64,000 nucleotides of DNA, taken from NCBI GenBank assembly GCA_045603745.1, contig JAZUMQ010000049.1, forward strand, positions 518 through 64,517. Direction: 5' to 3'. Below the pieces are notes generated by a model, which saw only the letters and a program-made list of their open reading frames with translations, searched no databases and was not told the DNA's origin. Shown here one piece after another: positions 1-64,000 of the stretch (positions are counted from its first letter, which is position 1; the number at the start of each line of letters is the position of its first letter). The DNA is from Eubacteriales bacterium (GTDB lineage Bacteria > Bacillota > Clostridia > Oscillospirales > UBA644). Both the position numbers and the translations under genes were made by a program.

Positions 1-2723
1 TAAACGGCAGATCCGAGAGAAATCTTTGAATCACCACCGGAAGTGGCGTTGACGATAGCATCGTCTTGAATCGTCATCCGATGTCCGGAATTAAGATAGA
101 GACCCCAAGCGCGGTTACCCTGTTCTTCTCCGTTCTTTTCAGCTTTCACAGTAACAACGGCTTTTCCGGCAACAACGAAAGCACCGGTTCCTTTTCCGTC
201 AAAATTGATGGCCTTTGCAATATCACCGTTAGGAGTAATGGTGGAGGCAGAAACATTGGAAACGTTCAAAACCGTATCTTTGACAAGAACATCGTAGTCC
301 ATTCCGCGAAGATAGAAGGTAGCGCGATTTCCACCGACATTACCGGACATATCGACCGTTCCGGTCGTAGTAAAGGAAACGACGTTCTTGGGGGAATACA
401 TTTCAACAGCCGCACCTTGAGTACCTTTGTTGGTAGTGTCAATGTTAGAAAATTTTGCATTCGCGGTATCTTCAATTCTAAGAACCGCAGAATCGCCTTC
501 TGAATTTACATTGAAATAAACGGCTTGATTATTTGCGGTAATATCAACGAACGCATTATCAAGAATATCGAAAATAGCGTTTACAGAAGTTTCCTGCTTT
601 ACTTCGATACCCTCGACGACATTGCCGTTTTTGTCCTTGGTGTCCGTTTTAGGAACGAATCCGAACTCAACACCGATGCTGGCACCGTTATTGATCTTCA
701 AAGAAGCGTTGCCGGAAACTTCCACAACAGCGTCCTGGCTTCCGGTTCCATTGTCGACATCGGGACACAAATATATCGCCTGACCGACAAACTGTTCAGC
801 AATGGGAGCAATATTGACCTTTGCGTTATCTGTAATCTGAAGGTAGGGTTGACCACCGGCAAGATAAATGCCTTTAACGTCAGTAAGAACATCCAATTGC
901 GCGTTCCCACGGACGATCATTGCATTGTCGCCGTCTCCGCTCAAATGAATGCCGTAATCATTTGTGGAATTTTTATTGGAAATGACCTTAACTTTTGCAT
1001 TATCTTCCAAAATCAAACGATCTTTGCAGACAAGAACGTTCGTACCACCGCTGATGGTCAAATATCCGTCGCCGGATATGGTCATATTTCCGGAACTACC
1101 AAAAGCACGATAAGAACCGAGATGCTTTTTCATCGTAACGGTATTTTCGCCTTTCAGGACATAGTTAACATTGCCTGATGCCCAAAGACGGTTCACGCCA
1201 CCGGTCATATTATTCAGAATAACAGCTGCGTTCGCAGGATCGTAAACAATGGAATCAACCGGAATATCAATCAATGCAGCTTCCGATTCCGTCAACGTAC
1301 GTTTTCCGGGAGTCAAAGTAATATCGTACCCTTTGGGAGGAGTAATGGTAATAGTAAAAAGCTCTAATTCAGGATTTCCGGTAATCAAAGCAATGGTGGA
1401 ATTAAAATCAGCACCGGACACAAAAGTAGCATTCGTGGAAATATTCGCAATCGCTTTTGCGTCTGGGTTGAGGACACCACGGGGAAGGGCGAGGTCTACC
1501 ACATTGGATTTATCGAGATCCAAATTGATCGAAGAAACGAAGAGATGTTTCTGCTCGGTGGATGTGGTGACATCAAGGAATTGTCCGCATTCCCCGTTAA
1601 GGGTCGTATCGTTGAAATCCAATTTAAAGACCGCATTTGCCTTCGTATCACCTACAGCAGCTACACAAAACAGAGTGCCACATTTAGCAGCAGCAACGTT
1701 TACAGAACAATCCGTAACGGTCAGCCCGGGAACACCGACAAAATTGAATACGCCGGTTTTACCGGAGTCACTGCCGGAGAATTCAACGTTAGTATTGAAT
1801 TCTGTATTTTTGAAAGTTACGGCATCAGCAGTATTCACGGAAAGTGCAGAAAAAGCCGTTGTGGTATTCACCGTACCGACAAGGTCTATGTTGACTTTAC
1901 CACCGAGGAATTCGACCTTTGCAGGCTTGTCAACAGACCCACTTACAGCAACGGCGTTGCAAGCATAAGTACCTGTACCGGAAGGAAGACCTTTTGTTTC
2001 CATGTCAACCTTCAAAGAACCGCCCGTCATCTTAAAATTACGGCAGTTAACAGCGGAACGGCTCCAAACGTTGGGACCCTTCATAGAAGAAGTAACTTGA
2101 GCGTTATCCCGAATAATCAAAGAGCCTGTACCGGCATTCCGGATTCCGGTACAACCAGCGGTAACGGAATTTACCACAGAGTTCCCGCTAAAAATCATAT
2201 CCGTACCGGAGGAGTGAATATAAAGTGTATCGGAAATTGTTTCAACGGCGGTGGATTCCAGGTTTAAAGTAACGTTGCCGGTAACTTCAAGAGAGCCGGC
2301 ATGAACCATGAACAAATACTTCTTTGCCTTTACATTCAGAGTGCCATCACCCTTGATAAGGAGATTGGAAACAGCATCGGAGAGATCGGACCCAAGAGAA
2401 ATTATGTCCGAACCGTCTTCAAATTCAATAGTATTCGTCCCCATGACGATAATGGTCAAAGAACCGTTTTTCGCATCAATCTTCTTCACACCGGAAACGT
2501 TATCCAACGTCAGTTCTCCGGAAGCTGCGTTAAAAATTGCAGTTCCCGTCTTTGCTGTATAAGACGTTATCGTTTCATCAAGAACGTGGGTTGCACCTTC
2601 AGCATCGGTAATCGTAACGGAAGTTACCTTGGGGGATTCTGCAGCAGAACTGCCGATTACAAAAGCAAAAACCACAGTAACGACCAACACTAGAGAGAGC
2701 AGGATTGCAAAGGTCTTTTTCAT
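1..2723 (-). CDS. large secreted repeat protein (N-terminus complete, C-terminus beyond window edge, >=907 aa); signal peptide followed by degenerate G/N/T/V-rich beta-strand repeats (parallel beta-helix / adhesin-like)
   Basis: Absent from the supplied ORF track (no stop inside the window). Manual translation of the reverse complement from ATG 2723..2721 (SD AAAGGAG 7 nt upstream) is stop-free down to position 3. It reads MKKTFAILLSLVLVVTVVFAFVIGSSAAESPKVTSVTITDAEG..., with recurring motifs such as GNVTLNLES, GGSLKVDM, DNAKVNIAP and GNASLKINNGA. Confidence 0.8.
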   Translation of the reverse strand, partial: MKKTFAILLSLVLVVTVVFAFVIGSSAAESPKVTSVTITDAEGATHVLDETITSYTAKTGTAIFNAASGELTLDNVSGVKKIDAKNGSLTIIVMGTNTIEFEDGSDIISLGSDLSDAVSNLLIKGDGTLNVKAKKYLFMVHAGSLEVTGNVTLNLESTAVETISDTLYIHSSGTDMIFSGNSVVNSVTAGCTGIRNAGTGSLIIRDNAQVTSSMKGPNVWSRSAVNCRNFKMTGGSLKVDMETKGLPSGTGTYACNAVAVSGSVDKPAKVEFLGGKVNIDLVGTVNTTTAFSALSVNTADAVTFKNTEFNTNVEFSGSDSGKTGVFNFVGVPGLTVTDCSVNVAAAKCGTLFCVAAVGDTKANAVFKLDFNDTTLNGECGQFLDVTTSTEQKHLFVSSINLDLDKSNVVDLALPRGVLNPDAKAIANISTNATFVSGADFNSTIALITGNPELELFTITITPPKGYDITLTPGKRTLTESEAALIDIPVDSIVYDPANAAVILNNMTGGVNRLWASGNVNYVLKGENTVTMKKHLGSYRAFGSSGNMTISGDGYLTISGGTNVLVCKDRLILEDNAKVKVISNKNSTNDYGIHLSGDGDNAMIVRGNAQLDVLTDVKGIYLAGGQPYLQITDNAKVNIAPIAEQFVGQAIYLCPDVDNGTGSQDAVVEVSGNASLKINNGASIGVEFGFVPKTDTKDKNGNVVEGIEVKQETSVNAIFDILDNAFVDITANNQAVYFNVNSEGDSAVLRIEDTANAKFSNIDTTNKGTQGAAVEMYSPKNVVSFTTTGTVDMSGNVGGNRATFYLRGMDYDVLVKDTVLNVSNVSASTITPNGDIAKAINFDGKGTGAFVVAGKAVVTVKAEKNGEEQGNRAWGLYLNSGHRMTIQDDAIVNATSGGDSKISLGSAV

Positions 2724-2879
2724 AGTACTTCTCCTTTTAGAGCGATTTCAGGCAATAGCCTAAATAATATACTAATATTTTATCAGATAAATTGCAAAAA
2801 AGCAATAGTCTCTATCGAAAGTTTCCACTCTTGTCACCTTTTGTTGCGATTTTCTTAATCTTTAAGAAAAGAGTCGAAC

Positions 2880-2921
2880 AAAAAACTGAGAAACACGCAA
2901 AAAAACGTGCCTCTCAGTTTT
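2880..2921. terminator. bidirectional rho-independent terminator after fucO
   Basis: Imperfect hairpin CTGAGAAACACG (2886-2897) / CGTGCCTCTCAG (2906-2917), flanked by an A-run on the left and a T-run on the right. Confidence 0.55.
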
Positions 2922-2944
2922 GATTAAAATTAGAGATGCTTCAA

Positions 2945-4093
2945 TTACAGGAGAGATTCGTAAAGAGCCTTGATTTCGGCAACAGAGGTTTCTCTGGGGT
3001 TACCGGGACGGCAAGCGTCGTCATAAGCAGACTGAGCCAAGAAATCCAGATCTTCGGGTTTGACGATTTCTTTCAGGTCTGCGGGAATGCCTACGTCGGC
3101 AGACAATTTACGAACGGCATCGACAGCGGCTTTGCGAGCTTCTTCGATGGTCATAGTATCAGTACCGGAAACACCCATAGCACGAGCAATATCGCGGTAT
3201 TTATCGCCGGTAGCTTCCGCATTGTATTCCATAACGGTAGGAAGAATGATCGCATTGGCAACACCGTGGGGGGTATCGTAAAGAGCACCCAAGGGGTGAG
3301 CCATAGAGTGAACGATACCGAGACCGACGTTAGAGAAGCCCATACCGGCAACATACTGACCGAGTGCCATATCAGCACGACCTTCGGGAGTGTTATTAAC
3401 AGCACCACGCAGAGAACGAGCGATAATTTCGATGGCTTTAATATGGAACATATCGGAAAGTTCCCAAGCTCCGCCGGTGATATAACCTTCGATGGCATGG
3501 GTCAAAGCGTCCATACCGGTAGCAGCGGTAAGCCCTTTAGGCATAGAAGCCATCATGTCGGGATCAACGACCGCAACCACGGGAATATCGTGAGGATCAA
3601 CACAGACCATTTTGCGGTTCTTTTCTGCATCGGTAATAACGTAGTTAATGGTAACTTCGGCAGCAGTACCTGCGGTGGTGGGAACAGCAATGATGGGAAC
3701 GCATTTATTCTTGGTATCGGCAACGCCTTCCAAAGAACGGACGTCTGCAAATTCGGGGTTATTGATAATGATACCAATAGCTTTTGCGGTATCCATAGAA
3801 GAACCACCGCCGATGGCAACGATGTAATCGGTTCCGGCAGCCTTATAAGCGGCAACACCGTTCTGAACGTTTTCGATGGTGGGATTGGGTTTAATGTCAG
3901 AGAAGATCTCGTAAGCAAGACCGTTCTTATCAAGAACGTCGAGAACCTTTTGAGTGACACCAAACTTAATCAGATCGGGGTCAGAGCAGACGAAGGCTTT
4001 TTTGAACCCACGGCTGGCTGCTTCGGTAGCGATAGCTTCGATCGCACCGGAACCATGATAGGAAATTTCGTTGAGAATGAAACGATTGGACAT
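2945..4093 (-). CDS. fucO: lactaldehyde reductase / 1,2-propanediol oxidoreductase (iron-containing alcohol dehydrogenase)
   Basis: 382 aa. Long stretches match E. coli FucO as I remember it: NPEFADVRSLEG, PTTAGTAAEVTINYVITD, CVDPHDIP, DALTHAIEGYIT, GQYVAGMGFSNVGLG, TPHGVANAI. Confidence 0.9.
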   Translation of the reverse strand: MSNRFILNEISYHGSGAIEAIATEAASRGFKKAFVCSDPDLIKFGVTQKVLDVLDKNGLAYEIFSDIKPNPTIENVQNGVAAYKAAGTDYIVAIGGGSSMDTAKAIGIIINNPEFADVRSLEGVADTKNKCVPIIAVPTTAGTAAEVTINYVITDAEKNRKMVCVDPHDIPVVAVVDPDMMASMPKGLTAATGMDALTHAIEGYITGGAWELSDMFHIKAIEIIARSLRGAVNNTPEGRADMALGQYVAGMGFSNVGLGIVHSMAHPLGALYDTPHGVANAIILPTVMEYNAEATGDKYRDIARAMGVSGTDTMTIEEARKAAVDAVRKLSADVGIPADLKEIVKPEDLDFLAQSAYDDACRPGNPRETSVAEIKALYESLL

Positions 4094-4228
4094 GGCAAAC
4101 TCTCCTTTATTTTCCGGACAAGACGCGCCCGGTTATTTTCATAAATCCATTATACCACATTTTTCGGGAAAAAGAAAGGAAAAAATTATGAACATTTTTT
4201 GCAATTAATATCCGGTGGTGCAGTATGA

Positions 4229-4325
4229 GGGCGGCGCGCCGTTGCCCCCGGCAGCGGGGGGGGCAACGGCAGAGACAGGCAACGCCTGTCCCCTGCCCCG
4301 CATTTTTGCGGGCAGGGCGCCGCCC
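4229..4325. other. GC-rich multi-hairpin (cloverleaf-like) element of unknown function
   Basis: Closing stem GGGCGGCGC (4229-4237) / GCGCCGCCC (4317-4325) encloses three hairpins at 4238-4270, 4274-4290 and 4293-4315. The element is very GC-rich within an AT-rich spacer between divergent genes. Confidence 0.5.
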
Positions 4326-4370
4326 GGGGCTTAGAGGCGTAAAAAATCTTGAAGTTCACCCTTTGCACCC

Positions 4371-4399
4371 TTGACAAAAAAGGAATGGTGTGGTAAGAT
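4371..4399 (+). promoter_or_regulatory. sigma-A type promoter of pepF
   Basis: TTGACA (4371-4376), 17-nt spacer, TGgTAAGAT extended -10 (4391-4399), about 50 nt upstream of the pepF ATG. Confidence 0.65.
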
Positions 4400-4448
4400 A
4401 TGGTAAGAATAAAATCATGCAAATCTTTTCCATAGGAGGGTATTTCAT

Positions 4449-6227
4449 ATGAAGTTGAGAAATGAAATCGACAAATCTCTAACTTGGGATTTATCCCAAA
4501 TCTTTGCCGACGACAACGCTTGGGAAGAGGCTTACAAAGAAGCCGCCGCAACGGTGGAAACCATTCCCGCCGTCAAAGGAACCTTGGGCAAATCCGCCGC
4601 AGATCTGAAAAAAGGGTTGGATATTCTTTACGATGCCATGCACAAGGCGGAATTGGTATATGTATATACCATGCTTCGCAAGAGTTTGGACAACGGAGAT
4701 GCAACGTCACAAGAAATGAACGGAAGAGCCATGATGCTCTTTACCAAGCTTTCTGCCGCCGCTTCCTTTTTGGAACCCGAAATATTATCCATTGACGGCA
4801 AAGTTCTTGCCGGATACTTGGCAGATCCTTGCCTTGCGGGATACAAGCATATCGTGGAAGATATTGACCGTGCCAGACCTCACACCTTAGATGAAGAAAA
4901 GGAAAAGATGCTGGCGCTATTGTCCGAGGTATCCTCTTCTGCGGAAGATCCTTTTGACATGTTTGAAAGCGTTGACATGACCTTCCCTACCATCAAAAAC
5001 GAAAAAGGTGAAGAAGTTCAACTGTCTCACGGTTCTTTCGGCGCATACAGAGAAAGCAGCGACCGTAGAGTCCGTAAAGATGCTTTTGAAGGTTATTTCG
5101 GCGAATTCAAGAAATACATCAACACCATCGCCGCTATTTACGGAAACTCGGTTAAATTCGATAACTACTATGCGAAAGTTCGGGGGCACGAAACCGCTTG
5201 CCATCGGGCTCTGTTTACCTCCAACGTTCCGGTTTCGGTTTACGACAATTTGGTAAGTTCGCTTCACAATTCACTGCCCATCATGAAGCGGTATCTGGAA
5301 TTGCGAAAAAAAGTACTCGGTTTGGACGAACTTCATATGTACGACCTGTACTGCCCCATCGTTGCTGACTGTGACAGCGAAATGTCCTATGAAGAAGCAA
5401 AGAAAATGGTCAAAGAAGCCTGCGCACCTTTGGGTCAGCAGTATTTGGATCTTTTGGATCGGGCATATAACGAACGGTGGATCGACGTTTACGAAACCAA
5501 GGGGAAAACCACCGGTGCCTATTCCTGCGGCGTTTACGACGTTCACCCCTACGTGCTTCTGAACTTCTCCGGGACTTTTGACGATGCCTTTACGTTGGCC
5601 CACGAATTAGGTCACTCCATGCACTCTTACTTCTCCAGCGAAAAGCAAGATTACGCAAATCACGATTACAAAATCTTCGTAGCGGAAGTAGCCTCGACAG
5701 TCAACGAAGTTCTCATGACGCGCCATCTGTTGGCAACCGAAACCGATCCGGCAAAGAAGGCATATCTCTTAAATCACTTCCTGGAAGGATTCCGCACTAC
5801 CGTGTTCCGTCAGACCTTGTTTGCGGAATTTGAACGGAAAGCTCACGATCTCAACCAGCAAGGAGTTCCTTTGACGGCACAAATCCTGAACAAGGTTTAC
5901 CGTGAACTGAACGAACTGTACTACAACGGTGCGGTCGTGGACGAATTACAAGACATTGAATGGGCGAGAATCCCCCACTTCTACCGGGCGTTCTACGTCT
6001 ATCAGTACGCCACCGCATTCTGTGCGTCGGTCTCCATCGTCAGCAATATTCTGGAAACCGGTGACGCTTCCAAATATCTGGAATTTCTGGCAACGGGCGG
6101 AAGCGATTATCCCATCAACGAATTGAAGATCGCAGGCATCGACATGACCGATCCTTCGGTCGTCAACAACGCCATGAAGGAAATGGACAAAGCCCTGACC
6201 GAATTGGAAAGTTTGCTTTTAAAATAA
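4449..6227 (+). CDS. pepF: oligoendopeptidase F (M3B metallopeptidase)
   Basis: 592 aa. HEXXH zinc motif in LAHELGHSMH. Length and overall sequence are typical of PepF; SD GGAGG lies upstream. Confidence 0.88.
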   Translation: MKLRNEIDKSLTWDLSQIFADDNAWEEAYKEAAATVETIPAVKGTLGKSAADLKKGLDILYDAMHKAELVYVYTMLRKSLDNGDATSQEMNGRAMMLFTKLSAAASFLEPEILSIDGKVLAGYLADPCLAGYKHIVEDIDRARPHTLDEEKEKMLALLSEVSSSAEDPFDMFESVDMTFPTIKNEKGEEVQLSHGSFGAYRESSDRRVRKDAFEGYFGEFKKYINTIAAIYGNSVKFDNYYAKVRGHETACHRALFTSNVPVSVYDNLVSSLHNSLPIMKRYLELRKKVLGLDELHMYDLYCPIVADCDSEMSYEEAKKMVKEACAPLGQQYLDLLDRAYNERWIDVYETKGKTTGAYSCGVYDVHPYVLLNFSGTFDDAFTLAHELGHSMHSYFSSEKQDYANHDYKIFVAEVASTVNEVLMTRHLLATETDPAKKAYLLNHFLEGFRTTVFRQTLFAEFERKAHDLNQQGVPLTAQILNKVYRELNELYYNGAVVDELQDIEWARIPHFYRAFYVYQYATAFCASVSIVSNILETGDASKYLEFLATGGSDYPINELKIAGIDMTDPSVVNNAMKEMDKALTELESLLLK

Positions 6228-6237
6228 GAATAAAGTT

Positions 6238-6275
6238 CGAGGGAGAGTCAAACCGCTCTCCCTCGCTCTTTTCAA
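6238..6275 (+). terminator. rho-independent terminator after pepF
   Basis: CGAGGGAGAG (6238-6247) / CTCTCCCTCG (6256-6265) followed by CTCTTTTC. Confidence 0.7.
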
Positions 6276-6306
6276 AAAAGTTTGCAATTTTTTCCCCGAT
6301 ACCCTA

Positions 6307-6335
6307 TTGCATTTTTTGAAAAACTGTGATATAAT
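6307..6335 (+). promoter_or_regulatory. promoter of tRNA-Pro
   Basis: TTGCAT (6307-6312), 17-nt spacer, TGaTATAAT (6327-6335), about 20 nt before the tRNA 5-prime end. Confidence 0.65.
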
Positions 6336-6354
6336 ACTTTGGTAACTGAAAAAC

Positions 6355-6430
6355 CGGGGTGTAGCGCAGCTGGTAGCGCGCTTGGTTCGGGACCAAGAGG
6401 CCGGGCGTTCAAGTCGCCTCACTCCGACCA
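6355..6430 (+). tRNA. tRNA-Pro (anticodon CGG), CCA encoded
   Basis: 76-nt cloverleaf folded by hand. Acceptor CGGGGTG/CACTCCG, anticodon stem CTTGG/CCAAG with loop TTCGGGA, T-arm GGGCG-TTCAAGT-CGCCT, terminal ACCA. Confidence 0.9.
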
Positions 6431-6436
6431 AAAAAA

Positions 6437-6464
6437 ATCCAAGTCTTCGGACTTGGATTTTTTC
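6437..6464 (+). terminator. rho-independent terminator after tRNA-Pro
   Basis: ATCCAAGTC-ttcg-GACTTGGAT followed by TTTTTT. Confidence 0.85.
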
Positions 6465-6520
6465 TATCCTAAGAAAACGATTAGTCATTGTGCATTATAA
6501 ACCGAATCGGTATAAAATGA

Positions 6521-6560
6521 GCCCCATTCCACAATTACTTGGAATGGGGGTTTTGTTTGG
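6521..6560. terminator. terminator downstream of the cotF-like gene (bidirectional hairpin)
   Basis: CCCCATTCC (6522-6530) / GGAATGGGG (6541-6549) with T-rich tails on both strands. Confidence 0.6.
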
Positions 6561-6588
6561 TATTACAAGGTTTTTCTTCTAAATCAGA

Positions 6589-7047
6589 TCAAGAAGCGCA
6601 GTACATTCCGTTGACTGACATATAATCATACAACATTTTGCCGTGGTCCTGTTCTTCTTTTTGAATGTGATTGAGCACTTTACGAACGTTTTCGTCGGCA
6701 AATTCAAAAACGCAGGTGTCGTACAGATGGGACGCGTGCTTTTCAATGGCGAGAGCGTCGGAACAAAGATACTTATCGTTCTTCATTTCCGGGGTCTGGC
6801 CGGTATAGGTGGCGGTAAAGGTGGGCATTGTCTTACTTCCCCCCGCCATGGACGGAACGGTTCCGGAGCAGATCTGATTCAACGTATCCAGATGTTCCCG
6901 TTCGGTCTGTGCCATTTGAGAGAACAGGTTTTTCAGCTGAGCATCGGAAGCACATTCGGAATGTTTGGTATACTTGTCGATGCAGAGTTGCTCCTGATCT
7001 TTCATGTCTTTGAGAAGGTCGGTTTCTTTTTGGGTCAATTGTAACAT
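6589..7047 (-). CDS. spore coat protein, CotF family (ferritin-like)
   Basis: 152 aa. Two-part Coat-F-like helical repeats (LTQKETDLLKDM...QLCIDKYTKH..., ...DALAIEKHASHLYDTCVFE...). Confidence 0.65.
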   Translation of the reverse strand: MLQLTQKETDLLKDMKDQEQLCIDKYTKHSECASDAQLKNLFSQMAQTEREHLDTLNQICSGTVPSMAGGSKTMPTFTATYTGQTPEMKNDKYLCSDALAIEKHASHLYDTCVFEFADENVRKVLNHIQKEEQDHGKMLYDYMSVNGMYCAS

Positions 7048-7137
7048 AATAAAATCACCTCACCGTCAGTATGCACCAATGACGGAAATTCTATTCCTAA
7101 AAAGGAAAAGATTGTATAATTTTTTCTCGTTGTGTGC

Positions 7138-7166
7138 TTGACACGGCGATGTATTTATGTTATAAT
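7138..7166 (+). promoter_or_regulatory. sigma-A type promoter of the 7206 small CDS
   Basis: TTGACA (7138-7143), 17-nt spacer, TGtTATAAT (7158-7166). This shows that the track start at 7134 lies inside the promoter. Confidence 0.65.
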
Positions 7167-7205
7167 AAATATAAATCAAGTAAATTTTGGAACGGAGGCA
7201 TCAAT

Positions 7206-7499
7206 ATGGCAGAGGAAACTTCCTTCCTGACCTATAAGGGACGTCCCTTGGTACGTTCAGGTAACGTTATTTTTTACGGAAATCTGACCGACAAATACGT
7301 GGTCATGATGCAAATTCTCGGAGAAACCCCCGACGGAGATATTATGAAATCCACGAACGTTTCCGTAGAATTGCAAAACAACGACCCCGAAGCGAAACCC
7401 AACGAACGGGTCATTCAAAAAACCGAGAAAAGATCCATGGCGGAAGCGATGGAGATCGGAACGATCTGGCTGGATCGTGCCGAGGAAGAAGACGAATAA
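7206..7499 (+). CDS. hypothetical small acidic protein (97 aa)
   Basis: ATG 7206 is preceded by GGAGG. The track ORF 7134-7499 was trimmed because its 5-prime part overlaps the promoter. No recognisable domain. Confidence 0.6.
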   Translation: MAEETSFLTYKGRPLVRSGNVIFYGNLTDKYVVMMQILGETPDGDIMKSTNVSVELQNNDPEAKPNERVIQKTEKRSMAEAMEIGTIWLDRAEEEDE

Positions 7500-7507
7500 T
7501 CAAAGAC

Positions 7508-7541
7508 AAGAAGAGTGTTCCTGAAAGCCCACTCTTCTTTT
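7508..7541 (+). terminator. rho-independent terminator
   Basis: AAGAAGAGTG (7508-7517) / CACTCTTCTT (7530-7539) followed by a short T-run. Confidence 0.55.
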
Positions 7542-7607
7542 CCCATTCCGTGGGAAGAAAAAAAGAAAGCAGAAAGAATAAAAATTAAAGATACGGAGAA
7601 CATCATC

Positions 7608-8777
7608 ATGGAAGAACAAAAGTTTATCGCTCACCCCGACGAGTATTTTCCCCTTGGCGTTTTGGCTATGCCCGGAGCATTGGAGTTGAGCCAAAAAATC
7701 GACAAACACCTGACGAAATGGTATCATGATAAGTATCCTCACTACAAAGACGACCCCGAAATGCGGGATTCCATGCTGATGGAAGTAACTTGCCCTCGGT
7801 TCACCTCCGGTGACGGCAAAGCGGTTCTGAAAGAATCTGCCCGTGGATACGACCTGTTTATCATTTCCGATATGGGAAATTATTCCTTGGAATACGAAAT
7901 GTTCGGTCGGAAAGTTCCTATGTCTCCCGACGATCATTTCCAAGATCTGAAGCGCGCCATTCAAGCGATTTCCGGGAAGGCGTACCGCATCTCCGTAATT
8001 ATGCCCACCCTTTACGGCGGCCGTCAGCACAAACGCTCCACGAGAGAATCTTTGGACTGTGCAGTCGCGTTGCAGGAATTGGAAGCCATCGGCGTTAAAA
8101 ACATCATCACCTTCGACGCCCACGACCCCCGGGTTCAAAATGCCACTCCCTTTATGGGATTTGACAACGTTATGCCCACGTATCAGGTATTAAAAGCATT
8201 GTTGCGCAAATACAAGGATATGAATTTGGACAAGGAACATCTGATGGTCGTCTCCCCCGACGAAGGTGCAATGCAGAGAAACATCTACTACGCCTCTGTC
8301 CTCGGCGTTGACTTAGGAATGTTCTACAAACGTCGCGATTATTCTACCGTCGTAAACGGAAGAAACCCCATCGTTGCTCATGAGTATCTGGGCAACTCCG
8401 TTGCGGACAAAGATATTCTGGTTGCCGATGATATTATTGCGTCCGGAGACTCCATGCTGGGTCTGGCTTACGAATTGAAGGAAAAGGGTGCAAAACGCAT
8501 TTTCGTCACCGCTACGTACGGCCTGTTCACCGAAGGACTTGAAAAGTTCCAAAAGGCAGTGGACGACGGCGTAATCACCGGTGTTCTTTCGACCAACCTT
8601 ACCTACCGCACTCCCGAACTTTTGGCAAAGGATTGGTTCACGGAAGTAGATTGTTCCAAATACATCGCCTACTATATTTTAGCGATGCATCAAAACCAGT
8701 CGGTTTCCAAACTGCTGGATCCCCACGTAAAAATCAAGACTCTGCTGGAAAAGTACAAGGCTGAACAGGGGAAATAA
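7608..8777 (+). CDS. prs: ribose-phosphate diphosphokinase (PRPP synthetase) family, long form
   Basis: The 389-aa form starts at ATG 7608 (SD GGAGA); the track ORF starts at 7515. It has a PRTase-type motif DILVADDIIASGDS, plus GGRQHKRS and FDAHDP motifs typical of Prs. Confidence 0.75.
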   Translation: MEEQKFIAHPDEYFPLGVLAMPGALELSQKIDKHLTKWYHDKYPHYKDDPEMRDSMLMEVTCPRFTSGDGKAVLKESARGYDLFIISDMGNYSLEYEMFGRKVPMSPDDHFQDLKRAIQAISGKAYRISVIMPTLYGGRQHKRSTRESLDCAVALQELEAIGVKNIITFDAHDPRVQNATPFMGFDNVMPTYQVLKALLRKYKDMNLDKEHLMVVSPDEGAMQRNIYYASVLGVDLGMFYKRRDYSTVVNGRNPIVAHEYLGNSVADKDILVADDIIASGDSMLGLAYELKEKGAKRIFVTATYGLFTEGLEKFQKAVDDGVITGVLSTNLTYRTPELLAKDWFTEVDCSKYIAYYILAMHQNQSVSKLLDPHVKIKTLLEKYKAEQGK

Positions 8778-8792
8778 TTTCACGATCCAAAA

Positions 8793-8824
8793 AACGGAGA
8801 GCCTTACGGTCTCTCCGTTTTTTA
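8793..8824 (+). terminator. rho-independent terminator after prs
   Basis: ACGGAGAGCC...GGTCTCTCCGT followed by TTTTTT. Confidence 0.75.
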
Positions 8825-8846
8825 TCAAATAAAAAGAGGATTTTGT

Positions 8847-9431
8847 ATGTTTCATTTCTTTGCTTTTATCGACCGTATGCGTTTTATCCGCCGTTGGGGA
8901 CTGATGCGCAGTACGATCCCCGAAAATCTTACGGAACACGCCCATCAGACGGCAATGATTGCCCATGCGTTGGTTTTGATTGAAAACCGGCGGTTTGGCG
9001 CAGATCTGAATCCCGACCGCGCGGCGGTGTTGGCCCTGTATCACGATGCATCGGAGACTATTACGGGGGATCTTCCCACACCGGTCAAATACTACAACCG
9101 GGAAATTTTGGGCAGTTACCGGGCGGTGGAAGATTTTGCAAAGGACACGCTTTTGGAAAAATTGCCCAAATATTTACAAGAAGATTATTCCGAAATTCTG
9201 AACGGAGAATTGGAACCGGAATGGGTCTACGTCAAGGCGGCAGATACTCTTTCTGCCTATATCAAATGTATTGCGGAACGGCAGGCCGGAAATCGGGAAT
9301 TCATTTCGGCGGAACAGACGCTGCGAGAAAAACTGCAGTCCATTGACCTGCAAAGTCTTCGGGTATTTGAAGAGGAATTTTTGGGAAGTTTCGGAAAGAC
9401 CCTGGACGAAATGACGGAGGAAAATCTATGA
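8847..9431 (+). CDS. HD-domain 5-prime-deoxynucleotidase (YfbR-like)
   Basis: 194 aa. RWGLMR...ENLTEHAHQTAMIAH...LYHDASETITGDLPTPVKY is the YfbR-type HD signature. Confidence 0.8.
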   Translation: MFHFFAFIDRMRFIRRWGLMRSTIPENLTEHAHQTAMIAHALVLIENRRFGADLNPDRAAVLALYHDASETITGDLPTPVKYYNREILGSYRAVEDFAKDTLLEKLPKYLQEDYSEILNGELEPEWVYVKAADTLSAYIKCIAERQAGNREFISAEQTLREKLQSIDLQSLRVFEEEFLGSFGKTLDEMTEENL

Positions 9432-12079
9432 GATCACCCCTGGAAAAACGGAAAGAAACACCCCTTTGGTTGTTTCTTGCTTTTCTGATTCCCATGGTGG
9501 GTATGTGGGTTGGCTTTGCCGCCTGCGGTGTACACCCCTTTGGGGATATGCAGATGCTTTATTCCGATCTGAGGGAACAGTACTATCCTTTTTTGCAGGA
9601 ATTCCAGGCGCGGTTGCAGAACGGAGAATCCATTCTGTGGAGTTGGAACGGCGGCATGGGGACGGATTACGGCTCGTTAATCGCCTATTATATCGCCTCT
9701 CCCATGAACCTGATCACAGTTTTCTTTCCTGCTGCAATGTTACGAGACGTAATGGCAGTCATGCTGACGGTAAAAATCGGTTGTGCGGGCTGGTTTTTTG
9801 CGTTGATGCTCAAAAAAATCTTTCACAAAAATAATTTTTCCATCACCTTTTTTGGGTGGTTATTTGCCTTTTGCAGTTTTATCATGGGCTATTACTGGGA
9901 CACCATCTGGATGGACACGGTGGCAGTTCTGCCTTTGGTCTTTTTAGGGCTTTATCAGTTGGTAACGGAGGGAAAATTCCGTCTGTACGTCCTTTCTCTT
10001 TTTTGGGCGGTGCTTTCCAACTATTATTTAGGCGCATTCGTTTGTTATTTCTGCGTTATTGCTTTTTTTGCCATCGCCGCAATTCGGCAGATCTACGGAA
10101 AACCCTTTTTGGGGCGGTTGTTGCAATTTGCCGGATGTTCCCTGTTGGGGGGCGGATTGACGGCATTTTTGCTGTTGCACGCGGGATATGCGTTATCTTA
10201 CACCGATTCCGCTGCCACGGGTGCCTTCAGTAAGATCGAATTCTACGATTCTTATCTGGAAGTCATCGGCAATATGCTTGCCTTCAATAAACCCACCGCC
10301 ATGGAAGGGTTGCCAAATCTTTATTGCGGAATTCTGCCATTGCTCTTGTCGGTGGTGTTTTTGCGATCAAAAAAGATCCGGTTAGAGGACAAGCTGATTA
10401 ACGTCTTCTTTTTGGCATTTTTTATTTTCAGTACCAATTGCAACGCCTTGGACTTTATCCTGCATGGATTCCGTTTTCCAAATATGTTACCTGCCCGATA
10501 CAGTTTTTTGGTCTGCTTTGTGATGCTGATCATCGGATACCGAGGATTTTTACTTCTCAAAAAATTATCATTGAACGATATTTTTGGCATGGCGGCGTTG
10601 TCGGTAGTAATGATCGGTCTTTCCTGCTTCTCTTTGGGAACTGAAAAGTTGCTTGGCAACATTGTTCTGGTAGCATCGTATCTCTTGTTCTTCTTCCTGT
10701 ACGAACGAAAATATTTGAAAAAAGTGGCGTTTTCCGTATTTCTTTGCCTTTTGATCACGGCGGAAATGGTGTCGAGCCTCGTATTGAGCATGGACACCGT
10801 GGGGAAAACCAAATATTCCTCTTACCCCTATCGGCACGAAGTAATTACCGACACGTTTGAACGACTCGAATCCATGGACGATTCGTTCTGGCGTGGGGAA
10901 ATGACCTGTCGGTATTATCTGAACGACGGCGTAATGTATCGGTACCGTGGAGTGGGACAGTTTTCCTCCACCGCCAACCGAAAGGTGCGGGATCTGTTGT
11001 CCAATATGGCCTTTACCACCGGTGCAAACAGTTATTATTACAACTTTTCCTCTCCGGTCAACAATTCTCTTTTGGGATTAAAATACTTGGTTTCCCGAAG
11101 CGGAGAATTGATGGACGGAACCAAGACGGAAAAGGTCTTTTCGGAAAACGAATTGGACGTATATCGCAACACCGCCTTTTTGGGTGCAGGATTCATGACC
11201 GAGCCGGAATTGCTGAATATGGAATTTACCAACAGTCCGTTCCAGGTTCAGAACCGTTTGTTCCAGCATTTGACCGGCTCGCAAGACAGTATCTTTTTCA
11301 GCCGGCAGGAAGATTCCTACGAAAGCTTTAATTTTGAATCCATTGAAAAAACCGGTTCCGGAACTTACCAATACACCTCAAACGATAACGACGGAACGTT
11401 GGACATTACGTTTACCGCCGCATCTACGGGAACTTATTATGCCTATATGCGGATCGGAGGCGGGGGCGACATCACCGTCACTACGGAATCGGGCAAGACC
11501 TATTCTCACCCGGTGGCGTCTCTTCGGTATATTGCGCCGATCTGTGAAGTAGAAGCCGGAGAAACCTTTACCGTCTCCATCGAACCGGATCGCAACAAAG
11601 AAAACAAGATTATCAGTTTTTATTGTTATTATTTTAATGAAGAAAACTTTGATGCAGGTTGGAAAAATCTGACCGATGAAGTATGGGACGTGTCCGACTA
11701 TTCCGACACCCATCTGAAGGGGGATATTACCGTCCAAGAAGACGGTTTATTCTGCACGGTCGTACCTTACACCGACGGCTGGAAACTGTATGTGGACGGA
11801 GTGGAAACAGAAAAAATGGCGGTGCTGGACGGTGCGTATATCGGTGCCAATCTGACGGAGGGAACTCACACGGTGGAACTGCGGTACGAACCGGAATGGT
11901 TCTGGCCGGGAATCGGCATTTCCGCAGTATGTCTGATTATTTTCGTGGTCCTTGCCATCGTCTTTCCCAAAGGATTTAAAACCTTCCAAGAAACCGTAAC
12001 GATAAAACCTGCAAAAACTGAAGAAGGGGAAGAAAAAGCCCCGGAATTGCCAAAAAAGGAGACCGAAACCGATGAGTAA
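9428..12079 (+). CDS. YfhO-family polytopic membrane protein (putative glycosyltransferase)
   Basis: 883 aa. The N-terminus (FGDMQMLYSDLREQYYPFLQEF..LWSWNGGMGTDYGS) is characteristic of YfhO. It has many TM segments, and its ATGA start overlaps the upstream stop. Confidence 0.8.
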   Translation: MRSPLEKRKETPLWLFLAFLIPMVGMWVGFAACGVHPFGDMQMLYSDLREQYYPFLQEFQARLQNGESILWSWNGGMGTDYGSLIAYYIASPMNLITVFFPAAMLRDVMAVMLTVKIGCAGWFFALMLKKIFHKNNFSITFFGWLFAFCSFIMGYYWDTIWMDTVAVLPLVFLGLYQLVTEGKFRLYVLSLFWAVLSNYYLGAFVCYFCVIAFFAIAAIRQIYGKPFLGRLLQFAGCSLLGGGLTAFLLLHAGYALSYTDSAATGAFSKIEFYDSYLEVIGNMLAFNKPTAMEGLPNLYCGILPLLLSVVFLRSKKIRLEDKLINVFFLAFFIFSTNCNALDFILHGFRFPNMLPARYSFLVCFVMLIIGYRGFLLLKKLSLNDIFGMAALSVVMIGLSCFSLGTEKLLGNIVLVASYLLFFFLYERKYLKKVAFSVFLCLLITAEMVSSLVLSMDTVGKTKYSSYPYRHEVITDTFERLESMDDSFWRGEMTCRYYLNDGVMYRYRGVGQFSSTANRKVRDLLSNMAFTTGANSYYYNFSSPVNNSLLGLKYLVSRSGELMDGTKTEKVFSENELDVYRNTAFLGAGFMTEPELLNMEFTNSPFQVQNRLFQHLTGSQDSIFFSRQEDSYESFNFESIEKTGSGTYQYTSNDNDGTLDITFTAASTGTYYAYMRIGGGGDITVTTESGKTYSHPVASLRYIAPICEVEAGETFTVSIEPDRNKENKIISFYCYYFNEENFDAGWKNLTDEVWDVSDYSDTHLKGDITVQEDGLFCTVVPYTDGWKLYVDGVETEKMAVLDGAYIGANLTEGTHTVELRYEPEWFWPGIGISAVCLIIFVVLAIVFPKGFKTFQETVTIKPAKTEEGEEKAPELPKKETETDE

Positions 12080-13439
12080 TTATCGCATCGAGCACGACAC
12101 CATGGGAGAGGTTAAAGTGCCCTCGGATAAACTTTGGGGGGCGCAAACCCAACGAAGCCTTGAAAACTTTCCCATCGGCAAAGAAAAAATGCCTTTGGAT
12201 ATAATTCGTGCCTTCGGTATTCTGAAACTTGCGGCGGCAAATGCCAATTTTCGATTAGGGAAATTGAGCGGAGAAAAACGAAATCTGATAGAAGAAGCCT
12301 GTCAACAGATCATTGGGGGAAATCTGGACGAAGAATTCCCTCTGTCCGTATGGCAGACCGGAAGCGGAACCCAGAGCAATATGAATGCAAACGAAGTCAT
12401 TGCAGGATTTTGCAACCGCACTGCCGGAACATTTTCGATCCACCCCAATGACGATGCAAACATGTCCCAATCTTCCAACGACACCTTCCCCACCGCTATG
12501 CACATTGCGGCAGTATTGGGAATTGAAAATGCCCTTCTCCCCTCTTTAGAAAAGCTGATCATCACGCTGAAAGAAAAAGAAGCGGAACACGAGGGAATTC
12601 TAAAAAGCGGGCGAACCCATCTGATGGACGCCACACCCATTGCCTTTTCGCAGGAAATTTCCGGCTGGAGAAGTATGCTTGAGCATGATGCGGAGATGAT
12701 CCGCACCTCTATTAAACCCTTGCGGGAACTGGCATTGGGCGGAACTGCGGTAGGAACCGGGATCAACGCCCCGAAAGAATTCGGGAAATTTGCGGCGGAA
12801 GAAATTACGAAACTGACCGGAACCGAATTTATCACGGCGGAAAATAAATTTCACAGTCTGACGTCGAAAGACGCTTTGGTCTTTTCCCACGGTGCGTTCA
12901 AAGCGCTTGCCGCCGATTTAATGAAGATTGCAAACGATATTCGCTGGTTGGCATCGGGGCCCCGATGCGGACTTGGAGAAATCAAAATCCCCGAAAACGA
13001 ACCCGGATCCTCCATTATGCCCGGAAAAGTAAATCCCACCCAATGCGAAGCGATGACCATGGTAGCGGTGCAGGTAATGGCAAACGACGTTGCCGTGGGC
13101 ATGGCAGCAAGCCAAGGAAACTTTCAGTTGAACGTATTTATGCCGGTATTGATCCATAATTATTTACAATCCCTGACCTTGTTGGCTGAGGGAATGGAAT
13201 CATTTCGACTGCGGTGTATCTGCGGGATCAAAGCAAAGTTGGAAGCAATGCAAGAAAACCTTGACCGTTCCCTGATGCTTGCAACGGCGTTAAATCCCCA
13301 TATTGGCTATGAAAATGCCGCAAAAGTAGTAAAAAAAGCTTATAGCGAAAATATCACCCTGAAAGAGGCGGCGGCACAGCTGGGATTGATGGACGAAAAA
13401 ACGTTTGAACAGCAGATTCGTCCGGAAGATATGGTATAA
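12072..13439 (+). CDS. fumC: class II fumarate hydratase
   Basis: 455 aa. The fumarate lyase signature GSSIMPGKVNPTQCEA (the FumC rather than the AspA variant) is present. Confidence 0.88.
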   Translation: MSNYRIEHDTMGEVKVPSDKLWGAQTQRSLENFPIGKEKMPLDIIRAFGILKLAAANANFRLGKLSGEKRNLIEEACQQIIGGNLDEEFPLSVWQTGSGTQSNMNANEVIAGFCNRTAGTFSIHPNDDANMSQSSNDTFPTAMHIAAVLGIENALLPSLEKLIITLKEKEAEHEGILKSGRTHLMDATPIAFSQEISGWRSMLEHDAEMIRTSIKPLRELALGGTAVGTGINAPKEFGKFAAEEITKLTGTEFITAENKFHSLTSKDALVFSHGAFKALAADLMKIANDIRWLASGPRCGLGEIKIPENEPGSSIMPGKVNPTQCEAMTMVAVQVMANDVAVGMAASQGNFQLNVFMPVLIHNYLQSLTLLAEGMESFRLRCICGIKAKLEAMQENLDRSLMLATALNPHIGYENAAKVVKKAYSENITLKEAAAQLGLMDEKTFEQQIRPEDMV

Positions 13440-13446
13440 CGAAAGA

Positions 13447-13483
13447 GAGTAATCTATTTACGGATAGATTACTCTTTTTTTGT
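13447..13483 (+). terminator. rho-independent terminator after fumC
   Basis: AGAGTAATCTAT-ttacgg-ATAGATTACTCT followed by TTTTTTT. Confidence 0.85.
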
Positions 13484-13605
13484 CGCAATTCTGTAACAGT
13501 TGAGTGATATACTGTAATTGAATATATCATCTTAATAAAATCTTAAAGATTTTGCTACTTTCTTTTTAAAGAGATTTTTGTTATACTGTCTTTGGAGGAA
13601 ACGAT

Positions 13606-14298
13606 ATGAGCCGAATTTTAATTTGTGATGATGAAAAAGATATCGTATCTGCTCTGAAGATTTATCTGACGGCAGAGGGGTTTGAAACGGTAGAAGCTTA
13701 TTCCGGAAACGAAGCCTTAGAAAAAATAAACCAAACCAAAGTGGATTTGGTGCTGATGGACGTGATGATGCCGGGGTTGAACGGACTTTCCGCTACGGTA
13801 AAATTACGGGAAACGTCCAACGTGCCGGTCATATTGTTGACGGCGAAAAGCGAAGATACGGACAAGGTATTGGGATTGAACTTGGGGGCAGACGATTATA
13901 TTACAAAGCCCTTTAATCCCGTAGAACTGATTGCTCGGGTTCGCTCTCACCTGCGACGGTATACCGTGTTGGGAAGTACAATAGAACAGAAAGACGCCTA
14001 TATTTGCGGCGGCATCGAACTGAACGACCGGACAAAAGAAGTTTCGGTTGACGGGAAAGAGGTTTCTCTTACCCCCACCGAATACGATATTTTAAAGTTG
14101 TTTTTGCAAAATCCGGGAAAGGTCATGTCCCCGAAAGAAATTTACCGGCAGGTGTGGAACAACGATCCCTTTGGGGCGGAATCCACCGTTGCGGTACATA
14201 TTCGCCATCTTCGGGAGAAGATCGAAATTAACCCTGCGGAACCCCGCTATCTGAAAGTAGTATGGGCACAGGGGTACAAATTGGAACGGGGGAAATAA
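13606..14298 (+). CDS. OmpR/PhoB-family response regulator
   Basis: 230 aa. Receiver domain (ILICDDE...DLVLMDVMMPG...LTAK) plus a winged-helix C-terminus (LTPTEYDILKLF...). Confidence 0.9.
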   Translation: MSRILICDDEKDIVSALKIYLTAEGFETVEAYSGNEALEKINQTKVDLVLMDVMMPGLNGLSATVKLRETSNVPVILLTAKSEDTDKVLGLNLGADDYITKPFNPVELIARVRSHLRRYTVLGSTIEQKDAYICGGIELNDRTKEVSVDGKEVSLTPTEYDILKLFLQNPGKVMSPKEIYRQVWNNDPFGAESTVAVHIRHLREKIEINPAEPRYLKVVWAQGYKLERGK

Positions 14299-14299
14299 T

Positions 14300-16249
14300 A
14301 TGAAAACCTTTGCCAGGTCGATTCCCTTCAAGGCTCTGATTTTTCTTTTGACGGCGGTATTTTTGCTGATTTCCGTCGTCGGAGGCATTTTCACGGTGGT
14401 GCTGGAAATATATGAATTTTATGATTATTCTAAAGTCGAATTAAAGGAAGAATTACTGTCCCGAAAAATTTCAGAAGAATGCTTTACGGCATTTCGCGGT
14501 GCTTATTATCATCATGCAGTAGCCATTGACCCGAATTTTCGCTATACCGTATGGGACAGAGAGGGAAACTGGGTTGCAAAAACCGAAGAAGACCGAATCG
14601 AATACACCCGTACCTATTACTATTACGAATGGTCTGAATCCGGATATAACAGTCTGGGAGAATATTATTCTTATTACGATTCCACGTTTACGGAAGACGC
14701 AAATTACAATAGAAAAGAGCCTCTTTATACTGTCACGGGTGGATACGTTTCCGAAAACCGCGTGGCGTCCGGAGACCTATATTGGCTGGAACTTGGAATT
14801 GACATCTTATACGGATTTCGCTGGATTTTACCGATAACGACGGTTGGAGCATTGACGTTGACCGTTGCAGGAATGATTTTTCTCTGTTGCGTTGCAGGGA
14901 GAAAGCCCCATCAGGAAGAACCGGTTCTTACGGGATTGAACAAACTGCCCTTTGATTTACTCCTTGCTTTGGTGGGCGCGTCCGGATTCGGTATCGTTTT
15001 GTTGGGCTGGATCATTCTGGAAAGCAACCGAATCTCCCTCTATCTTTTCTGTCTGCCCCTTCTTGGCTTAATTATCTGTGCATTGATCCTGCTTTTGATC
15101 ACGTCCTTTTCCGCCAAAATCAAGGTGGGCGGAATTTTGAAAACGACCGTAATCGGGTATCTTTTTCTCCTTTTGCTTCGAGGATTAAAGTGGGGGTGGA
15201 AATCTCTGAAAGGGCTGATCCGTAAAATTCCTACCGTACCGACGGTGGCGTCTGTTGCCGGATTTATTGCCGTCTGCAACATTCTTTTGGGGATTCTGAC
15301 ACAAGAGGCTTTGGCGTTTTTGTTACTGACGACGGAATCGGTTTTGGGATTTTTCCTTGCCGTAGCGGTGGCTTTGGGTTTCTCCTCGGTAGAAAGACAC
15401 GGAAAAGCCATTGCCGAAGGAGATTTGAGCCATAAAATGGACACCAAATTTTTGGCAGGTCCGTTAAAAAATCACGCGGAAAATCTGAATCGCATTGAAG
15501 ACGGATTGAACGCCGCCGTCAACGATCGGATCAAAAGCGAACGCATGAAGACCGAATTGATCACAAACGTATCTCACGATATTAAAACGCCTCTGACGTC
15601 CATAATCAATTACGTGGATCTTCTGTCCAAAGAAACGGAAATGAACGATACTACCACCGAATATCTTCGGGTATTACAACGGCAATCGGCACGGCTGAAA
15701 AAGTTGACCGATGATATTGTGGAAGCCTCGAAAGCATCTTCCGGGGTGCTTGTGATTGACCCTGCGCCTTGTAATCTGGGGGTCTTGTTGGAACAGACCG
15801 CCGGAGAATACGAAGAAAAGATGCAGGAGTGCGGGCTTACGGTACTTCTTTCAAAACCGGAGCAGGAAGTAACGGTTTTGGCCGACGGAAAACGTCTTTG
15901 GAGAGTCTTTGAAAACCTGATGAACAACATCTGTAAATACGCGTTATCCGGAACGAGAGTTTATTTAACGGTCACCCAAAACGAAAAGGACGCCGTTATC
16001 ACCTTCCGGAACATCTCCAAAGATCCTTTGAATATTCCGGCGGAAGAATTAACCGAACGGTTCGTTCGAGGAGACGCTTCCCGCCACAGCGAAGGAAGTG
16101 GCTTGGGGCTTGCTATTGCTCGGAGTTTGGTGGAATTACAAGGAGGAACCTTTGAAATTTCCATTGATGCGGATTTATTCAAAGTAACGATTACGTTTCC
16201 CATTTTAAATAACGGTAAAGGAGAAGACGATCATGCTTCAGACCATTGA
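14300..16249 (+). CDS. sensor histidine kinase with Tyr-rich extracytoplasmic domain and multi-TM region
   Basis: 649 aa. H-box NVSHDIKTPLTSI, with N and G boxes (NLMNNICKYA, GSGLGLAIA). Confidence 0.88.
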   Translation: MKTFARSIPFKALIFLLTAVFLLISVVGGIFTVVLEIYEFYDYSKVELKEELLSRKISEECFTAFRGAYYHHAVAIDPNFRYTVWDREGNWVAKTEEDRIEYTRTYYYYEWSESGYNSLGEYYSYYDSTFTEDANYNRKEPLYTVTGGYVSENRVASGDLYWLELGIDILYGFRWILPITTVGALTLTVAGMIFLCCVAGRKPHQEEPVLTGLNKLPFDLLLALVGASGFGIVLLGWIILESNRISLYLFCLPLLGLIICALILLLITSFSAKIKVGGILKTTVIGYLFLLLLRGLKWGWKSLKGLIRKIPTVPTVASVAGFIAVCNILLGILTQEALAFLLLTTESVLGFFLAVAVALGFSSVERHGKAIAEGDLSHKMDTKFLAGPLKNHAENLNRIEDGLNAAVNDRIKSERMKTELITNVSHDIKTPLTSIINYVDLLSKETEMNDTTTEYLRVLQRQSARLKKLTDDIVEASKASSGVLVIDPAPCNLGVLLEQTAGEYEEKMQECGLTVLLSKPEQEVTVLADGKRLWRVFENLMNNICKYALSGTRVYLTVTQNEKDAVITFRNISKDPLNIPAEELTERFVRGDASRHSEGSGLGLAIARSLVELQGGTFEISIDADLFKVTITFPILNNGKGEDDHASDH

Positions 16250-18971
16250 TCTCGTAAAAATCTACAAACCGAAAAAAGGCGTGCCGGTTCGAGCGTTAGA
16301 CGGGGTTACGTTGACCTTTCCGGAAAAGGGTATGGTTTTCCTTTTAGGAAAATCAGGAAGCGGGAAATCCACCCTTTTAAACGTCCTGGGAGGGCTCGAC
16401 CGATACGATGAAGGTGAAATCCGAATCAAAGGGGTTTCGTCCAAAGATTTTAAACAAAGTCATTTCGATTCCTACCGCAATACCTACGTAGGATTTATTT
16501 TCCAGGAATACAATATTCTGGAACAATTTTCCGTGGGAGCAAATATAGCCCTGGCTTTGCAGTTGCAAGGAAAAAAGGCAGACGATGATACCATCAATGC
16601 CATTCTTAATCAAGTAGATCTGGACGGCTATGGAAACCGAAAGCCCAACGAACTGTCCGGCGGACAAAAACAGCGGGTTGCCATTGCCCGTGCGTTGGTA
16701 AAATCTCCGGAAATCATTATGGCAGACGAACCGACGGGGGCATTGGATTCGGTCACCGGGAAACAGGTTTTGGAAACGTTGAAAAAGTTATCCAAAGAAA
16801 AACTGGTGATCATCGTTTCTCACGACCGGGAATTTGCGGAAACCTACGCCGATCGGATCATTGAATTGGCAGACGGAAAGGTTATCGACGACGTGGAACG
16901 TTCGGGTGAACTCTTAGAAGAACCCGAAGAGCTGATCTACGAAGAAAACACCGTCACCGTTCCCGGAGGGTATCATCTGACCGAAGAAGACCGCATTGCC
17001 ATCAACGAATATCTGGATTCTCGCAAGGGTGAAGGACTGACCATTGTGGGCAGTCAAAAAAAGAAACGTTTTGGGTTTACCAAAACAAATCAAAACAATA
17101 TTAAACAAGCGGGTGGAACGTTCCGGCTGATCAAATCCCGTCTTCCCTTCCGTTTTGCCTTCCCCATGGGGGCAAGCGGGCTGAAACACAAGAAAATCCG
17201 CCTCGTATTCACCATTCTTCTTTCTTGTATCGCCTTTGGGCTGTTCGGATTGGCGGATACTTTTGCGTCCTACGACCATATCCGCACCAGCACCGATTCG
17301 ATCATTGATTCCAACATTCATTATGCTTCGGTGGAAAAAATGGTGGCGGTCAAGGATAACGATGGGAAGATTATCTACTACGAGGGAGTAAAACTGAGCC
17401 AAAAAGATTTGGACGAAATCAAAGAAGCCACCGGCGTTTCCTTAGAAGGAGTTTATCTACACAACTACGACTATCCTTCCTTCGAGAAAAACGTGGGCGA
17501 TGCGCCGAAGGAACCCTCTCTTTATGAGCCCGAAGCCGCAGGCTACGTGGAAATCACAGAAGAAACGCTTCAAAGCATGGGTAGTTCGGTCGTTGCCGGA
17601 AAGTTGCCCGACGGAAATAAGAATGAAATTGCAATTTCGGTCTTTTTCTACGGACTTTTTGCGGAACGTGGATATTATGAAAATACAAAAGACGAAAATG
17701 CAACCGTCATTCCAATTCAAAAATACGATGACATCATCGGAAAAACCGTCCTTTTAAACGAAAAAGAATACACCGTTACCGCCGTGGTAGATACCGGATT
17801 TAATCTGGAACGCTACAAGCCGCTGATCGAAGACCAGGTCGGGGCTACGGAAGCGGATATGCTGGTTCTTTACGCCCTACGGCAAGAATTTCAGTATGCA
17901 GTCAGAAACAGCCTTGCGGGAACGATTATGGTAGGTCCCGGCGCCGTAAAAACCATGGAAAAAGGCAATCCGGTCTATTACGGTTATAACGGTGGGGAAT
18001 CGTTCCCCTTTACGGTAAAAGACGGAACGGTAGATTTGTGGCTTCACACGTGGCAGTACGGCAAACTTTCGGAAAATACCCATTTGGATATTTTGTGGCT
18101 GGACGGACAGCCCCGCACCGTATTGGGAGAAAAAGAGATTGTACTTCCTGCGTCGATGTTTGAAAACTGTATTTATACCGAAGAACCGGAAAAATACCTT
18201 CCCTCTTATATTGAAAAGATGGAAATCCCCGATTATTCTCACATCGCGAATTTGAAGTTCAGCCAACGCTTTACGTCTTATGAAAACGGAGAATTTACCG
18301 AAACTTATGAAGACGGTTACCGTATCGTAGGCTTGATTCAAGGGATACCGAACGAAGAATTTCTTTTGATGAACGATGCCTTTGTGGAGAAAAACACCGT
18401 TAAAAACGACGGAATTTGGGATCACGCCATCGGAGGAATGCCGGAACGCCGCGGCGACGTAGAAAACCTGGTAACCTACTGTTTGAAAGGCTCGGACGAA
18501 ATTGTTTACGAATTGATCAATCCCGCCTGTTACGAACTGAACGTGGTCAATGAAATTTTGCAGGCGCTTTCCAAAGTATTCCTTTGGGTGGGCGTTGGGT
18601 TTGCGGTTTTTGCGGCGTTGCTCTTGTCCAACTTTATCGGAACGAGTATTTCTTACAAGAAGCAAGAAATCGGCATTTTGCGTGCCATCGGATCTCGCGG
18701 AAACGACGTATTCCGGATTTTCTTCTCGGAAAGTTTCTTGATTGCCGCCATCAATTTCGTCCTTTCTGCCATCGGAACGGGCGTGGTGACCGCCATCATC
18801 AACTGGGCAATCCGCCACGAAACCGGACTTCTCATTACACTGTTGCATTTCGGAATCCGGCAAGTAGTTCTACTTTTGTTCGTCAGCATTCTGATTGCCG
18901 CGGTAGCAAGTTTCATTCCGGTGAAGAAAATTGCATCAAAACGCCCCATCGATGCCATTCGAGACAGATAA
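16233..18971 (+). CDS. fused ABC transporter ATP-binding domain + MacB/FtsX-type permease
   Basis: 912 aa. Walker [10 protein letters not shown], signature [15 protein letters not shown] and Walker B IIMADEP are present. These are followed by TM1, a large extracytoplasmic domain and a C-terminal FtsX-like three-TM bundle. It overlaps the kinase stop by 17 nt. Confidence 0.85.
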
Positions 18972-18995
18972 ACGACGTTAAAAGGAGACGGTTCC

Positions 18996-19718
18996 ATGAA
19001 AAACCGTGTCAAGGAAAAAATAAAACATCTGACACCGAAGCAAAAAAAGCTCTTCGGAGCAATCACCATTCTTGTCTTCCTTGCTTTCGTAGTATTGGTC
19101 ACCCTTTTCATCGGGCGACCGATGCTGCGCTTCGTCTCTGAGCCGGAATTATTCCGGAATTGGGTGGACGGGCACGGCATCTGGGGACGGTTATTATTCC
19201 TTGGAATGATGATATTTCAGGTGTTTTTCGCCATCATTCCCGGAGAACCGTTGGAGATCGGCGCGGGGTACGCTTTCGGCGCCATTGAAGGAACGTTGCT
19301 TTGCCTTATCGGGACAACGATCGGGGGTATTTTAGTTTTTCTTTTGGTGCGAAAAATCGGGGTTCGGCTGGTGGAAGTTTTCTTCCCCATCGAAAAGATC
19401 CGGTCATTATGGTTCTTACGGACGGCGAAGCGGAGAAATTGGTTGACCTTTTTTCTCTTTTTCATTCCCGGCACGCCGAAAGATTTGTTGTGCTATTTCG
19501 TCGGGTTGACCGATATGAAACTATCCACTTGGATTTGGATCACGTCCATCGCACGGATTCCGTCGGTGGTCACTTCCACCATCGGGGGCGACGCCTTGGG
19601 TGAAGAACAGTACGTCCTTGCCATTGTCGCTTTTGCCGTTACGGCAATCGTCAGCATTGTGGGAATTTTGATCTATCAGAAGATCATCAAACCCAGACGA
19701 AAGAAGAAAGGAAAATGA
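18996..19718 (+). CDS. TVP38/TMEM64 (DedA-superfamily) membrane protein
   Basis: 240 aa. FFAIIPGEPLEIGAGYAFG and FIPGTPKDLLCYFVGLT motifs. Confidence 0.75.
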   Translation: MKNRVKEKIKHLTPKQKKLFGAITILVFLAFVVLVTLFIGRPMLRFVSEPELFRNWVDGHGIWGRLLFLGMMIFQVFFAIIPGEPLEIGAGYAFGAIEGTLLCLIGTTIGGILVFLLVRKIGVRLVEVFFPIEKIRSLWFLRTAKRRNWLTFFLFFIPGTPKDLLCYFVGLTDMKLSTWIWITSIARIPSVVTSTIGGDALGEEQYVLAIVAFAVTAIVSIVGILIYQKIIKPRRKKKGK

Positions 19719-20014
19719 CAATGAAGAAAAAAGTGTTTACTATTATTCTTCTTTTCGCCCTATTTACTGTCACGATTCTTTGGGGATCGGGTGTCGTTCC
19801 AAAACAAATCGGAAAAATATACGGAATGAAAGAAGTTCAAAAACAGTTTCCTGAAAAAAATCTACAATTCAAGGAGATTGAATGGAGCAAATTTCACGGA
19901 GACTACGTCATCACTTTTACGGATTCTTATGAATCAAGTTACTCCTGTATCATTGGTCCCTGTTATTTTCCCTGCTCCTTGGGACAGGGTATCGTCGCTT
20001 GGGAAGAACATTGA
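19715..20014 (+). CDS. hypothetical membrane-anchored/secreted small protein
   Basis: 99 aa. N-terminal hydrophobic segment, and its ATGA start overlaps the upstream stop. No recognisable domain. Confidence 0.5.
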   Translation: MTMKKKVFTIILLFALFTVTILWGSGVVPKQIGKIYGMKEVQKQFPEKNLQFKEIEWSKFHGDYVITFTDSYESSYSCIIGPCYFPCSLGQGIVAWEEH

Positions 20015-20047
20015 ATATCCTTTGACCGATGCGGAAAATTCCGTATC
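20015..20047 (+). terminator. rho-independent terminator ending the TCS-ABC operon
   Basis: ACCGATGCGG-aaaatt-CCGTATCGGT followed by TTTCCTTT. Confidence 0.65.
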
Positions 20048-20132
20048 GGTTTTCCTTTGCTATTACGATGTCATAAATCTGTCCAAGGAGACATAAGATG
20101 GTACAAAACAATGAGCAGACGGAGGAAGACCT

Positions 20133-21611
20133 ATGGCAAATGCAAGCATTTATCAGGACATTGCCGCCCGGACGGGCGGAGACATTTACATCGGCGTTGT
20201 GGGTCCGGTACGAACCGGAAAATCCACCTTTATTAAGAAGTTTATGGAAGCCTTGGTTCTTCCCAATATCGCCGACCCCTACGGAAAGGATCGGGCGACC
20301 GACGAATTGCCTCAATCCGCCGCGGGACGAACCATTATGACCACCGAGCCGAAATTTATTCCCAACGAGGCGGTGGAAGTCAGTTTGCAGGAAAATGCGT
20401 CTTTCCGGGTACGAATGATTGATTGCGTGGGGTATATCGTTCCGGACGCTTTGGGATATATTGAAAACGATCAGCCCCGAATGGTGCGCACCCCTTGGTT
20501 TGAAGAACCGGTGCCCTTTAACATGGCGGCGGAAGTAGGAACCCAAAAAGTAATTCGAGAACATTCGACCATCGGACTTGTGGTAACCACCGACGGAAGT
20601 ATCAGTGAGATCGGAAGAGAAAGTTATCTGGAAGCGGAGGCGAGAGTCATCAAGGAATTACAGGAGATCAACAAACCCTTCGTGGTGTTGTTGAATTCCG
20701 TCTCCCCCAAAGCTCCGCAAACTGCAGAATTATGCGAAAAAATGAAGCAAGAATACGGCGTTCCGGTGTTGCCGGTAGATTGTATGAATCTCACCGAAAA
20801 AACGGTACGCAGAATCTTGGAACAGATCTTATTTGAATTCCCCATTCGGGAAATTGGGATCAAAATGCCCCCTTGGATCGGATTTCTGGAAGAAGATCAC
20901 CCCATTCGTAAAGGAGTCATGGACGATCTGTGTGAATCGGCGCGGTGCTTGAAAAAGATCCGGGAAACCGATGGATTGATCGAACGGCTGAGGGAAAATC
21001 CCTACATTATCGACACAGATTTGGACGGTGTGGAACTGGGGTGTGGGAAAGTTTCCATTCACGCCACGTTACCGCAAAATCTGTTTTATCAGATCCTGAG
21101 CGAAACTACAGGGGTCACGGTGGAAAACGAAGGGGATTTGATTGCCGTATTATCCGACCTTGCCCGGAGCAAGAGACAGGTGGAAAAATTATCCAACGCG
21201 TTCACGGAAGCGAATTTGAGGGGATACGGAATCGTCACGCCGTCCATCGAGGAACTTTCTTTAGAAGAGCCGGAAATCACGAAACAGGGAGGTCGGTACG
21301 GTGTTCGGTTAAAAGCATCGGCGCCTTCTTATCACATCATCAAAGCAACCATCGAAACTGAAGTTGCGCCCATCGTGGGAAGTGAAAAACAATCGGAAGA
21401 TCTGGTAAAATATCTGTTGACCGAGTTTGAAGAATCGCCTCAGAAAATTTGGGATAGCAACATTTTCGGGAAATCGTTGCACGAACTGGTAACGGAAGGG
21501 CTGCATACGAAATTAAATCATCTGTCCGACGATTCGCGGCTGAAGTTACAGGAAACCTTGGAGAGAATCACCAACGAAGGTAGCGGCGGACTGATCTGCA
21601 TTATACTTTAA
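20133..21611 (+). CDS. spoIVA: stage IV sporulation protein A (spore coat morphogenetic ATPase)
   Basis: 492 aa. The N-terminus IYQDIAARTGGDIYIGVVGPVRTGKSTFIKKFME closely matches B. subtilis SpoIVA. Confidence 0.92.
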   Translation: MANASIYQDIAARTGGDIYIGVVGPVRTGKSTFIKKFMEALVLPNIADPYGKDRATDELPQSAAGRTIMTTEPKFIPNEAVEVSLQENASFRVRMIDCVGYIVPDALGYIENDQPRMVRTPWFEEPVPFNMAAEVGTQKVIREHSTIGLVVTTDGSISEIGRESYLEAEARVIKELQEINKPFVVLLNSVSPKAPQTAELCEKMKQEYGVPVLPVDCMNLTEKTVRRILEQILFEFPIREIGIKMPPWIGFLEEDHPIRKGVMDDLCESARCLKKIRETDGLIERLRENPYIIDTDLDGVELGCGKVSIHATLPQNLFYQILSETTGVTVENEGDLIAVLSDLARSKRQVEKLSNAFTEANLRGYGIVTPSIEELSLEEPEITKQGGRYGVRLKASAPSYHIIKATIETEVAPIVGSEKQSEDLVKYLLTEFEESPQKIWDSNIFGKSLHELVTEGLHTKLNHLSDDSRLKLQETLERITNEGSGGLICIIL

Positions 21612-21616
21612 AAGTG

Positions 21617-21647
21617 AAAGGAGCGTGTTTTTCACGCTCCTTTTTTT
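21617..21647 (+). terminator. rho-independent terminator after spoIVA
   Basis: AAAGGAGCGTG-ttttt-CACGCTCCTTT followed by a T-run. Confidence 0.85.
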
Positions 21648-21651
21648 CACG

Positions 21652-21676
21652 AAAAAAGCGCCGCAAACTGCGGCGC
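21652..21676 (-). terminator. rho-independent terminator after yabR (minus strand)
   Basis: GCGCCGCA-gtt-TGCGGCGC followed by TTTTTT on the minus strand. Confidence 0.8.
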
Positions 21677-21705
21677 AATTCCTTTTATGAAGTTTATTCT
21701 AAACA

Positions 21706-22152
21706 TCATTTTCGGGAACGTTTTCGGCCTCTGCCGTCTTCTTTCGCTTTCAGGTCAGAAAGTTTGGAATCGGAATCCTGCTTAAATTTCTGCAACATAT
21801 CCTCGAAAGACGCGGGACCTTTGGGTTCTGCGGGGGCAAAATCAACCCGTAAATCAGGGCGGTATGTATTCTGAGCAGGGCGAGAAGGACGTTCCTGCCG
21901 GGCGGGTTGTTCCGGTTTAGGCATCGCCTGACGAATGGAAAGATTGATCCGTCCTTTGTCGTCGATGCTGACCACTTTAACCTTCACTTCGTCTCCCACG
22001 TTCAAATGCTCGCTGATGTCGGTGACAAAGCCCGTGGAAACCTCCGAAATATGCACAAGGCCGGACTTGCCTTCTTCCAATGCCACAAAGGCACCGAATT
22101 TCGCAATTCCGGTCACTTTTCCTTCTGTAATTACCCCGATTTCAATCGCCAT
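21706..22152 (-). CDS. yabR: S1 RNA-binding domain protein (YabR-like)
   Basis: MAIEIGVITEGKVTGIAKFGAFVALEEGKSGLVHISEV aligns with the B. subtilis YabR N-terminus, so ATG 22152 is preferred over the track TTG start at 22176. The position after divIC matches Bacillus synteny. Confidence 0.8.
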   Translation of the reverse strand: MAIEIGVITEGKVTGIAKFGAFVALEEGKSGLVHISEVSTGFVTDISEHLNVGDEVKVKVVSIDDKGRINLSIRQAMPKPEQPARQERPSRPAQNTYRPDLRVDFAPAEPKGPASFEDMLQKFKQDSDSKLSDLKAKEDGRGRKRSRK

Positions 22153-22222
22153 AAATTGGACGGTACGGTTTTGCAAAAGGGCAAACCGTACCCGACTCCC
22201 TTCCGTAATTTACAATATATAG

Positions 22223-22501
22223 TTAATAGCCAGTAATATCTTGATAGACCTTTTCATTTGGGTAGCCGTACCCCAGGTTATCCTCTGCCTGGTTCCGGTA
22301 AAAATCTTCTTTGTTTTCTTCCGACAGAATATCTTCAAACTCTCCGTTTTGAAGTTTCTGATCACGAATTTGTTGGGTAACGTCGTCAATTTCGGCATCT
22401 TTTTTAGCGATGTCAATCTTTTTCACCACGAAATTCGTCAAACAGACGGCAAAGACGACGATAAGGAAAATCTGAATCAACTGTTTAATTCTCTTGCGCA
22501 A
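22223..22501 (-). CDS. divIC: septum formation initiator (FtsB/DivIC family)
   Basis: One TM segment (IQIFLIVVFAVCLTNFVV) followed by a coiled coil. The track ORF extends to 22627 but would overlap yabQ by 143 nt. An in-frame TTG at 22501 gives a typical protein of about 92 aa. Confidence 0.65.
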   Translation of the reverse strand: MRKRIKQLIQIFLIVVFAVCLTNFVVKKIDIAKKDAEIDDVTQQIRDQKLQNGEFEDILSEENKEDFYRNQAEDNLGYGYPNEKVYQDITGY

Positions 22502-22901
22502 TGGTTTTCCCTGCTTTCGGTGAACTGTGATGTTGTGGCGTCTTACGTTTTTGGTGTCGTTTCCGTCGCTCTCGTTTTGATCGACGGAGAAAAAAGTTTT
22601 GAATCCGGTAACACAACCGGAGTACAATCAGCCCGACGGTAGAACGTTCTGTCAATCCTCCGGCAAGAAAAGCCAACAGGATAAAAAGGCGAACCGTTCC
22701 GTCATTGACCTCGAAAATAAAGAGAAAGGAGGCCAGGGCAGCAGTAAGGAAATAAAATAAATCCTGAAACAGAACTGCAACTGCGGGACATTTGACGAAT
22801 ACGCGAAATGCCCGGAGTACGTCATAGACTGCACCCAGGCATGCGCCAAACAACAGAGACCATAGCAATACGGACAACTGTTGCGCGTTGGAAAGAACCA
22901 T
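22485..22901 (-). CDS. yabQ: spore cortex biosynthesis protein YabQ
   Basis: 138 aa. TM-rich N-terminal part (LLWSLLFGACLGAVYDVLRAFR...) and a basic tail. It sits in yabP-yabQ-divIC synteny. Confidence 0.75.
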   Translation of the reverse strand: MVLSNAQQLSVLLWSLLFGACLGAVYDVLRAFRVFVKCPAVAVLFQDLFYFLTAALASFLFIFEVNDGTVRLFILLAFLAGGLTERSTVGLIVLRLCYRIQNFFLRRSKRERRKRHQKRKTPQHHSSPKAGKTIAQEN

Positions 22902-22916
22902 TCCTCACCCGCCCCC

Positions 22917-23177
22917 TTACTTAAAAATGCGGGTGAGGAAGGATTCCCTTTTTCGTCTTAATTTGGTATATTCCAGGCAGTCCACCGTTCCTTCCACGTC
23001 GACTTCTCCGACGTCGAGGGAGAGGCGGGAGATGCGGAGGGTCTTCCCTTTCACAAGAAGATCGCCCAATACCGTTACCATGGAAATACTGTTCTCGTCA
23101 AAACCGCAAACTTCCGTCACCCCGGAAACCGAGAGTGAAGCGCGGTTATGCAGAACCAAGTTTTGTGTATCGGTCAT
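22917..23177 (-). CDS. yabP: sporulation protein YabP
   Basis: 86 aa. The HNRASLSVSGVTEVCGFDENSI...LLVKGKTLRISRLSLDVGEVDVEG pattern is typical of YabP. Confidence 0.85.
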   Translation of the reverse strand: MTDTQNLVLHNRASLSVSGVTEVCGFDENSISMVTVLGDLLVKGKTLRISRLSLDVGEVDVEGTVDCLEYTKLRRKRESFLTRIFK

Positions 23178-23219
23178 TCTTGCATCACTCCTCTACCCTA
23201 AAGGATATGAGGAATCGAT

Positions 23220-23462
23220 TCATTCTATGACACGGTACATCGTTTCGGCATCCGCCTTTTGGGAATGTTCCGCAACGCGAACCACTTCCACTTTCAAAGG
23301 AGCATTGCCGAGGGATACCTCCAGAATGTCGCCGACCTTCACGTCGTGGGCGGGCTTTGCGGGCTTACCGTTGACGCTGACACGGGAAGCGGAACAAGCA
23401 TCGCTTGCAACCGTTCGCCGTTTGATCAGACGAGACACTTTGAGATATTTATCAAGACGCAT
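23220..23462 (-). CDS. yabO: S4-domain RNA-binding protein (YabO/Hsp15-like)
   Basis: 80 aa. MRLDKYLKVSRLIKRRTVA... is the S4 motif, and synteny supports the call. Confidence 0.8.
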   Translation of the reverse strand: MRLDKYLKVSRLIKRRTVASDACSASRVSVNGKPAKPAHDVKVGDILEVSLGNAPLKVEVVRVAEHSQKADAETMYRVIE

Positions 23463-23465
23463 TTC

Positions 23466-23741
23466 TTATTTCACAGCATCCTTCAGAATGCGACCAGCCT
23501 TGAAAACGGGAACTTTGGTAGCGGGGATCTTAATGGTTTCTTCGGGCTTCTGGGGATTGCGGCCTTCTCTTGCAGCTCTTTCACGAACGTCGAAGTTACC
23601 AAAACCAACCAGCTGAACCTTTTCGCCGGCTTTCAGGGTTTCGGTGATGGTGTCCAGAACACATTCCAGGTAAGCGGCAGCGTCCTTCTTGGAGACGTCC
23701 AGTTTTTCTGCGACTGCAGAGATCAGTTCAAACTTATTCAT
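23466..23741 (-). CDS. hup: DNA-binding protein HU
   Basis: 91 aa. [13 protein letters not shown]...[23 protein letters not shown]...[12 protein letters not shown] is the canonical HU sequence. Confidence 0.95.
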
Positions 23742-23883
23742 TTTCTTTTCTCCTTTAAGAAAAAATATTATTTTAGTTCCCCTTTTCGGGTATGAACTTA
23801 CACAAAATGTACCCCGCTGATCCCAGCGCGGATAGAAACCCGGTTTTTTCGCAGGACCGCAAGGAAAAACCGGGACTATAACT

Positions 23884-23912
23884 ATTTTACACTATTTTCC
23901 CGCATTTTGCAA
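23884..23912 (-). promoter_or_regulatory. strong sigma-A promoter of hup
   Basis: Minus strand: TTGCAA (23912-23907), 17-nt spacer, TGTAAAAT extended -10 (-10 hexamer 23889-23884). A 5-prime UTR of about 140 nt with hairpins follows. Confidence 0.6.
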
Positions 23913-23920
23913 GAGGCTTG

Positions 23921-25513
23921 TTAAGATTTCTTAAAAGTTTTCCGTATTTCACAAATTGTGACCAGTTTTATTAGAAAAATTAGTGCAATATAAACAATGA
24001 TTCCGACGATTATTTCGGGGAAAATTGCCCAACGGGTGGTGGCAAAATTTCCCAATGCCAAAATTGTAAGTTTTACGGCACCGTAACAACCGGCGGCACA
24101 GACCAAGGGCTTGAGGAAAATATCGCGGAATTTCGGGATATACCCCAAGTATTTTCGGATAAAAAACAGGTTCATGAGAAGAACAATGGGGTATGCGATA
24201 TTGGTAGAAAGAGGGGCTCCGTAAATATTGATCTGAGGGAAAGTAACCATGATAAACGTGGTGATCGTTTTGATCAGCGAACCCACCGCAACGGAGACGA
24301 CAGACATATGCGCCTTTCCTACCGATTGCAAAATTGAAGCGGTGACGTTGGTAATTCCCACCGAAACAAGCGCAATCGAAATAATGGAAAGCAAGTTGGT
24401 GGCAATTTCAATATTCGCTTCGGATTGTGCTCCGTAAAACAGTCGTACCGCCCCTTCCGAAACGGCGCTGAGACCAAATCCACACCCAAAGGCTAAGATG
24501 GAAGCGTACTTTAACGCTTTGTCCAAGGTGGTACGAATTCCGTCCTTGTCGTTGCGGGCATATGCCATGGAAATGGAAGGAACAAGACTGGTTCCAATGG
24601 ACGTAATCAAAAAAGAAGGCAGATTGTAAATAGGAAGAGCCATACTGCCGTAACAACCCCAGCGAACGTTTGCTTGGGAAATGTCGAGATAGATTTTCAT
24701 TCGGTTGACAACGAAGAAAGAATCGACGGCACTCATCAGCGTAGAAGTCACCGATGAGATCATAATGGGAAAGGTAATGGAAAGAAAATCCTTGGTCAAA
24801 ACCTTTCGGGAGGTGGGCGCCTCGGCAGGAACACCGAATTCGGCAGATAAACGATAAGAATCGCCCCGCAGAAGGTATCGCAACAACATAAAGACCGAGG
24901 AAACCACGGTTCCCAAGGTAACACCTGCCATAGCGCCGCCTACCACAACAGGAGAAGGAAAGCCTTGCAAGTGAAGAATCAGTGCAATCCCATAGCCGGC
25001 AACCAATTTAAAGGTTGCTTCGATGACGTTGGACCAGGCGGTAGGTACCATATTATTGTGTCCCTGAAAAAAGCCACGGAACACCGCAACGGCAGAAATA
25101 AAGAACACCGCGGGCATGATTGCCAAAACGCAATAGTACGCCTCATCGGAATTCATCAACCGCGCCAAGGGACGGGCAAAAAGGATTCCTAAAAGGGAGA
25201 GAGTTGCGCCAAGAACCACGAAGATCGACGCGGCAATTTTCAAAACGGAAGAAATATCTTTATACTTCTTCGTCGCAATGGAACGGGCCACCATAGTGGA
25301 AATACCCGTGGGAATTCCGGCAGTTGCCAAGGCAAGAAGAAAATTGTAAATCGAATACGCCGAACCGAAATATCCCATGGCTTCCGGCCCAACCAGGTTC
25401 GTCAGGGGAATCTTAAATACCGCCCCACACAACTTGGAAAGAAAACCGGAAAGGGACAATACCATTGCCCCGATCAAAAACCCCTTACGAGGCTGTTTTA
25501 CGTTTTTGGTCAT
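23921..25513 (-). CDS. MOP-superfamily polysaccharide/lipid II flippase (SpoVB / YabM / MurJ-like)
   Basis: 530 aa with about 14 TM segments. The N-terminus GFLSKLCGAVFKIPLTNLVGPEAMGYFGSAYSIY is typical, and the position upstream of the yabO-P-Q block matches Bacillus yabM. Confidence 0.8.
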   Translation of the reverse strand: MTKNVKQPRKGFLIGAMVLSLSGFLSKLCGAVFKIPLTNLVGPEAMGYFGSAYSIYNFLLALATAGIPTGISTMVARSIATKKYKDISSVLKIAASIFVVLGATLSLLGILFARPLARLMNSDEAYYCVLAIMPAVFFISAVAVFRGFFQGHNNMVPTAWSNVIEATFKLVAGYGIALILHLQGFPSPVVVGGAMAGVTLGTVVSSVFMLLRYLLRGDSYRLSAEFGVPAEAPTSRKVLTKDFLSITFPIMISSVTSTLMSAVDSFFVVNRMKIYLDISQANVRWGCYGSMALPIYNLPSFLITSIGTSLVPSISMAYARNDKDGIRTTLDKALKYASILAFGCGFGLSAVSEGAVRLFYGAQSEANIEIATNLLSIISIALVSVGITNVTASILQSVGKAHMSVVSVAVGSLIKTITTFIMVTFPQINIYGAPLSTNIAYPIVLLMNLFFIRKYLGYIPKFRDIFLKPLVCAAGCYGAVKLTILALGNFATTRWAIFPEIIVGIIVYIALIFLIKLVTICEIRKTFKKS

Positions 25514-26187
25514 ACCAAACCCTCAAAATAAGCGACGATAATTTTCTCGGTCTCTTCGACGGCAGAAACTAAAAACGTGGGAAAATCCACCTCAGACTGC
25601 TCGTTAGCATTGTCGGAAATTGCCCGCAGAACCCCGCAGGGAATTCCGGCTGCAGCACAGACCTGAGCCACGGCGCCTCCTTCCATTTCACAGGCTAAGG
25701 CATCGTAGTGATCCCGAATTCGGGACGCGGTGACAGAGTCTCCCACAAAGCGGTCTCCGGTAGCGATTCGCCCCAAAGACAACCGTTCTTCCGGCAAAAC
25801 GGAACGGGCAGCAGTCATAAGGGCATGGGAAATCGTTTCGTCACAGGGAGAAATCAGCCCGTCGTCTTCCCCGATGGCGGTTAAATCAAAATCGTACTGA
25901 ATTGTATCGGTACCGATTACTACGTGTCCGGTCACAATTCCTTTTCCCACTCCGCCGGCAACCCCAACGTTAATAATGGCTTTGGGAGAGTAACGAAGAA
26001 TAGCAGTTTGGGTACAAAGAGCGGCATTGACCTTCCCCACACCGCATTTTACCACGGTTACAGGCTGTCCACAAAGAAGGCCGGAAGAAAAGGTGAGATT
26101 TCCCACCGTTTCATCGGTACGGTCTTGAAGCATGGCACGAAACCCTTGCGCCTCCGAATCCATGGCGCAAATCAAAAGATGGCTCAA
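25510..26187 (-). CDS. mtnN: 5-prime-methylthioadenosine/S-adenosylhomocysteine nucleosidase
   Basis: 225 aa. CGVGKVNAA, INVGVAGG, EMEGGAVAQVC and LRAISDNA motifs. Confidence 0.85.
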   Translation of the reverse strand: MSHLLICAMDSEAQGFRAMLQDRTDETVGNLTFSSGLLCGQPVTVVKCGVGKVNAALCTQTAILRYSPKAIINVGVAGGVGKGIVTGHVVIGTDTIQYDFDLTAIGEDDGLISPCDETISHALMTAARSVLPEERLSLGRIATGDRFVGDSVTASRIRDHYDALACEMEGGAVAQVCAAAGIPCGVLRAISDNANEQSEVDFPTFLVSAVEETEKIIVAYFEGLV

Positions 26188-26459
26188 AGCTCCTCCTTCA
26201 GAGCCGAAATGCTCTGCTTCAGATCATTGATCTCATTATAAATTTTTTGCATATCTTCATTCATCGAAAGTTCACCCGCGTCCATCACGTCACAGGCAAG
26301 TTTCCCCAAACGACGGTATTTCCGGGCAAGAGCGTTTTTCAACTCGGCAATCTTCCATTTGACCCGGGCAATTTCCGCCAAGTCAAGGGCAGTCTCCCCT
26401 GCCTTACGCAAAACCTGTTTTCCGGTAGTGACGGCATTGTCAAAAATTTCGTTATTCAT
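26184..26459 (-). CDS. hypothetical coiled-coil protein (91 aa)
   Basis: ATG 26459 follows AGGAGG; the track ORF start at 26513 was trimmed. Heptad-like sequence with no known domain. Confidence 0.55.
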   Translation of the reverse strand: MNNEIFDNAVTTGKQVLRKAGETALDLAEIARVKWKIAELKNALARKYRRLGKLACDVMDAGELSMNEDMQKIYNEINDLKQSISALKEEL

Positions 26460-26562
26460 AAAATACCTCCTGTCTGCAAAAAAAGGTCGAAAAGTTTTTC
26501 CCGACTTGGGCATTCCTTCGCGGTTTTTCGCAGAAATTATCAGTTATAATATATTCGATGTT

Positions 26563-27180
26563 TTACTTCTCCGTTTCTTCCTTAACTTGGCCGCCCGGTT
26601 CGGACGGTCCTTTTTTTTCGGACGGAAAAAGTTCATCGTATTTCGCACGGATACGCAGAAGATCGGCATAGGCGTCCCGCTTGAGATTCTCGTTGCGCAA
26701 CAATGCGGCGGGGTGGAAGGTTGCGATTAACCAAAATCCTTTTCGCTCATACCAAACCCCATGAGAGCGCATAATGGAAAAAGACGGATCGATCAACGTC
26801 GTTGCGGCGACCTTGCCAAGGCAAACAATAATTTTTGGGCGGATCAGCTTGGTCTGCGCCCGTAAATATGGCATACACGCCTGGCGTTCTTCCGGCAAGG
26901 GATCTCGATTATGAGGCGGGCGGCATTTGACGATGTTTGCGATATAAACGTTTTCTTGCCTGCTCATACCGATGCAAGAAAGCATTTTGTCCAACAAAAT
27001 CCCCGCCTTGCCGACAAAGGGCTCTCCCTTCAGATCCTCTTGTTCCCCCGGACCTTCTCCGACGAACAGAATATCTGCAGAAGGGTTTCCCACACCGAAC
27101 ACCATATTGGCACGAGACTGCCCCAAAGGACAACGGTGACAAGTATCACAGGCGGCGCGCAAAGTTTCCCAATCGGTCAA
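26563..27180 (-). CDS. uracil-DNA glycosylase, family 4
   Basis: 205 aa. CHRCPL, GEGPGEQED, the FVGKAG motif and the C-terminal HPAALLRN motif. Confidence 0.85.
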   Translation of the reverse strand: MTDWETLRAACDTCHRCPLGQSRANMVFGVGNPSADILFVGEGPGEQEDLKGEPFVGKAGILLDKMLSCIGMSRQENVYIANIVKCRPPHNRDPLPEERQACMPYLRAQTKLIRPKIIVCLGKVAATTLIDPSFSIMRSHGVWYERKGFWLIATFHPAALLRNENLKRDAYADLLRIRAKYDELFPSEKKGPSEPGGQVKEETEK

Positions 27181-27303
27181 GAAAATCCTTCCTTCCGTTT
27201 AAGATATGCATTCCCGTCCGACGGTATGCGAAAAAAGAGAGCGATATGCTATTTTAAACTTTCTATAGGAAAAGAATAAGAGCAGAACAATATTTTAATT
27301 GTC

Positions 27304-27564
27304 TCAAGCCCAGAACATATCGCCTTTTTCCTCAAAGGTAATGGCATTTTTCAAAACAGACATTGCCTTACGCAACCCTTCTTTGGGAGACATAAGAGCA
27401 TCTTCATGTTCAATACTCATAACGTAATCGTAGTCGATAGTGCGAAGGGCAAAAACAATATCTTTCCAATATTTTTCGTCGTTACCTTATCCGACCGAAC
27501 GGAAACGCCAACCGCGCCCGGCAATATCGCCATAATGTTTGGTATTCAAAACACCTAATTTCAT
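27304..27564 (-). pseudogene. remnant (C-terminal ~85 codons) of a xylose-isomerase-like TIM-barrel sugar phosphate isomerase/epimerase, interrupted by an in-frame TAA
   Basis: Manual translation gives MKLGVLNTKHYGDIAGRGWRFRSVG*GNDEKYWKDIVFALRTIDYDYVMSIEHEDALMSPKEGLRKAMSVLKNAITFEEKGDMFWA*. The ..W.FRS.G.G...W..I...L....Y....SIEHED pattern is the C-terminus of that family. The premature stop is at 27489-27487, and the N-terminal roughly 200 codons are missing. Confidence 0.65.
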
Positions 27565-27572
27565 GAGGACGT

Positions 27573-28157
27573 TTAATATTCCACTACATCAACAGAGACG
27601 ATGGATACGTCTTCCAAGGGTTTGTCGCTACCGTTCCGAGGAACGTTACAAATGGCGTCAACAATGTCCATACCTTCATAAACCTGACCGAAAACAGTAT
27701 GACGGAAATCCAGCCAAGGAGTCCCACCCAATTCGGCATATTCGTTGGCAATATCTTCCGGATAAACCTGGCGAACCTGTTGCATCATACGGGGATCGAC
27801 GGAAGAAGCCTGAACGATAAAGAACTGACTTCCGTTGGTATTCGGACCGCTGTTTGCCATAGAAAGAGCACCGCGTAAATTGAACAATTCCCGAGAAAAC
27901 TCATCGGGGAACGGTCTTCCCCAAATACTTTCGCCGCCCATTCCGGTTCCGGTAGGGTCTCCGCCTTGGATCATAAAATCGGGAATGACGCGATGGAAGA
28001 TGATTCCGTTATAGTATCCGTTTTTCGCGTGAGTCAGAAAATTTTCTACGGTTTTGGGGGCTTGTTCGGGGAAAAATTTCACCGAAATATCTCCCATCGT
28101 AGTATGAATTCGAGCAATGGTTTCTCCAGCGACAGGGAGAGAAGTTTGATGGTTCAT
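27573..28157 (-). CDS. ppiB: peptidyl-prolyl cis-trans isomerase, cyclophilin type
   Basis: 194 aa. [27 protein letters not shown] and [16 protein letters not shown] motifs. Confidence 0.92.
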
Positions 28158-28168
28158 AAGGATTCTCC

Positions 28169-28603
28169 TTAGTAATAAAATTCATTCATAATGTTGTTAA
28201 GATACGTAAAAACCGTTTCGGCATTGACACCGATAATCAGCCATAAAATCAAAGAAATTCCCAAAGCAACGGAAGAAAGAATGATTCCGAGAGAACGCAA
28301 TCTCCGGAATTTTTTCGTTTTTCCGCAAACACAAAGAATCAGCGCCGCCAGTTGCAAGGGCGACGTCATAAGAGTAGCAACCCCCATCAAGGATAAAACA
28401 AATCCGGCAATCGCTATGCGGTCGGATTTTGGATCTTCTGAATCTTTTTGAGGTGGCAAACCCGGTTCCGGCTGGGGGATCGAGGATACAACAGAGGACG
28501 CGGGGGATTTGGGAAGATCAAATTTGGGAAAATAAACGCCGCAAATTTCACAACGTTCGGACGCATCGGCGTTAGAACAGCCGCAGACAGAACAAGTTTT
28601 CAT
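28169..28603 (-). CDS. zinc-ribbon membrane protein
   Basis: [16 protein letters not shown] zinc ribbon, followed by two TM segments. ATG 28603 follows GAGG; the track GTG start is at 28615. Confidence 0.6.
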
Positions 28604-28611
28604 GGTATGCC

Positions 28612-29475
28612 TCACTTTGTTTCGAGAGATTGGACGTACTGTTTCAGGTAGTCAAGTTGCGTTTGAAGATAATCCCGGTATTCGTTCAGCGTCCACTGTT
28701 CCTCCTGCATTTCCTTAGCGGCCTCGACCCCTACGTAGCGGTAATGAACGGTATTGGCTTCTTTTCCGGTCTGCTCTTCCTCCCCGGCGGGGTAGCTGAG
28801 GATAAAGCCGTATTTATATATGGTGTCGGTCAAAAACTCTTCAAACGTACGTCCGTCCGATCCGAGAAGGGTCATTTCCTTTTTGGAAAAATCTACGGCA
28901 AACCCCAGTTGGTGTTCCGAACAGTTTACGGAACCAACGGAAGAGGCTGCCATCGAGCGCGCCTTTTCCGCGGGATAACCGGCGTTCATAAAGCCTTCAA
29001 CGGCGTCGTCGTATGCCTTTTTCTGCTGTTTTTCGGTACGATAAGCGGCAGTAACCGAGGCAGCATGCCCGGCTTTATCGGCGGCGGCGAGAAATTCGTT
29101 GAATTTTGCAGCAGCCGTGGATTCCAACTTCAGCGTCTCATATCCGGTCAATAAGGTTAATTCCCCCACGTCATACCCTTCGGGAATAGGAGAAGATTCT
29201 CCGACAGACATCAGATAGGGAGAATCCAACAAGGTCTGAAAATTATTCATTTTCCCTTGTACTTCAGCGATGATAGAAGACAACTGCTCGCGATCCGTGG
29301 TCTGCTGACTGTCGGTGCTTCCGGCAGTATGATTCACGTCGGAATCCCCTCCTTCAGAAGAAAAGAGATTTCCTGCCCCTAAAAAGCAAAAAGCAAAGAT
29401 GGCTAAAGTTAAAACGGTCAAGACCGTCAACCCGATAATTGCAACGCGATTTTCCGTAAGTTTTTGTTCGTCCAT
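28612..29475 (-). CDS. membrane-anchored D-alanyl-D-alanine carboxypeptidase (VanY / peptidase M15B)
   Basis: SEHQLGFAVDF and RYVG motifs, with an N-terminal TM segment. ATG 29475 follows GGAGGGGA; the track ORF extended to 29640. Confidence 0.75.
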   Translation of the reverse strand: MDEQKLTENRVAIIGLTVLTVLTLAIFAFCFLGAGNLFSSEGGDSDVNHTAGSTDSQQTTDREQLSSIIAEVQGKMNNFQTLLDSPYLMSVGESSPIPEGYDVGELTLLTGYETLKLESTAAAKFNEFLAAADKAGHAASVTAAYRTEKQQKKAYDDAVEGFMNAGYPAEKARSMAASSVGSVNCSEHQLGFAVDFSKKEMTLLGSDGRTFEEFLTDTIYKYGFILSYPAGEEEQTGKEANTVHYRYVGVEAAKEMQEEQWTLNEYRDYLQTQLDYLKQYVQSLETK

Positions 29476-29687
29476 GAAATAATCCCCTCCGGAGCGATCT
29501 CTCCGGTCATAATAGTTATAATAATTTATTATATCATAACATATTCTTCCTCGTTTGTCAAGGCAACAGGAAATTTTTTCAGAAAAGTGTCGAGGAGTTT
29601 TTTCAGTGCGTAAAAAACTATAAAAATCTCCCCGAAACAAAATCTGCTTCGGGGAGAAATTTTATGTTATCAAATAAATCTGCCGGG

Positions 29688-30851
29688 TCAGTGAATTACG
29701 CGAACGCGAATGACACCTTCCAAAGCTTTCATTGCCTCCACCGCATGTTCGGAGACGTGGGTATTGGTATCAATGATGGTATAAGCGTAATTGCCTTTGC
29801 TCTTGTTCAACAGGTTTTCAATATTGACCCCTTCGGCGGCAAGAAGCGTCGTCATCTGGGCAATCATGTTTTGTTGATTGAGGTGATGAATGGCGATTCG
29901 CATGGCACCGGCACGGGGGCAGGAGCAAGCGGGGTAGTTGACGCTGTTAACGATGTTGCCGTTTTCAATGTAGTCCACCAACTGCTTGGCAGCCATAACG
30001 GCACAGTTGTCTTCCGCTTCGGGGGTAGAAGCTCCGAGGTGGGGGATACAAACAATATTTTCCTCTCCGATGAGGGCATCGTTTGGGAAATCGGTCACGT
30101 AGCGAGAAACTTTACCGGACTTGGTAGCGGCAAGAATGGCGGCGTTATCGACCAATTCACCCCGAGCGGCGTTGATAATAACGACACCGTCCTTCATCTT
30201 GGCGATCATGTCGTCGTTAATGAATCCTTTGTTATCCTTCAACAGAGGAACGTGCAGGGTGATATAATCGGAAGTTTTGATCAGTGTATCCAGATCGTTA
30301 ACCCGAACCACGTGGCGGGACATAGACAAAGCGCTTTCGACGGACAGATAAGGGTCATAACCGACGACTTCCATACCAAGAGCGATGGCTGCGTTGGCAA
30401 CGCGAGCTCCGATGGCACCAAGACCGATGATTCCCAGAGTTTTTCCGGTAATTTCGGGGCCGACAAACTGGCTCTTTCCTTTTTCTACCAATTTACCGAC
30501 TTCGTCGCCCTTCCCTTTCAGGGTTTTGACCCAATCCATAGATTCGGCAATTTTCCGAGAACCGAGAAGAAGGGCAGCCATGACCAATTCCTTTACGGCG
30601 TTGGCATTCGCACCGGGGGTGTTGAATACAACGACACCCTGTTCCGCATATTTATCACAGGGAATGTTGTTGGTACCGGCACCGGCTCGGGCAACGGCGA
30701 TTACGTCGGCGGGAAGATCGTATTCGTGCATATTAAAGGAACGCAGCATAATCCCAACAGGATTTGCAACGTCGCTTCCTACGGTATAAGTATCGTCAAA
30801 AGCCACGTCAGCCTTAGGGCTGATGGCGTTGAGTGTAAGGATATTTTTCAT
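29688..30851 (-). CDS. serA: D-3-phosphoglycerate dehydrogenase with C-terminal ACT domain
   Basis: 387 aa. Rossmann motif GIIGLGAIGARVA, a 2-hydroxyacid dehydrogenase core, an ACT-like tail, and adjacency to serC. Confidence 0.85.
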   Translation of the reverse strand: MKNILTLNAISPKADVAFDDTYTVGSDVANPVGIMLRSFNMHEYDLPADVIAVARAGAGTNNIPCDKYAEQGVVVFNTPGANANAVKELVMAALLLGSRKIAESMDWVKTLKGKGDEVGKLVEKGKSQFVGPEITGKTLGIIGLGAIGARVANAAIALGMEVVGYDPYLSVESALSMSRHVVRVNDLDTLIKTSDYITLHVPLLKDNKGFINDDMIAKMKDGVVIINAARGELVDNAAILAATKSGKVSRYVTDFPNDALIGEENIVCIPHLGASTPEAEDNCAVMAAKQLVDYIENGNIVNSVNYPACSCPRAGAMRIAIHHLNQQNMIAQMTTLLAAEGVNIENLLNKSKGNYAYTIIDTNTHVSEHAVEAMKALEGVIRVRVIH

Positions 30852-30854
30852 GGT

Positions 30855-31931
30855 TTATTTGTTCTCCATTTCAAATTTCTTCATAAACTCAATGAGGGCT
30901 TTGACCCCATCAACGGGCATAGAATTGTAAATGGAAGCCCGCATACCGCCGACAAGACGGTGTCCCTTCAAAGAAACCAGACCGGCGGCGGCGGCTTCTT
31001 TGACGAACTTAGCGTCCATTTCTTCCGAACCCGTGACAAAAGGAACGTTCATAATCGAACGGTCTTTCACCTCAACAGGGTTGGTATAGAAAGAGGAATT
31101 GTCGATAAAATCATAAAGAAGACCGGCTTTGTATTCGTTGATCTTCTGCATTTCCGCAACACCGCCCATTTTCTTCAGCCAACGGAACATGAGCATAGAC
31201 ATGTAAATACCGTAACAGGGAGGCGTGTTGTACAGGCTGTTTTCCTTAGCCTGAACGGAATATTTCAGCATGGTGGGGCAGCAAGCCAAGGGCTCCTGAT
31301 CGTCCACCAGGTCCTTGCGAACGATAACCAAGGTTACTCCGGCAGGGGCAATATTTTTCTGAGCACCGGCGTAAATGACACCGAATTTGGAAACGTCCAC
31401 GGGTTCGCTGAGGATATTGGAACTCATATCAGCAACCAAACAATCCACTTCGGGGAACTTATTATATTTTGTTCCGAAGATGGTATTATTGGACGTAATA
31501 TGAACGTAATCGATTCCGTCACGGAAGGAAATCTTATCTACGTCGGGAATGTAGGTAAAATTCTTGTCCTTAGAAGAGGCGGCGATTGCAGCATCACCGT
31601 AAATTGTAGCCTCTTTTTGGGCCTTCCCCGCAAAGTTACCGGTTACGATGTAATCGGCCTTCTTGTTCTTCATCAGATTCAGAGGAACGGCGGCAAACTG
31701 CTGGCTTGCACCGCCCTGAACGAACAGGACGTAATAGTTGTCAGGGATATTCATCAATTCACGGAGTAATGACTGCGCTTCATCGTTCACTGCCTGAAAG
31801 GGTTTAGATCGGTGAGACATCTCCACGACGCTCATTCCGGTGCCGTTGTAGTCCAGCATTTCTTTCTGGCACTGCTCCAGCACTTCGAGAGGAAGGGTAG
31901 AAGGTCCGGCTGCGAAATTGTAAACTCTCAT
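30855..31931 (-). CDS. serC: phosphoserine aminotransferase
   Basis: MRVYNFAAGPSTLPLEVL...GMSVVEMSHRSK is the SerC N-terminus. ATG 31931 follows AGGAGA; the track start at 32003 was trimmed. Confidence 0.88.
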   Translation of the reverse strand: MRVYNFAAGPSTLPLEVLEQCQKEMLDYNGTGMSVVEMSHRSKPFQAVNDEAQSLLRELMNIPDNYYVLFVQGGASQQFAAVPLNLMKNKKADYIVTGNFAGKAQKEATIYGDAAIAASSKDKNFTYIPDVDKISFRDGIDYVHITSNNTIFGTKYNKFPEVDCLVADMSSNILSEPVDVSKFGVIYAGAQKNIAPAGVTLVIVRKDLVDDQEPLACCPTMLKYSVQAKENSLYNTPPCYGIYMSMLMFRWLKKMGGVAEMQKINEYKAGLLYDFIDNSSFYTNPVEVKDRSIMNVPFVTGSEEMDAKFVKEAAAAGLVSLKGHRLVGGMRASIYNSMPVDGVKALIEFMKKFEMENK

Positions 31932-32188
31932 ATCATTTCTCCTTTTCTGCCTTGCGGCAATCAATAATAGATTGATTATACACCCAAATGCAAAAAAATG
32001 CAAGTGGGTTGAGAGAAAAGTAATAATTTTGTAAAAATTAGGGCATTTTTCCGGAGAAAAGATGTATTTTTTTCATTCATTATGCAAAAATTCTGCATTT
32101 TATATTTTTTTAACATCATTTTGAATTCGTATAAATTTCAATTTTATGTTATTATGATAACAAACAAATACCTAAGGAGATGGAAACA

Positions 32189-32383
32189 ATGAAAGGAAAC
32201 TATTACCAACCTTTTTCTTTAAGAATTTCGGAAGAAATGCACTACAAACTTCGGGTCATCGCCGATGCACATAAGAGATCGGAAAATAAGGAAATCGAAT
32301 TTGTATTGGGCGAATACATCAAACAATACGAGAAAGAACATGGGATTATTCCGGAAGAACCCATAACAGGTGACGAAACTTGA
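32189..32383 (+). CDS. ribbon-helix-helix (Arc/MetJ-like) small DNA-binding protein
   Basis: 64 aa. The YQPFSLRISEEMHYKLRVIADAHKRSENKEIEFVL pattern is beta strand-helix-helix. The second ATG was chosen because AAGGAG abuts the first. Confidence 0.6.
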   Translation: MKGNYYQPFSLRISEEMHYKLRVIADAHKRSENKEIEFVLGEYIKQYEKEHGIIPEEPITGDET

Positions 32384-32703
32384 GTCGCAAGTGGATTCAA
32401 AATGTTTGCATCGTTCTGGTCTTTTTCTTGGGATTTGTAACGGTAATTATCCTCGGCGCAAACCAAGGCACAAAAAACTTCACCCCTGCAACCAATGGAA
32501 TTCCACTGAGCGAAAAAATCTCTTGGGAAGACGCTCTGCCTGACCCTTCGGAAGATCCGACAGTATACGTAACAAAAAGCGGAACGAAATATCATTTATC
32601 TTCCGACTGCTCCGGACTATCCCGGGCAAAGGAAATAATCGAAACGACCCGTTCTACCGCAATAGAAGAGGGAAAAGACCTTTGCAAGATCTGTGAAGAA
32701 TAA
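32380..32703 (+). CDS. membrane-anchored protein with C-terminal His/Cys motif (YH-x4-C ... C-x2-C)
   Basis: 107 aa. Its TTG start overlaps the upstream TGA. An N-terminal TM segment is followed by VYVTKSGTKYHLSSDCSGL...GKDLCKICEE. Confidence 0.55.
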   Translation: MSRKWIQNVCIVLVFFLGFVTVIILGANQGTKNFTPATNGIPLSEKISWEDALPDPSEDPTVYVTKSGTKYHLSSDCSGLSRAKEIIETTRSTAIEEGKDLCKICEE

Positions 32704-32736
32704 CATCTCCCCTTCTTTGATATAAATAAAACACCA

Positions 32737-32760
32737 AGGGGGCAGAACCATCTGCCCCCT
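32737..32760. terminator. bidirectional hairpin terminator
   Basis: AGGGGGCAGA-acca-TCTGCCCCCT. On the minus strand it is followed by TGGTGTTTTATTTAT. Confidence 0.6.
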
Positions 32761-33194
32761 GTATTACTTATTAATTTACCGAATCAAACGACGTTATAAG
32801 ATTTCGCCGCTTTGAATTAGCACATTGGACTGTACCTCATTTCAAAAATTCGGGTTTGCCGGATCGTCCGGACCATCGCACGGTTTGTGCGAAGAAAAAA
32901 CTACTTCATTGGTCTCAAGCCTCGTAAAGAAGTGATTTTTCATTGGGCAGGAATCACGAACCTTTTGTTCGGATCCCCAACTCATTCGGTCTGAAGCTTC
33001 ATGAACTTCTGCAGATTCATACTCCGTTTCCTTTCTCCGTTAAGGGAAGGGCGTGGGTGAGTATTTCAAGGGACGCTCCGCAATTTACGGACGCGACCCG
33101 ATTTACTTTTTCGGAATTTTCATCTTTCGTTCTCCTTCCGGGGAAACGATCGGTTTTATCGAGAGAATGTTTTCGATTTTGGGAAACCGCAACC

Positions 33195-33251
33195 CTTTGT
33201 CACGGCACCCAACTCAGATATTGGGACTTCTCATGATCCGGTTCTCCTTTC
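33195..33251 (-). repeat. copy B of ~57-nt imperfect direct repeat (SD + MRSPNI micro-ORF 33234-33214)
   Basis: CTTTGTCACGGCACCCAACTCAGATATTGGGACTTCTCATGATCCGGTTCTCCTTTC compared with copy A; roughly 80% identity by eye. Confidence 0.7.
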
Positions 33252-33290
33252 GGGGAATCCATGGGAGTAATTTTTTTCGGGACACCGGGC

Positions 33291-33350
33291 ACCTTGCCAC
33301 GGCAACCCAAATCAGATATTCGGACTTCTCATACTCCTGATCTCCTTTTC
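33291..33350 (-). repeat. copy A of ~57-nt imperfect direct repeat (SD + MRSPNI micro-ORF 33332-33312)
   Basis: CCTTGCCACGGCAACCCAAATCAGATATTCGGACTTCTCATACTCCTGATCTCCTTTTC. The micro-ORF differs from copy B by one synonymous base. Confidence 0.7.
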
Positions 33351-33437
33351 CAAGAAAGCAACTCTTCCGGCCGGCGTTGTCCATTCGACACGATGATGAG
33401 GATTTCCTCTGACCGGGGTTCTCTTCTTTGTGGTTTT

Positions 33438-33466
33438 ATTATAGCATACTTTTCTCTGGTTGTCAA
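33438..33466 (-). promoter_or_regulatory. near-consensus sigma-A promoter driving the ORF-less unit
   Basis: Minus strand: TTGACA (33466-33461), 17-nt spacer, TGcTATAAT (33446-33438). Confidence 0.7.
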
Positions 33467-33546
33467 TAGGTTTTTTGCAACTTCTTATATGTTGTACACA
33501 AAAGTTATAATAATCTTTTAAAATTTCGGTCAATATAAACAATAAT

Positions 33547-33596
33547 AAACCACTCCGAAACGAAATTCCGCTCCGGAGTGGTTTCATTTTATTTTG
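33547..33596. terminator. terminator after the SGNH hydrolase gene (bidirectional hairpin)
   Basis: AAACCACTCCG (33547-33557) / CGGAGTGGTTT (33574-33584), with T-rich sequence on both sides. Confidence 0.7.
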
Positions 33597-34217
33597 TTAA
33601 TTCAGAAGTTCGCGAAGATTCGGAAGAATAGCCTCCGCCAAAAGATCGTAGCCTTCCTTGAAAAAGTGAACCCCTCCCCCATCTTGCAAATTCGAGTGTA
33701 TTTCGGAAGGAGTATATAGGTCGAACACGGGACACCCCAATTTTTCCGCCACAGTACGAGCAGATTGATTCCGCGCCTGAACCCGTCGATTTCGTTCTGT
33801 ATCAGAAACGCGGGTGGTGAGAACTACGGCAACCGAAACGTTCAATCGATCCCGGATCGCCACAATCAACTTTTCCAGCAGTTTGGGGTAGTCGGAATCA
33901 TCTTTCAAATGCCAGCCGTGAAGTCCGTTATTCAAAAGAATCAAATTTGGCTGATGAACTTGACGGAACATCAAATCCAGCGTGGGAAGAAAGTAGGGAT
34001 TATCCAAAGCTTTGGACGTGGCAAGAGCATCGATATAAAACTCATTTTCCACCATTTTTTGCAACGAAGGACGGATACCGTCCCACGAGATGGAATCTCC
34101 GATATAGAAAACCCGCTTTGCGTCAAAGTTTTCCGTATGGGCGATCCACGTCCGATCCCATTCGTAACACTCCAAGGGAACCGAGGTTTCTTTATACTGA
34201 TAGGTCGAATCGCTCAT
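33597..34217 (-). CDS. SGNH/GDSL-family hydrolase
   Basis: 206 aa. Block I FYIGDSIS, block III LNNGLHGW and a C-terminal D..H-like region. Confidence 0.7.
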   Translation of the reverse strand: MSDSTYQYKETSVPLECYEWDRTWIAHTENFDAKRVFYIGDSISWDGIRPSLQKMVENEFYIDALATSKALDNPYFLPTLDLMFRQVHQPNLILLNNGLHGWHLKDDSDYPKLLEKLIVAIRDRLNVSVAVVLTTRVSDTERNRRVQARNQSARTVAEKLGCPVFDLYTPSEIHSNLQDGGGVHFFKEGYDLLAEAILPNLRELLN

Positions 34218-34220
34218 GGC

Positions 34221-36026
34221 TTATTTCTTATAAAGAGGTCCGTAGGTCTGACAAGCCCGATAATCCTGTCCTTCCTTATCCATACCGAAAGCGTTCCAAG
34301 CGGCGGGACGGAAGATTTCGGATTCAGGAACATTGTGCATACAAACGGGAATCCGGAGCATAGAGCACATGGTGATCAAATCCGCACCGATATGACCGTA
34401 AGAGATAGCACCGTGATTAGCGCCCCAGTTGTTCATCACGTCGTAAGCGGTGCAGAAGGGGCTTCCTTCTTTCCCGTCACAACGGGGAGCAAACCAAGTG
34501 CAGGGCCAGGTGGGATTGGTGCGTTCCATTAACGTATCGGAAACTTCGTCGGGCAGGTTGACCGTCCAACCTTCGGCAATTTGCAACACAGGTCCTAAGC
34601 CCTTGACAAGATTCAGACGGATCATGGTGCAGGGCATTTCGGCACGGGTGGTAAAGTGGCTGGAGAATCCGCCGCCCCGGAAATTGTCGAAACCGGCTTC
34701 GCACCAAACGGTAGCGTCGGTCATCTTCTGAATATCTTCGTCGGTGACTTCCCACCATTTTCTCATGATGGCGTTACCATTTTCATCTTTACATTCTCCG
34801 CAAGCGTCCAGGCAAGCGGCACCGGAATTGAGAAGGTGAATAATTCCGCCGTTTTCTTTGGCTTTTCCTTCCAAATCATAGCCGGTAACCCGCTTAGTGG
34901 CTTCGGGGGACCAATAGGTACGAACATCGGCGAAAATCTGTGCCCGATGGGTCAAAAGCCGCATAAAGAGCATTCCCAAGCCGTTAAGAACGTCGTTTTC
35001 AGTGGCAAGGGTGTAGGGTTCCCGTGCGCCTTCGTAGTCAAACGTAGAACTGAGCAGCGCTTCGGGATAGTCGCAGTTGGGCCAGTGGTCGGTCCACTGA
35101 CGCTGACCTTGGAATCCGCCAACGATGGCATTATGCCCGACCATTTCTTCTTCAAATCCTTCGGGGAGATTGGGGTTACCCGCCATCAAATCTTTGATGA
35201 TGCAATACATCTTAACGGTGAATTCCCATTGCTTTTCTTTCTGTTCGTCGGAGAACTTCACACATTCCGGATTATCGTCTCTCCCCTCTTTGCAATGTTC
35301 TTTCGTCCATGCAAGAGCCTTTTGATATTCTTCTTCGTTGTAAATGCCTTCTTCCATGCGGCGAAGAATTTCCACTTCGTCCACGGATTCGACTCTCATA
35401 CCAAGATAAGATTCGACGAAATCCTGATCCATGATCGAACCGCCGATTCCCATACACTGAGAACCGATCTGCAAGTAAGATTTTCCGCGCATAGTTGCAA
35501 CGGCAACGGCGGCTCTACCGAAGCGGAGCAGTTTCTCTTTCACGTCTTCAGGAATCTCCGTAACCTGATCCCGATCCTGAACTTCGTGACCGTAAATGCC
35601 GAAAGCGGGGAGTCCTTTTTGAGCGTGCGATGCAAGCACGGCGGCAAGATAAACGGCACCGGGACGTTCCGTACCGTTGAATCCCCAAACACCTTTGATG
35701 GTGTTGGGATCCATATCCATGGTTTCCGAACCGTAGCACCAGCAGGGAGTAACGGACAGGGTAATGTCGACCCCTTCTTTCTTGAACTTGTCGGCACAAG
35801 CGGCGGCTTCGGGAACACGACCGATGGAAGAATCGGCAATGACAACCTTAACCGGGTCTCCATTGGAGTAAAAAAGATTTTCCTCAAAAAGTTTTTTTGC
35901 AGCTTCGGCAAGACCCATGACCTGGCCTTCCAAGCTTTCACGAAGTTTCAACGGTCCCCGACGACCGTCAACAATGGGACGGATTCCGATTACAGGGTAA
36001 GAACCAACGTATCTGTTTTTTGCCAT
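34221..36026 (-). CDS. fucI: L-fucose isomerase
   Basis: 601 aa from ATG 36026 (SD GGAGG). [12 protein letters not shown]..., [15 protein letters not shown] and length are typical of FucI. The track start at 36077 was trimmed. Confidence 0.88.
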
Positions 36027-36070
36027 AACACATACCTCCGATGTTTTTTTCTTTAATATAATTATACCGC

Positions 36071-36099
36071 TTGACAAATGGTTTGTCTTGTATTATAAT
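36071..36099 (+). promoter_or_regulatory. sigma-A promoter of the AraC-family regulator
   Basis: TTGACA (36071-36076), 17-nt spacer, TATAAT (36094-36099). Confidence 0.65.
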
Positions 36100-36194
36100 A
36101 AGGGTAAAGTATAACAATTTCCGGATTTTTTTGCAAAAAAGGTCCTATTTTACCCTTTTGACGAAATTTTTTCCGGAATCAACCGGGAGTTTTT

Positions 36195-37028
36195 ATGATT
36201 TTTCATCTTTGCAGAGAGACTATTTCCCACAAAACAGAACAATTTCCCATGGCGTTTTATTCTGTAGACGAGAATCACCCTCGCTATCAGATGATACACC
36301 ATTGGCACCCGGAAACGGAACTTGTAACGGTACGACGAGGAAAATTAAGCCTGTCTATTGACGGAACTTCCGTAGAATTAACAGAAGGGCAATTCATTTT
36401 GATTCCTTCCGGAACGGTACATAGCGGAATTCCTGTAAAGTGTCATTACGAATGTGTGGTTTTTGACCGAAGATCCATTTTAAATCTTCTGAAAGGTCCG
36501 TGTTATCCCCAGATAAAACAATTTTTTACAACGCCGCGAATCTTATCCGGCACAACGGAATTGGACCGATGGTTTCAAGCCTTGCGAAATCCGGAATTTG
36601 GATTTGAAGCGGAAGTATTGAGCGCCCTCTACAAGCTGATTGCAAAATGGTTAAAAGATTCTCAGCACAACACGATGGAGCTCCCCCAGAGAAAGCCCAG
36701 ACTGATTCCCTTTGAACGGGCAGTATTGTATCTGCAAGAACATTTTTCAGAACAGATCTCGCTAAAAGACATCGCAAACGCAGCGGAACTGAGCGAAAAA
36801 TACTTCGGAGAATATTTCAAGAACGTCACCGGAGAAACCCCCATACAATATCTGAACAAATACCGAATCGAAAAATCGGCGGAGGCCCTGAGAGAAGATG
36901 AAAAATCCATCACCGAAATTGCCTTGGAATGCGGATTTAACGATTTGAGCTATTTTATCAAAACCTTTAGAAAACATTACGGTACGTCCCCGGGAAATTA
37001 CCGAAAGCAGAAAAAGAACGAACCGTAG
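36195..37028 (+). CDS. AraC-family transcriptional regulator (cupin + HTH), divergent from fucI
   Basis: 277 aa. The C-terminal AraC HTH contains SLKDIANAAELSEKYFGEYFK...GFNDLSYFIKTFRKHYGTSP. Confidence 0.88.
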   Translation: MIFHLCRETISHKTEQFPMAFYSVDENHPRYQMIHHWHPETELVTVRRGKLSLSIDGTSVELTEGQFILIPSGTVHSGIPVKCHYECVVFDRRSILNLLKGPCYPQIKQFFTTPRILSGTTELDRWFQALRNPEFGFEAEVLSALYKLIAKWLKDSQHNTMELPQRKPRLIPFERAVLYLQEHFSEQISLKDIANAAELSEKYFGEYFKNVTGETPIQYLNKYRIEKSAEALREDEKSITEIALECGFNDLSYFIKTFRKHYGTSPGNYRKQKKNEP

Positions 37029-37276
37029 TATTAACGGTTATGAAATTACTTCAAACCGAAGCGGAATGTTACGACGGGATAGAGAAAAAACGACCTCTAT
37101 CCCGTTTTTTCGCAGTTTTAAAGGGATTTCACAAAAAGTTTCATACCATTTCGGTTTATTTTCACACATTTTGAGAAAAAGTATGTTATAATAGACCCAA
37201 CGCAGGAATGCAGATTTCCTGCATTCACTGCATGAACACATCACACAAAAAAAATCACACAACAGGAGTGTCCGCC

Positions 37277-37489
37277 ATGCAGTATCAAAAGATCAGAGAT
37301 CTTCGGGAAGACCACGATCTCACACAAACAGACATCGCCCAGATCCTCAGTTGTTCTCAGGTTTGCTATTCTCGTTACGAGTTAGGTGCCAGAGACATTC
37401 CCACCGACGTGCTGATTCGCCTGTCGAATTTCTATAACGTTTCGGTGGACTACCTGCTCGGTCAGAGTGAGAATCCCAAAAGACGATGA
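37277..37489 (+). CDS. XRE-family helix-turn-helix transcriptional regulator
   Basis: 70 aa from ATG 37277 (SD AGGAG). IRDLREDHDLTQTDIAQILSCSQVCYSRYELG is the Cro/C1 HTH. Confidence 0.85.
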   Translation: MQYQKIRDLREDHDLTQTDIAQILSCSQVCYSRYELGARDIPTDVLIRLSNFYNVSVDYLLGQSENPKRR

Positions 37490-37496
37490 AACGAAA

Positions 37497-37531
37497 GGAC
37501 CTGCAGTTGCGTTCTGCAGGTCTTTTGTTTT
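37497..37531 (+). terminator. rho-independent terminator after the XRE gene
   Basis: GGACCTGCAG...CTGCAGGTC followed by TTTTGTTTT. Confidence 0.75.
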
Positions 37532-37545
37532 CCAAAGGAGAATTT

Positions 37546-38013
37546 ATGAAGAACACTACCCTATGCTACATTTATCGCGGCGACGAAGTTTTGCTTTTGC
37601 ATCGAATCAAAAAGAAAAACGATCTGAACGAAGGAATGTGGATCGGCATCGGCGGTCATTTTGAAGAAAACGAATCCCCGGAAGAATGTGCCCTGCGGGA
37701 AGTCAAGGAAGAAACGGGATTGACCATGACCGACTACCGTTATCGGGGCATCGTCACCTTTGTATCCGACAGATACGAGGGAGAATATATGCATCTGTTC
37801 ACTGCCACAAAGACGTCCGGAACCTTAATATCGGATTGCAACGAAGGGGAACTTCAATGGGTCAAAAAAGAGGTTTTCGATACACTCCCCCAATGGGAAG
37901 GAGATAAAATATTCTTAAAATTACTCGATGAAAACGCACCTTTTTTCTCGCTAAAATTAGAGTATGAAGGAGATATATTAAAGAGAGCGACCCTCAACGG
38001 AACCGTTTTATAA
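37546..38013 (+). CDS. NUDIX hydrolase (MutT/8-oxo-dGTPase-like)
   Basis: 155 aa from ATG 37546 (SD AAAGGAG). Nudix box GGHFEENESPEECALREVKEETGL. Confidence 0.85.
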   Translation: MKNTTLCYIYRGDEVLLLHRIKKKNDLNEGMWIGIGGHFEENESPEECALREVKEETGLTMTDYRYRGIVTFVSDRYEGEYMHLFTATKTSGTLISDCNEGELQWVKKEVFDTLPQWEGDKIFLKLLDENAPFFSLKLEYEGDILKRATLNGTVL

Positions 38014-38052
38014 ATACAGTATTTGAAATGTAAAATTTAACAGTTAAAAATA

Positions 38053-38101
38053 TGCAGAATACGGCACGAGAAAAATCTCACGCTATATTCTGCACTTTTT
38101 T
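38053..38101. terminator. bidirectional terminator between the NUDIX gene and rsmG
   Basis: TGCAGAATA...TATTCTGCA followed by CTTTTTTT. Confidence 0.55.
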
Positions 38102-38127
38102 GCACTTTATTTTGAATTTTACATTTT

Positions 38128-38865
38128 TTATAGAGGTTTCGATTGAATTTTTGCGTAACGGCGGGGATACTGTTCAGGGGTGGAAGAAGTTTTTTCAAAC
38201 AAGATCAAAACTCGTTTCAATGCATCTTCCGGAATCGAACCAAAAGGATCGGTTAAAGAAAACTCCCGAACTTCCCGAACCGTTGCACCCAAAACTTCCG
38301 CTGCCTGCTTGGCTTGTTCCAGTTCTTCCTTACCTCCGGCGGCTTTCAGAGCACAAAAGAAGCCCTTTACTTTCACAAGCGGCAAACACAATTCGCAAAG
38401 GATATTCAAGGGAGCGACAGCTCTGGCGGTAACAAAATCAAAGGTTTCCCGGTATTTCCCGGTATTTCCCACTTCTTCCGCTCGGGCAGTCAATGTAGAA
38501 ACGCCCTTTAATCCAAGCATTGCGGCAGTTTGGGAAACGTAACGCATACGCTTATCAGTAGAATCCACGGCGGTAATTTGTAAATCAGGACGCAAAATTG
38601 CCAAAGGTAAGGTGGGAAATCCGGCACCGGCACCAACGTCACAGAGGGTTGCACCCTGAGGCGGCAAATCGGCGATAGTGGCGCAATCCACATAATGCTT
38701 GACGGCAATCTCTTCCAGGTCTGTAACGGCGGTCAAATTCATGTGCTGATTGACCTGTAGCATTTCGTCGGTCAGACGGGTAAAGAGTCTTCCCTGTTCC
38801 GCTGACAGACTCCGTCCGTTTTCAGTGAAGACGTCGGCAAGTATTTTTTCAAAATTCTGTTCCAT
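38128..38865 (-). CDS. rsmG: 16S rRNA (guanine527-N7)-methyltransferase
   Basis: 245 aa. NLTAV....HY.D and the SAM motif DVGAGAGFP, followed by the RAVA region typical of GidB/RsmG. Confidence 0.88.
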   Translation of the reverse strand: MEQNFEKILADVFTENGRSLSAEQGRLFTRLTDEMLQVNQHMNLTAVTDLEEIAVKHYVDCATIADLPPQGATLCDVGAGAGFPTLPLAILRPDLQITAVDSTDKRMRYVSQTAAMLGLKGVSTLTARAEEVGNTGKYRETFDFVTARAVAPLNILCELCLPLVKVKGFFCALKAAGGKEELEQAKQAAEVLGATVREVREFSLTDPFGSIPEDALKRVLILFEKTSSTPEQYPRRYAKIQSKPL

Positions 38866-38964
38866 AATTCCCCTCCGATATGGATTTCAGTATAACACAA
38901 TCAAAGGTCTTTGTCAAGAAATACAAGAAAATTTGCAACTTTTTTTGAAAGTCGACAAAAAGGA

Positions 38965-38993
38965 TTGACTTTCGACAACGCGGGTGATATAAT
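38965..38993 (+). promoter_or_regulatory. sigma-A promoter of the deacetylase gene
   Basis: TTGACT (38965-38970), 17-nt spacer, TGaTATAAT (38985-38993). Confidence 0.65.
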
Positions 38994-39024
38994 AAGGTAT
39001 ATATTTGTTTGGAGATGTTGAAAT

Positions 39025-40014
39025 ATGGAACGTTATTTTCCTTGGAGAGGACTGTTTACGGTATTTATCCTGCTCTTTTTGGCGGCAGGGTCCATTGCTG
39101 TTGCATGGTTTTCAAAAGACGAGCCCTCAACTCCGGGCGATTCATATCAAAACAATATCACGGCCACGGGAACGGAAAACACGATAAATACGGACACGAA
39201 CTTGACAGAAAGCTCCCTTTCCACTGCGGTCACAGACCCGGAATACACCGACGTGACCGGTAGCGGAACTTCCAGCGAAACGGGAACCGATACGGAAATT
39301 GACGTGACGGATACGAAAACGACCGAAACGGACACCGACGAAAAGGAGCAGACAAGCACTTCCACCATTCCACTATCGGAAATTCTTGGGCATATTACCC
39401 CTCCCCCGGACGGCAGCCCCAAGAAGATTGCCTTTACCTTTGACGACGGTCCCTACACCCCGGTCACCCGTGGATTGGTAGACGAATTTGCAAAATACGG
39501 TGGGCACTGTACCTTTTTCGTGGTAGGAAACCGAATCCACGGAACACAAAAAGAAGCGATGAAATACGCCTTTGACCAGGGAAACGAAATCGCAATTCAC
39601 GCCTACACCCACACGGCATATTATAACAGTTGCAGCGATAGTGTCTATCAGTTTGAATTGGGAAAAACCGCAGAAGAAATCATCAATACCATCGGAAAAG
39701 CTCCGACGTTGATGCGTCCGGTCGGAGGCTCCATCTCCGATCGAAGAGTGTTAGAGTGCCCTTACTCGGTCATTCTTTGGAACGTAGATACCAAAGACTG
39801 GAAATACCGAAACGCAGATACCGTCGCACGAACCATTTTGAACTCGGTCACCGCAGGAGACATTATTCTTCTTCACGATATTTATCCGAGCTCTTTGGAA
39901 GCGATTAAAATCGTTCTTCCCCTGCTAAAAGAACACGGGTATGAATTTGTCACCGTCTCGGAATTGCTGGGAGAAGAAATGCAAGCCGGAAAGAAATATT
40001 CCAATGCATATTAA
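39025..40014 (+). CDS. membrane-anchored polysaccharide deacetylase (NodB homology domain)
   Basis: 329 aa. A TM segment and a Thr/Glu/Asp-rich linker are followed by NodB motifs (FTFDDGP, HAYTH, RPVGG, ILLHD). Confidence 0.85.
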   Translation: MERYFPWRGLFTVFILLFLAAGSIAVAWFSKDEPSTPGDSYQNNITATGTENTINTDTNLTESSLSTAVTDPEYTDVTGSGTSSETGTDTEIDVTDTKTTETDTDEKEQTSTSTIPLSEILGHITPPPDGSPKKIAFTFDDGPYTPVTRGLVDEFAKYGGHCTFFVVGNRIHGTQKEAMKYAFDQGNEIAIHAYTHTAYYNSCSDSVYQFELGKTAEEIINTIGKAPTLMRPVGGSISDRRVLECPYSVILWNVDTKDWKYRNADTVARTILNSVTAGDIILLHDIYPSSLEAIKIVLPLLKEHGYEFVTVSELLGEEMQAGKKYSNAY

Positions 40015-40059
40015 CAAAAAGCACTTATGAATTTTCTCATAAGTGCTTTTCTTTTATTT
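40013..40059. terminator. bidirectional terminator
   Basis: AAAGCACTTATGA (40018-40030) / TCATAAGTGCTTT (40037-40049), with T-runs on both strands. Confidence 0.75.
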
Positions 40060-40887
40060 CAGATCCTTGCGGCGGAATTTCAGGATTCCGTGACAAAGCA
40101 GTGCCGCAGCCCCAACAAGAGGGGGCAACACGTAAGACAATACATCGGATGTTGCATAAGAAGTTCCCAGTCCGATGTTTGCAGAGAACATAAACACGTT
40201 GATCCGTTGAAGGAACTCCAAGAAATCGACCAACCATTTCATCCCTGCGTCAACTTCGGTCAGAACCATTGTCACGACCTGCAAAATACTGCCGATCATC
40301 GTCGCACCGAACACCACAGCAATATACGTCACGATAACCAGCCTCATGTTTTTCATCACAACACAAAGCCAACTGATGAAAGCGGCGACAAAGACATAGA
40401 GCAGCAACTCAAACAACAGCGATTCAAAGAAATACCACAAATCCGCCGTTACAAAGGGGGTCGGTTGGTAATCGAAAAACGGAAGACTGATGCCCAAAGT
40501 CAACAGTGCGTGTGCCAGAACGATTCCGAACAGCGTGGTAAAACATACCGTAAACAGGGAAAGAAAGATCGAAGTACGGGAATGTCCGCTGATAATCTTA
40601 TTCCGCACCGTTCCGGAACTGAAGTCTTTACAAAGAATAATTCCGATCAAAAGCGGGGCGATCAAACCCAAATTATTGCCAAAGGAAAAGGAACTGAAAA
40701 ACTGTCCTTTCGCCGAAACCAGACCGGAGAGCATCTCCTCCGTCATGGGGTCTTCCCCGACAAATGCAAACAAAACGATGTACAACAACGGTGTGATAAC
40801 GGCAAAAATCACGGCTAAAATGCAAACGACAAGAAACAGTTTATCTTGGAAGAATTTTTTGTAATCCGATTTGATCAATCTCGTCAT
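40054..40887 (-). CDS. ABC-2 type transporter permease
   Basis: 277 aa with six predicted TM segments. It is translationally coupled to the upstream ATPase by a 4-nt overlap. Confidence 0.75.
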   Translation of the reverse strand: MTRLIKSDYKKFFQDKLFLVVCILAVIFAVITPLLYIVLFAFVGEDPMTEEMLSGLVSAKGQFFSSFSFGNNLGLIAPLLIGIILCKDFSSGTVRNKIISGHSRTSIFLSLFTVCFTTLFGIVLAHALLTLGISLPFFDYQPTPFVTADLWYFFESLLFELLLYVFVAAFISWLCVVMKNMRLVIVTYIAVVFGATMIGSILQVVTMVLTEVDAGMKWLVDFLEFLQRINVFMFSANIGLGTSYATSDVLSYVLPPLVGAAALLCHGILKFRRKDLK

Positions 40888-41804
40888 ACCCGTTTTCCTC
40901 CTATGGTTTTCAGATAGTAATCTTCGAAGGTAGATTCGTGACAGTTGATACTGACAATCCGGATCCCGTTTTCCAAAACCGCGGATAAGATCGGATTCAA
41001 ATCAAACTCACCCACAAAACGGACACCTCCGGGAATCGAAGAAAGGGAGTTCTCAGGCAACAATCCGGAAAGAATCTGCAACAGATCCTCCGGGAGATCG
41101 GTCTTAATTTCCGTGGTGGGAGCCATTTCCTTTTGCAATTGATCGGCGGAAATTTCCTTGATAATATGCCCTTTGGAAATAATTCCGTATTTGGTTGCCA
41201 CCAGAGACAACTCGCTGAGAATGTGCGAAGAAATCAAAAAGGTGATGTTTTTCTCCCGGTTCAATCGTAAAATCAATTCACGAATCTCCACAATACCGGC
41301 AGGATCCAAACCGTTCAAAGGTTCATCCAAAATCAAAAATTCGGGATCTCCCAACAGGCACATTGCAATTCCAAGACGCTGACGCATCCCCAACGAGAAA
41401 TTGCCGGCGTGCTTCTTTTCCTTGACCATTTCCCCCAATCCAACCTCTTGCAAGGTTTCGGCGATTTTTTCATCGGCGGGAATCCCCAAAATCATGCATT
41501 GCATTTTAAGGTTATCATAAGCCGACATATTGGGATAAATGGACGGACTTTCCACAATAGCACCGATCTTGCGACGGGCGGTTTTGATTTCATTGGAATC
41601 ATGCGCAACGCCGAACAATTCAAATCGTCCGCCTTGAGGAAAAATCAAGCCTGTAATCAGCCGGATCACCGTAGTTTTCCCAGAGCCGTTCTCCCCTACA
41701 AATCCGTAAATATCGCCACGGCAAATGGTCATATCGGTGTCTTTTACGGCAAAATGCCGTTTGTACTTTTTGGATAAACCAAAGGTACGCAGAACGTAAT
41801 CCAT
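40884..41804 (-). CDS. ABC transporter ATP-binding protein (BcrA / lantibiotic-immunity-like)
   Basis: 306 aa. Walker A GENGSGKTT, signature SLGMRQRLGIA and Walker B LILDEP. Confidence 0.88.
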   Translation of the reverse strand: MDYVLRTFGLSKKYKRHFAVKDTDMTICRGDIYGFVGENGSGKTTVIRLITGLIFPQGGRFELFGVAHDSNEIKTARRKIGAIVESPSIYPNMSAYDNLKMQCMILGIPADEKIAETLQEVGLGEMVKEKKHAGNFSLGMRQRLGIAMCLLGDPEFLILDEPLNGLDPAGIVEIRELILRLNREKNITFLISSHILSELSLVATKYGIISKGHIIKEISADQLQKEMAPTTEIKTDLPEDLLQILSGLLPENSLSSIPGGVRFVGEFDLNPILSAVLENGIRIVSINCHESTFEDYYLKTIGGKRV

Positions 41805-41854
41805 AAAACCGATCCTTTCATCAAGTTCGTAATCATACGAAGTTTTACAATATG

Positions 41855-41883
41855 ATTATATCATATTTTCAGAAGGAAATCAA
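41855..41883 (-). promoter_or_regulatory. sigma-A promoter of the 40054-41804 ABC operon, -10 embedded in an 8-3-8 palindrome
   Basis: Minus strand: TTGATT (41883-41878), 17-nt spacer, TATAAT (41860-41855). The inverted repeat AATATGAT-n3-ATCATATT spans 41849-41867. Confidence 0.55.
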
Positions 41884-41921
41884 TACACAAAAAAGATTTT
41901 TTATCTTGAATTGACTTATAT

Positions 41922-41950
41922 AAAAAAATAGGATGAGCGATGCTCATCCT
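41922..41950 (-). terminator. rho-independent terminator after tRNA-Leu
   Basis: AGGATGAGC-atc-GCTCATCCT followed by ATTTTTTT on the minus strand. Confidence 0.8.
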
Positions 41951-41957
41951 GTTTTAT

Positions 41958-42042
41958 TGGTGCGGTCGGGGGGACTTGAACCCCCACGAGTCTCCTCACT
42001 ACCACCTCAAAGTAGCGTGTCTGCCGATTCCACCACGACCGC
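41958..42042 (-). tRNA. tRNA-Leu (anticodon GAG), long variable arm, CCA encoded
   Basis: 85 nt folded by hand. Acceptor GCGGTCG/CGACCGC, anticodon arm CTACT-TTGAGGT-GGTAG, 13-nt variable arm, T-arm GGGGG-TTCAAGT-CCCCC. Confidence 0.9.
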
Positions 42043-42195
42043 GAATATGAAATTTTCATGCCTATATATTATAGCAACTTTAAAAGCGTTTGTCAAGAGG
42101 TAAATTTGAAAAAAAACGGAAATTATAAAAAATTTCCTGCGAAATTCTCTCCTTTTTGGAAACACTATTACCAAATAAGGAAAAGGAGAAAAAAT

Positions 42196-42384
42196 ATGCT
42201 GATGTTAAATCGAAAAAATCATTGCAACAAGACATCGTTGTCAACGGCGATCGTCGTGATTGCCGCCGCACATATTGCTGCGGGAGTCATTCTTTGCAAA
42301 GGTATGTGCCATCATTCTACGCTGGAGCAAATGGCAAAGAAAGCAAAAAGAACCGTCGTTGGTCTGGTTCGGGAAATCATTTAA
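42196..42384 (+). CDS. small single-TM protein (62 aa)
   Basis: ATG 42196 follows AAAGGAGA. It has a hydrophobic core TAIVVIAAAHIAAGVILC and a basic C-terminus, with its own terminator downstream. The track start at 42058 was trimmed. Confidence 0.5.
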   Translation: MLMLNRKNHCNKTSLSTAIVVIAAAHIAAGVILCKGMCHHSTLEQMAKKAKRTVVGLVREII

Positions 42385-42420
42385 AAGTTTTTTACAAGGT
42401 TTACTGCATATATTTTTTAA

Positions 42421-42456
42421 CAAGACGGACAGGCTCGGCTGTCCGTCTTGTCTTTT
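42421..42456 (+). terminator. rho-independent terminator
   Basis: CAAGACGGACAG-gctcgg-CTGTCCGTCTTG followed by TCTTTT. Confidence 0.8.
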
Positions 42457-42545
42457 GGCTTTTTCTTGACATCGCCTATTATTTATGATATAATGAAAAA
42501 ATCAAAAATAGCCAAAAGAGAGAAAGAAAAAGTCGGAGGTATCAC

Positions 42546-43253
42546 GTGAACGGAAAGATGAAATTCAAAAAGATCATGACACGAACCAACCGTGGAATCG
42601 TTTTGGGAATCGTATTGTTAATCCTGTTGGTTTCTTTCGTGGTAGTTGATGCGGCAATTTTCCGTATTAATACAAAGAAAATCCGGGCGAATCTGATTGA
42701 CTGCATTACCAAAACGGCGGAACTGAATTCTCTGTTGGATCCCGAACGGGTGGGAGAACGGATCGGGGACGAGGATCAAGCTGAAATGATTGCCGGCTTG
42801 AAAACAATTTTTGAGACTTATTACGCAGATCCTTCCCTGACGGAGCGGATCACGGTTTACGACGGATACGATTCGATCGAGACGATGGAAACTCTTGCCG
42901 ATTGGTTTGGCCGCACCGCAAGCTTTGAGGTAACGGAAATTCAGATTCTCGACACGAGAGATGAATTTAAAATTGCCTTTGAACGTCAAGGCTTACGTTT
43001 TGCACTGGTGCAAATCAACGATCTGCCCATTGAAATGGATATTCGGACGGCCGTCCGCAGTTGCGAACCCTTTATGGGAGGAGGACCTTCCTATTTAATC
43101 GACAACATTGAACCCGACGGATCTATGGTTTTCGGAAAGAATCAAACGCTGAAGTTTTTCCTTTCCGGGAGTGTTTATCTGACCTTCACAGAGGGTGAGT
43201 GGAAAATCCTTATGTCGGATTTCTACACGAAAACGATAACGGAGGTGGAATGA
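42546..43253 (+). CDS. hypothetical membrane-anchored protein, first gene of an ABC operon
   Basis: 235 aa. GTG start 6 nt after GGAGG. One N-terminal TM segment (IVLGIVLLILLVSFVVV) and no recognisable domain. Confidence 0.6.
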   Translation: MNGKMKFKKIMTRTNRGIVLGIVLLILLVSFVVVDAAIFRINTKKIRANLIDCITKTAELNSLLDPERVGERIGDEDQAEMIAGLKTIFETYYADPSLTERITVYDGYDSIETMETLADWFGRTASFEVTEIQILDTRDEFKIAFERQGLRFALVQINDLPIEMDIRTAVRSCEPFMGGGPSYLIDNIEPDGSMVFGKNQTLKFFLSGSVYLTFTEGEWKILMSDFYTKTITEVE

Positions 43254-44233
43254 TGGAAGGAACGTTACATACCAATCCGGACGCGGAAGTAGTTCTCAAT
43301 ATTGAGCATTTATCCAAATGCTTTGGCAAAAAGCAAGTTCTTCACGATATTTCCTTTCAGACCTACGCCGGAGAAGTTTTCGGATTTCTAGGTCCCAACG
43401 GTGCAGGGAAAACCACGCTGATCAAAACTGCGGTTGGGCATTTGATGATTGACGAAGGTTCCGTTTCCATTTGCGGGAAAACTCTGAAAAAGGATTTTGA
43501 AGGGGCGATGGCACAGGTTGGCGGTATCATTGAAAATCCGGAATTTTACAAATACATGAGCGGATATGACAACCTGTTACAGTATGCCCGAATCCGGGGA
43601 GTCGACGATCTTCAACGGGTTCGCGAGGTGATTCACCTTGTGGGTTTGGATCATCGAATCCACGACAAAGTGGGGCGTTATTCCTTAGGTATGCGTCAAC
43701 GTCTCGGAGTGGCACAGGCGATTTTGCACCGTCCGAAATTATTGGTTTTGGACGAACCGACCAACGGACTGGATCCCGCGGGAATTAAGGATCTTCGGGA
43801 TATTCTCAAAGGGATCGCCCACGAAGAAGGAACGTCGGTGTTGGTTTCCAGCCACCTGATGAGCGAAATGGAATTGATGTGCGATCGGGTAGGAGTTATC
43901 GTTGAAGGAAAACTGATCGACGTAAAATCCGTAGAAGAATTGGTTTCCGCTACTGCCCTCGACAAATCGGACTTCATTTTTGAAACGGGAGACGGAGCCT
44001 CCGTAATGAAATTGTTGGATTTCATTCCCGAAGAAGAAAAGACCTTGTTGGAAAACGGAGATCTGGAACTTGTCATTCCGAAGCGGGAAGAAAAACAAAT
44101 TCTTTCCCGCATCAATCGTACCATAGTAGAGGCGGAGATCGACCTTTACTGCGTATCACGAAAAGAAAACAAGCGCCTGGAAGACGTATTTATCGAATTG
44201 ACCGGCGGGGAAGGAGACGTTCAGATTGGATAA
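43250..44233 (+). CDS. ABC transporter ATP-binding protein
   Basis: 327 aa from ATG 43250 (ATGA overlap with the upstream stop, SD GGAGG). Walker A GPNGAGKTT, signature SLGMRQRLGVA and Walker B LVLDEP. Confidence 0.88.
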   Translation: MMEGTLHTNPDAEVVLNIEHLSKCFGKKQVLHDISFQTYAGEVFGFLGPNGAGKTTLIKTAVGHLMIDEGSVSICGKTLKKDFEGAMAQVGGIIENPEFYKYMSGYDNLLQYARIRGVDDLQRVREVIHLVGLDHRIHDKVGRYSLGMRQRLGVAQAILHRPKLLVLDEPTNGLDPAGIKDLRDILKGIAHEEGTSVLVSSHLMSEMELMCDRVGVIVEGKLIDVKSVEELVSATALDKSDFIFETGDGASVMKLLDFIPEEEKTLLENGDLELVIPKREEKQILSRINRTIVEAEIDLYCVSRKENKRLEDVFIELTGGEGDVQIG

Positions 44234-45764
44234 GATGTTCAAGCTCGTCCAAAACGAGATCATTAAACTTGTGAAGCGTAAATCCCTTCTTGTCATGATT
44301 CTTCTCATTGCCGTCATCGCCGTGGGTGCGGCGTTACTTTTCAACTTCACCCGGGACATGGAAGACCTTTCTTCCGCGGAATACCTGGTCGAGCAGTGGA
44401 AGAAAGAAATTAAAGATCTGGAACGATTCTTTGCCCCCGACCATTATCTGGACAACGCCTATGCCGACAATACCGCTCGGGCAAAAAAATATCGCAACCG
44501 CTCTGAAATGTTGCAGTATTTGGTAGAAAATAATTACTCCCCCTACGACTGGCGTTATATGTCCGGGCTGATTGAAACCATCTTTGAACATAAACTTCAG
44601 ATGGACACGAATTATAATTATGAGTATCATAAAGGAGAATACGACCGTCTGAAAGCCTTGGCAGATACGGACGATTGGAAAACCTATTACAAAGAATTGG
44701 CAGAAGAACAGGAGGCGCTCTATCTTCGCCTACACCCTGAGGCAATCGCCGAGGTAAAAGAAGCGGTTTGGTATGAATACGAATACCGTACGCAAAATGA
44801 TTTTCGTCCCGGCGTTGAACCTTGGCGAGATCATTTGATCTCTGCCGTAGTTTCCGCGAAATTTTCCCTTGCCTATTTTGTGCAAGAAGAATACGAGCGA
44901 AACTGCGAAGAAAATGACATAGATTATACTCCCCCATCTACCGGAGATCCCGCGTTGGACAAACCGAATCTCACCTTAGAACAAGTGCGGGAAAACCGCA
45001 AAGAGGTGTTAGACAAACTTGCCGTTGCAACCTACCGGCTGGAACACAACGTAAAAACCGACGTGGGTGTGGTATTCGGAGAAGTCTCGGTCATTTCGGG
45101 AGGGGAAATCTCCCCCTTCTGGGAATGTTTTGCTTCCTCTTCCGGGTATATCCTTGCCATCGGTGTTCTGATCATTATTATTGCGGGACAGATCGTGGCA
45201 TCGGAATTTTCTGCCGGAACGATCAAATTCCTCTTGGTCAGCCCTGTGAAGCGGTGGAAGATCGTCATGGCCAAATATATCACCGTACTTCTTCTTTCCG
45301 TGGTCTTTACGATCCTTCTGTACGTGGCTTCCGCTTTGGCTTCTCTCGGAGTCTTCGGGGGGTTCGCTTTCGGAGACGAGATCGTTCGGGTGGAAAACGG
45401 AATTGCGTGGGGTGTTTCTCCTTTCCTTTCGGTGTTGAAAAACTACGGTTGGGCATTCGTAGAAGTTTGGGTCGTTGCCACCATGGCATTTGCCATCTCT
45501 TCTCTGCTTCGCAGTACCGCAGTTTCCATCGGGGTGGGGCTGTTTGCCTATCTTTCGGGAACTGCCATTGTAGAAATATTCTCAAAGTTTGGCTTTGATT
45601 TCGGACGATATATTTTGTTTGCAAATCTGGACCTGCCGGCAATCATGAAAAACGTTTCCGTTTTCCCGAATCAGACCTTACCGGAAGCGATTATCATCAT
45701 CGTCGGTCACATGGCGGTATTCCTGCTCACCGCGTGGGACGGATTCGTCCGTCGGGAAATTTAA
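44226..45764 (+). CDS. ABC-2-like permease with ~270-aa insertion between TM1 and TM2
   Basis: 512 aa. TM1 sits at the N-terminus, followed by a long Tyr/Glu-rich soluble region and about five C-terminal TM segments. It overlaps the ATPase stop. Confidence 0.7.
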   Translation: MDKMFKLVQNEIIKLVKRKSLLVMILLIAVIAVGAALLFNFTRDMEDLSSAEYLVEQWKKEIKDLERFFAPDHYLDNAYADNTARAKKYRNRSEMLQYLVENNYSPYDWRYMSGLIETIFEHKLQMDTNYNYEYHKGEYDRLKALADTDDWKTYYKELAEEQEALYLRLHPEAIAEVKEAVWYEYEYRTQNDFRPGVEPWRDHLISAVVSAKFSLAYFVQEEYERNCEENDIDYTPPSTGDPALDKPNLTLEQVRENRKEVLDKLAVATYRLEHNVKTDVGVVFGEVSVISGGEISPFWECFASSSGYILAIGVLIIIIAGQIVASEFSAGTIKFLLVSPVKRWKIVMAKYITVLLLSVVFTILLYVASALASLGVFGGFAFGDEIVRVENGIAWGVSPFLSVLKNYGWAFVEVWVVATMAFAISSLLRSTAVSIGVGLFAYLSGTAIVEIFSKFGFDFGRYILFANLDLPAIMKNVSVFPNQTLPEAIIIIVGHMAVFLLTAWDGFVRREI

Positions 45765-45841
45765 GGCCGGAAACGAAATCATAATATTTTCCCATATTTC
45801 GGGCATACTACCGTCAACATGATAGGAAAGGACGGTCAGAT

Positions 45842-46276
45842 ATGATCGAACAAGACACAATAAAACTATTGCGGGAATGTGATGCAGGGGTCAAGATGGG
45901 AGTATCGTCCATCGATGACGTGCTGGACTCGGTACGCAGTAAAGAATTGAGAGAATATTTGGTTCAATGCAGAAACGAGCACGTCAAATTGAACGATGAA
46001 GTGCAAGGGGCGTTGGAACGGTTTCACGATGACGGCAAAGATCCGAACCCCATCGCAAAGGGAATGTCCTGGATCAAAACAAACGTCAAATTGGCGGCAG
46101 ATACCTCAGACGAGACCGTAGCGGATCTGATGACCGACGGTTGCAATATGGGGGTTAAATCCCTGAACCGCTATCTCAACGAGTACGAAGCCGCAGACGA
46201 AACGGCGAAGGATATTGCAAAACGACTGATCAATCTGGAAGAAAAATTGGCGGTCGATATTCGGAAATATCTCTAA
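45842..46276 (+). CDS. hypothetical all-helical protein (144 aa)
   Basis: Clean ORF with coding-like composition. I do not recognise a domain confidently. Confidence 0.5.
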   Translation: MIEQDTIKLLRECDAGVKMGVSSIDDVLDSVRSKELREYLVQCRNEHVKLNDEVQGALERFHDDGKDPNPIAKGMSWIKTNVKLAADTSDETVADLMTDGCNMGVKSLNRYLNEYEAADETAKDIAKRLINLEEKLAVDIRKYL

Positions 46277-46282
46277 AACCCC

Positions 46283-46311
46283 TTGACAAACCGAAAAAAT
46301 TGTGTTATTAT
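46283..46311 (+). promoter_or_regulatory. sigma-A promoter of the thrS leader
   Basis: TTGACA (46283-46288), 17-nt spacer, TGtTATTAT (46303-46311). Confidence 0.65.
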
Positions 46312-46317
46312 ATATGG

Positions 46318-46552
46318 TAACAAAGGCAATGATGGAGAGAGTAGCCTTACCCGAACATTCAGAGAGAAGAACGTTTGCTGTGAGTTCTTTATGCAAGGGT
46401 CTGTGTGAAGACCACTCCGGAGCCGCAACGCCCAACCGAAAGAAGTAAGTGTTGCCGTACCCCGGCGTCAACGGGTCAATGAGTGAAACGTTAAGGTGGA
46501 ACCGTGCAATTATGCACCCTTAAGGCAGAAATGCTTTAAGGGTGTTTTTATT
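46318..46552 (+). promoter_or_regulatory. T-box riboswitch leader, threonine specifier (ACC)
   Basis: The Stem I region has GAGAGAGTAG. The candidate specifier is ACC at 46411-46413 (GAAGACCACT). The T-box sequence AAGGTGGAACCGTGC lies at about 46492-46506. The terminator CACCCTTAA...TTAAGGGTG + TTTTT spans 46515-46550 and can alternatively pair with the T-box sequence. Confidence 0.85.
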
Positions 46553-46580
46553 TTGTAACATGTCGAAAGGAAGATATATT

Positions 46581-48383
46581 ATGAAGATTCTGTACAACGA
46601 CGGACACGTTGCGGAATGTCCCGAAGAGGAACAACTCCACGTCATTCGCCACACCGCCGCCCACATCATGGCACAAGCCATTCAGCGGCTTTGGCCCCAT
46701 GCGGATTTCGCATACGGACCTGCCACGGAGCGCGGATTTTATTACGACGTCGATTTGGGTGACGTCAAACTCACCGACGAAGATCTCCCCCGCATTGAAG
46801 CGGAAATGAAAAAGATCACCAAAGAAAATCTGCCCATCAAAACCTTCACGTTACCTCGAGAAGAAGCGGTAAAACTGATGCAAGAGCGGGGCGAAAAATA
46901 TAAGGAAGAACACATTGGCGATCTTCCGGAAGATGCTACCATCTCCTTCTATCAGCAGGGAGACTACATTGATATGTGCGTCGGCCCCCACCTGACCTAC
47001 ACCAAAGGAGTCAAGGCATTCAAATTGACCCAACAGTCCGGCGCCTATTGGAAAGGCGACAAATCGAACAAGATGCTGACCCGCATCAACGGAATCGCAT
47101 TCCCCAACCAGACCGAATTGGACGAATACGTCCAACAGATGGAAGAAGCGGAAAAGCGGGATCACAACAAATTGGGTCGGGAATTGGAATACTTTACCAC
47201 TGTGGATTCCATCGGACAGGGACTTCCGATTCTGTTGCCCAACGGTGCCAGAGTGATTCAGTTACTCCAACGCTGGATCGAAGACGAAGAACAGAAGCGG
47301 GGATATATCCTCACAAAAACGCCTTTGATGGCAAAGCGGGATCTGTACCGCATTTCCGGCCACTGGGATCATTATCTGGACGGCATGTTTATTTTGGGTG
47401 ATCCCTACGATGAAGAAAAGGAATGTTTTGCGCTCCGTCCCATGACCTGTCCTTTCCAATATCAGGTATATCTGAGCAAGGCTCGTTCTTACCGTGATCT
47501 GCCCTTGCGTTACGGGGAAACCTCTACCCTGTTCCGGAATGAAGATTCCGGAGAAATGCATGGGCTTATTCGGGTTCGTCAGTTCACCATTTCAGAAGGA
47601 CACTTGGTATTGCGTCCTGATCAGTTGGAAGAAGAATTCCGGGGTTGTTTGAATTTGGCAAACTATTGCTTGGAAACCTTGGGCTTGAAGGAAGACTGCT
47701 CTTTCCGGTTCTCTCAATGGGATCCCGCAAAAGCAGGCATCAAGTACGAAGGTACTGCCGAACAGTGGGAAATGGCGCAGAATACCATGAAGCAGATCTT
47801 GGACAACATCGGCATCGACTACGAAGTGGGCATCGACGAAGCCGCCTTCTACGGTCCGAAGTTGGATATTCAGATCAAGAACGTATTCGGCAAGGAAGAT
47901 ACGCTGATCACCATTCAGATCGACATGCTTTTGGCAGAAAAATTCGGCATGGAATACACCGATTCCGACGGACAGAAGAAACTGCCCTACATCATTCACC
48001 GTACTTCCATGGGTTGTTATGAACGCACCCTGGCGTTGCTGATTGAAAAGTACGCCGGCGCTCTGCCCACCTGGATGGCACCGGAACAAGTTCGGATTCT
48101 GACCATCACCGACCGTGCCAACGACTACGCCGCCAACATTCAAAGCGAACTGTTGAAACAAGGCTACCGGGTCACGGTGGACGACAGTCAGAACACCCTG
48201 AAATACAAGATTCGCTCTGCACAGATGGAAAAGATTCCCTATATGGTCATTTTGGGCGACAAGGACATGGAGAACAACACCGTCTCCGTCCGTCACCGCT
48301 CCGGAGAAGATCTGGGCGCCATTACCCTCGACGCGTTCAAGGAAACCTTAGCAGACGTTGTGGGCAATAAGTTGAAGAAATAA
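46581..48383 (+). CDS. thrS: threonine--tRNA ligase (short N-terminus)
   Basis: 600 aa from ATG 46581 (SD GAAAGGAAG). It has the editing-domain HxxxH (RHTAAH), the class II core (FRNEDSGEMHGLIRVRQFT) and an anticodon-binding C-terminus. Confidence 0.92.
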   Translation: MKILYNDGHVAECPEEEQLHVIRHTAAHIMAQAIQRLWPHADFAYGPATERGFYYDVDLGDVKLTDEDLPRIEAEMKKITKENLPIKTFTLPREEAVKLMQERGEKYKEEHIGDLPEDATISFYQQGDYIDMCVGPHLTYTKGVKAFKLTQQSGAYWKGDKSNKMLTRINGIAFPNQTELDEYVQQMEEAEKRDHNKLGRELEYFTTVDSIGQGLPILLPNGARVIQLLQRWIEDEEQKRGYILTKTPLMAKRDLYRISGHWDHYLDGMFILGDPYDEEKECFALRPMTCPFQYQVYLSKARSYRDLPLRYGETSTLFRNEDSGEMHGLIRVRQFTISEGHLVLRPDQLEEEFRGCLNLANYCLETLGLKEDCSFRFSQWDPAKAGIKYEGTAEQWEMAQNTMKQILDNIGIDYEVGIDEAAFYGPKLDIQIKNVFGKEDTLITIQIDMLLAEKFGMEYTDSDGQKKLPYIIHRTSMGCYERTLALLIEKYAGALPTWMAPEQVRILTITDRANDYAANIQSELLKQGYRVTVDDSQNTLKYKIRSAQMEKIPYMVILGDKDMENNTVSVRHRSGEDLGAITLDAFKETLADVVGNKLKK

Positions 48384-48402
48384 TTCCATACAAAAAAAGA
48401 TG

Positions 48403-48439
48403 CACCGCAGAGGATTTTCTGCGGTGCGTTTCGTTTTTG
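48403..48439. terminator. bidirectional terminator between thrS and the DUF4340 gene
   Basis: GCACCGCAG (48403-48411) / CTGCGGTGC (48420-48428) followed by GTTTCGTTTTT, with an A-run upstream. Confidence 0.8.
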
Positions 48440-48451
48440 GGGGAGGGACAA

Positions 48452-49948
48452 TCAACTTAAGATTTGTTGTCCTTTTAAGAGTTTTTGAGTATCGTTAATG
48501 ACCTTGTTTACTTCGGTGATGCGGACGGTCAAGAAGGCTTGCCCGCGGACTTCTACAAGACAGTTGCGAGAATCGATGGAATAGAATTTCAAGGTTTGAA
48601 CCGCATCGTCCACGGTGGTGTAGGAAATGGTCAAAATCGGTTCGGCGTCTTGGGGCATAGTTCCTTCCCCGGTGGGGAACATTCCCATAATATTGGCGTA
48701 AAAATCCCGGAAGGAATCGCCATCAACGGCAGTGTCACCACAGGAGACCCGAAGATCTTCCTTGTCGTCGGAATCCGCACCGGAAAGAGTGAAAGTATAC
48801 TCGCCCTCAGCGGAAGAAACGGTCAGAGATTTCAGATTGCGAATATACTCCCCAAACAACAGTTTGGTACAGTAACGATAAGGAGTCCATTCCAACCAAG
48901 AGAAGGTATTTGCGGGCATGGAATAGACCACAGGTCTGCCCTCAAACATGACGTAAACTTCTTTGTCTGCCGTTTTCCCCAGCCAATACGTCACGGTATA
49001 GAGGCTATATTCTCCGGTGGGCTTGGTGGAATCATAATAAGGATACGTGGTATTATTATACATCATGGGATTGGCGTCGGAATAAACGGCAAGAACGATT
49101 TCGGTGCGAGACTCCGCATCAAGACCGTACTGTTCCAGATCACTCTCCGATACACACATCTGAACCACGCGATCGGCCGAAAGATCTACCATGGTGGTCA
49201 TCAAAGTTTCTATAGCGGTGGCTTCCACACCCCATTGATAGGGAGAAACCATGGCGATGTTTCCGAAATAAATGCCTTCGATTTTCTGTTCTTCCTCATT
49301 TGCCTGACGGAAGGAGTAGTTCAAGGTAGGAGATTTGATAGTCAACCCTCGGAAATCCGCGGCGGGATCGAAGGGTTTGTAAATCTTCTTATCACAATAT
49401 TCGGCAACGGATTTGAGATACCGTTCCGCAAATAACCGCTCCATGAGATAGACGGTGTTATCTCCTTTGACCGACATATAATAATATTCGCCGGTGGGGT
49501 TTGCATCTCCGATGTGGAAGGTAACGTTTGCGTTACTGTACGCCTGAATGGTAATGGTAGCTTGAGGATTTTCCAATCCAAAGCGGGACAGGTTCGTGCA
49601 ATTTTCGTCGACCACAGTATTGAGGGTCAAAGTCTCCACACTTCGGAATAATCCCAAAGAAGAGGCGGAAAGTAAAGGGATCGTTTCATAACCAACGATA
49701 TAAACCGAACCGCCTTCCATACGCACCCGATAGGTGCCGTAAGGATTGGCAATTTCCATGTAATCCACGTTCTTTGGAGAAAAGCGGCAAACTTTGATTC
49801 CTTCGTCGTTAACGGTAAGCCCGAAATCCAAATTTTCCTTTTCCGGTTCGGGGGTGGGTTCGATTTTCGAGATCAGAACAATGGCGACTGCCAAAAGGGC
49901 ACAAACCAACAAAAAGATCCCGATGGTGAGCATACGTTTTTTTATCAT
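48452..49948 (-). CDS. DUF4340-like membrane-anchored protein (last gene of the ABC/GldG module)
   Basis: 498 aa from ATG 49948 (ATGA overlap with the upstream stop). It has an N-terminal TM segment. The family call rests on context and general resemblance, not on a specific motif. Confidence 0.6.
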   Translation of the reverse strand: MIKKRMLTIGIFLLVCALLAVAIVLISKIEPTPEPEKENLDFGLTVNDEGIKVCRFSPKNVDYMEIANPYGTYRVRMEGGSVYIVGYETIPLLSASSLGLFRSVETLTLNTVVDENCTNLSRFGLENPQATITIQAYSNANVTFHIGDANPTGEYYYMSVKGDNTVYLMERLFAERYLKSVAEYCDKKIYKPFDPAADFRGLTIKSPTLNYSFRQANEEEQKIEGIYFGNIAMVSPYQWGVEATAIETLMTTMVDLSADRVVQMCVSESDLEQYGLDAESRTEIVLAVYSDANPMMYNNTTYPYYDSTKPTGEYSLYTVTYWLGKTADKEVYVMFEGRPVVYSMPANTFSWLEWTPYRYCTKLLFGEYIRNLKSLTVSSAEGEYTFTLSGADSDDKEDLRVSCGDTAVDGDSFRDFYANIMGMFPTGEGTMPQDAEPILTISYTTVDDAVQTLKFYSIDSRNCLVEVRGQAFLTVRITEVNKVINDTQKLLKGQQILS

Positions 49949-51546
49949 AAGTGTTTTCTTCTTCTCCAAATCAGAAGCCCGCAAGCAAGGAAGCACACGG
50001 GAACAACCACGGCAGAAGTCACCCAAACGGCGGTGATCTGTCCATCATTTTCAAATTTCAGGGTATCGGTCAAAAGGCTGACCGTGGGGATATGACTGGT
50101 CAAAGATTCGCTCTGTGCCGCCATAAAGTGAACCAACTGCGCCATATATTCTTGAGTCGCTTGGTTTTCACTATCTACGTTGGAGATGAAATAATCGTCC
50201 ACCAAAGAGGTAGAACCGAAAACCGCGACAGAAGTGGCAAACGTATTCAGTCCGTCATACCGCTTACGCAACGCCAAAAGTCCTACGTCAAAGGGACCGG
50301 AAGAATCTCCTTCCTGTTTTTTGATGCCGGAAAAATCGTTGCGCGAGGCGACTTGGAAGCGAGAAAAAGACGTTTCCGAAGATTGCAAGAGGGAATAGAC
50401 CGAAACGCCGTCTTGTTCTTCAAAGAGTTTTTTCAGTGCCCGGGTCTTCCCCAATTGCAGGTTCAAATCAAAATTGCCGGAAGCCAAGGTGCCGGTCATT
50501 GCCGATGCTTCATCGGAATATTTCACCCGGAAGGTGGCATTCGCCCCGGTCAGCGTAGTGCTGCGTTCCGGATCGTAAATGCATTCGTCCTGCAGGGAAA
50601 TGCCCCATTCCTCCAGATAATTTCGCAATTCCGTATCGGAATTACAGTAATCCAGATCGGCAAAAACCATCATGCTCTTCCCTTCCAATTCGTTATTGGA
50701 AAGGAATGCGTCGATTTTTGTAATGTCGCTGGCAGAATATTGGCGGGTGGGATTGCAGATGACGATAAGTTGATAATCGTCGGGAATTTTCTCCACGGAC
50801 GTCAACTCCAAGGTGTCGACCATATAGCCATCGTCTTCCATGACGGCTTTGAAATAAGCCAACCGCCGTTCGCTGTGACCGCTGAGAAGAGCAATCTTTT
50901 TCATATCGGGATTGGTTGTATAGCGAATCCCGGTATTCAGACGATTTTCCAATGCAAGATATTGACTGTCACTGAAAAGGGAGCTTCGGATAAAACGGTA
51001 ACGACCGGTATCGGGGGAATAAACGATTAACACCGGATCGTCTCCCAAATCGTCGGTGACGGGGAGATTGTTCCGTTCTTTGAAAAATTCGGGGTTATAG
51101 TTATAATCCACATAATAAAGCTTGACGTGGAAGGATACTTCCGCGTAACGGTCGAGGGTTTCCACAATATATTTGTGAACCGACACCCCCAAACCGGAAG
51201 AAGAACCGGAGGAAGCAGAAGTAGAATAACTCCGCCAATCCGCCTCGTCTCCAAGAACGATAAATTCCACATCGTATTCCAATTTCTGCAGATATTCCAC
51301 CGTTTCATCGCTGACGGTAAAGATTTGTTTTTCCGTCAGATCCCATTGCAGATTGAAGCGATCGGAAGCAAGGGCGACCAAAACGTTCAACCCGATCATA
51401 AGCGCAACAAAAACAACGGTAAAGACCGTGGCGGCGGCTCCGTAACGGAACTTTGCCCAAAAGCTTTTGCGAACTTCCACGTGATATGCAAGTTCGGCGG
51501 TGTCTTCGGAAAGAAGGATTCCGGTTTCTTTCACTTTCTTTTTCAC
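49945..51546 (-). CDS. GldG-like ABC-transport auxiliary protein
   Basis: 533 aa. GTG start after AGGAGG, with N- and C-terminal TM anchors flanking a large external domain. This is typical of the ABC-type uncharacterized transport system component. Confidence 0.65.
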   Translation of the reverse strand: MKKKVKETGILLSEDTAELAYHVEVRKSFWAKFRYGAAATVFTVVFVALMIGLNVLVALASDRFNLQWDLTEKQIFTVSDETVEYLQKLEYDVEFIVLGDEADWRSYSTSASSGSSSGLGVSVHKYIVETLDRYAEVSFHVKLYYVDYNYNPEFFKERNNLPVTDDLGDDPVLIVYSPDTGRYRFIRSSLFSDSQYLALENRLNTGIRYTTNPDMKKIALLSGHSERRLAYFKAVMEDDGYMVDTLELTSVEKIPDDYQLIVICNPTRQYSASDITKIDAFLSNNELEGKSMMVFADLDYCNSDTELRNYLEEWGISLQDECIYDPERSTTLTGANATFRVKYSDEASAMTGTLASGNFDLNLQLGKTRALKKLFEEQDGVSVYSLLQSSETSFSRFQVASRNDFSGIKKQEGDSSGPFDVGLLALRKRYDGLNTFATSVAVFGSTSLVDDYFISNVDSENQATQEYMAQLVHFMAAQSESLTSHIPTVSLLTDTLKFENDGQITAVWVTSAVVVPVCFLACGLLIWRRRKHL

Positions 51547-51558
51547 TCCGACACCTCC

Positions 51559-52284
51559 TTAACGCCAGCGGCGGCGTTCCAATACGCGCACCGTCAAAAA
51601 TAGGAAAATCGCCGTAAAGGTCAGATAAAAGACCACAGATTCCAAAGTAACGATCCCGCCGGCAAAATTATCGTACCAAATAAAAATATTCAGCTTTTGA
51701 ACGATTTGAGGAAGCCATTGTAACCATTGAGGAAGAAGTGCTCTTAAAAAAGACGCAACGAAATCCACCAACATCAAAAGCAGAAAGACTGCGGCAGTAC
51801 CACCTGCGGCGACGATGGAATTTTCGGTCAAACAGGAAACGAAAAGGGCAATGGAAATCATGCAAGCGCCCAAAAGCAACGTTCCGAGGAAGTTGGAAAA
51901 GTTGGTTCCGGCATCGGGGGTTCCGAACAGGTCAATAATAAACACGTAGATCAAATTGATCAGGGTGCAGGCGGTAAAAACAGTCATGCCACCCAAAAAT
52001 TTTCCAATCACAACACCGGAAAGACTCACGGGAGAAGTAAAGATCAACTGATCGGTTTTGTTCTTTTTCTCTTCTGAAAAGAAGCGCATAGACAAAATGG
52101 AAACCACGATAATTTCCACGATAAACAACCAAAGTCCGAAGAAATTTCCCAGATAGCTGGTATTGTTCATCATCACGAACATACAGAAAAACAAGGCGGA
52201 CACAAAAGCATAGATAGCAAGGAGCAGGTATGCAGTGGAATTTTTGAAAAACCCTACCAGTTCCCGTTTTAATACGGCGATCAT
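51559..52284 (-). CDS. ABC-2 type transporter permease
   Basis: 241 aa with six TM segments and a 4-nt overlap with the upstream ATPase. Confidence 0.8.
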   Translation of the reverse strand: MIAVLKRELVGFFKNSTAYLLLAIYAFVSALFFCMFVMMNNTSYLGNFFGLWLFIVEIIVVSILSMRFFSEEKKNKTDQLIFTSPVSLSGVVIGKFLGGMTVFTACTLINLIYVFIIDLFGTPDAGTNFSNFLGTLLLGACMISIALFVSCLTENSIVAAGGTAAVFLLLMLVDFVASFLRALLPQWLQWLPQIVQKLNIFIWYDNFAGGIVTLESVVFYLTFTAIFLFLTVRVLERRRWR

Positions 52285-53300
52285 TCGGCTTCGTCCTCCT
52301 TCGGTTCTTCTGGGGATTCGGTAGACTCTGCTTCGTCCAGAGTAAGAGGTTCTCCCTCTTGCCTAACGGCAGATTGGTCGACCAATTTCAAGAAAATATC
52401 TTCCAACGAAACACCCACGGGGGTAATTACCAAAATGTACCAACCCCGCTTCGCGCATTCCTCAAACAAGGCGCGGCGAATATCCACGTCTTTATCTGCT
52501 TCGATCATGACGTCCACCGTGCCCGGTTCCATAGAACCCTGAAGCTCCACTTTCAACATGCCGGGAATGGCGGAAAGCACCGGAACGACTTGATCTTGAG
52601 GGGCGGCGATACGAACAGCATAGCGACTGTTAGCGGCGGCGGAACGGGCAAGGTCTTCGGTCAACGCATCGGCAATCAAATGCCCTTCATTGATAATAAT
52701 CACCCGTTCGCAGACCGATTGAATCTCAGACAACACGTGGGAGGAGAGAATGACCGTCCGGGTTTGACCCAATTTGTGAATGAGGTTGCGGATCTCCACA
52801 ATCTCTTTGGGGTCAAGCCCTACGGTAGGTTCGTCCAAAATAAGAATCTTGGGGTCGTTGATCAAAGCCTGCGCAAGTCCTACTCGCTGGCGGTATCCTT
52901 TGGACAGGTTGCGAATCATACGATGGCGAACGTGGGAAATACGCACCACTTCGCAAACTTCGTTCAGATGCTCCCGCCGGGGGAATTTGCACTTTTTCAG
53001 ACCGAAAACGAAATTCAGATATTCGTTGACGGTCATGTCCATATAAAGGGGCGGAATTTCAGGGAGATACCCCACGTATTCCTTCGCCTTTTCGGGGGCG
53101 TCCATCAGGTGGTAACCGTTGATATAGATCGTACCGACGGTAGGGGCGATATAGCCGGTGAGCATATTCATAGTGGTACTCTTTCCGGCGCCGTTGGGTC
53201 CTAAGAACCCGACGATCTCTCCCCGACGGACGGTAAAGGTCAGGTTATCTACGGCGGTTTTTTTTCCATACCGCTTGGTAAGCCCGGTGACTTCGATCAT
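52281..53300 (-). CDS. ABC transporter ATP-binding protein
   Basis: 339 aa. Walker A GPNGAGKST, signature LSKGYRQRVGLAQAL, Walker B LILDEP and an acidic C-terminal tail. Confidence 0.9.
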   Translation of the reverse strand: MIEVTGLTKRYGKKTAVDNLTFTVRRGEIVGFLGPNGAGKSTTMNMLTGYIAPTVGTIYINGYHLMDAPEKAKEYVGYLPEIPPLYMDMTVNEYLNFVFGLKKCKFPRREHLNEVCEVVRISHVRHRMIRNLSKGYRQRVGLAQALINDPKILILDEPTVGLDPKEIVEIRNLIHKLGQTRTVILSSHVLSEIQSVCERVIIINEGHLIADALTEDLARSAAANSRYAVRIAAPQDQVVPVLSAIPGMLKVELQGSMEPGTVDVMIEADKDVDIRRALFEECAKRGWYILVITPVGVSLEDIFLKLVDQSAVRQEGEPLTLDEAESTESPEEPKEDEAE

Positions 53301-53326
53301 GGTATAAAACTCCTTGAGTAAAAAGG

Positions 53327-55108
53327 TTATTCGTTATCAGTGACGGTGGCGATGCCGAGAATCTTCAACTGATCCGCGTCTACGGGGGCGGGGCAATCGG
53401 TCATCAGCTCGGAAGCGTTCTGAACCTTGGGGTATGCCACAACGTCCCGGAGGGATTCGCACCCCAACATCTGCATAACCAACCGGTCAAGTCCCAATCC
53501 CATACCGCCGTGGGGAGGTGCTCCGTAGCGGAAAGCATCGGTGAGATAGCCGAATTTTTCATAGGCTTCTTCGTCGGTCAGACCCAGCAGACGGAAAATA
53601 CGCTTCTGTAATTCAGGATCGGTGATACGGATCGAACCGGAAGCCAGTTCAATCCCGTTGAGTACCAAATCGTAACACTTGGCACGAACCTTACCCTTAT
53701 CGGATTCCAAATAGTCGAGACATTCGTCCAAAGGTGCGGTAAAGGCATGGTGCATCGCAATCCAGGTTTGAGATTCTTCATCGTATTCAAAGAAGGGGAA
53801 TTCCACGATCCACAGGAACTTGTAGCCTTCCAGTTTGAGTTCCAATTTCTTGGCAAGGTGGTTGCGAAGCATACCGCAGGTAGTTAAAGCCTTGGTGTTG
53901 TTGGCATCAGCAATGACGAGAACCACGTCGCCGGTCTTTGCTCCGGTTTTGGTGAGAATGGCGTTCATTTCTTCTTCGGTCATAAATTTAGCGAAGGAAG
54001 AGGTCATACCTTCCTCTGTGAGACGAATCCAAGCGATTCCCTTTCCGCCGACACCCTTTACGTAGTCCACCAGTTTGTCAATTTCCTTACGGGTCAGTTT
54101 GGAGACGGAATCTTCCGCAACCAGCGCCCGAACGGAACCGCCTCCGGCAATGGCACCGGAGAACACGGCAAAACCGGAATCTTTGACGGTTTCGGTCAGA
54201 TCAATGATCTCCATACCGAAACGAACGTCCGGCTTATCCGAACCGTAGCGTTCCATAGCTTCCTGATAGGTCATGCGAGGCAAAGGCATGGGAATGTCGA
54301 CGCCCAACGCCTCTTTGAATACCCGGCTGATGAAACCTTCACCGATCTTCAGAACGTCTTCCACTTCCACGAAAGACATTTCCAAGTCGATCTGGGTAAA
54401 TTCCGGCTGACGGTCGGCACGCAGGTCTTCGTCCCGGAAACACCGGGCAATCTGCATATAACGGTCAAATCCGGCAACCATGGAAAGTTGTTTATACAAC
54501 TGCGGAGATTGGGGCAAGGCATAAAATTCACCGGGGTGAATCCGAGAAGGAACCAAAAAGTCCCGGGCGCCTTCCGGGGTAGAACGAATGAGAATAGGAG
54601 TTTCGATTTCAATAAATCCGTTCTCGTCGAAATAGTCCCGCGTGATCTTGGTGACCCGATGACGGAATATGATATTGTTCTGCAGATCGGGGCGACGCAA
54701 ATCAAGATAACGGTGCTTGAGGCGAAGTTCTTCATTCGCCTTGGAATTTTCCACGATTTCAAAGGGAGGCGTTTCGGATTTGCCCAAAACGGTCAGTTCG
54801 GTGACCAGAACCTCCACGTCACCGGTATCCATTTTCGGATTCCGGGTTTCTTCACTACGCATACGAACAACGCCGGTGGCGGTCAATACGTCTTCCGGGC
54901 GCAGAGCATACGCCTGATCGAACAATTCTTTATTTTCGTTTTCATCAAAGGTCAGTTGCAGAATTCCGGAACGGTCCCGCAAAGTGATGAAAATCAATCC
55001 GCCCAAGGGACGGCGGCGTTGAACCCAACCATAAACATGAACGGTCTTCCCTGCATCGGAAGCACGGAATTCACCGCAATAAGCGGTACGATTTAATTCT
55101 TTTCCCAT
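53327..55108 (-). CDS. aspS: aspartate--tRNA ligase
   Basis: 593 aa. OB-fold N-terminus (GWVQRRRPLGGLIFITLRDRSG), class II motifs (FRDEDLRADRQPEFTQ, GGMGLGLDR). Confidence 0.93.
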   Translation of the reverse strand: MGKELNRTAYCGEFRASDAGKTVHVYGWVQRRRPLGGLIFITLRDRSGILQLTFDENENKELFDQAYALRPEDVLTATGVVRMRSEETRNPKMDTGDVEVLVTELTVLGKSETPPFEIVENSKANEELRLKHRYLDLRRPDLQNNIIFRHRVTKITRDYFDENGFIEIETPILIRSTPEGARDFLVPSRIHPGEFYALPQSPQLYKQLSMVAGFDRYMQIARCFRDEDLRADRQPEFTQIDLEMSFVEVEDVLKIGEGFISRVFKEALGVDIPMPLPRMTYQEAMERYGSDKPDVRFGMEIIDLTETVKDSGFAVFSGAIAGGGSVRALVAEDSVSKLTRKEIDKLVDYVKGVGGKGIAWIRLTEEGMTSSFAKFMTEEEMNAILTKTGAKTGDVVLVIADANNTKALTTCGMLRNHLAKKLELKLEGYKFLWIVEFPFFEYDEESQTWIAMHHAFTAPLDECLDYLESDKGKVRAKCYDLVLNGIELASGSIRITDPELQKRIFRLLGLTDEEAYEKFGYLTDAFRYGAPPHGGMGLGLDRLVMQMLGCESLRDVVAYPKVQNASELMTDCPAPVDADQLKILGIATVTDNE

Positions 55109-55267
55109 AAGTTATATCGTCCTTCTATTTTAATCGTTAATCATATCAAAATCGTGACGTAAGAATAAAGTTTTGAAGAAAAATCACTCTTCTGCGGCTC
55201 GCTTACGCTCGCTGCATCAGTTCGACTTGCTAAAAATTCGGCGTTATCGTCTTGAATTTTCAGAGTC

Positions 55268-56542
55268 TCACTGAACTCTCAACGCGATCTCTTTTGCTCC
55301 GTCAGACAGAGTGGTCTCAAAGGGCTCTCCCCCTGCCATGTCTTTGACGGTGATCTTTCCGCTTTCCACTTCATTGTCGCCGATAACGACCACAAAGCGG
55401 GCGTTGGTTTTGTCTGCATATTTCATCTGTGCTTTCAGAGAACGATCCATCAGATCGGTTTCTCCGCGAATTCCAAGATTCCGCAAATCGGTGGCAAGTC
55501 GATTTGCCGCAAGAACCGCCCCCTGTCCCATAGCGGCAACGTAAACACCATTGCGGGGAAGTTCGGGGAACAGCCCCCGTTCTTTCATCACACCCACGAG
55601 TCGTTCCAGACCGGCGGCAAATCCAAGTCCGCAGACCTTCATTTTTCCGTCCAGCTCGGTGACAAGTCCGTCATAACGTCCGCCCCCTGCCAAAGTAAGC
55701 CCGGAGACAGGATCGATAAATTCAAAAACGGTGCGGGTGTAATAATCCAACCCCCGAACGATGTGCGGATCGACGAAATAGGAAATTCCGGCATTATCCA
55801 ACGAAACTTTGAGGGTTTCAAAATGATCTTTACAATCGTCGCAAAGGTAATCCAAGATTACCGGAGCGTCGGCGGCGATCTCTTTGCAAATGGGGGATTT
55901 ACAATCCAAGATCCGCATGGGATTGCGGTCAAGACGTCCTCGACAAGTCTCACAAAGTTCCTCGGCGCGGGAAGAAAAATAGGTCTTCAGTGCCGCATGA
56001 TAATTTTTGCGACATTCGGGGCAACCGATGGAATTGATATTCAACGAAATCTGATCCAATCCCAATTCTTTCAGGAAAGAAGATGCAAGTTCGATTACTT
56101 CCCGATCTGCCTGAGCAGATGCGGAGCCGTACAATTCCGCACCGAACTGATGAAACTCCCGAAACCGCCCCGCCTGAGGTTTTTCATAACGGAAGGCAGA
56201 GATGATATAATAAGCCTTCAAAGGTAAAAGACCGCCGAACAGACCGTGCTCCAGACAAACCCGGACGGCGGAAGCAGTGCCTTCGGGACGCAACGTAACC
56301 GAACGATCTCCTTTATCCTTGAAGGTGTACATTTCTTTTTGAACCACGTCGGTGGTATCCCCCACGCCACGCTCGAACAATTCGGTGGACTCAAAGGTGG
56401 GGAAGCGGATCTCACGATACCCGAACCGATCGGAAACCCGACGGGCAGCGTCTTCGATCTGCTGCCACTGATAAGATTCAGCCGGGAGAACGTCGTTGGT
56501 TCCCCGGGGGGCTTTGATTTCCATAGCCATAGTCTTTTTCAC
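55268..56542 (-). CDS. hisS: histidine--tRNA ligase
   Basis: 424 aa. PRGTNDVLP, MYTFKDKGDRSVTLRPEGTA, FRYEKPQAGRFREFHQ and GGGRYD motifs. The start is GTG 56542 or ATG 12-18 nt downstream. Confidence 0.92.
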   Translation of the reverse strand: MKKTMAMEIKAPRGTNDVLPAESYQWQQIEDAARRVSDRFGYREIRFPTFESTELFERGVGDTTDVVQKEMYTFKDKGDRSVTLRPEGTASAVRVCLEHGLFGGLLPLKAYYIISAFRYEKPQAGRFREFHQFGAELYGSASAQADREVIELASSFLKELGLDQISLNINSIGCPECRKNYHAALKTYFSSRAEELCETCRGRLDRNPMRILDCKSPICKEIAADAPVILDYLCDDCKDHFETLKVSLDNAGISYFVDPHIVRGLDYYTRTVFEFIDPVSGLTLAGGGRYDGLVTELDGKMKVCGLGFAAGLERLVGVMKERGLFPELPRNGVYVAAMGQGAVLAANRLATDLRNLGIRGETDLMDRSLKAQMKYADKTNARFVVVIGDNEVESGKITVKDMAGGEPFETTLSDGAKEIALRVQ

Positions 56543-56585
56543 TTTCTATTTCTAATTTTGCATTTTTGCGAATCAAGGGAAAAGA

Positions 56586-57008
56586 TCAGAACAAATTGAT
56601 GTCATTCTTCCGATCGGTGTGATAGATTTCACGCCAATCCAGATCTCCTCTACCCAACGCACAAACCAGCACTTCCGCCGTGGCGATGTTGGTGGCGAAG
56701 GGAACGTTGTGCATATCACAAAGACGAAGCAGCGTATCTTCTTCTTCCGACATCTTTTGCTGAGAAGCGTCCCGGAAAAACAAGAGAAGGTCGATTTCGT
56801 CGTATGCGACTCGGGAAGCGATCTGCTCCGCGCCGCCGCCCTTTCCTTCCAAGAAGCGGAAGACGTTCAGCCCGGTGGTGTCGGAGACCAATTTCCCCGT
56901 CATCGCCGTGGCACAAACCTCGTGTTTTGCCAAGATGCCGCAGTATGCAATACAGAACTGCACCATCAATTCCTTTTTCTTATCGTTTGCAAGCAAAGCG
57001 ATGGTCAT
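56586..57008 (-). CDS. mgsA: methylglyoxal synthase
   Basis: 140 aa. IALLANDKKK..., GGAEQIA, IDLLLFFRD and CDMHNVPFATN motifs. Confidence 0.85.
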   Translation of the reverse strand: MTIALLANDKKKELMVQFCIAYCGILAKHEVCATAMTGKLVSDTTGLNVFRFLEGKGGGAEQIASRVAYDEIDLLLFFRDASQQKMSEEEDTLLRLCDMHNVPFATNIATAEVLVCALGRGDLDWREIYHTDRKNDINLF

Positions 57009-57037
57009 TGTTTCGTACCTCCGTATGGTAAAAATTG

Positions 57038-57784
57038 TTATGAAAATTTATCAAGATCAACCGATTGTCCGGTCACCCGCAGAGCAATGTTGCGAAATGC
57101 CTTTTTGCTACGGGATTTGGGAAGATTGTACGCCAGCGTATCCCCGTTGCCGGCACAGATCACGCCGATGTCCTCGGGGATCAGTCCGATCAGTTGCAGA
57201 GAGGTGCTGTCGATAATGTCGTCAATATCGGGGGCATAATTCTTTTTGATAAGAGAAGGACGAACCCGATTAACGATGAGACGAACCCTTCCGGCACCGC
57301 TGCGGAACAGATAATCCGCAGTTCGTTCCCCATCGGAAATGGCAGTTCGGTCGGGTGTAGTAACGATGAGAGTTTCATATCTTGGGTCCGCCAAAATCTC
57401 CAAGGTGGGGCCGATTCCGGCGGGGCAATCGATGAAGATATAATCGAAATACCTTCGCTTTTCTTCCACAAGTTGACGCAAAAACTTCAGAAGCGTAACA
57501 GTGGAGACTTCCCGACGCAGAGGGGCGAATAATGCGAATAGGTTGGGGTGCCCCGGAACAGAGAGAACCGCATCGTCAAAAGAGCAATTACGATAATAGA
57601 GATCCTGAAGGTCATACACGTGGCGGTTACGCAACCCGAAAGCAAGATCGAGATTGGAAAGATCCAGATCCGCATCGATCACAAGAACCCGGTGTTTTTC
57701 CGAAAGCGCCGCAGACATATTTGCGGATACCGTGGTCTTTCCCACACCGCCTTTGCCGGACGCAATTAAAAACACTTTGCCCAA
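57038..57784 (-). CDS. minD: MinD/ParA-family P-loop ATPase
   Basis: Deviant Walker A SGKGGVGKTT. A TTG start at 57784, 8 nt after AAGGAGG, gives the canonical N-terminus (M)GKVFLIASGKGGVGKT; the track start is 57808. Confidence 0.75.
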   Translation of the reverse strand: MGKVFLIASGKGGVGKTTVSANMSAALSEKHRVLVIDADLDLSNLDLAFGLRNRHVYDLQDLYYRNCSFDDAVLSVPGHPNLFALFAPLRREVSTVTLLKFLRQLVEEKRRYFDYIFIDCPAGIGPTLEILADPRYETLIVTTPDRTAISDGERTADYLFRSGAGRVRLIVNRVRPSLIKKNYAPDIDDIIDSTSLQLIGLIPEDIGVICAGNGDTLAYNLPKSRSKKAFRNIALRVTGQSVDLDKFS

Positions 57785-57963
57785 ACCATCAACCTCCTTT
57801 TGTCCCACGCATCGGCGCGAGTTTTAGATATATTCTATATATTAACATATTTATGGGATAAAATCAAGAGGAACGGAAGAAAAACCTCCGCTCCTCGCTA
57901 CAAATTTACAAAAAAATTAAAAAAACGCCAAAGAAACTTCAAAGAAATATCCGAATCAGATTA

Positions 57964-59970
57964 TTACGGCAACAACGTGTTGAAATCCGAAAGGGAGTCA
58001 AAGGAATCCTGATTGGAAAAATAATAGGATAAAACATCTTTAACCACTTGGGACGTATAAGCATTTGCCCCCTTGCCGCCGTGTTCAATAACCACAGTAA
58101 AAGCAATTTTGGGGTTATCCACGGGAGCATATCCGGAAATCAGAACCGTCGGGTGTCCGCTGGCGTATTCGGCGGTACCGGATTTAGCGGCAACGGTAAC
58201 GATGTCGAAATTCCGGAAATAACTGTACACCGTACCGTCTTGCACGTTTACGACCTTATAAAGTCCGTTTCGGACGGTCTGGAGAGTCTTTTCGGAAATA
58301 CTCAGCGTGCCCTTCTGCGTAACCTGAGTTTCTTTCGTTTCCCCGGTGTCCCGATTGGTAATTGAACGAATCAAATAAGGTTGAATTTGAACGCCGTTTC
58401 CGGCAACGGTTGCAATCATATTGGTCAACTGCAACGGCGTTACCACGTTATCCGACTGACCGATGGCTGCCATGAGGTTTTCCCCGGAATTCCAGATGCC
58501 ACCGGCTTTTTCCCGGGCGGTTTTGGAGGCAATGGAACCGGAAATTTCGCCGGAAAGTTCGATTCCTGTTTTGGAACCAAAGCCAAGTAATGCTGCGTAT
58601 TCCGCCAATTTATCGCTTCCCAGCTGACGCCCCACTTCATAAAAGAAACAGTTGCATGATTTTTGAAGGGCGGTTTCTACGGTCACAACACCGTGCACGT
58701 GAGATTCATAGCAAGTGGGTTGATAATCGGAATAATAGGTATACCGACCGGTACAACGGTAGGTGGTATTTTTCGTAATAATGCCTTCTTCCAATCCGGC
58801 AATGGCGGTCACAACTTTCCAGGTAGACCCAGGGGGGAAGGCTCCGGCAACGGTACGGTTTACGTAGGGAGAATTTTCGGATTGAGAGAGGGTTGCGTAG
58901 TCTTCGTAAAAAGTAGAGAGATTGTAATCGGGATTGGAAGCCATGGACAAGATTTCTCCGGTCTCAATTTCCATAAAAACGGCAGCGGCAGCAGTAGCGG
59001 CTTTCTCTCCGTTTAATTTCTTCGCTCCTGCGACGGCAGAAGCGAGGGAATCTTCCGTCACTTGCTGCAAATTTTTTCCGATGGTCAGGATCACGTCAGA
59101 ACCGAACTGTGCTTTTTTTCCTTCCAATTCTGAGGTAACGGCACCGGCAGAGTTGACCTCGATATAACGGTATCCGTCTTTGCCCCGAAGAAGGTCTTCG
59201 CAAATTTTTTCGATTCCGTCCTTGCCCACCGTATCGGTCAGAGCGTACCCCTGATCTTTGCGAATTTCGTATTCATTGGCGGAAATCGGACCGATATATC
59301 CGAGGATATGAGATGCAAAATTTTCTTCCGTATAAGTGCGGGTATATCCGGTGGAAATCTCCACGCCCAGCATCTCTTCTTCCCGTTCTTTAAGAGCAGT
59401 AATAATTTCAATGGAAACATCAGAAGCAAAGGGATAAATCGATGGAGCGCCACTGCGGAACATCGAATAACGAACCCCGATAATCGCCCGCGCCATGGCA
59501 GGAGAATAATCTTCCAATTTGTAGTACGAAATCAACCCCGCAATAACGTTTTCCGCGGTAGCAGTGGTGGATACTTTCCGTTTTTCCAAAAAAGTAAAAA
59601 AATCAGAAGGCAAATTCTCTTCCGTATAGATATAGGGTTCGGAATCCGAAATAGGCAAAAGATCCGTGTAATCCTGCTTATAGGCGTCAAACACGGAAAT
59701 CATGGAAGAGAGAGTCCCGTTGACGTCCTTGCAGATATTCAGATCCAAATTGACCGACAAGACCGTCTGGTTTTGAACCATGGGTAAACCATAACGGTCT
59801 AAAATCTCCCCGCGGGCAGATTCTTCCACCGTTTTGGTCACGACACGCGCCAAGGATTGGGCGCGATAGGATTCCCAGTCGATCAACTGCAATTTAACAA
59901 GCCGAACGACGAACAAAACCAACACCGAAGCAAAAAGCACGGAAAGAATGGCTATACGGCTTTTTTTCAC
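57964..59970 (-). CDS. mrdA: penicillin-binding protein 2 (elongation transpeptidase)
   Basis: 668 aa. N-terminal TM segment, and transpeptidase motifs STWK (PPGSTWKV), SCN and KSGT. The position after mreBCD supports the call. Confidence 0.88.
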   Translation of the reverse strand: MKKSRIAILSVLFASVLVLFVVRLVKLQLIDWESYRAQSLARVVTKTVEESARGEILDRYGLPMVQNQTVLSVNLDLNICKDVNGTLSSMISVFDAYKQDYTDLLPISDSEPYIYTEENLPSDFFTFLEKRKVSTTATAENVIAGLISYYKLEDYSPAMARAIIGVRYSMFRSGAPSIYPFASDVSIEIITALKEREEEMLGVEISTGYTRTYTEENFASHILGYIGPISANEYEIRKDQGYALTDTVGKDGIEKICEDLLRGKDGYRYIEVNSAGAVTSELEGKKAQFGSDVILTIGKNLQQVTEDSLASAVAGAKKLNGEKAATAAAAVFMEIETGEILSMASNPDYNLSTFYEDYATLSQSENSPYVNRTVAGAFPPGSTWKVVTAIAGLEEGIITKNTTYRCTGRYTYYSDYQPTCYESHVHGVVTVETALQKSCNCFFYEVGRQLGSDKLAEYAALLGFGSKTGIELSGEISGSIASKTAREKAGGIWNSGENLMAAIGQSDNVVTPLQLTNMIATVAGNGVQIQPYLIRSITNRDTGETKETQVTQKGTLSISEKTLQTVRNGLYKVVNVQDGTVYSYFRNFDIVTVAAKSGTAEYASGHPTVLISGYAPVDNPKIAFTVVIEHGGKGANAYTSQVVKDVLSYYFSNQDSFDSLSDFNTLLP

Positions 59971-59974
59971 ACAG

Positions 59975-60478
59975 TCACCTCCTGAAAGAATAACCGTCCC
60001 GATCCCGGAACCAAAGAGAAAAAAGAAGATACAACAAAAACAGCACCGGCAAACTCATCACCAACCGGGGCAAGAAAATATATTGGGCGGCGGTGAGTAG
60101 AAGCACCGAATGATTAAGCCCTTCGACTCCCCAAAGGATCAATTCATACAACGCCACGGAAAGGATTCCCGTAATCATACCGGAAAATACGTTGCGGGAA
60201 AGAATTTTTTCCACCAAAAACGCAATCACATATCCGAAAATCAAATACGTTACTGCCCGAAATCCGAAGATCCCAGACGCCATAGAATCGGCAAACAAGC
60301 CGAAGAACAAACCGAACAGTGAGGCGGCTTTTTCTCCGCAAAACATAGCGCAAACCACCACGGCGCACAACAAATAGGGAGGGTTACACCCCCACCAAAA
60401 AGGACCGACGCAATGTTCCGCCAATCCCAAGACCAGAAATAAAATTCCGATTAAAACGAGACGCAGTTTCGGTTTCAT
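59975..60478 (-). CDS. mreD: rod shape-determining protein MreD
   Basis: 167 aa, polytopic, located between mreC and PBP2. Confidence 0.75.
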   Translation of the reverse strand: MKPKLRLVLIGILFLVLGLAEHCVGPFWWGCNPPYLLCAVVVCAMFCGEKAASLFGLFFGLFADSMASGIFGFRAVTYLIFGYVIAFLVEKILSRNVFSGMITGILSVALYELILWGVEGLNHSVLLLTAAQYIFLPRLVMSLPVLFLLYLLFSLWFRDRDGYSFRR

Positions 60479-61314
60479 TGGGTATCCTCGGAAAAGTTGG
60501 TAATTACAAGAACTTCTTTGAGTTTTTCAAAAGAAACGGCGGGGGTCAAAACCGCATTGAGGGAAAGACCGTTATCTTCATATTGCAATTCGGACACGGT
60601 CCCCAACAACAGTCCTTTGGGGTAAACTCCCCCAAGCCCGGAAGTATAGATTTGATCCCCCCGGTTAACGGCGGAATCTTTGCCGAGATAACGAACGAGG
60701 CATTGCCCCTTCGCTTTTAATTCCAGCGTTCCTTCGGTGACACCGACGTCACCTGTCGATAGCAAAATCGCACCGACGGAAATTTGAGGGTCAATAAAGG
60801 TAGAAACCGTTGCCCAGTTGAGCCCGACTTGGGTCACTTTGCCCACGAGTCCGCCTTCACAAACTACAATATTTCCCTTTTCGATCCCGGCTCCCGTGCC
60901 GACGTTAATACCGAACGAACCGTTCCAGCCGTCGGAAGAAACCGTCACCACGTCAGCGGAAACGTATTCAAAGGAATAGGCAGGGTCTGCGATCGAAAGC
61001 ATCTCCTTATAACGGTCGTTTTGCACTTTGTGGTAATGCAAATCATTGATTTCCTTTTGAAGATCGTTGACCTGTTCCCGTAAAGCGGCATTTTCCTCTT
61101 TCAAATCGTCGTACTGAGAGATGGAAGAAAACAGGTCGGTTATTTGATTTTTGCACCACGTGAACCCGGTGCGGACAGGTGACACGATAATTCCGACCAA
61201 CTGTTCGTGGGGCATGGTATGACCGTTGACTGCAATTGAAAGCATAAAGCCCAGCAAAAAGCAGACAATCAGCACGAGAATAGCGAAAAACCGTCCCCGA
61301 AAAAAGTACTTCAT
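60475..61314 (-). CDS. mreC: rod shape-determining protein MreC
   Basis: 279 aa from ATG 61314 (SD AGGAGG). It has a TM segment, a coiled coil and a beta-rich C-terminus with TSGLGGVYPKGL. The track start at 61500 was trimmed. Confidence 0.85.
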   Translation of the reverse strand: MKYFFRGRFFAILVLIVCFLLGFMLSIAVNGHTMPHEQLVGIIVSPVRTGFTWCKNQITDLFSSISQYDDLKEENAALREQVNDLQKEINDLHYHKVQNDRYKEMLSIADPAYSFEYVSADVVTVSSDGWNGSFGINVGTGAGIEKGNIVVCEGGLVGKVTQVGLNWATVSTFIDPQISVGAILLSTGDVGVTEGTLELKAKGQCLVRYLGKDSAVNRGDQIYTSGLGGVYPKGLLLGTVSELQYEDNGLSLNAVLTPAVSFEKLKEVLVITNFSEDTQ

Positions 61315-61352
61315 TATCGGCACCTCCTGATAAATTTTAAACCAAAATGGTT

Positions 61353-62369
61353 TTAAGAAAGGATATTTTCGTGTTGGATTCCGTGTTTGATCTGATCCCG
61401 GTAACGGTATGCATTTCCGACCCCGGTAACAACACTTTCCAGAGGGGAAGCGGAGTGCATACAGGCAACGCCGGTCTCCTTCGACAACAATTCTTCCCAA
61501 CCGGGAATCAAACTGCCACCGCCTACCAAGGTGATTCCGCTGTCGATAATATCCGCCGCCAATTCGGGGGGAATTTTCTCCAAAGTCTGTTTAATCTGAT
61601 CCACCAAAAAGCGGGCAGATTCCATCAAAACGTCACGAATATCGTCGGTGGAAAGGGCAACGTTCACCGGAAGTCCGCGAACCAAATCCCGACCGCTGAC
61701 GGTCATGAAATTCACGTGACCGTCATCGAAGACCGAACCGATGGACATTTTCACGTCTTCCGCAGTGCGGTCTCCAATCAAAACACTATGGGTTTTCCGG
61801 ACGTAAGCAATAATATCCCGATCGAATTTCTTTCCGGCACAGGTTGTGGAAGTAACGGATACGATGCCCCCTAAGGAAAGCACCGAGATCTCCGTGGTTC
61901 CACCACCAATATCGACCACCATTCGTCCCCGGGGTTCTACGATGGGAAGCCCCGAACCCAGCGCTGCGGCAATGGGCTTTTCCACGACGAAAGGTACTTT
62001 TTTCACACCGGCGGCACGAACGGCGTCAGCCACTGCACGCTTTTCAACCGGAGTTGCTCGACAAGGAATGGAAACCACCGCAGATACCGGACCGAATCCG
62101 GTACGGCAACGGCGGATATAATCCCGCAACATCATGACCGTTTTATCAAAATCGGCGATGACTCCGTTTTGGACGGGAGAAGTTACGGTAACGGTATCGG
62201 GAGTTCTGCCCAGCATGTCCCGGGCTTCCAGACCGGCACAAATGAATTTTTTCGCTCCGTAGGTTTCCGTAGCAACGATGGAAGGTTCGCTAAGAACCAC
62301 GCCCTTGTCTCGACGGTAAATGAGGGTATTACAGGTTCCAAGGTCAATGCCAAATTCATTCAATCCCAT
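61353..62369 (-). CDS. mreB: rod shape-determining protein MreB (actin homologue)
   Basis: 338 aa. GIDLGTCNT, VDIGGGTTE and GITLVGGGSL motifs. Confidence 0.93.
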   Translation of the reverse strand: MGLNEFGIDLGTCNTLIYRRDKGVVLSEPSIVATETYGAKKFICAGLEARDMLGRTPDTVTVTSPVQNGVIADFDKTVMMLRDYIRRCRTGFGPVSAVVSIPCRATPVEKRAVADAVRAAGVKKVPFVVEKPIAAALGSGLPIVEPRGRMVVDIGGGTTEISVLSLGGIVSVTSTTCAGKKFDRDIIAYVRKTHSVLIGDRTAEDVKMSIGSVFDDGHVNFMTVSGRDLVRGLPVNVALSTDDIRDVLMESARFLVDQIKQTLEKIPPELAADIIDSGITLVGGGSLIPGWEELLSKETGVACMHSASPLESVVTGVGNAYRYRDQIKHGIQHENILS

Positions 62370-62384
62370 AAAAAACCTCCTCCG

Positions 62385-62954
62385 TCACAAAATATCAATG
62401 CCGAATTCCTTCAGCATTTCGTAAAGAATACTAACCGGCAGGCCGACCACGTTGGCATAGTCGCCATCAATATGATCGACAAGCAAAGCACCCTTGCTCT
62501 GAATCCCGTAAGCGCCGGCTTTGTCGTAGGGTTCATTGGAAGCAACGTAAGCGGCAATCTGTTCTTCGGACAGGTGCTTGAAAAAGACTTCCGTTCGACA
62601 CAATCCCGTTTCCATACGTCCGTCGCAGGCAACCGTGATTCCGGTATAGACAAAATGGGAACGCCCCGACATCATGCGCAACATTTCCGCAGCTTCTTCG
62701 TCTCCGTTGGGTTTCCCCAAAACCGTTCCGTCCACCGCGACAACCGTATCTGCGGCAATGACGACGGAAAGAGGATTGTTATTTGCCACGGCGGCGGCCT
62801 TTCGCATGGAAAGTTCGCAAACAATGTCAATGGGATCGGTCAAATCCGTAGATTCGTCCACTGCAGGAACGATACTCTGAAATGAAAGCCCGATCTGTTG
62901 CAACAATTCAAATCGCCGGGGAGAAGAAGATGCGAGAATAAAATCTCTGTTCAT
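62385..62954 (-). CDS. maf: Maf nucleoside triphosphate pyrophosphatase
   Basis: 189 aa. ILASSSPRR.ELL, KAGAYGIQ and NVVGLP motifs. Confidence 0.88.
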   Translation of the reverse strand: MNRDFILASSSPRRFELLQQIGLSFQSIVPAVDESTDLTDPIDIVCELSMRKAAAVANNNPLSVVIAADTVVAVDGTVLGKPNGDEEAAEMLRMMSGRSHFVYTGITVACDGRMETGLCRTEVFFKHLSEEQIAAYVASNEPYDKAGAYGIQSKGALLVDHIDGDYANVVGLPVSILYEMLKEFGIDIL

Positions 62955-62957
62955 AAA

Positions 62958-63881
62958 TCAATTCACCTTATATTTTGAAAGGGGAAGCCGAACGGTAAAA
63001 AGGGTTCCCTTTCCGATTTTGCTCTTTACTTCAATGGTTCCGCCGTGAAGTTCCACAATTTTTTTGGCAACCGACAGACCGATTCCTGTTCCGGAAGCAA
63101 GACCGCCCCGAACCACGGGAGCCTTGTAGTACCGGTCAAAAATATGAGGAATATCTTCCGAATCGATTCCGGATCCGTTATCCAGAACCCGCAAAACAAC
63201 TTGGCGGGAGTCCTGATCTAACGACAGAATCACCTTTCCTCCGGAAGGAGTGTGTTTAACGGCGTTATCCAAAAGAATCACCGCCAACTGACCGATCCGA
63301 TCCGGATCCAACATAAGCAGGGGAAACTCTTTTTTCGCCTCAAAGCGCAGTTCGACCCCGGAAGCGGACGCCATAGCCTTCAAATCATCACACACTCCTT
63401 GTCCCAAGGCGACAAGATCGGTGGGTTGAGGATCAAAGCGCAGGGCGGCATGTTTCCGGGTAGAATCCAAAAGATCCGACACCAATTTGGTCATAGCGTC
63501 GATTTCCCGCAAGATGCGGTTATAGTATTCCGGGTACTGTTCCGCAGGAACCGCACCGTCCGCCAAAACCTCCACGCTGCCACGGATCACGGTCAGGGGA
63601 GTTTTCAATTCGTGGGCAACCTCCGAAAGCACTTGATCCCGAGGATCGTGCAACGGAGATTTCTTCAAATTTTTATTGCGTTTTTTCTGCATGATCCAGA
63701 AAAAAATAAAGTCTAAAATTGCGGTGATCAGCACGAAAACCCAAACCACCGCACAGGCAATCAAAAACCCGATTTTTTCCCGGAACAAAAGGGATAAAAC
63801 CGACAAAACGGCACCGATGGCAAGAAGCACCGGCACCGTCCGTTCAATCAGCAGAAAAAGTTGTTCTGATTTGCGTCTCAT
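62958..63881 (-). CDS. sensor histidine kinase
   Basis: 307 aa. Two N-terminal TM segments, H-box [14 protein letters not shown] box LLDNAVKH and G box GTGIGLSVA. Confidence 0.88.
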
Positions 63882-64000
63882 TTCACTTCAAACTTGTATC
63901 CGACGCCCCAGACCGTCTTAATATCAAACCCGACGGAATCATCGATGTCGAGTTTGGTACGGATCCGCTTAATGTGGGTATCCACGGTACGGGTATCGCC
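63878..64000 (-). CDS. OmpR-family response regulator, C-terminal fragment (N-terminus beyond window)
   Basis: Manual translation gives ...[40 protein letters not shown], the winged-helix tail. Its TGA overlaps the kinase ATG. Confidence 0.8.

Follow-up and report, generated by a model that had tools for sequence, protein, structure and literature searches.

A conserved RNA of uncultured gut Clostridia, apparently both structured and translated, that carries a series of micro-ORFs

Introduction

What kind of element has the signals of a gene at both ends and, between them, only a series of very short open reading frames, two of which encode the same hexapeptide? Such a unit lies on the minus strand of a 64,000-nucleotide stretch of Eubacteriales bacterium DNA (contig JAZUMQ010000049.1), which we refer to as the window. 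A first-pass annotation had left three options, namely (a) a new structured RNA or a GGA decoy of the CsrA-sponge type, (b) an array of translated micro-peptide ORFs, and (c) a decayed gene remnant. Comparison with homologous loci gives good support to the view that the unit specifies a new free-standing RNA predicted to be structured as well as translated.

Results

Promoter, upstream region and terminator

The RNA gene, of ~0.7 kb, extends from 33466 to 32725 on the minus strand of the window, with a perfect sigma-70 promoter at one end and a GC-rich terminator at the other. The promoter (33438..33466; TTGACA at 33466-33461, a 17-nt spacer and TGcTATAAT ending at 33438), noted at first pass as a near-consensus sigma-A promoter, scores 12/12 with a TG extension and is the sole perfect match within 32000-34300. 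Moreover, both hexamers are invariant in 13 loci (TTGACA, 17 nt, TGnTATAAT), with a variable spacer sequence. Immediately 5' of the promoter is a conserved region of ~77-95 nt (33467..33543, minus strand; ATTGT..GACCgAAA ... TTTGTGTAyAA..TATAAGAA..TGCaAAAA), which can be aligned in 13/13 loci despite the differing upstream gene and is probably a regulatory site or an UP element. A ATGCAAAAA motif is common to the RNA promoter and the arc promoter, at a count that is not significant.

Transcription would end at an intrinsic terminator (32725..32760, minus strand) common to the RNA and the convergent p107 gene, which forms helix 18 and shows compensatory changes. Its GC hairpin (32760-32737; 10 bp, 7 of them GC), followed by a T-rich tail, bears out the earlier description of a hairpin shared with convergent genes. 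The upstream gene has a terminator of its own and, in silico, the RNA has its own promoter and terminator, distinct from the neighbor genes, as do dual-function sRNAs. It is well supported by these signals, and by the conservation described below, that an RNA of ~700 nt would be transcribed independently and be subject to purifying selection over its whole length.

Conservation in a narrow clade

Homologues of the RNA are present in 12 further loci, all of them in uncultured Clostridia/Eubacteriales gut MAGs or gut metagenome contigs, and the resulting 13 loci, window included, represent one narrow uncultured gut clade; alignment A3 comprises 11 of them. Because the loci were found via flanking proteins or a non-ORF pattern of the 3' portion, the ORFs did not bias locus discovery; wider scans were made by exact pattern only. 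Identity of the RNA to that in L013, L003 and L006 is 92%, 73% and 67%, respectively; at third codon positions of fucI, these pairs are 70%, 57% and 46% identical. The RNA is therefore far better conserved than near-neutral sites of this neighboring gene, and its conservation reaches beyond a single strain. One MRSPNI module has been lost in L015, which is otherwise intact. Blastn searches against phage and plasmid collections gave no match to the RNA, and viral contigs scanned with a degenerate ORF1 pattern gave none either. Two JGI metagenome contigs recovered with the 3'-domain pattern (L016, L017) were set aside as chance matches with no similarity to the RNA.

A decayed protein gene or a functionless intergenic spacer might be proposed because gene callers predict antisense genes for products of 243 aa in L002 and 179 aa in L006. 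These ORFs have no Pfam match, however, and we rejected a pseudogene or antisense gene when the antisense ORFs proved to have neither frame nor extent in common between loci; the calls are compositional artefacts, because the antisense strand is pyrimidine-rich and hence poor in stop codons. No relative carries an intact homologous ORF at the syntenic place, the ORFs of both strands being inconsistent in frame and extent. Given conservation well above neutral sites, together with retention of promoter, terminator, helices and micro-ORFs alike, the decayed remnant is refuted, and we assign a remnant or spacer a probability close to nil. The earlier statement that nothing longer than 12 codons starts inside must nevertheless be amended, as minus-strand ORFs of 56 aa (33384-33214) and 47 aa (32985-32842) begin there. 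The unit is still ORF-less in substance, since relatives lack the start codons of both.

Micro-ORFs and their coding signature

Four micro-ORFs, including the duplicated MRSPNI, had been read from the window and all four are borne out. ORF1 (33312..33332, minus strand, as for all features of the RNA below) and ORF2 (33214..33234) both encode MRSPNI and differ, as reported, solely by CCG/CCC; the direct repeat that holds them, 98 nt apart, was also confirmed and measures 44 nt at 86% identity. All 5 variant codons of ORF1 across loci are synonymous, and ORF2 shows one non-synonymous change, from S to N (MRNPNI in some loci), among variants that include AGA to CGC, CCC/CCG/CCA, AAT/AAC, ATC/ATT and TGA/TAA. 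ORF3 (33103..33123) encodes M[K/R]I[P/A/D]KK, which is MKIPKK in the window (33123-33103), with codon 4 free to vary and either TAA or TGA as the stop. The longest, ORF4 (32982..33020), encodes M[N/K]LQ[K/V/R]FMK[L/I]QTE, the window's version being MNLQKFMKLQTE (33020-32982); it has 11 third-position changes, uses CTT, CTG, TTA and CTA for leucine, and stops at TGA or TAA.

Two additional Shine-Dalgarno (SD)-led ORFs, each of two codons, follow in the 3' domain. Module 5 (32901..32923) consists of GAGG, 8-10 nt, and an invariant ATG AAG TAG, and its SD is retained in L006 and L011 despite a different spacer sequence. Module 6 (32817..32838) has the form GAGG, 9 nt, start, T[G/T/A][C/T], stop, with ATG or GTG as the start, a middle codon for Cys, Phe or Tyr, and TAA, TGA or TAG as the stop. 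From its signals we infer that the ORF of module 5 may be translated, although the alignment is weak grounds for taking ORF5 and ORF6 as real translated ORFs, given that ORF5 is free of variation and chance could account for the variation seen in ORF6. The six SD-start sites are ~84-111 nt apart. For SD-led micro-ORFs, 5 were counted in 708 nt versus 0.27 +/- 0.52 expected (2000 dinucleotide shuffles, with 0/2000 reaching 5), and nowhere else in the window, on either strand, are such ORFs so dense. The degenerate MRSPNI pattern has no further occurrence in the window (expected 0.01).

Substitution patterns distinguish the ORF frame from all others. In frame, the variant codons of the four micro-ORFs comprise 23 synonymous and 8 non-synonymous cases, whereas the other five frames give 2-13 synonymous versus 28-46 non-synonymous (Fisher p 2e-5 to 3e-9). 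Variable columns number 5/34, 6/34 and 19/34 at the first, second and third codon positions, respectively, and 268/531 outside the ORFs. Stop codons swap between TGA and TAA and are never lost across loci, and the peptides kept between species are MRSPNI (twice), M[K/R]I[P/A/D]KK and M[N/K]LQxFMK[L/I]QTE. Option (b) is thus supported by substitutions that are overwhelmingly synonymous, and only in the ORF frame. This pattern is good support for the view that ribosomes decode the micro-ORFs and that selection acts on the encoded peptides. As in leader peptides, these are short SD-led ORFs with the peptide or codons under selection (23 versus 8 codons).

Purifying selection on amino-acid sequence is also what would be expected if the RNA were a polycistronic micropeptide mRNA, from which free fMRSPNI (two cistrons), MKIxKK and MNLQxFMKLQTE act in trans (possible targets being the ribosome, an enzyme or a cytoplasmic receptor) and hairpins do no more than stabilize and insulate the mini-cistrons. 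This is the main rival to the interpretation that we prefer below, and we regard it as possible but doubtful. It would account for the encoding of MRSPNI twice with independent synonymous divergence, as expected for dosage, for the very strong, consensus-matching promoter, and for the lack of a downstream gene in need of regulation. Precedent may be seen in the insect tal/pri (tarsal-less/polished-rice) RNA, once thought to be non-coding, which encodes several near-identical 11-aa peptides, although that RNA is eukaryotic and unrelated, and the likeness is one of analogy only. On the other hand, we know of no bacterial peptide of 6 residues that acts in trans in free, unprocessed form. A bacterial precedent for action in trans is peTrpL, a 14-aa leader peptide which, like the attenuator-derived sRNA rnTrpL, has functions of its own beyond cis attenuation (PMC12612679). 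rnTrpL has one ORF, however, and is still a trp leader, is found in Proteobacteria, and has no homology to the RNA described here.

Predicted structure and the spacing of stop codons and hairpins

In the 5' domain (33367..33416), a closing stem, CCGGU/GCCGG, is predicted to enclose two hairpins, one that is conserved (GAGGAAAUCCUC) and a second of variable sequence (helices 2-3); a GC to AU compensatory change occurs in L006/L011. The sequence of the second hairpin is lineage-specific but foldable in most loci, as judged by eye in alignment A3 (weakest in L001, with L015 left out). Downstream, each SD is paired in a small hairpin. That of ORF1 (33342..33357; helix 4) pairs with a U/C-run; that of ORF2 (33242..33257; helix 7) is sequestered in UUCCCC-GAAA-GGAGAA, whose GNRA-type loop is GAAA or GAGA by locus; and that of ORF3 (33127..33149; helix 9) is capped mostly by GAAA and in three loci (window, L013, L010) by GGAA. 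For ORF4, it is the start codon that lies in a covarying hairpin (33000..33021; helix 13, 7 pairs, 100% paired), where it pairs with codons 5-7. Column pair 480/489, which joins the third bases of ORF4 codons 2 and 5, covaries (U-G, U-A, A-U).

On the 3' side, each of the four micro-ORFs is followed by a hairpin that begins 3 nt past the stop codon. These are H1 (GGG...CCC; 33279..33308), in which the upper stem varies in sequence between loci with pairing kept, H2 (33181..33210; helix 8, 11 pairs, 100% paired), H3 (33070..33099; helix 10) and H4 (32949..32978; helix 14, 12 pairs, 3 with two-sided changes). The stop-to-hairpin spacer is exactly 3 nt in 51/51 modules, and its sequence varies. 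The 3' arm of H4 and the single-stranded UGCCCAA beyond it form CGTGATTCCTGCCCAA (32943..32958), which is invariant in the 11 loci of alignment A3, where it is among the longest invariant runs, equal to GGAAACGGAGTATGAA located 5' of ORF4; it has one mismatch in L024. A T-arm or tRNA-like reading of the invariant CGUGAUUCCUGCCCAA was dropped because that stretch is the 3' arm of H4. Farther on, two 3'-domain hairpins (32859..32891; CGCAC-loop-GUGCG and CCGGA-loop-UCCGG, helices 16-17) show compensatory changes, so that the small hairpins first seen in the window alone are conserved across loci.

Overall, 96.8% of helix cells are paired, compared to 41-53% when the partners are slid, and there are 11 two-sided pair changes versus 1-5 with partners slid, a number reached in 0/500 shuffles. 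The helices are thus conserved in relatives with compensatory changes, and no Rfam family matches (see below), which upholds the new-structured-RNA half of option (a). The comparative data support well a model in which a structured 5' domain is followed by four modules, a conserved 3' domain with the two SD-led two-codon ORFs, and the terminator. Within each module, a hairpin would sequester the SD of the micro-ORF, and a 3-nt spacer would separate the micro-ORF from a GGG...CCC hairpin, an architecture that the alignment likewise supports well. The two-codon ORFs, the fixed 3-nt stop-hairpin spacing, the 5' domain and the region 5' of the promoter were absent from the first-pass annotation.

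A micropeptide mRNA leaves much of this architecture unexplained, including the constant spacer length in 51/51 modules, the conserved 5' and 3' domains, and the two-codon ORFs. Moreover, positions 2 and 5 of ORF4 accept amino-acid changes that preserve an RNA pair, and position 4 of ORF3 may be P, A or D, both of which count against this rival.

We also considered ways in which the modules might be coupled. Consensus folding with ribosome-sized stretches kept single-stranded gave no conserved alternative helix, only scattered long-range pairs that do not recur, and a relay in which a ribosome on one ORF frees the SD of the next was rejected for that reason. Bypassing or frameshifting that would join the ORFs was also rejected, given that neither the 'AUC AUG' junction nor the -1 frame after AAA AAG is conserved in alignment A3.

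Comparison with known RNA families

The first-pass annotation had recognized no known RNA class, and our search of Rfam 15 (including OLE, GOLLD, ROOL, raiA, T-box, riboswitches, 6S, RNase P, tmRNA and CsrB/C) agrees, with no match at the gathering threshold. Relaxing the E value to 10 yields matches mainly on the two terminators and their flanks, and the lone match in the RNA body has 14.3 bits, where the gathering threshold is 40. ARAGORN finds no tRNA or tmRNA in the region. CsrB/RsmZ sponges, OLE, GOLLD, ROOL and raiA are likewise stand-alone, strongly expressed RNAs that are repetitive or large and structured, some of them in Clostridia, but the RNA described here has no covariance-model match and no GGA enrichment. 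To our knowledge, none of these families is translated.

The RNA might instead be a decoy or sponge, with its six SD-like sites titrating 30S subunits, 70S ribosomes or an SD/GGA-binding protein such as CsrA, and its ORFs doing no more than releasing ribosomes quickly. Six SD-start sites at intervals of ~84-111 nt, minimal two-codon ORFs and a very strong promoter would suit this purpose, as would the enrichment of GGAG (7 versus 3.5) and AGGAG (4 versus 0.8). That the RNA is rich in GGA motifs generally, as had been claimed, is not the case (17 observed versus 17.4 expected), and the conserved GGAs are SD positions paired in stems to upstream C-runs rather than displayed in hairpin loops. Weak CsrC matches extend over nothing but the terminator hairpin (14.3 bits on one strand and 8.5 bits on the other, versus a gathering threshold of 61), and tblastn finds no csrA in the window or the loci, which cover a small part of each genome. 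The CsrA-sponge half of option (a) is therefore without support, because GGA motifs are not enriched; moreover, no decoy of any kind explains selection on the peptide sequences, and we consider this alternative improbable.

The convergent gene p107

The gene p107 (32380..32703, plus strand) encodes a small, membrane-anchored protein of 107 aa with an N-terminal transmembrane helix and a conserved soluble Cys/His domain (motif YH..DC...C..C). It has no match in Pfam, NCBIfam, PADLOC, PDB or toxin families, and its AlphaFold model is too poor for use (pLDDT 53). Exact look-up of the window's SGNH and Arc proteins returned no record. p107 is the sole neighbor kept in 12/12 RNA loci with sequence past the terminator (the L006 contig ends there), and no coding gene lies downstream on the same strand as the RNA in any locus that extends this far, the terminator being followed by convergent genes.

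This constancy raises the question of whether the RNA regulates the arc-p107 operon, with which it converges, by cis-antisense or 3'-overlap action much as in a type I toxin-antitoxin system, with the micro-ORF array tuning read-through of the shared terminator. p107 lies directly behind the terminator in those 12/12 loci whatever the upstream gene, its product has a transmembrane helix, and neither the RNA nor p107 is seen outside one and the same tiny clade. The overlap, however, is a strong bidirectional terminator only, and a 107-aa protein with a conserved soluble domain and no PADLOC or toxin-family match is unlike type I toxins. In addition, the p107 homologue of L021 has no RNA alongside and the Arc-like gene is missing in L011. 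We regard such a regulator as very improbable.

Discussion

Taken with the coding signature, the structural data lead us to prefer, tentatively and at somewhat below an even chance, a structured, translated RNA whose modules act in cis as ribosome switches of the leader-peptide kind. In each module, the nascent hexa- or dodecapeptide would set the dwell of the ribosome at or near the stop codon, perhaps in response to a ligand, a drug or a ribosome-acting factor. With a constant 3 nt between stop codon and hairpin, a ribosome that dwells there would abut the hairpin and could open its GGG:CCC base. The classical leader-peptide read-out is missing, since there is no same-strand coding gene downstream, and for the same reason the conserved 3' domain is the would-be effector; summed occupancy of the modules may set the RNA's own fold or stability, chiefly in this domain. 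The element would then be a free-standing reporter of translation state, not the leader of a gene. Retention of SD, start and stop in two-codon ORFs too short for a functional peptide argues for such cis coupling. Against it, we count the polar or basic character of the peptides, which differ from the hydrophobic macrolide-sensing leaders, as well as the module loss in L015, the lack of conserved alternative pairing and the narrow clade of 13 loci.

More speculatively still, the RNA might define a new class of bacterial riboregulator, in which an array of nascent-hexapeptide switches senses the state of the translation machinery and ribosome dwell alters how an RNA effector folds or how stable it is, no protein-coding gene taking part; we think this rather unlikely at present. 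What is sensed on this broader proposal would be a drug, a metabolite or a factor in the tunnel or the peptidyl-transferase center.

If translation is real, this would be the first known bacterial orphan RNA in which several conserved ORFs of 2-12 codons are interleaved with conserved structure, and selection would be seen to extend to hexapeptides that are not processed, or to the nascent peptides, in a setting without a regulated gene. It would also represent a type of element that is missed by gene finders and misfiled by RNA-motif pipelines; gene callers pass over such ORFs or, as happened here, report spurious antisense genes, and motif pipelines would treat the micro-ORFs as non-coding. 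The RNA is short enough for synthesis and hence tractable in vitro.

Among the known systems closest to this RNA are the short regulatory leaders of Gram-positive resistance genes. The MsrDL, ErmDL/ErmCL, cat-86 and cmlA leaders share with this RNA SD-led ORFs of ~6-12 codons, a sequence that matters, and adjoining RNA hairpins. MsrDL, like ORF1-3, has exactly six codons, and this hexapeptide (MYLIFM) stalls the ribosome at its stop codon, nearly every residue being important (PMC10314930). Known resistance leaders are single or at most double, however, and lie 5' of a gene that they control through a terminator/antiterminator or a masked SD, whereas four to six modules follow one another in this RNA, which has no gene downstream and shows no detectable similarity to them in sequence. 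RNAs with their own promoter and terminator that are both structured and translated include RNAIII/hld, SgrS/SgrT, SR1/SR1P and SR7 (PMC12612679, PMC7834092). These dual-function sRNAs carry one ORF of 26-45 codons, and none has an array of 2-12-codon ORFs. Searches of the literature for MRSPNI, minigene arrays, polycistronic micropeptide RNAs and ribosome sponges returned no description of such an element in bacteria. ORFs of similar size occur in the phage lambda bar minigenes and the E-peptide minigene of 23S rRNA, which are SD-led, 2-6 codons long, and affect the translation apparatus by peptidyl-tRNA drop-off or by peptide-mediated macrolide resistance. Those minigenes are single and lack conserved flanking hairpins or an array organization. 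In length, ORF1-3 (6 codons) and ORF5-6 (2 codons) fall within their range.

Boundaries, relatives and conservation of the RNA

The RNA unit under study occupies 33466-32725 of the minus strand and follows closely on the SGNH-hydrolase terminator (33584-33547). Both of its boundaries had been claimed in the first-pass annotation and both are present: the sigma-70-type promoter (TTGACA at 33466-33461, a 17-nt spacer, and TGcTATAAT, the -10 element ending at 33438) is a perfect 12/12 match and the only one within 32000-34300, and a 10-bp GC-rich terminator hairpin with a T-rich tail is located ~700 nt past it at 32760-32737. Homologous loci were obtained by three routes that are independent of the micro-ORFs: contigs with homologs of the flanking SGNH hydrolase, a non-ORF pattern of the 3' domain in one genome per GTDB species, and contigs with homologs of p107, a 107-aa membrane-anchored protein encoded convergently to the RNA (32380-32703, plus strand). 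These gave 12 loci besides the window (L001, L002, L003 (= L012), L006, L009, L010, L011, L013, L014, L015, L020 and L024), with one copy of the RNA per locus. Every named record is a MAG with the label Clostridia or Eubacteriales bacterium; two have titles that mention water-deer gut samples, and the others stem from gut-associated metagenome projects. The element is rare; a scan of JGI metagenome contigs with the 3'-domain pattern returned two chance matches only, and phage, plasmid and viral collections contain no similar sequence.

Both promoter hexamers (-35 and -10) are identical in 13/13 loci, and the spacer between them is variable. Some 80-95 nt 5' of the -35 element (33467-33543 in the window) are also conserved in all loci, irrespective of whether the upstream gene encodes an SGNH hydrolase, a 188-aa protein, GH20, a beta-helix protein or a 607-aa protein. 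Comparison among the loci makes a strong case that the RNA is an independent transcription unit. With gaps counted as mismatches, the RNA of the window is 92%, 73% and 67% identical to that of L013, L003 and L006, respectively, which exceeds the corresponding fucI third-codon-position identities of 70%, 57% and 46%, and the whole RNA is therefore under purifying selection. TTGT-N2-ACAA-like inverted repeats and a TGCAAAAA box adjoining the -35 element are seen in the conserved region 33467-33543. ATGCAAAAA is also found twice (31988-31996 and 32082-32090) 5' of the Arc-like gene, a ribbon-helix-helix gene beside p107; its presence at both places might imply co-regulation of the RNA and this gene, the count in the window (3 versus 1.7 expected) not being significant.

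Rfam 15 has no match in the region at gathering thresholds. Matches at E up to 10 are mostly to the two terminators and the flanks, the sole one within the RNA body reaching 14.3 bits where the gathering score is 40, and ARAGORN finds nothing in the region. A pseudogene or antisense gene was considered and rejected: long stop-free runs are present in each of the antisense frames, and neither their frame nor their extent is consistent between loci. The decayed gene remnant proposed earlier also falls, the antisense calls in L002 and L006 being inconsistent artefacts. These spurious public calls are of 243 aa (L002:1497-2228) and 179 aa (L006:9488-10027), and long antisense stop-free stretches arise because the sense strand is purine-rich. 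The same artefact is seen at 29664-31769 (plus strand), where a spurious 701-aa ORF lies opposite the real minus-strand serA and serC.

Coding signal in the micro-ORFs

The four micro-ORFs led by Shine-Dalgarno (SD) sequences that the first-pass annotation described (ORF1 to ORF4) are present exactly where it placed them, including the duplicated MRSPNI, whose two ORFs are one synonymous base apart and lie in a 44-nt direct repeat (86% identical, 98 nt apart). Its statement that nothing longer than 12 codons starts inside the RNA is incorrect, in that two mechanical ORFs (56 and 47 aa) have their starts there; neither is conserved. Five SD-led micro-ORFs are found in 708 nt versus 0.27 +/- 0.52 expected from 2000 dinucleotide shuffles, and the RNA region is the densest stretch of such ORFs on either strand of the whole 64-kb window, a pattern far beyond chance. 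Start-to-start distances are 84-111 nt.

The MRSPNI micro-ORF is conserved in relatives, as MRSPNI in ORF1 and MR[S/N]PNI in ORF2; ORF3 reads M[K/R]I[P/A/D]KK and ORF4 M[N/K]LQ[K/V/R]FMK[L/I]QTE across the loci. Changes are of the coding type, with interchange of AGA/CGA/CGC (Arg), AGT/AGC (Ser), CCG/CCC/CCA (Pro), AAT/AAC (Asn), ATC/ATT (Ile), CTT/CTG/TTA/CTA (Leu), CAG/CAA (Gln) and ACC/ACT (Thr), and stop codons alternate between TGA and TAA with none lost in any locus. Distinct variant codons number 23 synonymous and 8 non-synonymous in the ORF frame, versus 2-13 and 28-46 in the other five frames (Fisher p 2e-5 to 3e-9). Variable columns at codon positions 1, 2 and 3 amount to 5/34, 6/34 and 19/34, and to 268/531 outside the ORFs. 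An intact ORF is present in 51 of the 51 modules expected, a module being an SD hairpin, micro-ORF, spacer and hairpin. The comparison thus argues strongly for decoding of the micro-ORFs by ribosomes and for selection on the peptide sequences. A sponge for ribosomes or for CsrA, the latter suggested in the first-pass annotation for an RNA thought to be rich in GGA, leaves such peptide-level selection unexplained and seems improbable; GGA is not enriched (17 observed versus 17.4 expected), enrichment being limited to GGAG and AGGAG.

Two further ORFs of two codons lie in the 3' domain. ORF5 (ATG AAG TAG) is invariant, with GAGG kept 8-10 nt upstream despite a differing spacer, and ORF6 is SD-led and reads [A/G]TG, T[G/T/A][C/T] and a TAA, TGA or TAG stop; their translation is plausible, if weakly indicated. 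At ORF1 (33342-33333) and ORF4 (33030-33021) a second GGAG, invariant in all loci, directly abuts the start (GGAGU-AUG) and is too close to act as a Shine-Dalgarno sequence. L015:2000-2642 is a natural deletion variant in which one MRSPNI module has been lost by clean deletion between modules 1 and 2, leaving a single hybrid module with the 5' part of module 1 and the hairpin of module 2. The first hairpin of its 3' domain is also truncated, the remaining RNA being intact.

Structure of the RNA

The predicted fold is stabler than that of shuffled sequences (z = -3.5), and the consensus fold comprises 115 pairs in 18 helices. Paired cells make up 96.8% versus 41-53% with slid partners, 11 pairs are changed on both sides versus 1-5, and 0/500 shuffles reach the observed pairing and two-sided changes. 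Conserved structure is seen as helices with compensatory changes across the aligned loci, and this comparison strongly supports selection on the RNA structure.

In the 5' domain, a closing stem with GC to AU compensation encloses a conserved hairpin and a second one, whose sequence is lineage-specific and which is foldable in most lineages (by eye on A3, the alignment of 11 loci, unscored). Each of the four modules pairs its SD with a C/U-run in a small hairpin ahead of the micro-ORF, the loops in modules 2-3 being mostly GNRA-type (GAAA, GGAA or GAGA), and ends in a 30-nt GGG...CCC hairpin with compensatory changes. The spacer from stop codon to hairpin is 3 nt in 51/51 modules, and its sequence varies. 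The ORF4 start codon is paired with codons 5-7 of the same ORF, and that pair is preserved by covariation between position 5, the only hypervariable residue, and the third base of codon 2. The 16-mer CGTGATTCCTGCCCAA (32958-32943), which is invariant, belongs to the 3' domain, as do two conserved hairpins, both two-codon ORFs and the terminator. Comparison across loci strongly supports sequestration of the SDs and of a start codon, and a fixed stop-hairpin geometry. A polycistronic micropeptide mRNA with stabilizing hairpins, the main rival to the model favored below and a distinct if lesser possibility, accounts for the duplicated ORF but not for the unvarying length of the spacer, the ORFs of two codons or the conserved non-coding domains.

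A proposed ribosome-switch model

When a stop codon occupies the A site, ~9 nt would separate the base of the hairpin from the first P-site nucleotide, which is near the point where the ribosome starts unwinding mRNA. A ribosome that terminates or dwells there would therefore come to rest against the hairpin and open just its GGG:CCC base. The nascent peptide would govern each of these serial cis-acting ribosome switches, and the 3' domain of the RNA itself would serve as the read-out. The closest precedent is MsrDL, a hexapeptide leader that stalls the ribosome at its own stop codon and in which almost every residue matters (PMC10314930). Because of the stop-hairpin geometry and this precedent, we tentatively favor serial, nascent-peptide-dependent switches, at somewhat short of even chances. 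Weak points of the model are that the RNA has no downstream gene and that constrained folding gave no conserved alternative pairing.

In its working the RNA is most like the leader-peptide sensors, although the regulated downstream gene that defines them is absent. rnTrpL/peTrpL, insect tal/pri and the lambda bar minigenes are analogies rather than relatives. The RNA formally qualifies as a dual-function RNA, whereas known examples have a single ORF of 26-45 codons (PMC12612679). Literature searches found no description of such a micro-ORF array, and we rate the RNA, on the sequences of 13 loci from one narrow uncultured clade, as a new kind of element.

Genomic neighborhood

p107 is the only neighbor kept in every RNA locus that extends beyond the terminator (the L006 contig stops there), and its gene, convergent to the RNA, is usually preceded by the Arc-like gene. 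The p107 family is very rare: of 5.8 billion proteins, 7 belong to it (homologs P0121-P0127). A transmembrane helix lies at the N-terminus of the protein and a conserved motif, G.KYH...DC..L...K.I.T....A...GK..C..C, at the C-terminus; the motif may bind metal via one His and three Cys. Pfam, NCBIfam, PADLOC and PDB give no match to p107, and its AlphaFold model is poor (pLDDT 53). A p107 homolog in L021 has no adjoining RNA, and L011 is without the Arc gene; a functional link is therefore no more than possible. That the RNA regulates arc-p107 in the manner of a type I toxin-antitoxin pair fits the synteny and nothing beyond it, and is very unlikely.

In the window the RNA ends a fucose-utilization cluster (33597-37028) containing a divergent AraC-type regulator, L-fucose isomerase and the SGNH/GDSL hydrolase, and in other species different glycan-related genes replace its upstream neighbor. 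In a related species without the RNA, the syntenic gap following the SGNH gene (L005:5640-6560 and L004:5640-6360) holds a promoter-like site and then 3-4 tandem copies of a tRNA 5' part (GGGGTGTGGCGCAGTTGGTAGCGCGC...), of which the last alone looks complete. Two phage-type integrase genes lie downstream in L004, and the arrangement resembles the outcome of several rounds of integration at a tRNA attachment site.
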